Source: Octopus sinensis (lineage: Eukaryota). From it: a stretch of 64,000 bases of DNA. Where the stretch lies: the NCBI RefSeq assembly GCF_006345805.1, contig NC_043012.1, forward strand, positions 52,700,001-52,764,000. Reading direction: 5' to 3'. Under the pieces are notes generated by a model, which worked only from the letters and a program-made list of their open reading frames with translations, was not told where the DNA came from and made no database searches. Made by a program: the position numbers and the translations under genes. Shown here one piece after another: positions 1 to 64,000 of this stretch; position 1 is the stretch's first letter, and each line of letters begins with the position of its first letter.

Positions 1-394
1 TAAACCTAAATCAATTCTGCAGCAATAAATAAAGTCAAACAATAACAGAAATGTCTTCTAATGACATATTTTCGTTTACTGTTTTATATTTAAATTATTA
101 AAAGCTTTGTTCATAAATCTTCGGGATATATTTCAAATACTGAAATAAAAAGTATTTCATTATTCATTATTGTTAATATTATAAAAATTGAACAAACTGC
201 TTTCATGTGTTTTTTATTTTTTTTCTTTTCTGGCTCTTTTCATTCTCTGTTCAACTTCTGTCGAGGTCCACTTTGCTTTTCGTCACCACCCCAAAGCCGA
301 TAAATTAAAGTACCCGTCAGGTACAAAGTATAGGTAGTATCGATTAATCCATGAAAATCATTTCCCTACAAATTTCTTAAATCAGAAACAAAAA

Positions 395-535
395 AATAAT
401 AATAATAATAATAAGATTAATAATAATAATAATAACAATAATAATAATAATAATGATGATGATGATGATGATGATGATAATAATAATAATAATATAATAA
501 TAAGATTAATAATAATAATAATAATAATGATGATA

Positions 536-570
<35 letters not shown>

Positions 571-645
571 AAGAAGAAGAAGAAGAAGAAGAAGAAGAAA
601 AATAATAATAATAATAATAATATAATAATAATAATAATAATGATA

Positions 646-680
<35 letters not shown>

Positions 681-686
681 AATAAC

Positions 687-746
<60 letters not shown>
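395..746. repeat. Compound (AAT)n/(GAT)n/(AAG)n microsatellite
   Basis: Visible triplet runs; it produces the poly-Leu/Ser/Tyr/His ORF at 506-778. Confidence 0.95.
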
Positions 747-747
<1 letters not shown>

Positions 748-1040
748 TCGCTATGTGGCAGCTACGAATGTCAAACATAAAGTTGTTCCTATTGTCATTG
801 GAGCCTAGAGTTCAATACCATCCAGCCTGGAAAAAAATCTGGAAACTTTACAAATACTCTACAATCGAGGTGTCCTGCAAAAATCGGCATTACTTGGAAC
901 TGCCCGAATATTGCGTAAAGTACTGTCTGTCTGAGGTCCTTTTTATGACTTGAAATACATTACATGCCCCCGGCAGACAAAATATTTTCAATCAACATCA
1001 CGATATTGGATACTGTGCGAAATCTTAAATAATATTAATA
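747..1040 (+). mobile_element. 3' end of an RLE-type (R4/Dong/Hero/NeSL-like) non-LTR retrotransposon, 5'-truncated and decayed
   Basis: Manual translation with one frameshift gives MWQL..KVVPIVIGA*SSIPSSLEKNLETLQ..LQKSALLGTARILRKVLSV* (stop 932-934). This matches the typical restriction-like-endonuclease C-terminus (V-P-IVIGALG ... LQK-ALLGTARILRKVL). It is flanked by AAT repeats. Confidence 0.8.
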
Positions 1041-1059
1041 ATGGTTTCAAATTTTGCCA

Positions 1060-1288
1060 ATGATATCCATTATTCCCTACCAACACCACTCAACCTACAG
1101 CAATTTGGGGGAGGGGATTATCCAATTACAACCACTCCAAAGTATCGCTGGTACTTGATTTATCGACTCCGAAAGGATGACGGGCAAAGTCAACCTCGGC
1201 GAAATTTGAACTCAGAACGTAGCGACGGTCGAAATACCGCTAAGCATTATGTCCAGCATGCCAACGATTCTGCCAGCTCACCGCCTTC
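1060..1288 (-). mobile_element. SINE family A (A2 tail variant)
   Basis: Reverse complement of GGCGGTGAGCTGGCAGAATCGTT (A box) ... GAGTTCAAATTTC (B box) ... GACTTTGCCCGTCATCCTTTCGGAGTCGATAAATC; dozens of copies in the window. Confidence 0.85.
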
Positions 1289-1353
<65 letters not shown>

Positions 1354-1399
1354 TAATAATAATAATAATGATAATAATAATAATAACAATAATAATAAT

Positions 1400-1450
<51 letters not shown>

Positions 1451-1451
<1 letters not shown>

Positions 1452-1925
1452 TCTTGGTATAAAAGATGGGCTACAGCAAATATTCTGCTCTATACCACAG
1501 ATTTTCTTGTCAGTTGTTTGACCTTAACCAGTTGAGCATGTCCCTTAGTGGCTGACGATATGTGCATCTCTGATCACGAGCAGAAGTAGTGGGGGAGCAT
1601 CATAGCCATGTGTTGAGAAGTATTCTTTGGGGTTTGAATAATTCACCTCTGGAAACATGGGTGTTTCGTTCAACGTCCTTAAACAACCCTTATTCAGGGA
1701 CCTTTTGAGCGGGATGGGTTACTCGATCTGAAGAAAATTCTAACTGGGCTCCACCTGCAAGGTCATGTGCTGTTTATCTTGATATGAGATCACCATGTCG
1801 CGCACATATGGTTGTGATGCATGTGCCTGGTGTACCCTTATCAGACGGGTAGTCATGATGGGTATACTGGGCTTCGTATATTTTACCCCAGTGTCACTTT
1901 GATGGCATGCTCTGCTCACTCAATA
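1451..1925 (+). mobile_element. Family C retroelement 3' segment with (AAT)n tail
   Basis: Closely similar to the reverse complement of 14697-15252 and 17218-17322. All share the 3' end ...CTCACTC(AAT)n and differ in 5' extent. Confidence 0.85.
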
Positions 1926-1985
1926 ATAATGATAATAATAATGATAATAATAATAATAATAATGATAATAATAATAATAATAATG

Positions 1986-2053
<68 letters not shown>

Positions 2054-2082
2054 GTGTGATGATGATGATGAGGAGGAGGAGG

Positions 2083-2350
2083 ATATGCTGACTTGAGAAT
2101 AGACGTCAATCAAATGTGGAATGTAAAAGCAAGACCAGTACCAATTCGAATTGGAGCACTTGGGTCGGTGACGAAAATCTTTCAGAACCACGTTAACACA
2201 ACTGGAATCTGTCCCACGTTACGTCGTTGTAAAAGACAACACATTTGGGAACAGCAAATGTCTTGCGAAAAGTAATATCAATCTGAGGTTATGTAACTTG
2301 AGAGGCAGTGATAACAAGACCATCAGTAGGCAAATGAAGTGATAATAATA
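2083..2350 (+). mobile_element. Second RLE-type non-LTR retrotransposon 3' end, decayed
   Basis: Translation YADLRIDVNQMWNVKARPVPIRIGALGSVTKIFQNH.. then, after a frameshift, TSL*KTTHLGTANVLRKVISI*; ends in GATAATAATAA. Confidence 0.75.
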
Positions 2351-2543
2351 AAAATCATTTGGGCGCCGGACAAAAGCCGTGCGACATTTATTTTAAGTTC
2401 GCAATTCAAAACCCGCAAAGGTCAACTTTGCCTTCCGTCTCTCTTGGATTTATAAAATAGAATACCTGTTTGGTACTGAGGTCAATGATATCGATTATTC
2501 CCCAGCAACAGCATTCAACCTACATCTTTTCTCTTATATTTTC

Positions 2544-2741
2544 TCTTTTACTTGTTTCAGTCATTTGACTGCGGCCATGCTGGAGCACCTCCTTTGGTCG
2601 AACAAATTGACCCCAGGACTTATTCTATCGGTATCTATTGCCGAACTGCAAAGTTACGGGGAAGTAAACACACCAGCATCGGTTGTCAAGCGATGTTGGG
2701 GGAGCACACGCAGACACACGGACATATACACACGCATACAT

Positions 2742-2777
<36 letters not shown>

Positions 2778-2935
2778 GTAAACGTATATACGACGAGCTT
2801 CTTTCAGTTTCCGTCTACCAAATCCACTCACAAGACTATGGTCGGCAGTCCGAGGCTATAGTGGAAGATACTTGCCCAAGGTGCCACGCAGTGGGACTGA
2901 AACCGGAACCATGTGGTTGGTAAGCAAACTACTTA
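2544..2935 (-). mobile_element. SINE family B (tRNA head, CORE-like motif, internal TA/CA microsatellite)
   Basis: Reverse complement contains GTGGCACCTTGGGCAAGTATCTTCCACT (resembles the CORE/MIR CCTTGGGCAAGT motif), an internal microsatellite, and the 3' end CCAGCATGGCCGCAGTCAAATGACTGAAACAAGTAAAAGA. Confidence 0.85.
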
Positions 2936-5440
2936 TATCAGATAGAAAAATTATTCTTTCGGACAGAATCAATACAGCGTCGGACAGTTGCAGTATTTCG
3001 TCCGGCTTTCGCATTCTTATTTCCAATGCTCTAAATGTAATCCTTGGCTTTCAGCCGCCTAAGCTCGTAATTTTTTTTTATTTTTGCGATCGAGCAGCGA
3101 CGCAGTCATAATATACTATAGTATAACAGCTATACCTTTAATCTACTATGTATAACTTTGAATCTGTGTTAGTAAACAGTGTACCTAGGGTAGTGGTTAA
3201 CAGAATTGATACCCTGTATATTATCAGTTTGTGTAGAATCCCTTCTCTTCATTTTCACCATTCATTGTCAGTAATAAAGTCTTCCAATTACTCAGCTTCA
3301 ACTATATCTCCTGTTCATTCTTTTAATTTTATCTGATTTCCAGCTGTCGCTCGTTAATCTCTTGTCAAAGACATCCAATCATCCGGGCACAATATATCTC
3401 TTGTTGATCATTCTTCTAACTTCATCTGACGTCTCTCTGAACTCTCTCAACTACTGCCAGTTTCTCGATTATCTCTTGTCCAATATTTCAGATATCTATC
3501 TCACATTAATTCTCTCTGATATTTCTATCCTCGTTCTCTTAAATACGCACAATTTTCCTGGATCTCGCGTCCTTCCTTCTCAAACATTGCTCGTACAGAA
3601 GCCATGTCGTTTGTTATTTTGAACTTCTTGTACCAGTTAGTAACCACGTCTCTCGGTATCCATGACTTCACATCATTAAATGCTTTCGCAGACTTCTATA
3701 CACAGCTTTTAGCCAGTTACAGTCCTTGCATCCAACGTACTACCATCAATGCTGAATCCAGACAAGACAGCACACTCAACATATTTTACCATACAGCACA
3801 CAAACTGGTCGTTAAATATGCCTAAAATAATAGTTGATTATACCTCAGACGGCGCCACTGTCTCTTTAAAGAAAATGAAGCAAGAACACTCCGCATAACT
3901 TATTCCAAATAAACATAAAAAGACATGATCATTCTGAATGAAACGCAATTGATCATAAGTAAACACGAGCACGACTGATCTAACCCAACACAAGAACAAA
4001 ACATTACAACACATTCTCACCTCATCATTTTTTGGCATATTCAAATGGCAAAATGCTTATACGGACAAGTTATTCGGAGTCATTAGAATGAAGGACAAAA
4101 AGCCTTGTAGTATCTGTTCCAGTTTATTGCCCTCACAATTCGAATCTCCCTTGGGATATACTTACCTTCCACAATTTCAGCTCTTTACATTATCGGTCAA
4201 TTCTGCTGGAACCAACTTTACCTTTCACTACTCTAGGATTTTCCTGCTCCTTTTGCTTCTAATTCCTCTGTATATATGCAACAAAACCCTTCTGAGGTCT
4301 TTTTTTATTCATGTCTTTTACATCACCATCGCTAGGAATAACCAACTGTAAAGTGTGAAAGTTCCTCCTCATACTCCAACTGGATGAGTGGTCCTGGAAA
4401 TTTCTCAACACTAACACGGTGCTTGTCTCAGCTAAAGCTACTGTTTTCATCAAATGCCTCAAGCTATCGGTCTTGTTCCTTTTTCTTCTCTCTCAAGACA
4501 ACCAGCTGGCATAATTGTTAGCATGCCGGTCAAAATGCTTAGCGACGTTCCGTCCGTCTATACGTTCTGAATCCAAATTCCACCGAGGTCGACTCTTTCC
4601 TTTTCTCTCTCTCCTTTCCTTCTCTCTCTCGTTTTCCCCCTTCAGGCATCTATTTCAGTTTTTGAGAACACAATACAAACGTGACCTCTCTCACCCTGCC
4701 AGCTAATGTTCAGCTTTTAAACGTACTTCCGTGCGGTCATTTGATTTTATAAAAGTAACAACTACATCCGCTCAAATTGCACACATTTTAATTTAGAATG
4801 GAATGACATTAGACAATGCAGTATTCGGTGTACGAAAACACAGGATGATCATAAGTTTAATTCATGAGGGTCACCCATGTGTTAAATAATGTGATATCAA
4901 AAAAAAGCTGAAGGAAACAGATTTCAAGGATCACCTCTGCCATCATTTTTAATTCTTGTTTTTAAGTCCTGGTTAGATCCGATCGAATATTCCATGATTA
5001 TACTGGTTTTATTCAGGACATATCTAACATTGATTACAATGTCAAATAAGCCTTATTTTTCTAAGCCTGTAGAGATTAGTTTGAAGAAGACTTAACTTCT
5101 ATTTCTAGCAAGCTCAGTTATGAGAGCCTTTTTAACCTAGCATGCGGCAATTTTAATTTGTTGATAATCCTATTGTGAAACTGTCAATGTAATCTTATGG
5201 TTAAATACTTAGTTAAGCCTTTTCTATTAAGATACTGAAGGGAGTTTGGCTTTGTTGTTGATTTTGTAGGATTGGTTTTGTTTTTTATTTTTGTAGCTTG
5301 TTTGTTTTATGTTTTTGCTTCTTGTTTTTCTTTTCTATACTTTTGCAAATATCCATCAAGCAATACCTAAAAAACTCGCGACGTGTCATAGATTTGCCAT
5401 CATTGACTCACGTAGAACCACTCTTGTTTCGTAATCTACT

Positions 5441-5443
<3 letters not shown>

Positions 5444-5517
<74 letters not shown>
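5444..5517. repeat. (TC)n microsatellite
   Basis: Uninterrupted TC run. Confidence 0.95.
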
Positions 5518-5518
<1 letters not shown>

Positions 5519-5879
5519 AGCCCATTAGCCACTGTGGCATTCATTTGGAGAACAAACTACACTAAAAGAAGCATTTTGTTAAAGGCAATCGTTTTTGTCC
5601 AAATTCAAGTGGAGGTTCTGTTAGAACCGCAGATACCGTGATACTCACGTTGAGAGAACGTCTCATAGAAATACATGGTGCATAAAAGCACACATATCTA
5701 TATCGTTGGCAGAGGAAAATCGCTTGCCACGCCACTGGAACTGAGAGATGTCGGCATTTCGGCATACTGTGTCCCTTTTGGCATCCACGTTAAGTGTGTT
5801 TTAAAGACTGGCATTTGACTATAATAATGCTTCTATCCCTAATAATTGCTAGTAACATTTAGTGGTTCTTAGCTCTAGG

Positions 5880-5924
5880 TACTGGTGGTGGTGGATGCGG
5901 TAGCAGCAGCAGCAGCAGCAGCAC

Positions 5925-5957
<33 letters not shown>

Positions 5958-5962
5958 TAGTA

Positions 5963-6014
<52 letters not shown>

Positions 6015-6015
6015 G

Positions 6016-6090
<75 letters not shown>
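5880..6090. repeat. Compound (CAG)n/(TAG)n/(GGT)n microsatellite
   Basis: Visible triplet runs. Confidence 0.95.
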
Positions 6091-6889
6091 ATTGTTGCTG
6101 TTGTTGTCTCTGTTATTCTTATTTTGTTGTGAGGGAGCTTAGGGTGATTATGGAAGCCCAGAAGTAAAAACAATGATATTATTGGAGAGTTTTCTTAAAG
6201 TGGTGAGATAGCTGAACCGTTATTGTGTCAGATGAAAAAAGCTTAACGACATTTTTAACACTACGTTTTTGAGTTCAAATTATGCCAAAGTCGAGTTTGC
6301 ATTTAATCCGTCTGGGAGCGATAAAATTAGAACAAGTCAAATATTGGGATCGATGTAAATAGGGGAATTCTGCCATTGTACTGGATTAATATAAGAATAA
6401 TATAACACAAGGATGGACAGTACCTGGCTTTAATGGCAAATCACAGCATTTGTTTCTGCACTGGACACCAGTTTTAGGTTACTGAATTTACATATATATC
6501 GTTAAATAAGATTATTCTTTAGAAATACTATGCAATAGAATAATTTTCAGCAACAGATATGTGTGTGTGCGTCCTTTGCAGGAATGTAGCCATGCACGGT
6601 TAGTTTTTTTTTTTTTAATCTTGAAATCTGACAGTGCTTAATCACATTCTACCTGAGAAAGCACCCACACACACCTGTAAATAGACAAGCCTCCTCCCAC
6701 AAAATTTCAGGAGTAGTGCTTATAGCAGAAAAAAAATTATTGAGAATTTATTTGCTGTCTTTTCGGGTCGTTAAAATAACTACTATTTGAGCTCTGTGAT
6801 CGATATAATCGATTAACCCACTCCTCCTAAAGGTACTAAAACGTGTAATAATTATTGTGATTGGTTGGATCAGTGGAGATAGTAATAGA

Positions 6890-7000
6890 AGATGGATGGA
6901 TGGATGGATGGGTGGATGGTGGTGATGGTGGTGGTGGTGGTGGTGGTGGTGGTGTGGTGGTGGTGGTGGTGGTGGTGGTGGTGGTGGTGGTGGTGGTAAA
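6890..7000. repeat. (GGAT)n/(GGT)n microsatellite
   Basis: Visible runs. Confidence 0.95.
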
Positions 7001-7099
7001 AAAGTGATTATATTTGTGGTCGTCGTCCATTTTCACAATAACACCAGTAACAGCAAGATGAACAAGCAAATCAACAGCAAGAAGAAGTAGGAATTATTT

Positions 7100-7460
7100 T
7101 AAAATATATAGAAAAAGGATGAGCAAGAAAAATGAGGAAGCTGAGGAAGGAGGAGGGGGAGGAGAGAGGAGAAAGAAGGAGGGGGAGGAGGCGAAAGAAG
7201 AAGAAGAAGAAGAAGAAAAAGAAGAAAGAAGAAGAAGAAGAAGAAGAAGAAGAAAAAGAAGAAGAAGAGAAGAAGAAGAAGAAGAAAAAGAAGGAGAAGA
7301 AAAAGAAGGAGGAGGAGAGAAGAAGAAGAAGAATGAGGAGGAGGAGGAGGAGAAGAGGAAGAATAAGAAGAAGAAGAATGAGGAGGAGGAGGAGGAGGAA
7401 AGAAGAAGAAGAAAAGAAGAAGAAGAAGAAGAAGAAGAAGAAGAAGAAGAAGAAGAAAAC
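7100..7460. repeat. Long (GAA)n/(GAG)n homopurine tract
   Basis: About 360 bp, almost entirely purine on the + strand. Confidence 0.95.
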
Positions 7461-8298
7461 ACACAAAAACAAAGATTACAAAAATAACTACAACGTAAGG
7501 ACAACAATTGACAAAAACAAAAACAACAAATTCAATTAATAAATTAAAAACAACATAGAAACACGCCATCAGAGAGATTTATGAGTTTCGAAATAGAAGT
7601 GAAGGCAGAAAGAGAAAGAGAGAGAAAGAAAGAGAGGGGGGAGAGAGACAGACAGATAGTCAGGCAGACAGCTAGAGACAGTGAGAAAGAGACAGACAGC
7701 GAATGTGACAGAGACTGACAAACAGGCAGACGACACAAACAAAGACGTGGTTGCCTTATTATTTACTCTATGTCGTTTGTTACTATTTCTATGATCAATG
7801 ATTTCGCTGTTTTATTGTGAATGCCGGATTGTATATATTTTTCACCACTTCTTGACTGACATCTTCTGGACTTTATTTCAAGCTTTCCATTTGCCGATTC
7901 ATATTTAAAGTAGAGACGGAAATCAAAATCTTGCCTAAGCAAAACGAGAACGAAAAACAGAACTGATGAACGAATAAATTTTACGGGATGACTTGAGTAT
8001 TTTAGCCACATATAAATATAGTTTAAACGTTTACATGAAGCATAAACTGTCTTTCGTCGCTGGAGTCCACGAAACTTTGAGTAACAATGAAAAACTACTT
8101 CCGTTGCAAAAAGACACGCGCACTCACACTTCTCTCTCCACCTTTCTTCCCTTTTCTTTCTGATGAAGTACCATTCTCAAAACGTTATACACACACCCTC
8201 TTTTTTTTCTATCATAAACTGAGCGTCAATCTAACACATTCAATAAGCACGTCCTTTTGACTTCGTTGTTTTTGTTTATATTTTTTCAAATATATATA

Positions 8299-8917
8299 TA
8301 GGAGTGGTTGTGTGGTAAGAAGCTTGAATTAAGGAATAAAAGAAGCTTGCTTCCCAACCACATGATGCCAGATTCAGTCCCACTGCGTGGCACATTGAGC
8401 AAGTGTCTTCTACTATAGCCTCGGGCCGATCGAAGCTTTGTGAGTGGATTTGGTAGACGGAAACTGAAATAAACCCGTCCTGCATATATGTATTTTTTTT
8501 TATTTTCTCTCCCTGTTTATTTCAGTGTTTCTTTCTGTTGAAGAGCGTAAGCTCGAAACGTAAAAGACTTTCTCACTTTCCGAGCGTTAAACTAATACAT
8601 CTGTTTGTTGTCTACACCACCTGTCTTCGTTTTTTTTTCTTTTTTTGTAAATTCTCATTATATATATATATATATATAAGTATGTATTTATGTATGTATG
8701 TATGTATGTATGTATGTATGTATGTATGTATGTATTTGTGTCTTTGTTTGTGTCCTCCCCACCATCACTTAACCGATGCTGGTGTGTTTATGTCTCAGTA
8801 ACTTAGCGATTCCGCAAAAGGCTTACAAAGAATATGACCCGAGGTCAATTTGTTCGACTAAATGCGGTGCTCCAGCATGGCTGTAACCAAATGACTGAAA
8901 CAAGTAAAAGAATAAAA

Positions 8918-8920
<3 letters not shown>
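8299..8920 (+). mobile_element. SINE family B carrying a nested Penelope-like 3' fragment (about 8490-8660)
   Basis: Family B head and tail with an extra segment inserted in the internal microsatellite; the insert is related to 44088-44197. Confidence 0.75.
8530..8567 (+). ncRNA. Minimal type I hammerhead-like variant (A6U plus one extra A)
   Basis: TCTTT-CTGTTGA-A-GAGC(GTAA)GCTC-GAAAC-GT-A-AAAGA: stem I TCTTT/AAAGA, stem II with a GNRA loop, palindromic stem III ACGT. Confidence 0.45.
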
Positions 8921-8955
<35 letters not shown>

Positions 8956-8959
8956 GAAA

Positions 8960-8991
<32 letters not shown>

Positions 8992-8992
8992 T

Positions 8993-9047
<55 letters not shown>

Positions 9048-9530
9048 TATATATATATTATTTAGTATAGGAAAGAAGAAGAATGTGTAACAACAATAAT
9101 GATTTAATCTGAAAACATTAAAGTAGGTTTATGTAAGGTTATGTGGTAAATACTTTCTTTCCACAACGACATGATCTTATGTTCGGTCCTATTCCAAGGT
9201 TATTCTGCTATAGATTTAACCAATGCCTTGGCCACAAATTAGATATCTCTCTCAATAAATTTATGTTCAATATACATGCGCGCGCACATACTCACACGCA
9301 CACACACACACACGCATACACACAGTCACATACGCACACATAGTAGAAATGGTGTGTACAAATAAATCTTCAGTTACTGCTGTTATGTTTAGAGCTCCAC
9401 GCATATAAACTTCCATATAGTTGTCATGTGACTTCTACAGTATTACTGGAGGTATTTTGTATTACTAGTGAAAATGTGTGTGCGTGTCTCTGTGTGTATG
9501 TATGTATGTTTGTATGCATGTATGTATGTG

Positions 9531-9562
<32 letters not shown>

Positions 9563-9648
9563 TGTATGTATGTATGTTTGTATGTATGTATTAATATTTA
9601 GCAGAAGTAAGAGAGTGATTCAAGTTCCGAGAGTTACATGATATATAT

Positions 9649-9851
9649 CTTTTACTTTTTTAATTGTTTCAGTCATTTGACTCGGCCATGCTGGGGCACT
9701 ATTTCGAAAGAATTTTAGTCGACTGTCTCGAAGCCTGATACTTATTCTATCGATCTCTTTTGCCGAACCGCTAAATTATGGAGACGTAAGCACACCAAAA
9801 CCTGTTGTCAAATGGTGGTAGAGGAACAAACACAGACACAAAGACACACAC

Positions 9852-9888
<37 letters not shown>

Positions 9889-10110
9889 GGTGAGAACGTT
9901 TTATATATATATATATATATAATTATATATATATTATATATATATATACGACGCGCTTCTTTCAGTTTCCGTTTTCCAAATCCCCTCACAAGGCTTTGAT
10001 CGTCCCGAGACTATAGTAGAAGACACTTGCCCAATATTTCACGCAGTGGGCCTGAACCTGGAACCATGTGGTTGGGAAGCAATTTTCTTACCACACAGTC
10101 ACGCCTGCGA
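9649..10110 (-). mobile_element. SINE family B
   Basis: Same head, CORE-like motif, internal microsatellite and tail as 2544-2935. Confidence 0.85.
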
Positions 10111-10810
10111 CTACGTATATGTAAATGATTATCTACATATACCTATACATACAGCATATGTATAGACACTCATTTTCTTCATTAACCATTATTCCTTGTC
10201 TCCTTTCTTGGAAGAGGTCGACTCTCTGGAACACTGTCCTTACTTATGTTCTTTCCGGCACGTATCGACTTGCAACAGTTACAGTTAGAACCTGGTCTCG
10301 AATTGATTGAACTGTAGAGGCTATCGGTACTGACCTTTCCTCGAGACCAAGCAAGTAAATAATAATAATAAAACATAGAAATATATAGAAATATAAAGAA
10401 TAAGATAAATTTTGTCAATGGAAAAATGTAGTACGAAAATCAGAGCATGATTGGGTTTAGTGCCGTTTTCTCTTTTACATAATTTCCTTGCTGGTTTTAT
10501 ATATAACTCACTTTCTTGTTGCTGGGACTTCGTAGATATATCATTGGTTATTGACAGACACAATGTTCCTATCGATATCTATGAAGTCTCTACGGATTCC
10601 AGGTCACAATTTTATAACAGATCAGCTGTCAGGCAAGAAATGATATGAGATCGTTCAATGTGTTTGGCAGCGCTTCGATCATATTTTGTTTTCATTCATT
10701 TCAACGTCAATAATGGATTGGACCGTTTGAGAAGATCTACGATAGACGAGTATTCTCAGTGATCAACGATCATTTCATTAATGACATATTTCTACATAAA
10801 ACATACATAC

Positions 10811-10879
<69 letters not shown>

Positions 10880-10891
10880 ATATATATTTAT

Positions 10892-10932
<41 letters not shown>

Positions 10933-11036
10933 TATATTATATTTACACACACACATATCCATATATAGATACACATGTGCATATACATATATATATATAT
11001 ATGTATATGTATGTGCGCGCATGCATGTCTCTCTCT

Positions 11037-11084
<48 letters not shown>

Positions 11085-11149
11085 GTGTGTGTGTGTGTGT
11101 GCACATGTTCATATGTACATATATGTTTGTGTGAGTGAGTGAGTGAAAG

Positions 11150-11331
11150 TGTATTTATGTATGAGCACACCAATACACACACACACACCGATAAATAAGC
11201 ACATGTATTTTTATATACAAGTCACGTTTACATACGTACATTCATGTGTGTGTGTGTGCGCGCGCGCGTGTGTGTGTATGTGTGTGTTTGGACGAGTAAT
11301 TTTCTCCTCTACTATTTGAAAATTCACACAC
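11150..11331 (+). repeat. Left arm of a ~180-bp inverted repeat (partner 12238-12408)
   Basis: GAGCACACCAA..CCGATAAAT..CAAGTCACGTTTACATACGTACATTCATG..TTTGGACGAGTAATTTTCTCCT matches the reverse complement of 12238-12408. Confidence 0.9.
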
Positions 11332-12169
11332 ATTTTGAATTACCCACGCATCCTTAACTCATTCCCACTTACACACATCCACACACACACACATACACAC
11401 ACACACTCAGAGTCATTTAAACAAAAGTAGATGCTTAATCCAAGAATAATGTGCATTTCATTACGAAAGCCGAATTCCACATTCTCCTTCACACATCGTC
11501 ACACTTTTCACCTGCTGTCTAGTTGACTCTTATGAACACTTCTTAATGAACCTCTTGAGAAACGTGATTCATTTGCACATAGCTTGTCCATTGTACTCTG
11601 TGCGGAAATTAAACGTATAAGTCCATCCGTTACGTTGAAAGACGGATTCAACTTTGTTATATTATTGTTAGTAAGATGGCGTGTTATACAAATGCGATTG
11701 GATTGGTAAAAAGAATGATTTTTTAAAAAAATATGTTTAAATGAATGAGAGCAAATCATTTACCAATATAGTAGTTATTTCACATTCGTCCATTGGTTAA
11801 TATTCATTAATAACACCAGGAACTTGGTGTGTCTTTATGCTTTGAGTCATTGTTCAGGTGCAAATTTCCGGCAGAAGGGAGCGTGATTTTATAGTGTTTA
11901 AAAGACGTACGTTTATAGAAGTTTTAAGAAAATAGGATGTTTGATGCTTCACAGAAGATTTAAAGTAAAAGAAAAATATCGTTTTTAGTATTACAATGAT
12001 AGGGCAAATAAAACTGCTTTCAATCAGTAGTAGCTTCTTCAGTATTAATACTTAACATATACAATACTTAAAATTGGGTCTTTTGATCAAATTACGCCAC
12101 TATCCTCTGTTAATTGCTTCGCTAAACTAACATGTACTATTAGGACTCGGTTCTCTTATATATATATAT

Positions 12170-12216
<47 letters not shown>

Positions 12217-12237
12217 ACTCTTTTACTTGTTTTAGTA

Positions 12238-12408
12238 GTGTGTAAATTTTCAAATAGGAAAGGAGAAAATTACTCGTCCAAACACACACACACACGCGCG
12301 TACACTCACACACACATGAATGTACGTATGTAAACGTGACTTGTATATAAAATACATGTGCATATTTATCGGTGTGTGTGTGTGTTGGTGTGCTCATACG
12401 TAAATACA
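12238..12408 (-). repeat. Right arm of the ~180-bp inverted repeat
   Basis: Reverse complement of 11150-11331; it abuts the hammerhead-containing direct repeat. Confidence 0.9.
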
Positions 12409-12460
12409 GTGATGGGGCACGTGTTATCTTGTCTCTGAATTATAAGTTAGTTGTTTAGGC

Positions 12461-12571
12461 CGGTTACTGACGAGAATTCGCCTGGTAGATAATATGGTCT
12501 TGCTAAATTATCTATTAAAAGATGGCAAGCAATATTATTTGCTAAAGAAATTCGAAACCATGGTATAACCG
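12461..12571 (+). ncRNA. Type I hammerhead ribozyme HHR1 (predicted cleavage after 12565)
   Basis: CGGTTA(12461-66) CTGACGA(12467-73) GAATT...AATTC(12549-53) GAAA C-CATG-GT A(12565) TAACCG. The core is perfect, with a 6-bp stem I, 5-bp stem II base and palindromic stem III ACCATGGT. Confidence 0.85.
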
Positions 12572-12952
12572 TTATATAACAAAGTAAAGGTTTTTATTTT
12601 TCATTTACTTCGAAATTTGCTATAAAATTGTGGGTTTTGGCCGTGTTCGGCTGCTATTTCTAGCATGTAAAAATTATTGTTAAAGGATAATTTTCTATTT
12701 TGAAATACGAATATGTTGTCTATTGACTTTTTATACATGCTAGACCACTGGTGGTGATATTTATAACGAGTATTCGCCACCCTATATATATATGTACCTT
12801 ATGAATATGTTCTTAGCATTCTCGAAGTTTCAGCTCGGCATTGTACCCATTGCTGACTGTAAATGCGCCTGCGCGCGATATTTGAAAAATTATAGCATAT
12901 AATGATGGGAAAGTGTTATCTTGCCTCTGAATTATAAGTTAGTTGCTTAGGC

Positions 12953-13063
12953 CGGTTACTGACGAGAATTCGCCTGGTAGATAATATGGTCTTGCTAAAT
13001 TATCTATTAAAAGATGGCAAGCAATATTATTTGCTAAAGAAATTCGAAACGATGGTATAACCG
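12953..13063 (+). ncRNA. Type I hammerhead ribozyme HHR2 (predicted cleavage after 13057)
   Basis: Same as HHR1 except stem III reads ACGATGGT; core CTGACGA 12959-65 and GAAA 13046-49 are intact. Confidence 0.8.
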
Positions 13064-13192
13064 TTATATAACAAGGTAAAGGTTTTTTATTTTTCATTTA
13101 CTTCGAAATTTGCTATAAAATTGTGGTTTTTGGCCGTGCTTGGCTGCTATTTCTAGCATGTAAAAATTACTTGTTAAAGGGTTATTTTGAAA

Positions 13193-13249
<57 letters not shown>

Positions 13250-13348
13250 CATTTATCGATTTTTTATATATGTATCCATATATATATGTATAAGTATGTA
13301 AATGTGTGTGTATTTATATTCATAACTTAACCTTATGTACTTTCTAAA

Positions 13349-13472
13349 ATCTCTGACGAAGCCTAAAGAAACATCCAAGCACCTCATTTTCATCTACTAA
13401 TTACTTCAGTCTACTGGAGGGATAAAGGCAGAATGAGGTATTTTTGCCTCTTGCTTGAAACAGCTGTAAGAT
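13349..13472 (+). ncRNA. Type I hammerhead ribozyme HHR3 with long stem II (predicted cleavage after 13468)
   Basis: ATCT CTGACGA(13353-59) ... GAAA(13457-60) CAGCTGT A AGAT. Stem I ATCT/AGAT, palindromic ACAGCTGT, inner stem ACCTCATT(13381-88)/AATGAGGT(13432-39). Confidence 0.7.
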
Positions 13473-14639
13473 ATTTTCCCAATTTCTATTCCTGTATGTT
13501 ATATATTTTAATAATTACTGGTATCTTTATATATTTTATATGTAAAGCATAATGTGTTATACATGTATGTATATTCTTGTAATTGTCATTTTAGTAAGTA
13601 AATAAATAAATTGACATAAAATAATGTCTAAAAGTTGATGAACCACCTATTGACTCCCTCCATTTTCTTATTGCTCTCTCTCTCTTTCTCTCTCTCGATA
13701 TATATATATCTTTATGCAAACACACACACATACGCAAATTCACACGCACACGCACATATATATATATACACACATACACATACTTACCATTAGAGGTCAC
13801 AGGTATTAGGCTGGAGATAATCATTCTATCATTCCATCATAATATGAGGTAAATATGTCTGCATGTGTGCGTGTCTGTGTATGAATGTGTACGTATGTGC
13901 ATGTGTGCGCGTTTGTGTATGTATGCGTGTGTGTGCAGACATGCTTATATTGCATACATTCATGTCCATACAATCCACAAAACTCTTTGGAGTCTGATGA
14001 TATATTAGCATTTATTTTAGTTATATACAGCATATTACAATAATCTACACGTGTTTCCACGTAGAGGAGCTTTACCAAATATTCACTTCAAAATACAAAT
14101 TAATAAATACCAGACAAGAACAAGCAGTGGAATGTCTTCACACAAGCATATAAACTTCCAGACAATATAAATGAATACATTATACAATATATAATACTAA
14201 TAAAGTACGGACCAGACCATCAAAACGAATTTAAACAAACAAAAATAATTCTATGCAAACACTGCCCTCTGAACCAAGGGTAGCACATACAGCTATTAGG
14301 ACATATTAAGAACATTGAAAAAAAAACTCCAACCTCGATCTATTTTACGACCAGGCCCCAACCTCGTTCAACAGCGGAGATGAAATCTAGGTCAGATTCT
14401 TGTAACTATAAATAACAACAATCCTGCCTTCTACGGAATATTAACCAACATAATTTGCAGCCAATTCACTTCGAATAAGACAAATGGAGGGTCTCTGATG
14501 AAACTGCATTGACAATATTGTAAGGCTGCATCTGCAACAACGTTCAGTCGCTGCAGTGGAAACATCTGTAAGCCATTGTAATATGCTGTATATCACAATA
14601 AAATAAAAATAGTCGATGTACAAGCCGCCAAACTCTTTA

Positions 14640-14695
<56 letters not shown>

Positions 14696-14696
14696 G

Positions 14697-15251
14697 AGTG
14701 AGAGAGCAGTGCATGCCATCAAAGTGACAATGGCGTAAAATATACGAAGTCCAGTATACCCATCATAACTACCCATCCGATAAGAGTACACCAGGCACAT
14801 GCATCACAACCATATGTGCGCGACATGGTGATCTCATATCGGGATAAACAGCGCATGACCTTGCAGGTGGTGCCCAGTTAGAATTTTCTTCATGCCGAGT
14901 AGCCCATCCCGCTCAAAAGGACCCTGAATAAGGGTTGTTTAAGGATGTTGAACGAAACACCCATGTTTCCAGAGGTGAATTATTCAAACCCAAAGAATCC
15001 TTCTCAGCACATGGCTATGATGCTCGCTCACTACTTCTCCTCGTGAGCAGAGATGCAGATATCGTTAGCCACTAAGGGACATGCTCAACTGGTTACGGCC
15101 AAACAACTGACAAGCAATTCTGTGGTATTGAGCAGAATATTTGCTGTAGCCCATCTTTTATACCAAGACAAAACAATGTACATGATAACACTTCCAATCA
15201 GTTAAGATCAGAAGCCACGAGAGCCATTGCCTGGTACTGCATCAGGGCATC

Positions 15252-15252
<1 letters not shown>
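14697..15252 (-). mobile_element. Family C retroelement, longest copy, (AAT)n on both sides
   Basis: Reverse complement homologous to 1451-1925 with about 85 bp more at the 5' end. Confidence 0.85.
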
Positions 15253-15288
<36 letters not shown>

Positions 15289-15407
15289 TATTATTATTAT
15301 TATTATTTATTATTATTATTATTATTAATATTATTATTATCATTATATTATTATTATTATTATTATCATCATCATTATCATTATTATTATTATTATCAGT
15401 ATTATTA

Positions 15408-15455
<48 letters not shown>

Positions 15456-15499
15456 TATTATTATTATTATATACGTGTGCCCATATCTCCACCACTACT

Positions 15500-15665
15500 C
15501 GACAGCCGGTGTTGGTTTCTTTACGTCTCTACAACATAACGTTTCGGCAATAGCTACTGATTTCAAAATAAGAAGTGGCATCGATTTGTTGGCCGAAAAC
15601 ACTTTAAGGCGATGCCCCAGCATGACCGCTGCACACTGACTGAAGCAAAGTAAAAGATAAAAGAT
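15500..15665 (+). mobile_element. SINE family B 3' fragment, diverged
   Basis: Ends AAGGCGATGCCCCAGCATGACCGC..GACTGAAGCAAAGTAAAAGA. Confidence 0.7.
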
Positions 15666-16806
15666 ACGAAACCACCAAAAACAAATCAAAGTCGAGCACA
15701 GAAGAACCTGTTCACCAATTTCGCCATATTTCTTCCAATTATCATTTTGGAATAATTTTCTCATTTGTGGCATGGTTTGTCTTGTAAGAGATTACTATTT
15801 CTTCATTGTTTCTAGTTTCATTCTAATTTCTTTCCTGGGATGGCATTAGTCTAATCAAATCATTTATCAAGCTACTTGTTAGTTCCGGCACTTCTAAAGA
15901 TTAGTTCCATATTTGCAAAGAGCACACATAGCTTTATACCCACAAGGCATGATTCTTTTTCGTTTTATCGGCGGTGCGGCGAAGCTTCTGTGTTCAACTT
16001 CATTTTCATCAAGATGTCAGTACATGGTTGGCCAAACAGGCCTGCAGCAGTTTGGTAAACACTGCTGCCACAAATGGGATTGTATCGCAGCGTCCATTTT
16101 GCAGCCCGGCAGCTATATACACAACACTTCCCTAACATCGTGCAGAGCATTATACTTGCTATTATATTGACTCGAATCAACAAGAGGCGAAATAGAATTT
16201 CATCGTCAGCATGCGCATGCGTGCACAAACATATCTGCTTATATTCCGATCTGAACAGTATTCCAAACACGAAAACAGAAAGTTATTATCGTCTGAAAAT
16301 ATCGCTGAAGTAATACGAAGTTATTACACTCTCAAAATACACACAGGCGGTTTGCAAAGGCGTTCTTTTCGAGACATATATCCACGATATTTTATTTTCT
16401 CTCTTATATCCTGTGCAAATATCAGAAAATAATGTTACAGTTATTTTCATGTGGCTAATATACCCTTAAATATACCCTTAGAAAATATTCTTAAATTAAG
16501 CATTTTGCTAAGTTAGCAATCTTGGCAAGCTCAATATAATTAGCCGAGTTGATAAAATGTCTACCGGTGATAACAGCGACGGTTTCGCATTTGCCCATTA
16601 TTACTATACTGTGGGTGTGTTGAGTTAGCCTGACTTATATTCATAGTAAATATACATCAGTAGGTATCACATCTACATATCAAATTTTCAGTACCTAAAA
16701 TTGCTTATCTTATCTACAACACGAAAATATTATTATGTTGTACTCATATATACATATATATCTAATATTCTTCTGATACAACATTTCTGATGTATTCTTC
16801 TTTTTT

Positions 16807-16921
16807 TGCTTTGAGGAGAATGTTAATATGTAATTAAATTAATTTAATTATAATTATAATTGATTTAATTTTTTCCATGTTTCTTACATGTTGGTGTTAT
16901 GATTCGAAACGATCGTATGCA
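16807..16921 (+). ncRNA. Degenerate type I hammerhead HHR4 (C3U)
   Basis: TGCT TTGAGGA(16811-17) GAAT...ATTC GAAA C-GATC-GT A(16917) TGCA; palindromic stem III ACGATCGT. Confidence 0.55.
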
Positions 16922-17217
16922 TGGATTAATATTTTATAAAACTTTAAACATATCTTTCCAAACTTAAAAAAAAAAAATGTTTGCAACAGTAAGCTACAAA
17001 TTTAGTATGAAGAATCTTTATTAGAAATCTAACTTTGGACCCCACCACCCAAAGTAATACGTTTCAAATTGAACACAACCTTTCTCACATGTATATATAT
17101 ATATATATATATATATAAGCCCTTGTGTAATAAAGTACTACGTACAGAGTAGCCTAAAAGTCACGCAGCAAAGCATTTGACTTTATTTTTATTACGTTAT
17201 TATTATTATTATTATTA

Positions 17218-17321
17218 TTGAGTGAGAGAGCAGTTCATGCCATCAAAGTGACACTGGGGTAAAATATACGAAGCCCAATATACCCATCATGACTACCCGT
17301 CTGATAAAGGTACACCAGGCA

Positions 17322-17322
<1 letters not shown>
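17218..17322 (-). mobile_element. Family C, severely 5'-truncated copy in (AAT)n
   Basis: Matches only the last ~105 bp of family C; TAT runs on both sides. Confidence 0.85.
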
Positions 17323-17358
<36 letters not shown>

Positions 17359-18389
17359 GTTATTGTTATTGTTATTATTATTATTATTATTATTGTTATT
17401 ATTATTATTATTATTCATTTTGTTCATCGTGTACAAATATGTGTGTATTCATCATTATTTTATTTATTTTATTGAATTTTGTAAAAATTGAAGCACGTTT
17501 TTGACAATACAATTCCAGAGTGTATTGAACTTATTTTGTGCGTAACTTTTGGCACGATTTTATAGTTCTAGAAAATGTTGGGCAACTAGCAGAATCGCTA
17601 GCACGTCGGAAACCTTGCTTAACGACATTTCTTCTGGTCCTTTACGTCCTGAGTTCAAATGAGTTGAGACCAACTTTCTTTCCTTGGGAAACGACAAAAT
17701 AAAATATCAGTAAAATACTGAGGCCGATGTATTTGACTTGCTATCTCTGCTCAAATTTGCTGGCCTTGAACCTTGCAACGGAACTGTGTCCTATTCAGAA
17801 GGATCATTGGGATCTCGACCGCTTGTACGTCACGGAAACCGGGTAACCCGGCCTTATGAGTCCTGGGGCTCGAGAATAAAGAGAAACAGGATTTACAGAA
17901 TCCTATAACATTGTTTTCAAATTTTGCCTCGAGGCCAGCAATTTTGGGGGTGTGGGTAAGTCGATTACATTAACCCCAGTGTTCAACTGTTTGTTTTTTT
18001 TTCCTCTATTTTATCAGCTTCGAAAGGATGAACGGCAAAGTCGACTTCAGGCGAACTGCCGCTAAGCACATTCAGACGGGCTCACATTTCAGCCAGTTTG
18101 CTGCCTTGTATACAAGCATATAATAGTAATTCTATGTATAACATGTTATGCAGCACAGCTGATACATGAGGAGATAATCTACCATAATCCAATGTATTAG
18201 CTTTTAATATGTGATTTTATATAACTTCATAGATATATGATATTAACAAAACGTAATCTTAAAAAAATAACAACGCTCAAACATTATTGCTTTTATTTAA
18301 TGAAACTGTATGGAAGACAATTTTACAGCCAAATATTATATACGATGGGCCCTATTAATATTTATTTTTATTTTGGTGAAAAAAATACA

Positions 18390-18554
18390 TAGGCGCAGGA
18401 GTAGCTGTGTCGTAAGAGGCTTGCTTACCAACCACATGGTAGCAGGGTCAGTCCACTGCGTAGCACCTTGGGCAAGTGCCTTCTACTATGGCCTCGGGCC
18501 GACCAAAACCTTGTGAGTGGATTTGATAGACGGAAACTGAAAGAATACCCGTCG

Positions 18555-18644
<90 letters not shown>

Positions 18645-18830
18645 TGTGTCTGTGTGAGTGTTTGTCACCCCACCATTATTTGACACCCGATGTTGTTGTG
18701 TTTACGTTCCCGTAACTTAGCGGTTCAGCAAAAGAGACCGATAGAATAAGTACTATGTTTACAAAGAATAATTCCTCATGTCGATTTGTTCGGCTAAAGG
18801 CGTTGCTCCAGCAACTAACTGAAAAATTAA
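18390..18830 (+). mobile_element. SINE family B
   Basis: AGGCGCAGGAGTAGCTGTGT head, CORE-like motif, internal TA/TG run. Confidence 0.85.
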
Positions 18831-19382
18831 AACAGAAAGATTATTTGTGGAGTTTTATAGCATACTAGCAAATGCACTCGTCCTTTGGACTGTTTAAGTT
18901 GCTTTGGTGGTATTTTTTTTTACCAAATAATTGAACTGCCGAGAAGGTTTATGAGTAGCACGGCAATCTATGTTTCCGATTAACCTAGGAACAGAAAACC
19001 AAATCGAAGGCTGGTTATAGTGGAGGTCGTTACACTTTAATGATCATAGAACATACAAGTTTGCAAGTGATGCAAAGTAGAACTACTGAAGTAGCATCCT
19101 TAAAGTGAAAAAACGCATTTGGTAGGTAAACAAAGGTATCAACAAATAGAAGAGAGGGAAGCGAACATCACCTTCCAAGTAACTCAGAATAGTTTAATGT
19201 CCAAGTTTAATGCAGTTTAAGTATGGAGATTAAGATTGTTTGGTATTGGATATTCATCGTGTACAGTGTTCCAAGTCAATTTAATAACCGTCGCAAGTGG
19301 ACAGTCGAAATAAATAGACAAAATCCTTTCCCTTTTATAATATTTTCTAACCAAGTAATAATATACAATTACAGAATATTCT

Positions 19383-19745
19383 TTACTCTTTTACTTGTTT
19401 CAGTCATTTGACTGTGGCCATGCTGGAACACCGCCTTTATTCGATCGAGCAAATCGACCCCAGGACTTATTCTTTGTAAGCCTAGTACTTATTCGATCGG
19501 TGTTTTTTGCCGAACCGCTAAGTTACGGGGACGTAAACACGCTAGCATCGGTTGTCAAGTGATGTTGGGGGACAAACACAGACACACAAACAGATATATA
19601 TATATATATATATATATACGACGAGCTTCTTTCAATTTCCGCCTTGGTCGACCCGACGCTATAGTAGAAGACAATTGTCCAAGGTGACACGCAGTGGGAC
19701 TGAACCTAGAACCGTGTGGTCCGTAAGCAAGCTACTTGCCACATA
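19383..19745 (-). mobile_element. SINE family B with internal deletion
   Basis: Tail, microsatellite and head are present; a segment near 19640 is missing. Confidence 0.8.
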
Positions 19746-19867
19746 ATGAATCAAAACTATGTGAAAAGCTCTAAAACATATTCTCTAATGCCAATCAAAA
19801 TACGACCATATAGATTTTAAAAACTATGAAAGACCCTACATACAAAAAAAATTATGTACATACAATG

Positions 19868-20062
19868 AATTAGAGAAAATCCCGTACGACCCACCGGTTT
19901 TCCCGGTTTGTCCATTTACGCGGGGGCTCTGACAAAATATTATAGTGCATGACCATCCTTGGGACATAAGTAATGTATGTGTAAAGTTTGGTGAAAATCA
20001 GTTGGGAATGTATGCGTTAGTCAATATACACACACACACTCTGATTTATATATACTAGATTT
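19868..20062 (+). mobile_element. Helentron/HINE-like non-autonomous element
   Basis: 5' TTAGAGAAAATCCCGTACGACCCACCGG subterminal hairpin-like motif; 3' GTAAAGTTTGGTGAAAATCAG...(CA)n..TTTATATATACTAGAT, resembling invertebrate HINE ends. Confidence 0.45.
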
Positions 20063-22141
20063 AAATTAATGATTTTCTATCAGCTTAACTGGAGAACAAA
20101 AAGTGACACCCAGGATCTCTTTTAGGGCCATTGAGAAAGGTATGAGAAAAAAGTTATTTTCAGATCGAAGTATTGGGCCAAATGCTTGCAACCGAATGTA
20201 CTTCATAGAACGTACCCAAGGTCCAGATAGCGTTAAACAGGTTGATGTATTAAGTCTCTCGTGTCTAATAATGTAGTATGGCATTCATAACTTTCCTGAG
20301 AGTATCACCAGTGTGAGTTAAGTAGGGGCCATAACTCAGAATGGGAAGTGGCATGTATTTGAACAACATATACAAATACAGGTATATCAAGTACTATACA
20401 TCGTAAATTTTTGATTTATTGAAGTAACCTCTGCCTCTAGAGGTTGCATCATAATTAGTAAATGGCTATTTAGTAATTCTCAAGTGGAGCTAATTGCCAT
20501 TTGTTAATTATGATAATCCTATAGGGGCGGAGATGATTTTAATAACTCAAAATTTTTTGTTATGGTATTTGACATACCTATATTTGTTTAAGTGAACTAA
20601 AATTATTTTAAAGGATTCTAAAATAACTTTGTGGGTTAAATTTATGGATTGTAAACTAAAGATAACGATTAATGCTGTCGTGATTGGAAATGATCGAATA
20701 CTACAATTCATTTTGTTTCCTACCGTAATGTTAATTTATTGTAAGTTGACGCTTTCATCCCTTTCTACAAATGTGTACTCAAGCGGTGGAAGAAGCCTCA
20801 ATGTGACTACCTGAACTGCAAGAAATCTGTTAAATCAAAGCTAAATCACACCACAGCCAACTGTCTTAAAGAAGTACTCTTTGGGCAATTTTTTTCTTTG
20901 TTCTCTCTTTTATCCCGCTTGTAGTTCAAGGTTTGCGTTTTATACTCCATGATGTTAGTCCAATCAGCGTGCCGCTTATCTTACGGTGGGGTCTCTTGCT
21001 ATTAGTAAGGTTCTTAGGGACTAGTTTTTCACAATAACAGGAAGTGGGATTTGAACTCGTAATGCACAAAGCCGAAATATCACGCCCCAGAATGCTGTTA
21101 TACTTATGAACCTGGAAACGGTGGAAAGCTTAGTGGAGCTCCGTGAAATTTGAACATAAGGCGCAGAGTGTCGGAACAACAATTCCACCCCTTATATTTT
21201 GGATAATATTCCCAAAGGTACAAAAATACTCTCGCCGTCCTTTGAAGCAGCCAGAATATTGATCGCTGCAACCTGTTCATTTTCTTTCCTCGTAACCACA
21301 TTGCCACTCCTACTCCCCACTTCAACATATCTTTCAGCCCTACTATTGTGTACCCTCTTTTCTTATTCTTTATATTCTTATCTATTCTTCCTCACGTCCC
21401 AACGAGGCGATACTCATCTTTTAGCTAACCTAGTATTCTGTTCTCAATTCTGGATACAACACTACCTCTCCTACCACATCAAAAACTTTCGAACTTTTTT
21501 CTCCTCCTCCTCTCTTAAGTACTCCTAACACTCACTTTATTCCTTCTTCCTTTCTTCACTCCTCCTCTCTCTCTCTCTCTCTCACTCTCTCTCTCCCTTT
21601 CTCCCTCACTGTTTCTCTCTAACTGGTTTGCTTCCCCACTTAGCTCCTTTTTTCCAACACCTAATTGTTATCCTTTGCCCGTTCTTTTTCTCTGCCGCAA
21701 CCAATGTATATTAAACTCAATTCGCAATTCTGTGACTTTTCTTCTCTAATGATGCAAAACTAACATTCGCTTTTCTGACACAATTGCAGCCATGTTATGA
21801 GAAAATAAATCCACTTTATAAATATGTTTCTGTATATGCGTGTGCGCATGTACACACACACACGCACACACATATTCACACATACAAACACACGTACATA
21901 CATTCATACATATTTGTGTGTGTGTGTGTGTATGCATACGCATATACATAATACTTTGTGCTTATTACAGAATTCTTTCCTCCTGCTTGTGGACTAACAT
22001 GATTTCCAGGTTTCCAAATTGGAATTATCGACGATAGTAACATTCCTTAACTTTTCACCTTTTAAACGGATGAAATGCGTATGTATGTGTGCGTATGTAT
22101 GTGTGTATGAGTGTGTATGTGTGCGTGTGTGTGTGTGTGTG

Positions 22142-22214
<73 letters not shown>

Positions 22215-22675
22215 ATACATATATATGTATTTATATGAATGACCACTGGATTGACGGATTGGTTGATTTTTCTTCTGGTGTTCATTTTGTGAATTGCATA
22301 TTATACAAATTTATGCAGACAAACAGATACAACAGGTTCGTGAGATTTTATTTTTGGCTCTGACAAAATATATCTCGTTACCCTACAGACCGAGGATTGC
22401 AAACTGATTAAATTCTGGTTGCTTTCTGACAAGCAAAACTATTTTTTCTGAACCTATAGCGATGACAATTACCGGTGTCGTGAACCCCAAAAGCGCATAG
22501 CTCCCCTTTCTTATCGGAAGAGAGATTACCAACGTCCGAAACGAATCCGTTAGAGGTAGAATGATTTTCTTCAGTGCATCTTCTACGCCATGTTTTGGGA
22601 TAATGAATTCGTCATTTTGTGTGTCTAGACTATGAAACACTGGAATGACATTGTATTTTTCATTAAAAAGTATGA

Positions 22676-22974
22676 CCTGTTGCTATACCTCTGGAAAGAT
22701 TCAAAAATTGTTGTAAGAGAATTTCTACTTCAATAACCCCAATTTCTGGCCTCCTAATTTCCCCGATTGTAATCCCATAGTTTACAGTTCATGTAGGGCG
22801 CGGTTGAGAAAAAACCTCACCCCAACAGCTCTGCTTGTAATACTAAAGCCGAGTTGGGGGCTAAGATTAAAGGTTTTCGAAGATCTTCTCAAGGACACAG
22901 TGAGGAACGCATGCAGAATGTTCCGCAGCCGCCCAGAGGCTGAGGTGGAACCTGAGGTCGACTACACTGACTAA
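22676..22974 (+). pseudogene. Tc1/mariner (maT/DD37D-like) transposase C-terminal relic
   Basis: Frameshifted translation: CYTSGKIQK..ENF..NFWPPNFPDCNP..CNTKAEL.AKIK..FEDL.KDTVRNACRMFRSR..EVE.E.DY..*. Confidence 0.75.
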
Positions 22975-23079
22975 ACTGCTATATCCCAGCCATAATCTAT
23001 TTGATAGTTTTTGATCCGTTAACATTCTTTATCTTTATATGGAATTTTGTGAAAAAAACCTCTATAAGAGAGGAAAGTA

Positions 23080-23109
23080 TTGGGTTGTCCAGAAAGTTCG
23101 TACCGATTT
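23080..23109 (+). mobile_element. Solo mariner left TIR preceded by TA
   Basis: TTGGGTTGTCCAGAAAGTTCGTACCGATTT versus TTGGGTTGTCCGGAAAGTTCGTGCCGATTT at 23357. Confidence 0.85.
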
Positions 23110-23356
23110 GGTACAAGGCCAGCAATTTCGGGGTTGGGTATGTCGATTACTTCGAACCTGGTGCTGTACTGGTACTTATTATAACCGAACCCGAAAGGAA
23201 GAAAAGTAAAGTCGACCTCAGTGGAAGTTGAACTCAGAACAAAAGAGGAACGAAATGCCGCTAAACATTTTGCCAGTTTGCTTGCCTTAGTGTTTTTATT
23301 TATATTAGTGATGGAAATGGTGATGCTGTTGTTCCTTTAAATGCTATATTATTCTA

Positions 23357-23922
23357 TTGGGTTGTCCGGAAAGTTCGTGCCGATTTATAGCAGCTTATCT
23401 TTCGACTTATTTTAGAACATGGTTGTGTCCATAAAATAGGATTTGACTACACCTCCATTTAGAGCACAGTTTAAGCTATCTTTTCGTGGAAGAAGGTTTA
23501 TGTTCCTATAACTTGTGTTAATTCTGTAACCCTTTAAAATGGAAGATAAGAAAGTTCATTTTCGGCACTTGATGCTTTGGGAACCAGACAAAAATTGCTG
23601 CAGCTTGGATGGGATGTGTTACCCCACCCTCCATACTCACCAGATATTGCTCCTTCGGATTTCCACTTATTTAGGTCTCTGTAGAATAGTCTTAATGGTA
23701 AAAATTTCAATTCCTTGGATGACATAAAAAGATACCTTGATGAATTCTTTGCCATGAAACCACCTGAATTCTGGGAAGAGGGTATTTTCAAGTTAAAGGA
23801 AAGATGGAGACGCATCGTGCAACAAAATGGTTCATATTTGGTTGATTAAAAGTGTAATGGCAAATATTTATTGACCTTTTTCTTTCTTTTAAAAATCGGC
23901 ATGAATTTTCCGGACAACCCAA
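23357..23922 (+). mobile_element. Internally deleted non-autonomous mariner (mellifera-like), 30-bp TIRs, TA TSD
   Basis: The two TIRs differ by 2 nt; TA at 23355-56 and 23923-24. MEDKKVHFRHLMLWE is fused to TRQKLLQLGWDVLPHPPYSPDIAPSDFHLFRSL*NSLNGK..ERWRRIVQQNGSYLVD*. Confidence 0.92.
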
Positions 23923-24139
23923 TAGTATCTATACTGAGAAGTAATGTTTGTCACCGCGTTGAAGTGGCGACAAACATGCATTTTCTTTTCCTTTTAATCA
24001 AACTGTCGAATTTAGCCTGAATACCCTGTAAACCTAACAACTTATGACGTCAGTCAAACAGTAGTTGCGGTTTCCTTCTCTTCTCTTATCCTGAATATTG
24101 CAAGAATTAACCTGAACACTACAATAGTAGCTGTATACC

Positions 24140-24370
24140 TATTTCTTTATTACCCACAAGGGGCTAAACACAGAGGGGACAAACAAGGACAGACATAGGT
24201 ATTAAGTCGATTACATCGACCCCAGTGCGTAACTGGTACTTAATTTATCGACCCCGAAAGGATGAACGGCAATGTCGACCTCGGCAGAATTTGAACTCAC
24301 AACATAACGCAGACGAAATACCGCTAAGCATTTCGCCCGGCGTGCTAACGTTTCTGCCAGCTCGCCGCCT
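24140..24370 (-). mobile_element. Full SINE family A (A1 tail) with 13-bp TSD
   Basis: TAGTAGCTGTATA at 24125-24137 and 24371-24383. Confidence 0.92.
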
Positions 24371-24610
24371 TAGTAGCTGTATATCACTGTAATCGCACGC
24401 TACTGTCAGGGAACAAAGTTCTACTAGAGGTGCTACGACTGGAAATATGATGAGATGGTCATGGCTGGAATATCGTTGGTCAATAATCTGCTCGATCAGG
24501 GAGCAGATTTTACAAGGCAAAAGGAAGTGATCAAAACTAAGTGCTTTGGTCCTGCATGAAATAAGATAATTTACTCTGGTTTCTTTGGCGTGTAATAACC
24601 ATGGAAAATA

Positions 24611-24662
<52 letters not shown>

Positions 24663-24667
<5 letters not shown>

Positions 24668-24959
24668 CGTGATCACCGTGACCGTCCAGGCTATCAGATG
24701 TTGCTACACATCGCTGGTCACAATGCGCTTTGCATTGTTTTAGCCTTCAAATGACACCACCCCGCTGGCTAAGCGAGCAGGCCCACAGAAGAAAGAGTGA
24801 GAGAAAGTTGTAGCGAAAGAGTACAGCAGGGATCGCCACTACTCCCTGCCGGTGCCTCGTGGAGCTTTAGGTGTTTTCGCTCAATAACCACTCACAACGC
24901 CCGGTCTGGGAATCGAAACCGCGAGTCCGCTGCCCCAACCACTGGGCCATTGCGTCTCC
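24663..24959 (-). mobile_element. tRNA-derived SINE, head/body D + tail Y
   Basis: Head shared with 55331-55635; tail (ATTGTGACCAGCGATGTGTAGCAACATCTGATAGCCTG) shared with 32154-32431. Confidence 0.8.
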
Positions 24960-25569
24960 ATATATATGTGTGTGAGTGTGTGTGTGTGTGCGTGTGTGTG
25001 TGGCCAATCTTTTATCACTAAACAGGCAATTATTAAAATAACTGTCCTTAGCTCACGAGGTCTAACAATACCGATATATATTCGGAGTTGGCATTCGTAC
25101 TTATCAAGATCAGATTAATGTAGTGTTGGGCATTGAGTTAATGTTTGTTTCTTCTCCACGAGTAAGCGCCATTTATTAATTCATTAGAATTTTCTTCTCT
25201 CGCTAATTGCTTGTAATTCAATCTTTTGACATCATATTCATCAATCTGTTTGTTACTCCTCTGCGGTATCAACTACTGCTGAGTTATCTAGGTCAGAATA
25301 TTGTTTCAAATTTTGGCGCAATGCTATCGGTTTTAGGGAGACGTTTTGGACGATTATATCGAGCTCAATGCCGTCAATTTTAGGGAGAAGATTTGGACGA
25401 ATATATTGACTTGTACTCATTTTATCAACTCCCGAAAAGATGAAGGAAAATTCAACCTTAACAGGATTTAAACTGAGACCGAAACGAGCCAAAATAAATA
25501 CCACTAAGCATTTTCCCAACGCGCATACGGCTCTGCTAGCCCGCGGCCTTGATCTAGCTGAGAATAAGG

Positions 25570-26218
25570 GTTTCATATTTTGGCAAAAGGCCAACAATTT
25601 GGGTGGCGGGGAGTACGTCGATTAGCTTAACCTCCCCCCACTATTGCTCAACTGGCTTTAATTTATCGATCCAGAAAACACGAAAAGCATAGCGGATCTC
25701 AGCGGAATTTGAACTCAGAACGTAAAGATGGGCGAAATGCCGCTAAGCATTTTGCTTAGCGGCATTTCGCCCGTTGTGCTACCGAATCTGCCAGCTCGCC
25801 GCCTTAAAGAATTTTATCTTAGAACATAAAGACGGATGAAATGCCGTTAAGCATTTGCCTGGAGTGCTAACGATTCTACCAGTTTGCCGCCTTAAAGGTA
25901 AAGTCGACCTCAGCGGAATTTGAACTCAGAACGCAAAGATGGACGAAAAGCTGCTTAGATTTTTACCCGGCCTGCTAACGATTCTTATTTCTTTGCTGCT
26001 CACAAGGGGCTACACACAGAAGGGACAAACAAGGACAAACAACGGATTAAGTCGATTATATCGACCCAGTGCGTAACTGGTACTTATTTAGTCGACCCCG
26101 AAAGAATGAAAGGCAAAGTCGACCTCGGCGGAATGTGAACTCAGAACGTAGCGACAGACGAAATATTGCTAAGCATTTCGCCCGGCGCGCTAACGTTTCT
26201 GCCAGCTTACTGCCTTAG
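25570..26218 (-). mobile_element. Tandem cluster of SINE family A copies
   Basis: Several head-to-tail partial copies; includes a perfect hairpin at 25730-25772. Confidence 0.85.
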
Positions 26219-27397
26219 AGTCCAGCTTAGAATATTAAGAAATGATAAATAGTGTTGTTGTTCTGTTGTCTGACCTGTCTCCTGCCTGAAAGAGCGAACT
26301 GCTGATCAAACGAGTCCCAGAAATAACTAACTCATCACTTGTGGCGTCTGTTTTTTTCTTTTTTTTTTCTTACTTACAGTATATATAGAAACACATTATT
26401 CAATTTGTGTTTCCGTTTTAAAATTATAGAGTTTGGCTTGATGGATATTTGGCTGCTATTTCTACCACTTCAAGCAACCACTTAGAGATTTCCTCATTGA
26501 AGATTTAAGAGAACAACGTATTCTTAAATTTTATTTTACCTGTTATTTTTTCCTTAAAGTTTCATTAGTATATCTTGAAATATTCTAATGTTCTAATATT
26601 ACCAATATTCTTATATTCCGATAATCCAATATAATGCAAAACTTTAGCAAAAACTTTCTTCTTTAATCAGTATTAAATTTTTATATTACTTTTTAATTCT
26701 GTCCTCTTTTTGCTTTTCTTGTTTTGTTTTGTTTTTTGTTGTTTTTTTTTTTTGTTTTTTGTAATAAATGAGAAAAGCGTTTCAAAGAGGAGCCGTGAAG
26801 AAACGAAAAGAAAAAAAGGAAAGAAAGCAATTGAAAAAAAAACGAACGACAGAAGAAAGGAAAGAAAAAAGGAAGGCAAAGAAAGAAGCGATATGACAAA
26901 CTTAAAAGGAGAGAAATGAAATATACGAAGATCAGAAAAGAAAAGAAATTAGAAAATAATAATAAAATAGAAAAGAATATAGCGAAGAAATCAGAAAGAG
27001 TTAGAAAAATCAAGAAAGAATATGGTAGTATAATGAAATACAGAAAAGAATATAAACGAAGAAAGATAGCTAGCTAGAAAGCGTTTGGTGTAATGTAGGC
27101 TCAAGATTGGTCGGTTTCATGTTTAAGCAAGAGAAGTATTGAAAATTATCAGATTAAGCAGTATAGCTATAGTTAACTGTGATAGAACGGAAATTTTTCC
27201 CCAATCGAGTAATTGGAGCAAAAACCCTGACAAGAAAGGAGTAAACTTAGTTAAGAATTACCAACTTCAAAGAAAAAACAAAAGATTTCTCTGAAGGAAG
27301 AAGGGTGTGTGTGGAAGGAAACACAATGCTTTTAAAGATAAACAAATGAAGCATCGAAAAATTTATATTAACTTATTATTGTTCTTGATATTATTGC

Positions 27398-27470
<73 letters not shown>

Positions 27471-28169
27471 TACATTACTCTTATTATCATTAGTATTTTC
27501 TTCTTTTTTTTAATGACTTAGTCTCAGACAAATCTCTTGGTAGTTCAATAAATATTGCCAGCGCAGTCAGTCCTCTGTTAACCGCCAAACTCCCTAAGGG
27601 TATGACCTGCATATTCACGAAAACTATCCAATTATTTCTTGTCTCTTCAAGAAAAGCGATAAGTGCTATAGTTGTATCGCATTGAATATATTCACCCTGG
27701 CAACTATTCCTGACCGTATTGGACAAGTAATAGTAAGATAATGAACTATACTTAGGAACAATGATGGAGACACACCCCAAGGACTTCAGGATAAATATAG
27801 TCGGAAGACAATGAGACAAAGGACGAAAGAAAAAGAAAATAAGATGAAGAAAAGACAGACAATCAAGTTGGATAAATATGAATGAAATATTATATTATTA
27901 TAAATAAGAATTCCTTTTTTTAATTCTACTTATTGCTGTTCTCTAAAATATAATTCTTGAAAACCTTAAGACAAATCCTCTTCTTTCATTCTAGAACTAT
28001 CGCAAAAGATTTTATTTTTTATTGAATAAAATAATACTTAGTGTGACATATGGTTTGTTGATGGTCCCTTATAGTTTAAGAGAGAGAAATAAAATGTTAT
28101 GTCGTCTATGGCTTTCTAAATAGATTATGAAAGTGAAATGAAGTCGATCGCTGCATGGAGGACTGCGAG

Positions 28170-28479
28170 TTTGACGTTTAAGGTTCAGTCGTTGTTTGAG
28201 GTTGACGTTTAAGGTTCAGCCGTTGTTTGAGGTTGACGTTTAAGGTTCAGGCGTTGTTTGAGGTTGACGTTTAAGGTTCAGCCGTTGTTTGAGGTTGACG
28301 TTTACGGTTCAGTCGCTGTTTGAGGTTGACGTTTAAGGTTCAGTCGCTGTTTGAGGTTGACGTTTACGGTTCAGTCGTTGTTTGAGGTTGACGTTTACGG
28401 TTCAGTCGTTGTTTGAGGTTGACGTTTAAGGTTCAGCCGTTGTTTGAGGTTGACGTTTACGGTTCAGTCGTTGTTTGAG
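28170..28479 (+). repeat. 31-bp minisatellite, 10 copies
   Basis: Unit GTTGACGTTTA(A/C)GGTTCAG(T/C/G)CG(T/C)TGTTTGAG, contiguous with no spacers. Confidence 0.97.
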
Positions 28480-29164
28480 GTCATTTCGTTTCAAAAAGAG
28501 ACATCGTAAGACGGAATGCCATATAAGAAGGTTATAGTTGGTTAACTGTGTAGATCCAAGTCACTCACGATCTGTCTGACTAATGATCAAAGTTGTTCCA
28601 ACTGTGACCCCTCGCACATTGTTTTCTTTCCTTCGGCAGATTTGGCCAGATCAGCTGGCAACCAAGATTTTGCCAGGACTGACTCTCAGTTTGGTTTTGT
28701 GATGGAAAACAGTACGCTTAGCAAATGTAGTGGCAGATGCACTTTGCCGGTCACACAGCTCCTTTACAGCCAGAGTGCCCGTCGGTGCTAATCAAACACC
28801 ATAAATTCCACACTTTTTTCAGTTTTACGATCTGGCTTGAAATGCGTGGTGCCTATCGTGAGTATTCTGGGGCGACGCCGAATTTGATAAATGGCATTTA
28901 GTTGAGACCAATGTCTGTCACGAGTATTTGCAAGGATATGCCTACTAAACGGTGTCCATACTTTGGAGAGTGCAATCATCATTTTAGTTGCCACTTCCGA
29001 GTTAGGATATTTTTGTACACCATATAGATGATTGAGATAAGGAATTCACAGCAATGTGGGTCCACCACGGGTGGTAATTGCAGCTGCGTCAATAACAGCA
29101 GGGATAATGACAGTAACAGCGATACAACAACGGCAATAACAACAACAATACCTTGGGTACTATA

Positions 29165-29410
29165 GAGTAAGATAGCATTTAAAGGAACAACAGCATCACC
29201 ATTTCCATCACTAATATAAATAACAACACTAAGGCAAGCAAGCTGGCAAAATGTTTAGCGGCATTTCGTCCCTCTTTTGTTCTGAGTTCAACTTTCACTG
29301 AAGTCGACTTTACTTTTCGTCCTTTCGGTTTCGATAAAATAAGTACCAGTACAGCACCGGGGTCGAAATAATCGACGTACCCAACCCCGAAATTGCTGTC
29401 GTTGTGCCAA
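29165..29410 (-). repeat. Inverted duplicate of 23110-23354 (SINE A2 fragment plus unique flank)
   Basis: The unique flank TTTATATTAGTGATGGAAATGGTGATGCTGTTGTTCCTTTAAATGCTAT is shared. Confidence 0.9.
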
Positions 29411-29784
29411 ATTTTAAAAAATGTTAGCAACGCTAACAGCGACGGGCAAATATGAGAACCTCGGCGAAGTTCGCTAATCTGCTAGATATAACAGCCAAAT
29501 ACCCCTCAAATCACGTCCTACTGTATCAAATAAGAAATGACACATTGGATAACGTAGTCCGGTTTATAGAACAAAACATGGAATAGTTACTTCTATAATG
29601 TACTTGAGCACATTTCTGCACGAATAAATTCGGTGGAGTCAGACAACAATAACATTACTACCAAGAAAAGGGGTGTTTTTGTCCGAGCCACAATCTTCTG
29701 AACTAAAAATCTGCTCGAACAGAAGCAAAGAAATACGATTTTAGCGCAGTCTCAGTCGAGTTGAGGAAACGAATCTTTCCATGT

Positions 29785-30192
29785 CGCAGGCGTGGCTGTG
29801 TGGTAAGAAGCTTGTTCCCCAACAACACAGTTCAGGATGGCTTCAGTCACACTGCATGGCATCTTGGGAAGTTGTCTTCTACAGTAGCCACGGGCCGACG
29901 AAAGTCTTGGCAGTACATTTGGTTGACAGAAACTGAAAGAAGATCTGGCAGAATGTGCCAGCGGCGAGCTGGCAGAATTGTTAGCACACCGGGCGAAATG
30001 CGTAGCCCTATTCCGTCCGTCTTTACGTTCTGAGTTCAAATTCCGCCGAGGTCGACTTTGCCTTTCATCCTTTCGGGATAAATAAATTAAGTACCAGTTA
30101 CGCACTGGGGTCGATATAATCGACTTAATCCGTTTATCTGCCCTTGTTTGTCCCTTCTGTGTGTAGCCCCTTGAGGGCAATAAAGAAATAGG
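29785..30192 (+). mobile_element. SINE B head fragment followed by a full SINE A1
   Basis: CGCAGGCGTGGCTGTGTGG.. then GGCGAGCTGGCAGAATTGTTAGCAC..AATAAAGAAATAG. Confidence 0.8.
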
Positions 30193-30364
30193 AAACTGAA
30201 AGAAGATCACCGTTTGTATATGTGTGCGTGCGTGTGAGTGTGTGCGTGTGCGTGCGTGTGGCTGATAAAGAATGAAAATAGAATCAAAATAAACATACAC
30301 GCACAATGCTGCCTCAATCCAATTCTTCTTAAGAAAGTGAGAAGGGAAAAGTGGAGACAGATGA

Positions 30365-30660
30365 CCATACTCTTCAAGAACCACGTCCTAACTTTTTCTG
30401 GGGGTGTGGCAAGGAGCCGGATCTTGTTGCCACACATATGGCAATACTCTCCAGCAATACTCTGTTTGACCACAGTCTCTAGCATATTCTCATATCCGCC
30501 TGAATTGAGCCTAAGGCCCTTTTCAATAATGCGGGGCGGCATGACATCACATTCACTGCAGACGTACCCAAAGATCATCAGAGTTCACGCTGGCCACGAC
30601 TTCGTAGTCACATTCGCAGCTGTCCATGTCACGTCTTACAACCATTACAATGTTTACAGA
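30365..30660 (-). pseudogene. Tc1/mariner (maT/DD37D-like) transposase central relic
   Basis: MIFGYVCSECDVMPPRIIEKGLRLNSGGYENMLETVVK, then after a frameshift PYVWQQDPAPCHTPRKS*. Confidence 0.8.
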
Positions 30661-31603
30661 GTGTTAAGAAGCAGTCATGTGGTCGGCATTTTGATATTCG
30701 GTGCCAAACAGCATGATGTAGTTAATTCTTTTCCAAAATTCAGATGGCTTCCAGTGCTCCAATGTCAGCTAAATTTTTCTCAACTGCAACTCGAATCGTT
30801 ATGCTCTCCAACGTTGACTGTTCACCAATACATCAAGCTGTTTCTGGAAAAAGGAGATAAAACAAATTGTAAAATTTAGCCCGAATGCCCTTTACGTGTG
30901 GATCTGTGGCTATAAAAAAATGACAAAAGCCCAAAGTGCCACGCAGTAGGATTGAATCTGGAACGTCATGGTTACAAACCCATCTTATTAAACATTCGGC
31001 CATATTGCGCTTGCCTACCTCTACACACACACACACACATACACACACAAACACACACACACACACATACACACACACACACAAGTCCTCATATTTTCCG
31101 GCATGTATACATACATTGTGATTTATTCATCTTGACAAATGATCGCTGTCTCCTCTTGCTTCCTCGTTGCCAGTGGCATTTCTGACTTTCCATCCATGAC
31201 ACCTAAGATGACTATTCAGCATTGTTGCACATATGCATTGTTTGAAGCATCATAGAGTGACAGCTGAAATTTGTAACTTAATGACCGCTGGCAACCAGTT
31301 AGTCCTGCACACATCACCACTCTTCCATCGCCATAGGACTTTCAATAAATGGGATGACAAATGAGGTCAACACAAAGAAACATCTGTACATCACTAGAAT
31401 ATGATAAACATACATAAATACATACATACACAGAATCATACATACATACAAACATACATAGATAAATTCATACAAATATACATACATGTGTACGTACATA
31501 TATGCATACATACATACAAACACATACATGCATACATATATACATACATGCGTACATACATATATGCATACATACACAAACATATATATACATACATACA
31601 AAC

Positions 31604-31647
<44 letters not shown>

Positions 31648-32153
31648 GCACGGAAATATTCCCAAAAATACAACTATTATATTTTCGTACAATGTCCACC
31701 AAACTGCTCAATAAATCCGAATATGGTATCAAATTCCATCAATTAAGTGTTATAATATAATATAATACAATACAATGTAATATACTATAATACAAGGCAC
31801 ATAATGTACTATAATATGATATAATGTATTGTTATGCAAGCGAAATGACACTTGAAAATAAAACAGGTATCATATTAAAATATATGTTTATACTATGGAC
31901 ATAAAGCTATGTTACTCGCAAAAATATGCGCATAATAAATAAATATATACACAGGTTGCAGCCACCATCAGATGCCAAAGCGGACAGTATATGAAAATTG
32001 CCAATTGATGTGACGTGGTAGTTAACATAAACTGGAACAGTAATATATCATAAACCGCTGAAATGTCGTAATTTCAAATTATGTCTATCTAGTTGTAAAG
32101 CATTGCAGCTGTGTTGTATATGTTCATGTGTGCGTACGTTTGTGTGTGCGTGT

Positions 32154-32431
32154 GAGAAGCGTGGCCAAGTGACCAGGGTGTTGCATTCACGATCGTGAGT
32201 TCGTGGTTTCAATTCGCAGTGTGGCTCTGCGTTGTTTTTCATGAGCACAATTCTTCACTTAACTATGTTCCAGTCCATTCGTCTGTAAATTGGTAATCTT
32301 TCGACAGTCTGAGGTTTCGTTCACGCAGAATATTGGCCAGCGGGGTAGCATCATTTTACAGCTAAACAATGTGAAGTACATTGTGACCAGCGTTGTATAA
32401 CAACATCTGATAGTCTGAATGATACCGTGAT
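32154..32431 (+). mobile_element. tRNA-derived SINE, head/body E + tail Y (diverged)
   Basis: Head aligns with 46411-46670 (reverse complement); tail aligns with 24663-24959 (reverse complement). Confidence 0.7.
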
Positions 32432-32450
32432 ATATATATATGTATACACT

Positions 32451-32555
<105 letters not shown>

Positions 32556-33307
32556 TCATATATATATATATATATATATACGTATATTGGAGCCACGAAG
32601 GACCCGTCGTGCGAAAGCTAGTCGATCCTACAGCCTTATGATCGTGAGCTGAATGCCCTAATCACTAATTCATGAAGCAATACACTATAAACTAGGAGGG
32701 AGAGTCTACACAAAAGGAGGGGCTGCTTTCTTTTCAATGCACTTGGTCCAGTGGTCCACAAGCTTGCGCATTACCTTCAAGAAGAAGGTTTCAGAACAAA
32801 GCTGCTCTTTGTTCTTCTTTGGTGCAAATTGCTAGTGGAGCGGCCATGCTTACACTGTAAAGCCAGAACGGAAAATGATACGATAAACCTCAAACTTAGA
32901 TCAAATGACCACATTAGTACCAACTATAAGCACGCATGTGCAGAAGGTAATGGGACAATAATAAAAAATCTGTTATGGCGAAAGGGCGGATAATTGTTGA
33001 CCTCCCCTCGTAGACTAGAAACCCTTAGACAAGTATTGCACGTTCAGGAATTGAAATCCCAATAAAGGTCAATCAAGCAATATTATTTTATGGCATAATT
33101 TTTAGAACAAAATCACCATAAGCCAAGAAATTTATATAAAAGGAGTTCAATCCTACCCCTATAACAACTTCAGTTTCAATGAAAGACACCTTAGAATCAC
33201 GAGAACACAAGATTCTCAGTAAACTATCATATCAAGCGTACATATGAAACATCAGCTGCTAACAGATGTGTGTGCGTTTGCGTATGTGTGTGTACCAGTG
33301 CGTGTAG

Positions 33308-33355
<48 letters not shown>

Positions 33356-33417
33356 ATTCCTGTATGTATATATATATTTATATGTATGTGTGCATGCATG
33401 TATGTGCATATATATAT

Positions 33418-33681
33418 ATGATGAATGACTTGAAATTAGCACCCATGAAACGATCGTAGTGATATATTAATTATATTTTTTTAATAATTTTGTTATATAT
33501 TTAAATAATATAAATTAAAAAATCTTATGTATTGGCTTAAGTTTTTCATTGTATGATTTGCCTAATAGTGGTTTTGTCTCTAATTTAGTATAATATAATA
33601 TAATATTTTATTATAAAATTGGATTCAATCCTAAATCTGATTTTTCCCTGTAAGTTTGGATTTATTCCCTAATATTTATTA

Positions 33682-33690
<9 letters not shown>
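33418..33690 (+). mobile_element. Penelope-like 3' fragment with a 5'-truncated hammerhead relic
   Basis: ATGATGA-ATG..CAT-GAAAC-GATC-GTA at 33418-33458; the AT-rich tail TTTTTCCCTGTAAGTTTGGATTTATTCCCTAA also occurs at about 37885-37922. Confidence 0.55.
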
Positions 33691-33753
<63 letters not shown>

Positions 33754-34610
33754 TACTACCTATATGTTTGTCAGTATTTTTGTATATCTGTTTGTGTCAA
33801 TGTATGTATGTATGTATGTGTGTATTGGAGAAGGTAAGAGAAAGAGAGAGACAGACTGACAGACAGACATACTATAAAATTTAGAGTTGTTGAAAGGTAA
33901 AACAGGATTTGCATAGGTGACTGATGGAGATGAGAAATGATCAAAAGACTCGAGGAAGAACGACGCTGAAACAGAAAGAAGAAACTTTTAAAATAATTAT
34001 ATATGAACTGGTCGAATATATTTATGGAAGCTGAAATAATTGAGAAACAAGACAACAACGAACATTGTAGTGAAGACGAGAGGAAACAATACAAAACCTT
34101 CAGCATTTTTCTTCGCAGCCATTCGGAATAGACAAATAATATAAATAATATGAGACGACAATATATAAAGAGCTTCCTTGCAGACTGGCATTTATCATTT
34201 TTAGATTTGTTTCATCTCAGCTTTGTTTTTGTTTTTTGTTTTTGTCTGGCTTTGTATAACTTTTTTTTTTTTTGCTGCCAATGTCTACACACATCCAATA
34301 AAACACCTCAGTAGTTTGTTGTCAATTGGTTCTGAGCGTATAACCGCTGTCTGTCACACCTTTAGAGATAATTGCTCACCAGCCAGCACACGGATAAATA
34401 CATACGTGCACTGACCTACACATACATATAGGCACGTATGCACGCATACACACGTACACAGACACATACATACACACGCATAGAAATACGGAAAGAGAGA
34501 GAAGGGGCGGAGCAGGAGCAGGAGAAGAAGAAGCAGACGAAGAAGACGATGAAGATGATGACGACGACGATGATGATGATAATGATGATGATAACGACAA
34601 CAACGACGAC

Positions 34611-34644
<34 letters not shown>

Positions 34645-34963
34645 AAGGAGGAAGAGGAGGAGGACTGTAAGGCAGCCATACGGGCAGAGAGTAAATGTTA
34701 GTTAAATTACAAGTGAAAATAGAGGAAGAAACGAAGAAAGCGACAGGCGTGGCGGAGGGAGACCCGGGGAAATAAACATGGACGTCAGACAAACGTGTAT
34801 TTACATATTCCATCAAAATAAAATACATGCTCTTCCATTGATATATTGCTCAAAATATATATCCAAACTTCTAGGTTCATTGAACTTCTATCGTCATTTT
34901 GTATTCAAAACCATTTTTTAACAGAGATCTATGAGAAAAAGTGATAAATATTTCTAATGTGTT

Positions 34964-36015
34964 TAAGGCGGAGGGCTGGCAGAATCGTTAGCACGCCGAG
35001 CGAAATGCTTAACAGTATTTCGTCTGCCGTTACGTTCTGAGTTCAAATTCTGCCGAGGCCAGTTTTGCATTTCATCCTTTCGGAGTCGATAAATTAAGTA
35101 CCAGTTACGCACTGGGGTCGATGTAATCGACTTAATCGTTTGTCTGTCCTTGTTTGTCCCCTCTACGTTTAGCCCGTTGTGGACAATAAAGAAATAAGAA
35201 ACGTTACTATGTTGTGGAAAATACTTAGCAGCCTTTCGTCAATCTTCATGCTCCGAGTTCAAATTCTGCCGAGGTCGACTTTGCATTTCATCCTTTCGGG
35301 ATCGATAAATTAAGTACCAGTTACTCACTGGGGTCGATATAATCGACTTAATCCGTCTGTCTGTCCTTGTTTGTCTCCTCTGTGTTTAGCCCCTTGTGGG
35401 TAGTAAAGAAATAGGTATTTCGTCTGCCGTTACGTTCTGAGTTCAAATTCCGCTGAGGCAAACTTTGCCTTTCATCCTTTCGGGATCGATAAATTAAGTA
35501 CCAATTACGCACTGGGGTCGATGTAATCGACTTAATCCGTTTGACTGCCCTTGTTTGTTCCCTCTATGCTTCGCCCCTTGTGGGTAGTAAAGAAATAAGA
35601 ATCGTTAATACGTTGCCCAAAGTACTTAGCAGCATTTCGTCAATCTTCATGTTCTGAGTTTAAATTCCCACGTGGTTGACTTTGTCTTTCATCTTTTCGG
35701 GTTCGATGAAATAATGTACCAGTTGTGCAACCAATTTAACCTCTCCTCTGAAATCGCTGGCCTTGTGCCCAAATTTGAAATCAATATCTCTTATGTCCTT
35801 AAAGCTGAGAGTTGGCAGAATCGTTAGCAGGCTGGGTAAAATGCTTAGCGGTATTTCGTCTGCCGCTATGTTCTGAGTTCAAATTCCACCTATGCCGACT
35901 TTGCCTTCCATCTTTCTGGATCGATAAAATAACTAGCAGTTGAGTGCTGGTATCGATATAATCGACTTAACGACTTCCATGAAATTGCAGGCCTTGTGCA
36001 AAAATTCGAAATCAA
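34964..36015 (+). mobile_element. Tandem array of about 5 SINE family A units
   Basis: Repeated GAGTTCAAATTC..GTCGATAAATTAAGTACCAG..GTGGGTAGTAAAGAAATA blocks. Confidence 0.9.
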
Positions 36016-36042
36016 TATATCTAAAGTGTTGATTTGCCTTAT

Positions 36043-36320
36043 TCTTTGTAAGCCTAGTACTTATTGTATCAGTCACTTTTGCCGAACCGCTAAGTTACGG
36101 GGACGTAAACACACCAGCATCGGTTGTCAAGCGATGTTGAGGGCACAAACACAGACACACAAACGCATACACATACACACTCACATATACATATACATAT
36201 ATACGACGGGCTTCTTTCAGTTTCCGTCTACCAAATCCACTCAGAAGGCTTTGGTCAGCCCGAGGCTATAGTAGAAGACACTTGCCCAAGTTGCCACGCA
36301 GTGGGACTGAACCCGGAACC
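36043..36320 (-). mobile_element. SINE family B, truncated into (TA)n
   Basis: Family B body with internal CA/TA run. Confidence 0.85.
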
Positions 36321-36321
36321 A

Positions 36322-36386
<65 letters not shown>

Positions 36387-36405
36387 TATATATAAATATA
36401 TAGAT

Positions 36406-36467
<62 letters not shown>

Positions 36468-37237
36468 ATTATATATATATTATATATATATATTATATAT
36501 ATATATATATGTATGTATATATATATATATATAATATATATATATTATATATATATATATATATATGTATGTATATATACGTGTGTGTGTGTACATGTAT
36601 GCATATGCACATGTATACATATAAATACATACATTAGCATACGTAAACTCACACATACACACGCACATACACACACATTTACACACACCCGTATCCATAT
36701 ACACAAACATACAGTCTATTCCATTAACCTCTATTAATTTTGTTTTTAAATTTTTCATAAAATTGTATTTTATGTATTTGCAATTTGTATAGTCATTTTC
36801 CCTAGTGCATCTTTTAAATATTATAATGTTTAAAGATTTCAGTACTTAGAATAATGTTTTTTTGCTACATTATATTTTTAATTCCGTCTTCCTTTCGTTA
36901 TTTAAATGAGTTTGGTAATTAGCAGGACACTTTTAATGGAGAAATATGTTGAGCATAATGCATGTAACGGTCATCTGTCTAAATGTCTTTTGGTATATTA
37001 AGAACTTCGAGAATAAGTGATGCCAGATGTATGAATTGCTTTGAAGTGTTTTCTCAGTAGCGAGTTGTGGTAAAAAATACTGGCTTCCTAACCACATTGT
37101 GCCGGGTTCAGTCCTTCTACGTTACACCTTGGCAAGCGTCTTCTACAATAGACTCGGGCATACCAGAATTTCGTGAATGGATTTGGTAGACAGAAATTGA
37201 AAGAAGCCCTTCGTACATATATATATATATATATATA

Positions 37238-37325
<88 letters not shown>

Positions 37326-37508
37326 CATATATATAATATAAATTATGTATATATAATATAATTTAAATTATATATATATATATATTTAATATATATACAT
37401 TATATAATATAATATAAATTATATTATATAATATATATATATAATATAAATTATATATACATATATAATATAATATAAATTATATATACATATATATAAT
37501 GTAATATA

Positions 37509-37546
<38 letters not shown>

Positions 37547-37684
37547 TAATATAATATAATATAATAAATATAATATAAATTTATATAAATAAGGATAAGA
37601 TTAATATTTAAAATACCGATCTTATCAGGTGGCCAGCATGGGAATAAAATCCTTTCAAAGGTAATAATTATTTAAAATTATAAG

Positions 37685-37834
37685 TTAGGGTATCTAAAAG
37701 ATGCCGCCACGCTTGAAATAGCAGTCAAAACTTGATCTAAAACCACACAAAATGTTCATACACCTGCTGTATGAATATTTAATGTGGTTTCTGACTGCTA
37801 TTTCCAGCGTGGTAGTGTCTCTTAAATACCCTAA
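37685..37834. mobile_element. ~150-bp foldback MITE-like element
   Basis: TAGGGTATCTAAAAGATGCCGCCACGCTTGAAATAGCAGTC pairs imperfectly with GACTGCTATTTCCAGCGTGGTAGTGTCTCTTAAATACCCTA. Confidence 0.6.
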
Positions 37835-37919
37835 ATTATAATTTTATATATATATATATATATTAAATTAGATTTAATCCTAACTCTAATTTTTCCCTGT
37901 AAGTTTGGATTTATTCCCT

Positions 37920-37957
<38 letters not shown>

Positions 37958-38194
37958 TAACTTAATAGGGCGGCTTTTCAAGCTACCTCCTGTGCAGAGC
38001 TCTTCATTAGGCCTTGAGCCCAACAATGACAATTCGTGCATTGAGTACATTTAATTTTATTAAACTTGAACAATATTTTTCAACCAATTAACAATTTTCA
38101 TCAAAATAATGATGTAATTTGTCGACTTGGAACTAATTGCAAAGCTGCATGATAAACATCTTTTGTTTTCCCATTCGGGGGTCAATTACAATTT

Positions 38195-38225
<31 letters not shown>

Positions 38226-40035
38226 GTTGAATGTATTCAACTATCACCATCACCAGTACCACCACCGTCGCCACCACAACTGTCATGCACACACCATTCA
38301 GACTTCTGACGCCACCGCCATCAATAACTTTTACCTCGCCGCTTCCCCTCTAACATTATCACCACTGTCTTTCACATCGCTTACTCTCACCGTCATACCT
38401 GACCACCACAACAATCAATGCCGGTGTTTCGCTCGTCGCTACGTCCTGAGTTCAAATTCCGCCGAGGTCGACTTTGCCTTTCATCCTTTCGGGGTCGATA
38501 AATTAAGTACCAGTTACGCACTGGGGTCGCTGTAATTGACAATACCCCTCCCCACAAAATCCAGTATTTGTGTCAATAGTAGAAAGAAATATTGCTTGAT
38601 GAAAATGCATAGTTCACCTATAGAGAAGCATGTCTATAATGCGACCAACTAGAACATTTGTTGAATAACAGCTGGTTTGCCCTACAAATCAACACTTTAG
38701 AAATATTGATTTCGAATTTTGGCACAATGCCTGCAATTTCACGAAGATACATATTTGTCTGAAAGTGTTTGTTCTCCAAAGATAAAATAATATACTAGCG
38801 GTTAGCATATTCACTTTCTAATCAGCCGGAACGCATAACGAACGAATATCTGTCATCGTCTCGATTCTTGCATTCTAATATGCACAAGACGATTTGTTAA
38901 GGGTTAGTAGCTACCAACACGCATCAGCAGATAATTTGCTTGTTGTGGGTATAAACAAGTGCTTCAAACCCTTGTTAGATGCAACAGTTCATAGTACCTT
39001 TGACTGAGGATACGCACTGATGTCGAGACACCAGGTAACCCAAAGTCTCTTTATGCTAATGAATAAAGTATGTTATGATCACACTGTAGTATGGAAGGAA
39101 CACTTACACTCCTATGGGGAAACGCTACAGCTTATAACGTACCATTTAAGAAATTGTTTATGTTATGCTTTTTATACATAAATATATACACAGCTTTTAT
39201 CATGTCCATATTTTGGCAATATCGAGAGGTCTAAAATATCATTTTATAAGATACGCACGTTTGAAACAGAATTGAAGAAATATCCATAGACACATAGTCC
39301 CAAAATTCCGCCTTCATAAAACACAAGAGTTAACATTTCTGCATAATTATTAAATTGCATATAGAACAATGAATAACTACAGAGAAACATACAGACCAAC
39401 AACTTCTACACCTACTTACATCCTTTTGTGATCATAAAAGCACAAGACAAACAATTTTCTATACGACTAACAATAATCTTCAGCTTTCAAAAAAAAATAA
39501 GAAATGCTATGAATAATATTAACAGGTAAAGAAACTGACCAGCTAAAATCTACCACCTACATACCACCTACATTTGTGAACTCCTAAAAATTCCATTACA
39601 AAAAAGTTGACACACCCAATTACTAAAGTTTGTATCTTTGACCTTTACATTCTCAAAGCAAAGGAATAAATCCAATAAAAACAAAAATAACTAACATTAC
39701 TGTGACATAGCCCCCTTACCTGAAAAAAAAAGGACACGCCTAAATATGGTCCCTTACTTACAAAGTACATGATGAATAATTCTAAACAATAACATAATAC
39801 CAAATTTAATCAATAAAAATTTCTCCAAAATACCTTTCCATAACAATCCACCCTAAAACATAATCACCGCTCCAGTCGAAACCGACGGCCAAAGAATATT
39901 TAAAGAGAACATATATAGCCAAGATTAACTTCGATGCATCGCAGTCCAACGATGGCTTAACTGACCGAAACTTCGAAGTTAGTGTCAAAAATATTCTTGC
40001 TTAAGAATAACAAATATATACGAGTGTATACATAA

Positions 40036-40127
<92 letters not shown>

Positions 40128-40266
40128 ATACATGCATACATACATACGTACATAGATCTTTCATTTTATTGTCGTGCAGTCACCGATGCTTTACAGTTAA
40201 CACAGTAAAATTTAGATATAATTCCATTTTGTATAGCCTTGTTAGTTTTGCTGCACACACACACGC

Positions 40267-40316
<50 letters not shown>

Positions 40317-42543
40317 GTATATATATATAAATATATATATATATAAAGATAGATATATATATATATATGCATGTATATATACAAAATACAGAGAGAAAGA
40401 GAGAGAAAGAAAATGTGTGATTAAGAAAGAATGTGTGCGTGAGTGCGTACGTGTGTGTGTGTGTGTGTGTTGTATAGCACTGCCTCGCTATTGCATATCT
40501 ACCACACTTCTAATGCAATAGTATATTAAATCTAAGTGATGCCTGGAGCACGTCTGGAATATGTCTACTACACACCAAACATACTTGTAGACCTCATCAA
40601 TATACAAACAAGCATGCTGCTTATTTCCTTAACAGTTCAGCTAGAAGTTATTAAAATATATCACAGAACAGATTGATTTTTACCATAGTTGCAAACAGGA
40701 ATTTAAGTGTTTCTATGTCCTCTGAAGTTCTGCTTGTCTTTGCAAAAGACTGAAGAGATTAAACTTCGAGTGTCTCGTGCTGAGGTACTTATCACAGAAA
40801 ATACGTAAGTTCTGTTACAGTTCAAAAGGCCTCCTCTCAGCGTGTGTACTTGCTTAAACATAAAGAGGTTGCTCACGAGCAATACAAGTGCACGCAGCCC
40901 TGACTGTAAGTATAGAAAATATTGATTTCAAATTTTGGCACAAAGCCAGTAATTTCGGGGGACGTAGACAAATCGATTACATAAACCCCAATAATAAACT
41001 GGTACTTATTTCATCGATCTCGAAAAGATAAAAAGTAGAGTCGACCCCGGCGACATTTGAACTCAGAACGTAAAGAGGAATATACCGCTCAGCAATTTGC
41101 CCTGCATGCTAACGATTCTGTCAGTTCACTCCCTGAAGTATAGAAAATATAATTAATTATTACTTATTATTATTATTTAAGGGAGCTCGCTTCCTTAAAT
41201 ATAGAAATTATTATTACTTAATCTAAACGATACTAGGGTTCACAATTCAATTTATTTAGCAGTGCCGCTGAATACTGCGCCTTTTGATCTGTTTATGTAA
41301 CATTCTGATAAATAACGTCATACTGTTGTTGTTGTTGTTGTTGTTGTTGTTTTTTGTTGCTGTTTAACTTTCGATGGGTTGCCAGAACGGTTTGAGCATC
41401 GGAGAAAATATCGTACAGAATTTCCTGCGGCTCTTTTAAGTTCTGCATCCGAATTCCATGGAGATCAACTTAGCATTTTATCCTCCTGGGATCAACCTAT
41501 TAAAGTACCAGTGAAGTACTGATGTCGATATGATCCACTATTTCCCTGTCACAAAATATCAAGCCTTTGTATCTATCTTAATCATTTAGGGCGGTGAATT
41601 GGCAGAGTCGTTAGGGAATCAGAGAAAAAAACTGACCCCGCGATATTTGTTCCGGTATTTCACAGTGAAGATTCAAATCTTACCGACGCCAACTTTGCCT
41701 TTCATTTTATAGTGTTCGATAAAATAAAGTACGATCGATTAGTTTAAGTTGACATTATCGACAAGCTTTTACTACCCTTACTTCTAAACCACTGGTTTTG
41801 TGCCAGTTTTCGAAACGAGTAGTTAGCTCCGGAAACATTTGATAAAGCTTTATGTTCTGAGTTTTGATCCTTTAGTGATCGATTTTGCCTTTCCTTCTGA
41901 AATCGGCAGAATATGCTACAAGCCAAGTACAGATATTGATTTAATCGACTAACCCCTTATACAGATATCTGGCTTTTGCTTCTATATGCAAAATCATTAT
42001 TTTGTCCCCTTGATGAAACAAACCTAAAATCAAATTCATCCATACCAAGGCCGTACTGGTTCTTTATAAGAAATTGGCAACCCCGGACCACATTATCTTA
42101 TGTATCCCCTCTTAAAAATACTAGTGATATGATATAAGGTTTGGGAAAGCTTGGCTGCTGTTTTTAGCAGACTGAACAACTACCTACAGGCTGCTTTGTC
42201 GGTTAGTCAATTTACTGAAGTTATTTAGCTCCAGGTCAGCCTTAATGAAGTTGACCTATGTTCAAAATCACTCCCTTTCCAGTCATGACCATTCCGTCTT
42301 TTAGTCTGGCATCATGAATCCAAATACCAGGTTAGCCAATGTACTTCAAGCTATCATCCTGTTTTTAAGATGGTAAAGTTTGACAAAGGGAGATTTCGCT
42401 GCTTTTTCTAGCATGACGAGCAGCCAACTATATGAGGCATGTGGTAGATAACACAACTGCACTTGCGTTACTGTATTTCATATCTCGCTTCCCCCCCACC
42501 TATTTATCTCCCTAGAGACAGACAGACAGGCAGACAAACAGAC

Positions 42544-42625
<82 letters not shown>

Positions 42626-43007
42626 CCACACATAAACTAAATGATTCTTAATCTTCAGAACCCTATAAAATGCTTTGCTGAGGATGTTTAGCAATGTCAA
42701 AACGTATCTCTTGCTCCCCCTGTTGGCATTTTAATTAAGTTTAATTCCAATCTGCATTTTTTAGATTGCTTCAAATTTTGGCCAATTGATCTTTATGAAA
42801 TTATCTCCCTTGTTTCTTACTTTTTTTAATATATATTTTAAATATCCTTAAATGGGCTTTTTTGCCTATTAATTGCAGTACTATTAATCGATCCAGGACT
42901 TATTCTTTGCTAGCCTAGTACTTATTCTATCGGTCTCTTGGCGAACCGTTAGGTTACGGGGACGTTTCGGTCTAGCATCATTTCTCCATTTCTTCCAGCA
43001 ACTTTTA

Positions 43008-43412
43008 CGCAGGAGTGGCTGTGTGGTAAGTAGCTTGCTTACCAACCACATGGTTCCAGGTTCAGTCCCACTGCGTAGCACCTTGGGCAAGTGACTTCTA
43101 CTATACCCTCAGGCTGAACAAAGCCTTGTGAGTGGATTTGGTAGACGTAAACTGAAAGAAGCCCGTCGTATATATGTATATATATGTATGTATGTGTGTA
43201 TATGTTTGTGTGTCTGTGATTCTCCCCTTTACATCGCTTGACAACCGATACTGGTATGTTTACGTCACCGTAACTTAGCGGTTCGGCAAAAGAGACCGAT
43301 AGAATAAGTACTAAGCTTACAAAGAATAAGTCCTGGGTCGGTTTGCTCGACTAAAGGCGGTGCTCCAGCATGGCCACAGTCAAATGACTGAAACAAGTAT
43401 AAGAGTAAAAGA
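43008..43412 (+). mobile_element. SINE family B, preceded by an inverted B fragment (42885-42965)
   Basis: Full head-to-tail match to family B. Confidence 0.88.
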
Positions 43413-43913
43413 GACAGACTCAGTTGATAGATTTAATATATTATATATTTTTGGTTTTTGTTGTTTTTTCTTTCTCTTTTTGCAAACCCAATATGCTAAA
43501 GCGTACCATGTTTGCTTTTTGCACGCAGCACGCACCTCAGAATAAATTTTACCTGCGCCATACTGTTTACACTATAAGTAATGGTGGTTTTGCATAATTA
43601 TACACCTATTTGTTACTTTAAAATACTGAATTCAAATTCTCTTCGGATATTGATTAGAGAAAATGGGTTCCGCTAAAATAAAATCGGAGGAAATTAACAA
43701 AGTTTGTCCCAGGAACAGTTAGTCAATAGGATGGTGGTTCATAAAAGAATTTGATAAATTCACATGCCGCGGAAATTGAAGACGATTCTTCCTAACCGAG
43801 TTGCCTATGTTACGCTGATGTTCCAAAGACTAAGAGTTTACCACCTCTATACAAGTTACTTCTATGCTAGATGAGAAATTTTATGGCGGAGATTAATCTA
43901 CATCAGACAACCA

Positions 43914-44196
43914 TAGGCGCAGGAGTGGCTGTGTGGTAAGTAGCTTGCCTACCAGCCACATGGTTCCGGGTTCAGTCCCACTGCGTGGCACTTTGGGCAT
44001 GTGTCTTCTACTATAGCCTCGGGCCGACCAAAGCCTTATGAGTGGATTTGGTAGACGGAAACTGAAAGAAGCCCGTTGTATATATGTAAACGTAAAAGAC
44101 TTGCTTTATTTCTATTCCTGAGCGCCATACTAATAGAGTTGTTTGTTTGTACTCCACCTGCCTTCGTCTTTTGTTTATTTTCGTAAACCTTCCCGT

Positions 44197-44247
<51 letters not shown>

Positions 44248-44502
44248 CTATGTATATATGTATGTATGTAAGTATGTGTGTATGTATGTATGTGTATATG
44301 TTTGTGTCTGTGTTTGTCTCCCCAACATCGCTTGACAACCGATGCTGGTGTGTTTACGTCCCCATAACTTAGCGGTTCGGCAAAAAGAGACCGATAGAAC
44401 AAGTACTAGGCTTACAAAGAATAAGTCCTGGTTCGATTTGCTCGACTAAAGGCGGTGCTCCAGCATGGCTTGCAGTCAAATGACTGAATCAAGTAAAAGA
44501 GT
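43914..44502 (+). mobile_element. SINE family B with nested Penelope-like 3' fragment (44088-44197)
   Basis: The insert begins AAACGTAAAAGAC and is related to about 8556-8660. Confidence 0.8.
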
Positions 44503-46410
44503 AACCAGTCGAAGAATCGTTGGGTGATATATTATCCTCAGAACTACCTTGGCTGGGTGTGTTAAACAGAATTAGGCTATCAAGAGCAGAATTTCCTTGT
44601 TCTAAGTATGAGAAAGGGTATAGCTGGCTGCTGCAGAAATGAGCAGCAATTTAGGATTGATAACTATTTCATTGACTTGCAACACTTTAGTTTAATTTCT
44701 CCTCCGAGTACAACTACCAGCGAGTGAAGCAATCAACGAAAGACTAGCGTCGTATCCAGGGGATGATATATATCTCATGGAAAACGAAAGTAAATCCTTG
44801 TGATTCATAAAACGACGAATGTCTTCTTTCTTTTTCCTTTTTTTTTTCTGATGTTTTCAAGAACCAGATAATTTTTAGAAGACACCATTAGTTACGAATA
44901 GTCTTTTACAGATTTCCTCAATTGCAATTATAATGTTCAGTGTGGCACAAAATGTATTACGACATTCCACTTCCTGCCAAATAAGAAAATAAAAACATGA
45001 TTGCATTCTGTTTCTCCCACCATCATCTTCAATACGTCACCAATCAGACCACGATGACATTTCATACATATTGATTTATATACACTAAGATCCATTTCGA
45101 TTAATTTCGGTCTAGCATCATTTCTTCCAACCACTTTTACGCAGATTTATTCGTAAAGCATCCTGCTTCACTGCACAGGAATTTGTTTCATTTCAGCGCG
45201 AACATTAAGCGAAAAATATATAAAATATCAATTGATTCAACCGTTTCATATTTTATGCCAAATTTAATTTCTTAATGCAATTTCTCCCGACATACTCCGA
45301 CATATTTGAGCCAAACGTAAAAAAATGTCGGATCATAAAAATCTATAATTATATCGTTATTCGATCTTTTAGAAAACTACTTTTTTCATATATTTTTCTC
45401 TTATTTTTTTCGTTCATCATTTTCATTCATTTTTCAACCAGGGAAATTATTTTATTGCGAAATCGCAAAAATTAATAATCGTTCTAAGACATTCTATGGA
45501 ATATGGGATATGTTAACTGGAGATTTTCGTTCACTAGACTATGAAGCAGGTTACCCGAGAGCTACAACGTACAGCATTTTTCATCGATCTTCTTTTAATG
45601 TTTCCTCGTTTGCAAAATCACGAAACTCAGAGAAAAAAAAATGGTTAAATATATCGTTTCCAACATTCCAGTCATTGTAAGTTATTAAGTAAAAGTTGAT
45701 AAGTTAATCAAATTATAATTCCTCCTATTCATATTAAAGCAAAATATAGTTCGGTGAAATTCGGAACAAATCTGTACTTTCTCGATCAGCTATTAACTCT
45801 CTTCGTGTTTGTGTGTGTGTGTATGTGTATCTGTGTGAGAGAGAGACAGAGACAGACAAAGACAGAGAGACAGGGAACACTCACACAGACAGAGAGAGGG
45901 AGAGAGAAAGAGAGAAAGAGAAAAGTATGTGTGTAATGTGTTTAGCGTTATTATATATCAGATTTTGTCGAGAAAGTCGGTTAGTCGGCTTTCTCTTCAG
46001 TTATATTAACACTGATGAATGTGTGTTTGTGTGTGTGGTGTGCTTATAAATGTACATTTTAACTTCCTTTTTTTTCTTGTTCCTTTACGAATATTTAATA
46101 AATAGTTTGGCTTCCCGTTGAATTTTTTCCTTCGGCAAAATCGTTAGGCAAGCGGAGAAAATATCAAGCAGCACTATTTCCGGCTCTTTACGTTGTGAGA
46201 TCAAATCACATCAGTTTTGCTTTCCGTTCTTTCGGGCACATTAAAATAGAGCTCAGGTACAGAATCAATTTTGCGGAACCATTTCGGAGTATTGATGTTT
46301 ACCGAACCACGGGTGCTTACTTTCGTTACCACACTTTAAATGAAACAAATATGATTACTTACATAATTAAATGAAATACAGGTACCTATACATAAGTAGA
46401 AATTATACTA

Positions 46411-46670
46411 ATAAATAAAATAAATGCGCCCTTTTAAAGCCTAGGTAGGCTCATGGGTCCGGTTTCGCGGTTTCAATGGCGTATGTGTTCCCCAGGTGGA
46501 CGGGACGCCAGTCCATCGCAGCTTTACTCATTTTTGCCAGCTGAGTGGACTGGAGCAACCTGAAATGAAATGTTTTGCTCAAGAACACAACGCGTCGCCC
46601 ATTCCAGGAATCGAAACCACAATCTTACGATCATGATGCTGACACCCTAACCACTAAGCCACGCGCCTCC
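46411..46670 (-). mobile_element. tRNA-derived SINE, head/body E + tail X
   Basis: Reverse complement GGAGGCGCGTGGCTTAGTGGTTAGG..GGTTTCGATTCC..GCGATGGACTGGCGTCCCGTCCA..GAAACCGCGAAACCGGACCCATGAGCC. Confidence 0.85.
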
Positions 46671-47519
46671 GCACTAGTCTATGCAAGGCATCAGTAAAAA
46701 CGTCTAGTGGTCGCGAGAATTTGAAGTTTCTGCTTGTAACTTGATTTTAGATTTTGACTCAGAGCCAGTAATTTTGGTGTGCATCGACCTCTGTATTCTA
46801 ATGGTACAATTTCATTGACCCTCGAAAGAATGAAAGGCAAAATCGATCCTGGGCAGCATTTGAATGCAAAACATACAGACGGACGAAATGCCGCTAAGCA
46901 TTTTGCACGGCGTGTTAACAATTATGTCAGCTTGCTGCATTTTGTGCTCCTAAATTAATTCAGACTATAAGAGCTTCCAGAACGTCAATCTCCAGAAAAT
47001 TGGTGCTGCGCCACTACTACTCAAGAACTGGGGGAGATTGGGTCGGCTATTGCAATCCGCAAATTCCAGGCTTTAAATCAATACAAGGAATAAATATTAT
47101 TGTTAAATTTATCATTGTGGTTATACTTATTGTTTTTTGCCGTAATTATGGTTGTTTTTGTAGCAAATATTATTTTGGCTGTCGTCGATTTTCATCCGTT
47201 TTTTTCTTTTGCTAAGAAGAAAAAAAATCTTCAAAAGAGAGATGTTTCCTTACACAAGAATAATCACAATATATTATATTCTATTTTTTAAATGTTAGTT
47301 TTAATGTGACACATATTTTTCATTCACATATATATATAAATATATATATATATATACACAAATGTATACAAGTACATATGTATGTATATATATATACATA
47401 TAGGTTAAATTATATATAGACATACTTGGGAGCTTGTCTGGTGGCTTATCTAAAACAAGCTTCCGCTTTATAATTGCATTTTTCACGACTCAATTCATTT
47501 GCGCTTATATGCGTGTGTG

Positions 47520-48540
<1,021 letters not shown>

Positions 48541-48740
48541 CATACCGATACTTGAATTGAAAAACTGAAACAAAACATTTGATTTATGCGCACAAAAAAT
48601 ACTTATAATGAAATGTGCGCGCGCGTCTACATAGAAAGACTCGCGCTCTTTCCTCCAAAATTATTTTATGTATCACAGCGAAGACGGAAAATCAGAAAAA
48701 GTGAGCAAATTCGTGACGGAAAAAATTATATATATATATC

Positions 48741-48827
<87 letters not shown>

Positions 48828-48869
48828 ATATATAATATTATTTATTATTATAATATATATATGTACATG

Positions 48870-48901
<32 letters not shown>

Positions 48902-48914
48902 TGTATATGTATAT

Positions 48915-49258
48915 TCTTTTATTCTTTTATTTGTTTCAGTCATTTAGTCGAACAAATCGCCCCCAAGACTTATTCTTTGTAAGTTTAGTACCTATTCTAT
49001 CGGTCATTTATGCCGAACCGCTAGCTTACGGGAACGTAAACACACCAACATCGATCGTCAAGCAATGGTAGGGGAACAAACCCTGACACACAAACATATA
49101 CATACATATATACGACAGGCTTCTTTCAGTCTCCGTCTACCAAATCCACTGACAAGACTTTGGTCGGGCTATAGTAGAAGATACTTGTCCAAGAAACCAC
49201 GCAGTGGGATTAATCGGGAACCATGAGGCTGGTAAGCAAGCTACTTAGCACACAGCCA
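48915..49258 (-). mobile_element. SINE family B
   Basis: Family B tail, body and head on the minus strand. Confidence 0.8.
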
Positions 49259-49663
49259 AGAATTATTTTAAGATAGATCCCTTTTCGAAATAAAAATAGG
49301 GGTTGAGACAAAGTCATAAGCGAGAACAGACCGCATTGGATTTCTGGTTTATGATTATGTGATATTTTCTTTTTTGTTATCATTGCAAACCGATGACTAC
49401 TCTTTGTATTCATGTTTACATTCGTATAAATTAGTGAACGTGTAATGAGCATATATATGTGTATATATGTATATATGTGTGCATGTCAGTATGTAAGTAT
49501 GTGTAATTTTTTATACATGCACGTACACATATATGTATATACATATCTGTCGCGTATATTTCCAAGCAAGTCCCTCTGGTGGACACGTTTTTTGATAATT
49601 ATCTGTTTATTCTATGCGAAACCAATTGGTGAAATTGGCTAAAATGCATCGATGGCACTTTGA

Positions 49664-49740
<77 letters not shown>

Positions 49741-51307
49741 GTATGTATACATATAGAAACACATGCACTGGTAAAAATATATATCTGCGTATGTATCTAT
49801 GTTTGTGTGCATGTATGTATACGACAGGTATCCTGTCGCCTTCCACCTATCAAATTCACAAATAGCCCTGGGCTATAATAGAAGACACTTGCTCAAGGCG
49901 CCATGATGTGAGACCGAACCTGAAATCAACTGAGTGCCAAACGAATTTCCGAATCACACATTCATATCTATATTCGTTATATACTTCCATTATTTTATTA
50001 AGTGGCTTATAATTCTAGAAAGAACTGAATACGATATAGATGCAGAGTCGTTTATTTTCTTGGTTAACTTAAGTGATGCTTAGAATAGTAAAATTGCATC
50101 AGTACAGATTTGTATTTCTTCAAAGGCAAAAGTAGACATTTGATGGAAAGTTTAATATATTTACCTCGGATTATGTCATGCTGAAAATTTCTGACAAGAA
50201 TGAAATGGTGCTATGCATGATTGCCTTAGACTAGAAATTTTAAGATCAACGTAATATGCTAACAAGAAAACAATACGTATGCATATTTTATGCTTCTTCT
50301 CCTTTGTTCCTCGATTTTAAATTTCAAATTCCTATCCCGCCAAAATAATCTAGAAAGGCTAATCTTCCTTGCACTAAATGACCACGAGGAACACCACGTG
50401 TTAGAACAGTATACGGAGTGGACAACGATGTGGTGAAACTGAACAACTACACAATGATAGTTTAAAGGGAGAAACGTGGAGATTGATTGGAATTATTAAG
50501 AGTAAAGATTGAACAAAATCTTTAAAACAACAGTTACTACTTCTCTGGTGATAGAAAATAGGTCGAATAATGAGAGGTAGAAAGAGAAATGGAGAAAGGG
50601 TAAGAGAGGGAGAGGGGATAAGTAAAAAGAGAGAATGAGAGATAGAGAATAAGGGAGAGTTTGGAAGAAAGAGAGAGCGAGAGTGAGGGTATGTTTGAGC
50701 AGATAGAACGGGAGTGAGGGTATGTTTGAGGGGAGGGAACGAGGGCAAAAGTGTGGGCGGATTTGAGAGAGGGAAAAAACGGGAGTTAGAGAGATTTTGA
50801 GAAAAGGAAAGAGTGTGAGGGAGTGTTTGAGAGATGTAGAGTGCGAGAGCGAGAGTGGGGATGAGTTTAAGAGAAAGGAAAGAAGATGATGCCGCTATGG
50901 TCAAGATTTAGTAGTTTTACAAATTTTCAAAACTGGAAAATCATCAACTATAAATAGACAGGTAATGTTGTGTTTGCGTTTCAGGTGTAGAAAAGCATTA
51001 CTTTTTAGTTATTTCTATGATAAACGCTAAAGGCGAGAAAAGAACATAATGTGATGCAATAAATAATATTAAGAATAATAATAAAAACAATAACAATGAA
51101 AATAATAATAATAGTAACAATAATACTGATTTCAAATTTTGGCACAAGGCCAGCAAGTTCGGCGCGGGGGTAAGTCAATTGCATCGCCTCCAGAGCTCAA
51201 TTCCGTCGAATAACAATAACAATAATATTGACACTGAAAACGACCACAATATTATTTGTAATAAAGAACATGGCACAAGGCCGGCAATTTTGAAGGGAAA
51301 ACCTAAG

Positions 51308-51496
51308 TTTATTTCATCGACCCCGTACTTTATTTCATCGACCCCGTACTTTATTTCATCGACCCCGTACTTTATTTCATCGACCCCGTACTTTATTTCA
51401 TCGACCCCGTACTTTATTTCATCGACCCCGTACTTTATTTCATCGACCCCGTACTTTATTTCATCGACCCCGTACTTTATTTCATCGACCCCGTAC
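51308..51496 (+). repeat. 21-bp minisatellite, 9 identical copies, inside a SINE A2 copy
   Basis: Unit TTTATTTCATCGACCCCGTAC; host SINE sequence on both sides (about 51270-51620). Confidence 0.97.
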
Positions 51497-52598
51497 TTTA
51501 ATTTAGCGATCCCGAAAAGATGAGAAGCAAAGTTGACCTTGGCGGAATTTTAGCGTAAAAGTGCCGGAAGAAATGCAGTAAAGAATTCTGTCCGGCGAGC
51601 TAAGGATTTTGCTAACTCGGTAGTAACGGCAATAATTACATTATTTTCATTAGAGTCGTCATAATTTCGCTACGCAAATAGCTCTCTTTTTTTTTTTGTG
51701 ATATGTCAGATACAGGGTGAGACTCAACCAGTCTAAATTAACCGAATTTAATTAGGGAATCTAAAACTTAAGGCGCTATGTACAAAGAGGATGACGGAGC
51801 TTAGTGGGGTTCCGTTATAAGGACAGATATAGCATCACAGACATTAAGGGAATATAGAAGTAAGATTTAAGGTGCTTATCAGGCTCTTCTAGGTTTTCGA
51901 GGTGATGACTTGTCGGAAGGAGGCTTCGGGTTCCCTTCCTAGATAGTGATATATTGATTGGAGAACTTGGCAAAAAATGTTACTTTCTTCTGAGAATTTG
52001 ACAAAAGTATTGTTACTGTCCTTAGCTAATGAAAATCTTTAACCATGTTCTGTATGACAAAATCTTTGTCTCCTGGAATGGAAATGCTTTTCCTGCCCTC
52101 TCCAACGTAGCTTTTGCAGTGTGTGCTAACTCAGCACCACATTCTATCAATGTTAAAACTGGGATTTTGATTGCGTCTTCGAGATGCTTCACAATGCATA
52201 GCAGTGCAAATGACACCACTCTCCTTCTCTCTCTCTCTCCTTAACCTAGAATACATTATTCATAAGCAATTTGCATATTTCATTTCGTGCCAATGCCAAA
52301 CTTGTACTGCGCTATAAACACTCTTCATACGACAGAACACAATCTCTGAAACAATGCACTTCCATCACGATAATTTGCAAAATCGTCTTAAATTACACGG
52401 AAAATAACACCCACTTTATCATTTATTGATGTTCAATGACTCAACTGCCATGGAGACTGGCCTATTGTTCATAAGCAATGTTGTTATTACATATGATTGG
52501 ACATACAAACAAACAGAGAAGTCGCTTGATTTGCTAGAAATCATTCCATCCTACTGACTTAATACAGACAACACAGAAACTGACCATATATATACACA

Positions 52599-52819
52599 CA
52601 GAGTAATCTCACGTCATATCGCGGTTCACCGATCGCGGTTTATTATTTAAGCGTACGTCGATTCCTCCATGGTGTTGTTTTGCATTTATAATAAAATAAA
52701 TATATACAAATTATGAAAATTATTTAAAAAACATACAGTACTGTTTATACTTTGCAGATTTTCATGTATCGCGGAGGTGGGGTTCGAACGTAACACCTGC
52801 GATAGACGAAGGATTACTG
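52599..52819 (+). mobile_element. pogo/Tigger-like MITE
   Basis: Left CAGAGTAATCTCACGTCATATCGCGGTTCACC; right TATCGCGGAGGTGGGGTTCGAACGTAACACCTGCGATAGACGAAGGATTACTG followed by TA. Both resemble CAGTAATCCCTCG-type TIRs. Confidence 0.65.
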
Positions 52820-52952
52820 TACACACAAACATATATATATATGAATTATATCAATGTGTATGTGTGTATATATATTGATCATATATATATATATATATAT
52901 ATATGAATTATATGAATGTGTATGTGTGTATATATATTGATCATATATATAT

Positions 52953-53352
52953 ATTGTATTGGCATCCTTTCTGTCTCGGGAGACAATGGAGTTGCGCATG
53001 AAGTAGTCTAGTCCGGCGTTTATATTTCATGTCCTGATACATTTCCTGCTGTGGCTGTGTAGTCCTATCCTGGACAAACATTCCCTCTGGCAGGTACCGC
53101 AAATGTAGCGAAGACTGTTCCTGGCTGGTTGTAGTGCCATAGTCTCTTGATTACGTCTCTTCCTTTCTTTCCATTTCTCCTCTCTCTCTCTCTGTCACTC
53201 CTTTGTATTCCCTCTTTTACGGTACGTCGCCATTCTCCACGGTTGCCGGCAACTGCCTCCCAACCGCTAATATTGATGTTGCAGGCCTTCATGTCCCTTT
53301 TGCAAACATCCTTGTAACGTAAGATCGGTCTACCCACAGACCTAGTACCCTA
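52953..53352 (-). mobile_element. 3' end of an RTE-clade LINE (5'-truncated)
   Basis: GTRSVGRPILRYKDVCKRDMKACNI..WEAVAGNRGEWRRTV, then a frameshift in a (GA)n run to ..YICGTCQRECLSRIGLHSHSRKC; 3' UTR CCATTGTCTCCCGAGACAGAAAGGATGCCAATAC. Confidence 0.88.
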
Positions 53353-53354
53353 GA

Positions 53355-53387
<33 letters not shown>

Positions 53388-53396
53388 ATATATATA

Positions 53397-54670
53397 CGAG
53401 GGACGTTCAATAAGTAATGCCCCTGACCCACATGCAGTTGTTTGATCTAGCTGCAATTTTGCATGTGCAATTATTCATATATTTATAGATTAAATGGCGA
53501 ATTACAGCTCTGTGGTTTCTGATTTACAGGTGTTTGAACTGAGTCAAGTGTGAAATGGAGCCTGTTGAGTGTCGAGCAGTGGTCCGGTTTTTGTATTTGA
53601 AAGGACGCACACCACGGGAGACTTTTGATGAAATGAAAGTAACTTATGGTGATCATGCCCCATCATATGACCTTGTAAAACGCTGGCATCGTGAATTCAA
53701 ACATGGTCGGAACTCTGTGGAAACAGCTCCCAGATCTGGTCGCCCCCCTTCTGCCATTGATGAGGCATCTGTCCGTCAAGTTGATGCTGCCATTTTGGAA
53801 GATCGACGCATAACTATTCGCCAAATAGCCCATGAGGTCAAGATTAGTACCGGGTCTGTGGAAACTATCATTCATGACCATTTGCATATGCAAAAGGTGT
53901 CTGCCAGATGGATTCCCAGGCTGCTCACACCTTTCCAGAAGCAAGAACGCGTCGAGTGCTCGAGGATGAATTTGGAGATGTGCCAAGAAGATGAGTCAAA
54001 TTTTTTCAAAAGAATGATTACACAGGATGAAACCTGGGTCCATCACTATGATTCAGAGACCAAAGCCCAGTCAATGCAGTGGAAGCACCATGACTCACCT
54101 CCTCCAAAGAAGGCAAGGGTTCAGCCCTCCGCTGGCAAGGTCATGCTCACAGTCTTCTGGGACCAGAACGGAGTAGTGATGACAGATTTCCTGGCAAAGA
54201 GTACCACAATTACAGGAGCCTATTATCCTTCACTTTTGAGGAAATTAAGAGAAACTATCAAAATCAAGAGGCGGGGCAAGATCAGCAAAGACATCCTCCC
54301 CCTGCAGGACAACGCTCCGGTCCACAACTCGCGTCTCGCCAGATCAAATCACAGGCGTGCGGCTATGACCCCCCCCCCTACTCTCCTGACCTTGCACCCT
54401 CTGATTTTCACCTCTTCCCAGCCATGAAGTTGTTTTTGAAAGGAAAGCGTTTCCCAGATGATGCAGCCTTGATTTCTGAAGTCACGTCGTAGTTGGAGGA
54501 CCAAGCTGGGGTCTTCTACAAAAACGGTCTCCAAAGCTGCATCAAACGATGGGAGAAATGCGTAACTCTGGATGGTTCCTATGTAGAAAAAGACTAATAA
54601 CTGTGCCAAGTTTCGTTGCTCTACTGCTATGGGAAGTGGGTCAGGGGCATTACTTATTGAACGCCCCTCG
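53397..54670 (+). mobile_element. Near full-length mariner (irritans/Himar-Hsmar2-like), 1274 bp, ~35-bp TIRs, TA TSD
   Basis: CGAGGGACGTTCAATAAGTAATGCCCCTGACCCAC versus the reverse complement of the right end (1 mismatch); TA at 53395-96 and 54671-72. Confidence 0.95.
53555..54597 (+). pseudogene. Mariner DD34D transposase, inactivated
   Basis: WIPRLL, QDETW, LQDNA and YSPDLAPSD motifs; frameshift near 54346, small deletion before PPYSPDL, in-frame TAG at 54490-92, natural stop at 54595-97. Confidence 0.93.
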
Positions 54671-54715
54671 TATATATGAATTATATGAATGTGTATGTGT
54701 GTATATATATTGATC

Positions 54716-54757
<42 letters not shown>

Positions 54758-54900
54758 ATATAAATATACACACGCATGTATATATATATGTGTATATAGA
54801 AATATACATACATAGAGATATATGTATATGCACATACATACATATACATGCACACTCGCACACACATATATACACTTACACACACATACATATATAGACG

Positions 54901-54938
<38 letters not shown>

Positions 54939-55330
54939 GACGCGATGGTCATGGCTGGGATGCCTTCTATCAAATCTCGATTATAGATGAGTTGGGACTA
55001 AATGATAACAACAACAGCAACTATTCTATGTGTGGCCTTGTGCCAATGTAGGAGATCAATAGATATTTGGGTGGTTAATTAGCTTCGATTCAATCGACTG
55101 TTATTCAAGCCACTTCGATAAATTGGCTAAATTTAGAAATCAATATGATGAATATTGATTTTTAACGATGTTGTGTGGGTGGTGTATTGTCGGTTGGTAA
55201 AAGTAGAATATATGATTAAATACCTCTTGAGTATTTTAAATTCAATCCTTTCCATTCTGAGTTCAAATCTCGGCTGGTTTGATTTTGTTTCTTAATTAAT
55301 ATTTGAACTTGAGTATCAAATGTAAGATGT

Positions 55331-55635
55331 GGAGGCACATGGCCCAGTGGTTAGAGCAGCGGACTCGCGGTAGAGGGATCGTGGGTTCGAATCTCAGACC
55401 GAGTGATGTGTGTGTTTATGAGCGAAACACCTAAGCTCCACGCGGCTCCGGCAGAAGGTAATGGCGAACTTCTGCTGACTCTTTCGCCACAACTTTCTCT
55501 CACTCTTTCCTCCTGCATCTTGCAGCTCACATGCGACGGATCGGTGACCCGTCCAGGTGGGGAACCTATACGCCAAAGAAACCGGGAAACCGGCCCTTAT
55601 GAGCCAGGCATGGCTCGAGAAGGAACAAATAAAAC
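55331..55635 (+). mobile_element. tRNA-derived SINE, head/body D + tail X
   Basis: GGAGGCACATGGCCCAGTGGTTAG (A box), GGGTTCGAATCTC (B box), tail CCCGTCCAGGTGGGGAACC..GAAACCGGGAAACCGGCCCTTATGAGCC. Confidence 0.88.
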
Positions 55636-55770
55636 ATCAAATGTAAGAAATAAAGAGGGAAAGCAAGAGGGAAACAAAGAGAGGGGAAAGAGGAGAGTTA
55701 GAAGGGAGAGGTGAGAGAGGGAGAGAGAGAATGGAATTGGGAGTAAGAGTGAAAAGGCATGAAATATATG

Positions 55771-56003
55771 TATTTCTTTACTGCCCACAAGGGACTAAAC
55801 ATAGAGGGGACAAACAAGGACAGACAAAGGAATTAAGTCGATTACATCGACTCCAGTGGGAAACTGGTACTTTATTTATCGACCCCGAAAGGATGAAAGG
55901 CAAAGTCGACCTCGGCGGAATTTGAACTCACAACGTAACGACAGACGAAATACCGCTAAGCATTTCGCCCTGCGCGCTAACGTTTCTGCCAGCTCGCCGC
56001 CTT
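55771..56003 (-). mobile_element. Full SINE family A1 with 17-bp TSD
   Basis: AAGGCATGAAA(T/C)ATATG at 55754-55770 and 56004-56020. Confidence 0.92.
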
Positions 56004-56282
56004 AAGGCATGAAACATATGGTTTATAGGTAGAAGTCACAGGTGTAAAAGATTTGGATGAAGTGAGGTGGCGGTGAAAGGAGAAAACAGATAACTGGAGG
56101 GAGTGAAAGAGACGGTTAGAATGAATGAGAGGAAGGTGAGAAAAAAGTACAAATAGGTGTGGGAGAGAAAGATGATGCGAGGAAAGGAAGATAAGAAAAT
56201 ATGAGAGTGAGAGTGAGAGTGGGTGAAAGACGGAAGTTTAAAGGGTAGTCAGTGACAGAGAGTGGGTTTTAGGTGTACTAGG

Positions 56283-56762
56283 ACTGCGAGCTGGCAGAAT
56301 TGTTAGCACGCCGGGCGAAATGCTTTGTGGTATTTCGTCTGCCGTTACATTCTGAGTTCAAATTCCGCCGAGGTTGACTTTGCCTTTCATCCTTTCGAGG
56401 TCGATAAATTAAGTACCAGTTACGCACTGGCGGTCGATGTAATCGACTTAATCCGTTTGTCTGTCCTTGTTTGTCCCCTCTATGTTTAGCCCCTTGTGGG
56501 TAGTAAAGAAATAAGGACTATATTTTACGTAGGTGGCGAGCTGGCAGAACCGTTTGCACGCCAGACGAAATGCGTAGCCGTATTTCGTCTGCTTGTTACG
56601 TTCTGAGTTCAAATTCCGCCGATGTCGACTTTGCCTTTCATCCTTTGGGGGGTCGATAAATTAAGTACCAGTTACGCACTGGGGTCGATATAATCGACTT
56701 AATCCGTTTGTCTGTCCTTGTTTGTCCCCTCTGTGTTTAGCCCCTTGTGGGTAGTAAAGAAA
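56283..56762 (+). mobile_element. Two tandem near-complete SINE A1 copies
   Basis: Both end GTGGGTAGTAAAGAAAT. Confidence 0.9.
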
Positions 56763-57049
56763 TATATATTTTATATGTCCTTCGTTTTTAAGACAGCAAA
56801 GTGTGAGGTGAAGAAGACTGACTCCCATTTCCAAAGGGTAGAGAGACTCCCTGGCAGCTTTTACATATCGAAGAATCCGTAAATCGAGTCTAATGAGTTC
56901 TCTTTCTCCCTCCTCTCTCCCTCACACACGCTCTCTCTCTCTTTCTCTCAATCTGTCTCTGCATCTATCTGTCTACCTATCTATGCTTTCATTTAAAAGC
57001 TAGAAATCAATGTGAGAAATTGCTTTCTTACATTGACACTTTGTCACCG

Positions 57050-58600
57050 ATTTTAGGACAAAGCCACAATTGAGCTCAGTATTTGGGAAGTGCAATATTA
57101 TCCAACCCTACAACTGTGACGAGTGAAAGGCAAAGTTGATTCTGGCAGGATTTGAACCAGTTCATAACGAATTCTTCACTAAATACAGCAAGACCTATTT
57201 ATCCTATATTTCTCTAGGATCAATAATATTAGTCTCAAATTTTGACATAAGACAAGAAAATTTGGAGGAGGGGTTAAGTCGATTTCATCGATCCAAGTAC
57301 TCGACTGGTACTTATTATATCGACTTTTAAAAGGATGAAAGGCAAATTTGACCTTGGCGGAATTTGAACTCAGAACAATAAGACGAACGAAATGCTGTTA
57401 AGCATTTTGCACGGTGTGTTAACGATTCTGCCAACTTGCTCGCTGCCTTAATATCGGTTTTAAATTTTCGCACAAGGCCAGCAATTTAGGAGAAGGATAA
57501 ATCGATTACATTGATACCAGTGTTCAATTGATACTTATTTTATCGGCCCCGAAAGGATGAAAGGTTGAAAGGCAAAGTTCACCTGGGTGAAATTTGAACT
57601 CAGACCATAAGGACGGACGAAATGCTGCTAAGCATTTTACCCAGTGCGTTAACTATTCTGCCAGTCTGCCGCCTTTCGTCGCCTTCATTGATCCCTAATG
57701 TAGGTACAAGGCTCCTAACTTGAAAGAAGAGTACAAATGGCCATGTCGAATTCCAGAATTAGATTGGTACTTAATTTCCCTGATCCTGGAAGCATAGAAT
57801 TTAGTATTGACCTCGAAGGAATTAGATCTCAGAATAAAAAGAGACGTAGCTGCAAGGTATTTTGTCCACTGCACTTTAATAATTGCTTCTAATTTTAGTA
57901 CAAAGACAGAAATTTTGAGGAGAGAATGTTACTCGATATCATTGATCCGAGAACTTGACAGCTACTTTTTTTTATCGATTCCCGAAACCTGACTTCGGTG
58001 ATGTTTGAGCTCAGAACAAAAAGGCAATGTTGGCCAGAATGCAAAGAGTCGGAAACACACGCTACAAGCCTCTTTCCCGACGATCTTACGATTCTACCAA
58101 TACTTGTTTTAAATTTTGGCACAAGACCAGCAATTTTCGGGTAAGGGATAAGTCAGTTACTTCGACCCCAGTGTTCAACTGGTACTTATTTTATCTACCC
58201 CGACAGGATGAAAGGCAAAGTCGATATCGGCAGAACTTATAGACGGACGGAATGCAGCTAAGCATTCGTCTGGCGTACTAAAGATTCCCCCAGCTCACCG
58301 CCTTTACGTTTCTACTAATATTCATGAGAGGAAAAACACGGCAGAAATGAAGTATGTATACTAAATACATTATATGTGTAATAGTATTATATGTGTCATA
58401 AAGGCGGCGAGCTAGCAGTGTTATTAGCATGCCGGTCAAAATGCTTAGCGGCATTTCTTCCGGCTCTCCATTCTGAGTTCAAATTCGCAGTGTCGACTTC
58501 GCTTTTCATCCTTTTGGAGTCGATGAAATAAGTAGCAGTTGAGCTCTGGGGTCGATGTAATCGAGTAAATCCCACCCGAAAATGTCAGGCTTTGTACCTG
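57050..58600. mobile_element. Cluster of diverged SINE A2 copies (mostly minus strand)
   Basis: Repeated GGCACAAGGCCAGCAATT..GAAAGGATGAAAGGCAAAG..GAACTCAGAAC blocks. Confidence 0.8.
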
Positions 58601-58931
58601 TAGAGGAAAAAATCATATATGCAATAGAGCATTATATATGTAATATAGTGAGATGAAAAATTTTGATCAAATGAACTGGATTTAAATATGAAATTCACTC
58701 CTATCAATACTGTCTCTATGATACACATAATTTTATCAACTGATCATAATGTAGTACTTAAACAAACCAACACCGGTTGTCAGTTGGTGAAAAGAACGTA
58801 CGCAAAGACAGATACATCCACAGTTTCGGACACCCGTTTACTTAGAAGGCATTGGTCTGTCAATGCCTCAGTAGAAAACTGTTGCCTGAGGTGCCACGCA
58901 CTCAGACTGAATCCGAAACCATGTATTTCTT

Positions 58932-59690
58932 TTCTACTCTAGGCACAAGGCCCGAAATGTTTGGGGAGGGGGGGGGCAATCGATTAGATCGACCCCTGTA
59001 CGCAGCTGGTACTAAATTTATCGAACCCGAAAGGATGAAAGGCAAAGTCGACCTCGGCGGAATTTAAACTCAGAACATAAATCAGATGAAATACCTATTT
59101 CTTTACTACCCACAACGGGCTAAACACAGAGAGGATAAACAAGGTCAGACAAAGGGATTAAGTCGATTATATCGACCCCAGTGCGTAACTGGTACTTATT
59201 TAATCGACCCCGAAAGGATGAAAAGCAAAGTCGACCTCGGCGGAATTTGAACTCAGAACGTAACGGTAGACGAAATACTTATTTCTTTACTACCCACAAG
59301 GTGCTAAACGCAGAGAGGAGAAACAAGGACAGACAAACGGATTAAATCGATTATATCGACCCTTGTAACTGGTACTTATTTAATATACCTCAAAAGGATG
59401 AAAAGCAAAGTCGACCTCGGCGGAATTTGAACTCAGAACGTAGCGGCAAACGAAATACCTATTTCTTTTTTACCCACAAGGGGCTAAACACAGAGGGGAC
59501 AAACAAGGACAGACGGATTAAGTTGATTATATCGACCCCAGTGCGTAACTGGTACTTAATTTATCGAACCCGAAAGGATGAAAGGCAAAGTCGACCTCGG
59601 CGGAATTTGAACTCAGAACGTAACGGCAGACGAAATACTGCTAAGCATTTCGCCCGGTGTGCTAACGTTTCTGCCAGCTCGCCGCCTTCA
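58932..59690 (-). mobile_element. Tandem array of 4 SINE A units (period about 180 bp)
   Basis: Junction GAAATAC(C/T)TATTTCTTT at about 59090, 59275 and 59455. Confidence 0.92.
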
Positions 59691-59802
59691 GAAACCATAT
59701 ATTTGCGAAGCGAACTTCTTAACCACACAGCAATAGTATTCATAAGGCTGATGTTTAACCTGATTTCCAAGGTGTATAAGTGACTGAGATTACAGCATTC
59801 CC

Positions 59803-59999
59803 CACCTCCAAAGGACGCCGGTCCATCGCAGGATTAACTTCCCAGGTATCATTAGAACTCATAGACAGCTAAATAGACTGGAGCAAAGAGAAACGAAGTA
59901 TTTTGCTCACGATTATATCGAACTTCCCGGTCCTAGAATCGAGTCCACGATTTTACGATTACGCGTGCAGTTTCCTGCCCACCAGATCAAACGCTCTCC
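59803..59999 (-). mobile_element. Decayed head E + tail X SINE
   Basis: Reverse complement contains GCGATGGACCGGCGTCC and a head similar to 46411-46670. Confidence 0.55.
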
Positions 60000-60891
60000 G
60001 GCATAAAAAGAAGATTCGAAAACAAAAAAGAAAAAACCCTTCGAAGGCTCATAATAGACCTAAGTCTTAAGTCCCACCTAAGTCAAATTTGTCAAAATTT
60101 GCAGACATTACTAAGAGATCACTTTTTCTATTGTTCCTTTCTGGGCGCAGAACATTACAAAATCTTTAGGTTCTTATATTCTGAAACTGCATTGTTTTTA
60201 TTTATTTTCTTCCGGGGTAAAACAATTTCTGCCTGATAGAATAACTACCAGGTTTTAAAAAATGTAATACTGGGTTCGATTCATTCGACTGATATTCTCA
60301 TCGTGGAGCCCCAGCATGGCTGCAGTCAAATGACGGAAGCAAGTAAAAGATAAAAAATGAAAGATAAATGATAAAAGATACGTCGTCAGCGTGTTTTCCC
60401 GGGATCACTGGTTGTTTCGGAACTTACAACATACATCCTTACCCAAGTAATGGGGCCTAGGTTGATCAAACCTAGGTTTGTATTCAAGCAGCCTTCTACT
60501 AACCTTAGCGATCATTTATAGAAAACAAAATAGGTTTTTGTGGTAACATATTTGTTTCCATAACAGGAAAGTTCATGTGTCCCCGATAAAAATGTTTTGA
60601 TGTCAAAATGTAGGAGTCACTGCTGTAAAAGCAGTGATGGTAATTTACCGTTTCCAACTTCCTGTTGCATTTAACTCTGTCATCTACAACATACCCCGTT
60701 ATCAATCATACATTTCCTTGCTTTAATTTATCATGCTTGTTTGTTTATTGTTCTTCTTCCTCTTCTTTACTGTCACGTCCGCCACAACTACTGCCACGAC
60801 CATCAAAATTAACCAAAACCACCACCATTATCTTTATCCTCTATCTCTGCCTCTCTCTTTGTGTATATATGTATATATATGTGTGTGTGTA

Positions 60892-60952
<61 letters not shown>

Positions 60953-60979
60953 ATGCATATATATGTATATGTACATATA

Positions 60980-61014
<35 letters not shown>

Positions 61015-61186
61015 TTCTCTCCCACTCTTCAAATGTATATATATAAAGATAGATACATAATACATACATGCATACATACATACGTACGTACGTACATCTA
61101 TGCATGCATACACACATACACACATACATGCATACGTACGTACGTGCATCCATGCATACATACATGCAAACCCACACACACACAGA

Positions 61187-61220
<34 letters not shown>

Positions 61221-61978
61221 TAAAGAGAGAGAGAGAGAGAGTTACATCTTTATATGTGTGTATATATGTATGTATGCATATATATTATATATGTGTTTAT
61301 GTATATATGCATGCATTCATGCATGTATGTACGTATGTATAAACTCACACATAAGAACATATATACCTCTTTTGCCTTCTCTTTCCTTCTCTCGCTCAAA
61401 TTCTCCCTCTCTCTCTCTCTCTCTCTCTCTTTCTCACACTCTACACTCACTCTCACTACTTCTCCAACCAAAATTAGAGCAAAGCAATGGATGCCACGCA
61501 GAATGTACCTTACGGTTTGTTTTGTCTGATGCCACACACTATATATATACATCGCTACGAAGATACTATCTGTATATATCATTACAAAACAGACGGAGGG
61601 TAAATAAGTAAGCATTTCTCACAAGCCTTGCATAAGCTGCTATTTTAACGTGCAACAACGCCATTTGCCGACCTCCTACCATTTTCATACTCCCACTCCG
61701 ACTCCAACTCCGTCTCCGTATGTATTCCACCCGCTCTTCTTTCCCCTCGTTAGCTTACGTCTGCCTCTTTCTTCTAATAAGTATTAGCCTTGCCTCTCTC
61801 ACTCTTTATTTGCTCAGTGTCTTTCTTTCGTCTTCTTCTGCTTCTCGGAAATGATTTAATGAATATTGTTTGAAAAGTGCGAAAGGCCTCGTTAAATCAC
61901 CAACATCAGTTTCCGAAACGTCTCACCAGATAGACTGTGTGAGGTCATCTAAATACAAAATATTACACATTAATACTC

Positions 61979-62020
<42 letters not shown>

Positions 62021-62214
62021 CACACACGCACACGTGCGAGTACGCACATATATTTGCAAACAAACACAGCCGAAATTAATACCCCCACACATGCGCACAC
62101 GTACGTATCCATACTCCTTGACACAAGGTAGAGCAAATATTCACACACACACATATACACAGACACAAGGCTACACACACAAACATGTACACACTCAAGC
62201 ACACAAAGCTCTGT

Positions 62215-62261
<47 letters not shown>

Positions 62262-62405
62262 TTCTCTCATACATAAATACACACACACACACACACACAC
62301 ACGCATACGCATGCACACTCAGATATATGCAAATACATACATGTCCGTATACGTTAACAACGAACGTACACATATACATACAGAAGTATATATATATATA
62401 TATAG

Positions 62406-62459
<54 letters not shown>

Positions 62460-62460
62460 G

Positions 62461-62493
<33 letters not shown>

Positions 62494-62520
62494 TATATAT
62501 ACATATGCATGTATGTGTGT

Positions 62521-62584
<64 letters not shown>

Positions 62585-63339
62585 GGGCATACATATACAC
62601 ATAAAACCACATGTCAAAACATGTACACACGTACACACAAGCACCCACGTACTGCGCACATACAGACAGAAAAGGGCGCACACATATTTACACAGAAATA
62701 CACACATAGACGTATATTACACATACTAAGGAATGTTTAAACAACGACACACAAACAGGGGAACACACAAACACACACTCAAACACACAGTGATTCCAAC
62801 GAACATACGATTTTAATATTCCTGACATGTTGGTTTAAAATTCTTGTCATCGTATTTTATAGCAACCGAATCCGAACAGATAAATTTCATGTGACTTGCC
62901 CTGGCTGGCAGTAAATCTTCCAGTACTTGTTCTCAGAGCTGGTTCGCTGCCTGCGTTTAGAGCAACTTGCCCAACCCACTACAACTTATGCACTGAATTA
63001 TACGGTTTGCATTCATATATTTAGTCATTCATTCATTTCCCCCAGTTCTTATAGATTCGTTGTATTTGTTTTGAGGGGAGGGTGTTGGTTGATACCTTCG
63101 ACCCCAGTACTTCGGCGGTGCATTTCTTTAACAAATCCAGAAGAATGAAGGCAAAGTAGACCTCGACTGGATTTTAACCTTGAGCATAAAGAAACAAAAA
63201 CAAATACCGCAGGGCAGTCTGCCAGAAGCTCTAGCGATTTTGTCAATTTACCGTCGTTAGATGAAATGAGTTTGAATATTACACTTTTAATGACTTTAAC
63301 TATAGAGTGAAAGCAAAGACAAAATGAATATTTAATTCT

Positions 63340-63720
63340 TTATTGCCCACAAGGGGCTAAACATAGAGGGGACAAATAAAAACAGACAGATGGATTAAGT
63401 CGATTACATCGACCCCAGTGCGTAACTGGTACTTATTTAATCGCCCCCGAAAGGATGAAAGGCAAAGTTGACCTCGATGGAAATTGAACTCAGAAGATAG
63501 CGACAGAGGAAATACCAATTTCTTTACTACCCACAAGGGGCTAAACACAGAGGGGACAAACAAGGACAGACAAACGGATTAAGTCGATTACATTGACCCC
63601 AGTAACTGGTACTTATTTAATCGACCTCGGCGGAATTTGAACTCAGAACGTAGCGGCAGACGAAATACCGCTAAGAATTTCGCCCGGTGTGCTAACGTTT
63701 CTGCCAGTTCGCCGCCTTAA
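63340..63720 (-). mobile_element. Tandem SINE A1 dimer
   Basis: Junction GAAATACCAATTTCTTTACTACCC near 63510. Confidence 0.9.
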
Positions 63721-64000
63721 TATGCGTTTCTCCATAAACACTATAGCTTTGATAATATATTAGCAGAAACCGTTGGAATTCCATGTTTCATGAATGTACT
63801 TCTTTAAATTTTGATTCATAATTTTATACGATTTCATAATATTGCCGAATGATCATAAAAATTTCCGCTGTGTTTTCGATGTTGTACTGTTGTCAACATC
63901 ATTAAAAGTGTAGCTGTCGATCTAGTTTCCTTATAGCTCTCTCTTTACTACAGGCACAAGGCCTGAAATTTTTCAGGGTGGCGGCTAGTCGATTACAGCG

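What the first reader, a model, noticed from the sequence alone, without database searches (positions are those of the whole stretch)
12410..13194. Twin hammerhead ribozymes in a 492-bp-period non-coding repeat: candidate retrozyme / circRNA-producing element
Seen in sequence: two ~290-bp direct repeats separated by ~200 bp of unique non-coding DNA. Each contains a type I hammerhead with all core nucleotides (CUGACGA, GAAA, GUA), a 6-bp stem I (CGGUUA/UAACCG) and a stem II base (GAAUU/AAUUC). Stem II encloses two further hairpins (UAGAUAAU/AUUAUCUA and AGCAA/UUGCU). Stem III is a self-complementary ACCAUGGU in copy 1 and has one change in copy 2. Established: type I hammerheads with palindromic stem III are typical of Penelope-like element pLTRs and cleave as dimers, and tandem-hammerhead non-LTR retrozymes in metazoans yield circular RNAs. 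Inference: a read-through transcript cut after 12565 and after 13057 would release a 492-nt monomer that could circularise and be mobilised in trans. The branched stem II and the monomer size look atypical for the minimal motifs I recall.
Basis: partly seen in the sequence, partly recalled or inferred. Interest (0 to 1): 0.92.

Follow-up and report, generated by a model that had tools for sequence, protein, structure and literature searches.

The report
Hammerhead retrozyme insertion, 1.6 units
This is a young, non-coding copy of a small mobile element whose 492-base unit carries a well-formed self-cutting hammerhead RNA motif; it is a new (apparently cephalopod) example of the already described animal "retrozymes", and its cutting and circle formation remain untested.

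Summary
Window 12408-13194 holds 1.6 head-to-tail units of a 492-bp repeat (units 95% alike). Each unit has a complete type I hammerhead, with predicted cleavage after 12565 and 13057. A strict descriptor finds only these two sites in the 64-kb window and none in 200 shuffles.

It is one copy of a dispersed family (about 1,245 first-look candidates in this 2.7-Gb genome). In 81 arms at 47 loci:
- 3' ends fall at two to three UA-rich unit positions, usually abutting genomic (TA)n.
- 5' ends are scattered.
- 27% of arms run through the unit junction.
- 67% have an inverted, 5'-truncated partner.

This is retrotransposition of the Penelope-like type. Helix II pair 10.2-11.2 covaries (A-U/G-C). 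Sister families keep the core and use three different palindromic helix III sequences, which points to dimer-dependent cleavage. The long helix II arose from a roughly 40-nt insertion into a short-helix ancestor; Rfam models miss both forms.

Not shown: cleavage, transcription, circles, and the autonomous partner. A LINE partner was tested and found unlikely.

Verdict: a new member of the known non-LTR retrozyme class with an unusual helix II. Earlier follow-ups of this scan described the same family at other places in this genome.

The parts
12408..13194 (+). The whole insertion. It comprises the last ~7 nt of one unit, one full 492-nt unit, and the first ~288 nt (to unit position ~293) of the next, about 1.6 units in all.
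   Evidence: The 5' end is a truncation point. The 3' end (TTTTGAAATA, unit position 293) is one of the family's recurrent 3' ends.
12415..12906 (+). Full repeat unit, used as the reference. Unit position 1 is window 12415.
   Evidence: It matches up to 96% to copies on many chromosomes.
12907..13194 (+). Second, 3'-truncated unit, 95.4% identical to the first.
12461..12571 (+). Hammerhead 1. Stem I 12461-12466 / 12566-12571; core CUGACGA 12467-12473; helix II 12474-12553; GAA 12554-12556; helix III 12557-12564; predicted cleavage between 12565 and 12566.
   Evidence: The ribozyme-compatible fold lies 2.3 kcal/mol above the MFE (-24.8 against -27.1).
12953..13063 (+). Hammerhead 2. Same anatomy with a complete core. 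Helix III reads ACGAUGGU (one C-to-G change). Predicted cleavage between 13057 and 13058.
12483..12544 (+). Distal extension of helix II (62 nt), beyond a conserved internal loop (GCC / AAAG). It folds either as a ~24-bp imperfect rod or as two hairpins. The same segment in copy 2 is 12975-13036.
   Evidence: Comparison with short-helix sister families.
12557..12564 (+). Self-complementary helix III octamer ACCAUGGU. As a monomer it forms 2 bp plus a CAUG loop. Between two ribozymes it forms an 8-bp helix.
   Evidence: the dimer cofold is -68.2 against 2 x -27.1 kcal/mol, with an intermolecular helix III; sister families use CCUAGG, CCUAUAGG or CCAUGG, all palindromic.
12698..12714 (+). Internal UA-rich site (unit positions ~284-300) where about a third of the family's 3' ends lie. 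The window copy ends at the same site in its second unit (13185-13194).
12783..12808 (+). Internal (UA)n-rich site (unit positions 369-394) where about half of the family's 3' ends lie.
13195..13247 (.). Genomic (TA)n microsatellite that abuts the 3' end. It is the presumed target and priming site.
   Evidence: A (TA)n run of at least 4 repeats follows 52 of 81 family 3' ends.

Best explanation
Window 12408-13194 is one moderately young insertion of a non-autonomous, non-coding retroelement of the animal non-LTR retrozyme kind. Its two units differ by about 4.6%.

Proposed life cycle:
- The 492-nt unit carries a type I hammerhead.
- Helix III is too short to be stable in a single ribozyme (2 bp plus a palindromic tetraloop). 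It is self-complementary, so two ribozymes on a multimeric transcript can pair through it and cut.
- A host RNA ligase could close this RNA into a circle.
- A reverse transcriptase supplied in trans then copies uncut or re-closed RNA. Synthesis is primed from nicked (TA)n microsatellite DNA annealed to UA-rich tracts of the RNA (unit positions ~293-300 and ~369-394).
- Going round the template gives more than one unit. Early stops give 5' truncation. Priming on the second DNA strand gives the inverted partner.

What is shown here:
- the motif itself;
- its maintenance in the family;
- the fixed 3' ends, scattered 5' ends, junction-crossing and inverted-arm architecture;
- the origin of the long helix II.

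What is inferred:
- self-cleavage;
- dimer dependence;
- circularisation;
- that the enzyme is a Penelope-like element's RT/GIY-YIG protein (about 0.6 likely);
- that this particular copy is or ever was transcribed.
For: Motif:
- Complete core and three helices in both units.
- Only these 2 descriptor hits in the window and 0 in 200 shuffles.

Family:
- 91 scored matches among 1,245 first-look candidates, 82-100% identical, on most chromosomes.

Architecture, from 81 arms at 47 independent loci:
- 72 of 81 3' ends fall in unit bins 280-309 or 370-399.
- 52 of 81 are followed at once by (TA)n of at least 4 repeats.
- 5' starts are spread over the whole unit.
- 22 of 81 arms cross the 492-to-1 junction (up to 2.1 units).
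- 54 of 81 have an oppositely oriented partner at the 5' end.
- These are the features listed for Penelope-like insertions (PMC8557442).

Ribozyme maintenance:
- Helices I, II-base and III are 96.3% paired in 29 copies, and 0 of 500 shuffles reach this.
- Pair 10.2-11.2 is A-U in 19 copies and G-C in 8; pair 10.1-11.1 is G-C in 17 and G-U in 11.
- By eye, most of the 65 short-helix and 55 long-helix exact-pattern relatives (controls 0) pair GAGGAUU with AAUC[U/C]GAAA and GAGAAUU with AAUU[U/C]GAAA. They use three palindromic helix III versions.

Structure predictions:
- The dimer is predicted 14 kcal/mol more stable than two monomers, through an intermolecular 8-bp helix III.
- The 492-nt monomer folded as a circle gives -127.5 kcal/mol, 66% paired, z = -4.4.

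Other:
- No ORF of 60 aa or more; GC 33.5%.
- The family, including the unit junction, appears in contigs of four runs from three studies.
- The class is described in PMC7229834, PMC4209133 and 10.64898/2026.07.22.740005.
Against: - No Rfam hammerhead model matches, even at E<=10, because helix II is about 80 nt instead of about 12. Activity with such a helix II is untested.
- Only one clearly compensatory pair exists within the family, and it probably reflects a single event inherited by a subfamily.
- The runs that hold the family are only guessed to be RNA and are kept as contigs. Transcription, RNA ends and circles are therefore not shown.
- No autonomous element sharing sequence with this family was found.
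- An abundant APE-type LINE in the same genome also lands in (TA)n: 12 of 16 copies by my count of the flanks printed. The target preference therefore does not identify the enzyme.
- Copy 2 has lost the helix III palindrome.
- Nothing indicates a promoter at this locus.
Confidence: 0.8

Rival explanations
1. The element is what is described above, but it is mobilised by the abundant APE-type LINE of this genome (as a SINE-like passenger) rather than by a Penelope-like element.
For: - A sister-family copy lies directly after the 3' tail of a 5'-truncated LINE copy with no microsatellite between them (L082).
- Short LINE-tail fragments lie within 500 bp of 4 of the ~47 family loci.
- The LINE also lands in (TA)n: 12 of 16 copies, by my count of the flanks printed.
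- Inverted partners can arise by twin priming, which is known for LINE-1 (my own knowledge).
- PMC7229834 names LINEs as well as PLEs as candidate mobilisers.
Against: - 16 of 17 LINE copies end in a 75-nt 3' UTR plus an (ATAAA)n-like tail, with no hammerhead and no similarity to the unit's 3' ends.
- 67% of arms have an inverted partner and 27% are partial tandems. This matches the description of Penelope-like insertions (PMC8557442) and, from my own knowledge, is well above what I recall for LINE-1 twin priming.
- Short palindromic helix III hammerheads are typical of PLE terminal repeats (PMC4209133).
- Co-location in (TA)n can explain the adjacency.
Confidence: 0.2
2. This particular locus is an active gene for a 492-nt circular RNA: a read-through transcript is cut at both ribozymes and the monomer is circularised.
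For: - Both cores are intact and 492 nt apart.
- The dimer fold is favourable even with copy 2's changed helix III (-64.2 kcal/mol).
- Family sequences with the unit junction occur in contigs of possibly-RNA runs.
Against: - The dominant contig variant in those runs is another subfamily (G-C at 10.2-11.2, 15-23 differences from this locus), not this copy.
- The copy is 5'-truncated and about 2.3% per unit from its source.
- No promoter evidence exists.
- A junction read is colinear with the genomic tandem, so it cannot prove a circle.
Confidence: 0.15
3. It is an ordinary satellite or local tandem duplication, and the hammerhead is a decaying relic with no role in spread.
For: Tandem arrangement. 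Most substitutions among copies look like neutral decay; the core is about 3% changed against about 6% overall, which is not a clear difference.
Against: - Copies are dispersed on most chromosomes in different flanks.
- They have fixed 3' ends, random 5' ends and inverted arms.
- Subfamilies and sister families differ by pair-preserving changes and keep the core and a palindromic helix III.
Confidence: 0.03

Closest known systems
Metazoan non-LTR retrozymes (Cervera & de la Pena 2020, PMC7229834; Li, Clavereau & Pollet 2026, bioRxiv 10.64898/2026.07.22.740005)
   Same: - A type I hammerhead in every unit.
- Short, AT-rich, non-coding units in dimers to multimers, dispersed in the genome.
- No LTR, PBS or PPT.
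- A strongly self-paired predicted circle.
- Coexistence with Penelope-like elements.
   Different: - The unit of 492 bp is above the 150-450 bp first reported, though inside the 51-972 bp of the 2026 survey.
- Helix II is about 80 nt, against about 4 bp plus a loop.
- Cephalopods are not among the species treated in the passages I searched; the 2020 paper holds neither 'octopus' nor 'cephalopod'.
- RNA circles are not shown here.
Hammerheads of Penelope-like element terminal repeats, and the PLE insertion architecture (Cervera & de la Pena 2014, PMC4209133; Craig et al. 2021, PMC8557442)
   Same: - Type I topology with a short palindromic helix III, implying dimeric action.
- 5' truncation, partial tandems, and an inverted 5'-truncated copy at the 5' end.
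- (TA)n insertion bias.
   Different: - There is no RT/GIY-YIG ORF in or next to the element.
- Helix I is full length (6 bp plus a distal closing stem) rather than the 4-5 bp of minimal PLE hammerheads.
- This genome's own abundant minimal hammerheads (GUAC-CUGAAGAG...) have a different sequence.
- Homology to a PLE terminal repeat was not tested.
Newt/axolotl satellite-2 hammerheads and the Schistosoma Sm-alpha SINE-like hammerhead repeats (Epstein & Gall 1987; Forster et al. 1988; Ferbeyre et al. 1998; recalled from my own knowledge, and summarised in PMC7229834)
   Same: - Repeats of about 330-350 bp, each with a type I hammerhead.
- A weak helix III of 1-2 bp with a palindromic tetraloop.
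- Efficient cutting only as a double hammerhead in multimeric transcripts.
   Different: - A different phylum and an unrelated sequence.
- Those ribozymes have a short helix II capped by a loop that contacts loop 1. Here the candidate contact surface is an internal loop 6 bp from the core, and the distal part is a long duplicated hairpin module.
Plant LTR retrozymes (Cervera et al. 2016, PMC4918200)
   Same: A non-autonomous retroelement whose hammerheads delimit an RNA that circularises and serves as a transposition intermediate.
   Different: Plant elements have type III hammerheads inside ~350-bp LTRs, with PBS and PPT and 4-bp TSDs. They depend on Gypsy and yield 600-1000 nt circles.

Membership tests
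Type I hammerhead ribozyme (metazoan 'canonical' form as defined in PMC4209133) | Conserved core: C3 U4 G5 A6 N7 G8 A9, G12 A13 A14, the A15.1-U16.1 pair, and H17 before the cleavage site | tested here: met
   Both copies have every position. The descriptor hits are 12461-12571 and 12953-13063 only, with 0 hits in 200 shuffles.
Type I hammerhead ribozyme (metazoan 'canonical' form as defined in PMC4209133) | Open-ended helix I of about 6 bp | tested here: met
   CGGUUA/UAACCG, 96% paired in 29 copies. A distal closing stem is predicted.
Type I hammerhead ribozyme (metazoan 'canonical' form as defined in PMC4209133) | Helix II of about 4 bp capped by a loop that contacts loop 1 | tested here: not met
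   Helix II is 5-6 bp, then an internal loop (GCC/AAAG), then a 62-nt extension. Tertiary contacts cannot be judged from sequence.
Type I hammerhead ribozyme (metazoan 'canonical' form as defined in PMC4209133) | Helix III of 1-2 bp with a 2-4 nt palindromic loop (dimer-competent) | tested here: met
   A-U and C-G pairs plus a CAUG loop, within the self-complementary octamer ACCAUGGU. The dimer cofold forms it intermolecularly. Sister families have CCUAGG and CCUAUAGG.
Type I hammerhead ribozyme (metazoan 'canonical' form as defined in PMC4209133) | Match to Rfam Hammerhead_1 (RF00163) or another hammerhead covariance model | tested here: not met
   No hammerhead match at gathering score or at E<=10 for the long form. 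The one short-form copy held, which has a C3-to-G change, also gave no match.
Type I hammerhead ribozyme (metazoan 'canonical' form as defined in PMC4209133) | Site-specific Mg2+-dependent self-cleavage | not testable with these tools
   This needs in vitro transcription of monomer and dimer constructs.
Non-LTR retrozyme (PMC7229834) | Short AT-rich non-coding unit with one type I hammerhead, found as dimers to multimers at many loci, without LTR, PBS or PPT | tested here: met
   492-bp unit, GC 33.5%, no ORF of 60 aa or more. 1,245 first-look candidates; arms of 0.1 to 2.1 units at 47 loci.
Non-LTR retrozyme (PMC7229834) | [quoted passage not shown] | tested here: inconclusive
   The family and the unit junction are present in Logan contigs of 4 runs from 3 studies. 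The runs are only guessed to be RNA, and contigs show neither ends nor circles.
Non-LTR retrozyme (PMC7229834) | Highly self-paired monomer RNA | tested here: met
   The circular fold of 12566-13057 gives -127.5 kcal/mol, 66% paired, z = -4.4 against 100 dinucleotide shuffles. This is a prediction only.
Non-autonomous derivative of a Penelope-like element | Insertion architecture: frequent 5' truncation, partial tandems, an inverted 5'-truncated copy at the 5' end, and microsatellite targets (PMC8557442) | tested here: met
   Scattered 5' starts; 22 of 81 arms cross the unit junction; 54 of 81 have an inverted partner; 52 of 81 3' ends sit on (TA)n. The (TA)n preference is shared by a LINE and so does not discriminate.
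Non-autonomous derivative of a Penelope-like element | Sequence homology of the unit to the terminal repeat of an autonomous RT/GIY-YIG element of the same genome | not tested
   GIY-YIG frames of up to 883 aa are abundant: 149 matches of 150 scored among 5,029 first-look candidates.
LINE-dependent SINE (3'-tail sharing) | The 3' end is shared with the partner LINE | tested here: not met
   The LINE's 3' UTR is about 75 nt and ends in an (ATAAA)n-like tail. It has no similarity to the unit's 3' ends. Only 1 of 17 LINE copies is followed by a hammerhead element.

The most novel reading that the evidence does not exclude
Two readings remain possible.

(1) The duplicated hairpin module in helix II offers two mutually exclusive folds, a ~24-bp rod or two local hairpins. 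Together with the dimer-only helix III, it could act as a conformational switch. The ribozyme would cut in nascent multimers and stay silent in the finished circle. This would be a concrete answer to the open question raised in PMC7229834 of how retrozyme circles escape self-linearisation. The excess of 5' ends at unit positions 153-167 (11 of 81 against 2.5 expected), just after the cleavage site at 151/152, would then be a genomic footprint of in vivo cleavage.

(2) The family may be copied by the (TA)n-targeting APE-LINE rather than by a Penelope-like element. That would be the first LINE-driven retrozyme.
Probability: 0.15. Interest if true: 0.55.

Novelty: new member of a known kind. Interest (0 to 1): 0.3.

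Why it matters
It extends ribozyme-bearing retrozymes to a cephalopod-like genome that is rich in Penelope-like elements and (TA)n microsatellites.

Three points make this family useful:
- A hammerhead lineage tolerated a ~40-nt insertion in helix II. Current covariance models are blind to both the short and the long forms, so such elements are probably under-counted in genome annotations.
- The fixed UA-rich 3' ends abutting (TA)n give a testable model for how the template is primed.
- The three palindromic helix III versions are natural evidence for dimer-dependent cutting.

None of this changes the known picture of retrozymes. The locus itself is probably an inert copy.

Tried and rejected
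1. Rfam. The whole window at gathering score, and the region and the ribozyme alone at E<=10, gave only chance miRNA/snoRNA-like hits. The same held for a short-helix sister copy.

2. 'The hammerhead is part of a LINE 3' UTR'.
- This was suggested by L082, where a sister copy directly follows an APE+RT frame.
- It was rejected because 16 other LINE copies end in a 75-nt UTR without it.

3. The search for the autonomous partner failed.
- Flanks of 20 classical minimal hammerheads held no RT/EN ORF.
- A GIY-YIG motif scan of all DNA held found nothing.
- Coordinates of 149 GIY-YIG matches were never within 100 kb of the listed hammerhead copies. These are small samples compared by eye.
I did not work around this.

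4. Searching with the 3' module alone returned only the same family.

5. Rod versus branched helix II. Neither model exceeds its shuffles (186 of 500 and 45 of 500). Positional homology with short-helix relatives favours the rod's outer 8 bp, but this was judged by eye.

6. The similarity of the helix II spacer to unit positions ~255-285 is not significant within this copy. It is clear only in another subfamily (18 of 19 nt, against window 13164-13182).

7. Reads. Only Logan contigs of runs guessed to be RNA were available, so they give no ends, no strand and no proof of transcription.

8. The 5'-end cluster at unit positions 153-167 may record ribozyme-cut templates. It also coincides with the palindrome GUUAUAUAAC, where inverted arms can meet, so it is not counted as evidence of cleavage.
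Full report
**Observation**

- Window 12415-12906 is a 492-bp unit. It is followed by a second, partial unit at 12907-13194.
- The repeat finder gives two blocks at spacings 492 and 493, with 96% and 95% identity. The pairwise alignment gives 94% mean column identity.
- Homology actually starts about 7 nt earlier, at TGATGGG, the end of the preceding unit. It stops at TTTTGAAATA (13185-13194), which runs into a (TA)n tract.
- Each unit contains, on the + strand, CGGUUA-CUGACGA-[helix II]-GAAA-CCAUGG-UA followed by UAACCG. This is a type I hammerhead with every core position, a G10.1-C11.1 pair and an A15.1-U16.1 pair, and GUA before the scissile bond.
- The predicted cuts after 12565 and 13057 are 492 nt apart.
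- A descriptor I wrote required an exact core, 6/6 helix I, a 5/5 helix II base and a closed helix III. It finds these two sites and nothing else on either strand of the 64-kb window, and nothing in 200 dinucleotide-preserving shuffles.
- Rfam finds no hammerhead at its gathering score, nor at E<=10 when given only the ribozyme. The reason is visible: about 80 nt lie between CUGACGA and GAAA.

**What it belongs to**

The window comes from a 2.72-Gb, 13,516-contig eukaryotic genome rich in (TA)n and (GT)n. Earlier notes of this scan call it an octopus; I did not verify the species.

The unit is a dispersed repeat. There are 1,245 first-look candidates, of which the 91 scored matches are 82-100% identical and lie on most chromosomes.

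I mapped the unit onto 47 independent loci, giving 81 arms. The pattern is that of a retroelement, not a satellite:
- 72 of 81 3' ends fall in three narrow places: unit positions about 290-300, 370-382 and 394.
- All three places are UA-rich, and 52 of 81 3' ends are followed immediately by genomic (TA)n of at least four repeats.
- 5' starts are scattered over the whole unit.
- 22 arms run through the 492-to-1 junction, the longest for 2.1 units.
- 54 arms have an oppositely oriented, 5'-truncated partner joined at the 5' end.

The window copy (5' start at unit position ~486, 3' end at unit position 293, then (TA)n) is the second longest arm in this sample.

Frequent 5' truncation, partial tandems, an inverted 5'-truncated copy at the 5' end and a (TA)n bias are the features listed for Penelope-like element insertions (PMC8557442). 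Units with type I hammerheads arranged in tandem are what Cervera & de la Pena (PMC7229834) named non-LTR retrozymes. Li et al. (10.64898/2026.07.22.740005) argue that these derive from Penelope-like terminal repeats.

**Is the ribozyme maintained?**

Within the family (29 copies, alignment A2):
- The 14 pairs of helices I, II-base and III are 96.3% paired, and none of 500 shuffles reaches this.
- Pair 10.2-11.2 is A-U in 19 copies and G-C in 8. Pair 10.1-11.1 is G-C in 17 and G-U in 11.
- This is probably one inherited event, so on its own it is thin evidence.

Stronger evidence comes from relatives found with a pattern that fixes only helix I, the core and the start of helix III:
- There are 65 short-helix II copies and 55 long-helix II copies, against 0 for the reversed-pattern control.
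- By eye, most of these copies pair GAGGAUU with AAUC[U/C]GAAA and GAGAAUU with AAUU[U/C]GAAA.
- The distal hairpin changes by pair-preserving steps (UAGCAAAU/AUUUGCUA, UAGUAAAU/AUUUACUA, UGGCAGAU/AUUUGCUA).
- Helix III occurs in three main versions, CCUAGG, CCUAUAGG and CCAUGG. All three are self-complementary. The non-palindromic versions are single decayed copies.

Keeping self-complementarity while the sequence changes is what selection for a double hammerhead predicts.
- RNAcofold of two copies gives -68.2 kcal/mol against 2 x -27.1 kcal/mol for two monomers, with an intermolecular 8-bp helix III.
- A monomer forced into the ribozyme fold lies only 2.3 kcal/mol above its MFE.
- This matches the published definition of metazoan type I hammerheads: helix I of 6 bp, and helix III of 1-2 bp with a 2-4 nt palindromic loop, active as dimers (PMC4209133).
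- It matches in everything except helix II.

**The unusual helix II**

All relatives share a 5-6-bp proximal helix II followed by an internal loop (GCC opposite AAAG or AAAA). In the short forms an 8-bp hairpin with a 6-7-nt loop follows.

The closest short form (last row) is identical to the window's ribozyme in helix II base, internal loop and helix III, and has a single hairpin. The long forms are about 40 nt longer. In one subfamily (the row at C12:22322282) the extra piece has two parts:
- a ~20-nt spacer that matches the unit's own sequence further downstream (18 of 19 nt against window 13164-13182);
- a second copy of the hairpin.

The long helix II therefore arose by an internal duplication or template switch in a short-helix ancestor. 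In the window's subfamily it has since diverged.

The copies do not discriminate between the models. Since the insertion lies beyond the conserved internal loop, which sits 6 bp from the core where loop 2 normally sits, it need not disturb a helix I-helix II contact. That is an inference.

**How it most likely works**

- Multimeric transcripts are cut where two ribozymes pair through helix III.
- The unit-length RNA is closed by a host ligase, as shown for other retrozymes with RtcB in PMC7229834.
- A trans-acting RT copies RNA in which the ribozyme site is intact. Every arm that contains a whole hammerhead must have been copied from uncut or re-ligated RNA.
- Priming comes from nicked (TA)n DNA annealed to the RNA's UA-rich tracts. 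This explains several alternative 3' ends and none at the cleavage site.
- The predicted circle of 12566-13057 is strongly structured: -127.5 kcal/mol, 66% paired, z = -4.4.
- 5' starts are enriched just after the cleavage site: 11 of 81 lie at unit positions 153-167 against 2.5 expected. This could record run-off on ribozyme-cut templates. The same spot holds the palindrome GUUAUAUAAC, where inverted arms can meet, so I do not count it as evidence.

**Which enzyme?**

I tested a LINE hypothesis. A sister copy in L082 sits directly after an APE+RT frame (RVT_1, E = 4.5e-23). But 16 further copies of that very abundant LINE end in a 75-nt UTR with an (ATAAA)n-like tail and have no hammerhead, so the hammerhead is not part of the LINE. 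That LINE also lands in (TA)n: 12 of 16 copies, by my count of the flanks printed. Its tail fragments lie near four family loci. Co-targeting of microsatellites therefore explains the adjacency, and the target preference alone cannot name the enzyme.

GIY-YIG frames of Penelope type are abundant, with open frames of up to 883 aa and many of exactly 781 aa. On architecture and ribozyme type I put Penelope-like mobilisation at about 0.6 and the LINE at about 0.2.

**Expression**

Only Logan contigs of runs guessed to be RNA were available.
- They contain the family, including the 12906-to-12418 junction, in four runs from three studies.
- One 471-nt contig covers almost a whole permuted unit.
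- The dominant variant is the G-C subfamily, not this locus.
- Depth peaks at 12585-12618 and 12704-12770 reflect segments shared with the more abundant sister families.

This shows presence, not transcription, ends or circles.

**Comparison and verdict**

The element works like, and by the tested features is a member of, the animal non-LTR retrozymes. Its hammerhead fails two formal tests of the canonical type I family (helix II size and the Rfam model) but meets all the others.

It is a new member of a known kind with a variant helix II. Eight follow-ups of this scan listed describe units of about 349-505 nt with Penelope-style ends elsewhere in this genome, five of them at 484-493 nt as here. 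One of them also notes the long second stem. My independent analysis agrees with these.

The specific locus is most likely an inert copy. Its two units differ by 4.6%, and copy 2 has lost the helix III palindrome.

Noticed in passing
window 11150-11330 and 12238-12408: There is an inverted duplication of microsatellite-rich sequence: arms of 37-79 nt, 84-97% complementary, about 1 kb apart (pairs I1, I2, I20 and I24). Its right arm ends exactly where the retrozyme's 5' end begins. It could be a foldback or other element, or flanking DNA copied in inverted orientation when the insertion was resolved.
   Followed up: no
L082:1902-4676 (G000:C2:174843401-174846175); tail fragments at window 19378-19438 (-) and 43353-43402 (+): A very abundant APE+RT LINE: 32,872 first-look candidates, open frames up to 980 aa, 87-95% identical C-termini. 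It has a 75-nt 3' UTR ending in (ATAAA)n-like repeats. By my count of the flanks printed, 12 of 16 copies are followed by (TA)n.
   Followed up: partly
G000, e.g. C13:29988995-29989039 (L031) and other rows: A different, classical minimal hammerhead (GUAC-CUGAAGAG-ACCC..GGGUC-GAAA-CAUGUG-UU-GUAC) passes the Rfam RF00163 cut-off at 8 sites and is probably very numerous. A few copies carry ~60-nt insertions in loop 2 (L038, L047).
   Followed up: partly
G000, rows; L082:4786-5125; L081: Sister families of about 340-nt elements with the same hammerhead but a single helix II hairpin. A 29-mer of their 3' part occurs 807 times (up to 3 mismatches). They align to unit positions 121-382 at 71-84% identity. 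They are probably the source of the depth peaks at 12585-12618 and 12704-12770.
   Followed up: partly
G000, rows (e.g. C6:12733272-12733535 and C6:12759897-12760160): 149 GIY-YIG matches of Penelope type were scored among 5,029 first-look candidates. Eight have open frames of exactly 781 aa (seven with an identical score of 31.4 bits), suggesting a young, possibly active Penelope-like family.
   Followed up: no
L010:1279-1375; L004:1973-2040; L027:958-1031; L013:2279-2328: Short LINE 3'-tail fragments lie in the same (TA)n microsatellites as retrozyme arms at 4 of ~47 loci. (TA)n tracts appear to be shared landing sites for several retroelement families.
   Followed up: partly
L002:1199-2451 (G000:C17, about 56712626-56713878): The longest arm seen (2.1 units) has units that are 95%, 88% and 82% identical to the window unit. 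The units of one insertion therefore differ much more than expected from rolling-circle copying of a single circle. This may indicate template switching between different RNAs or a heterogeneous multimeric template.
   Followed up: no
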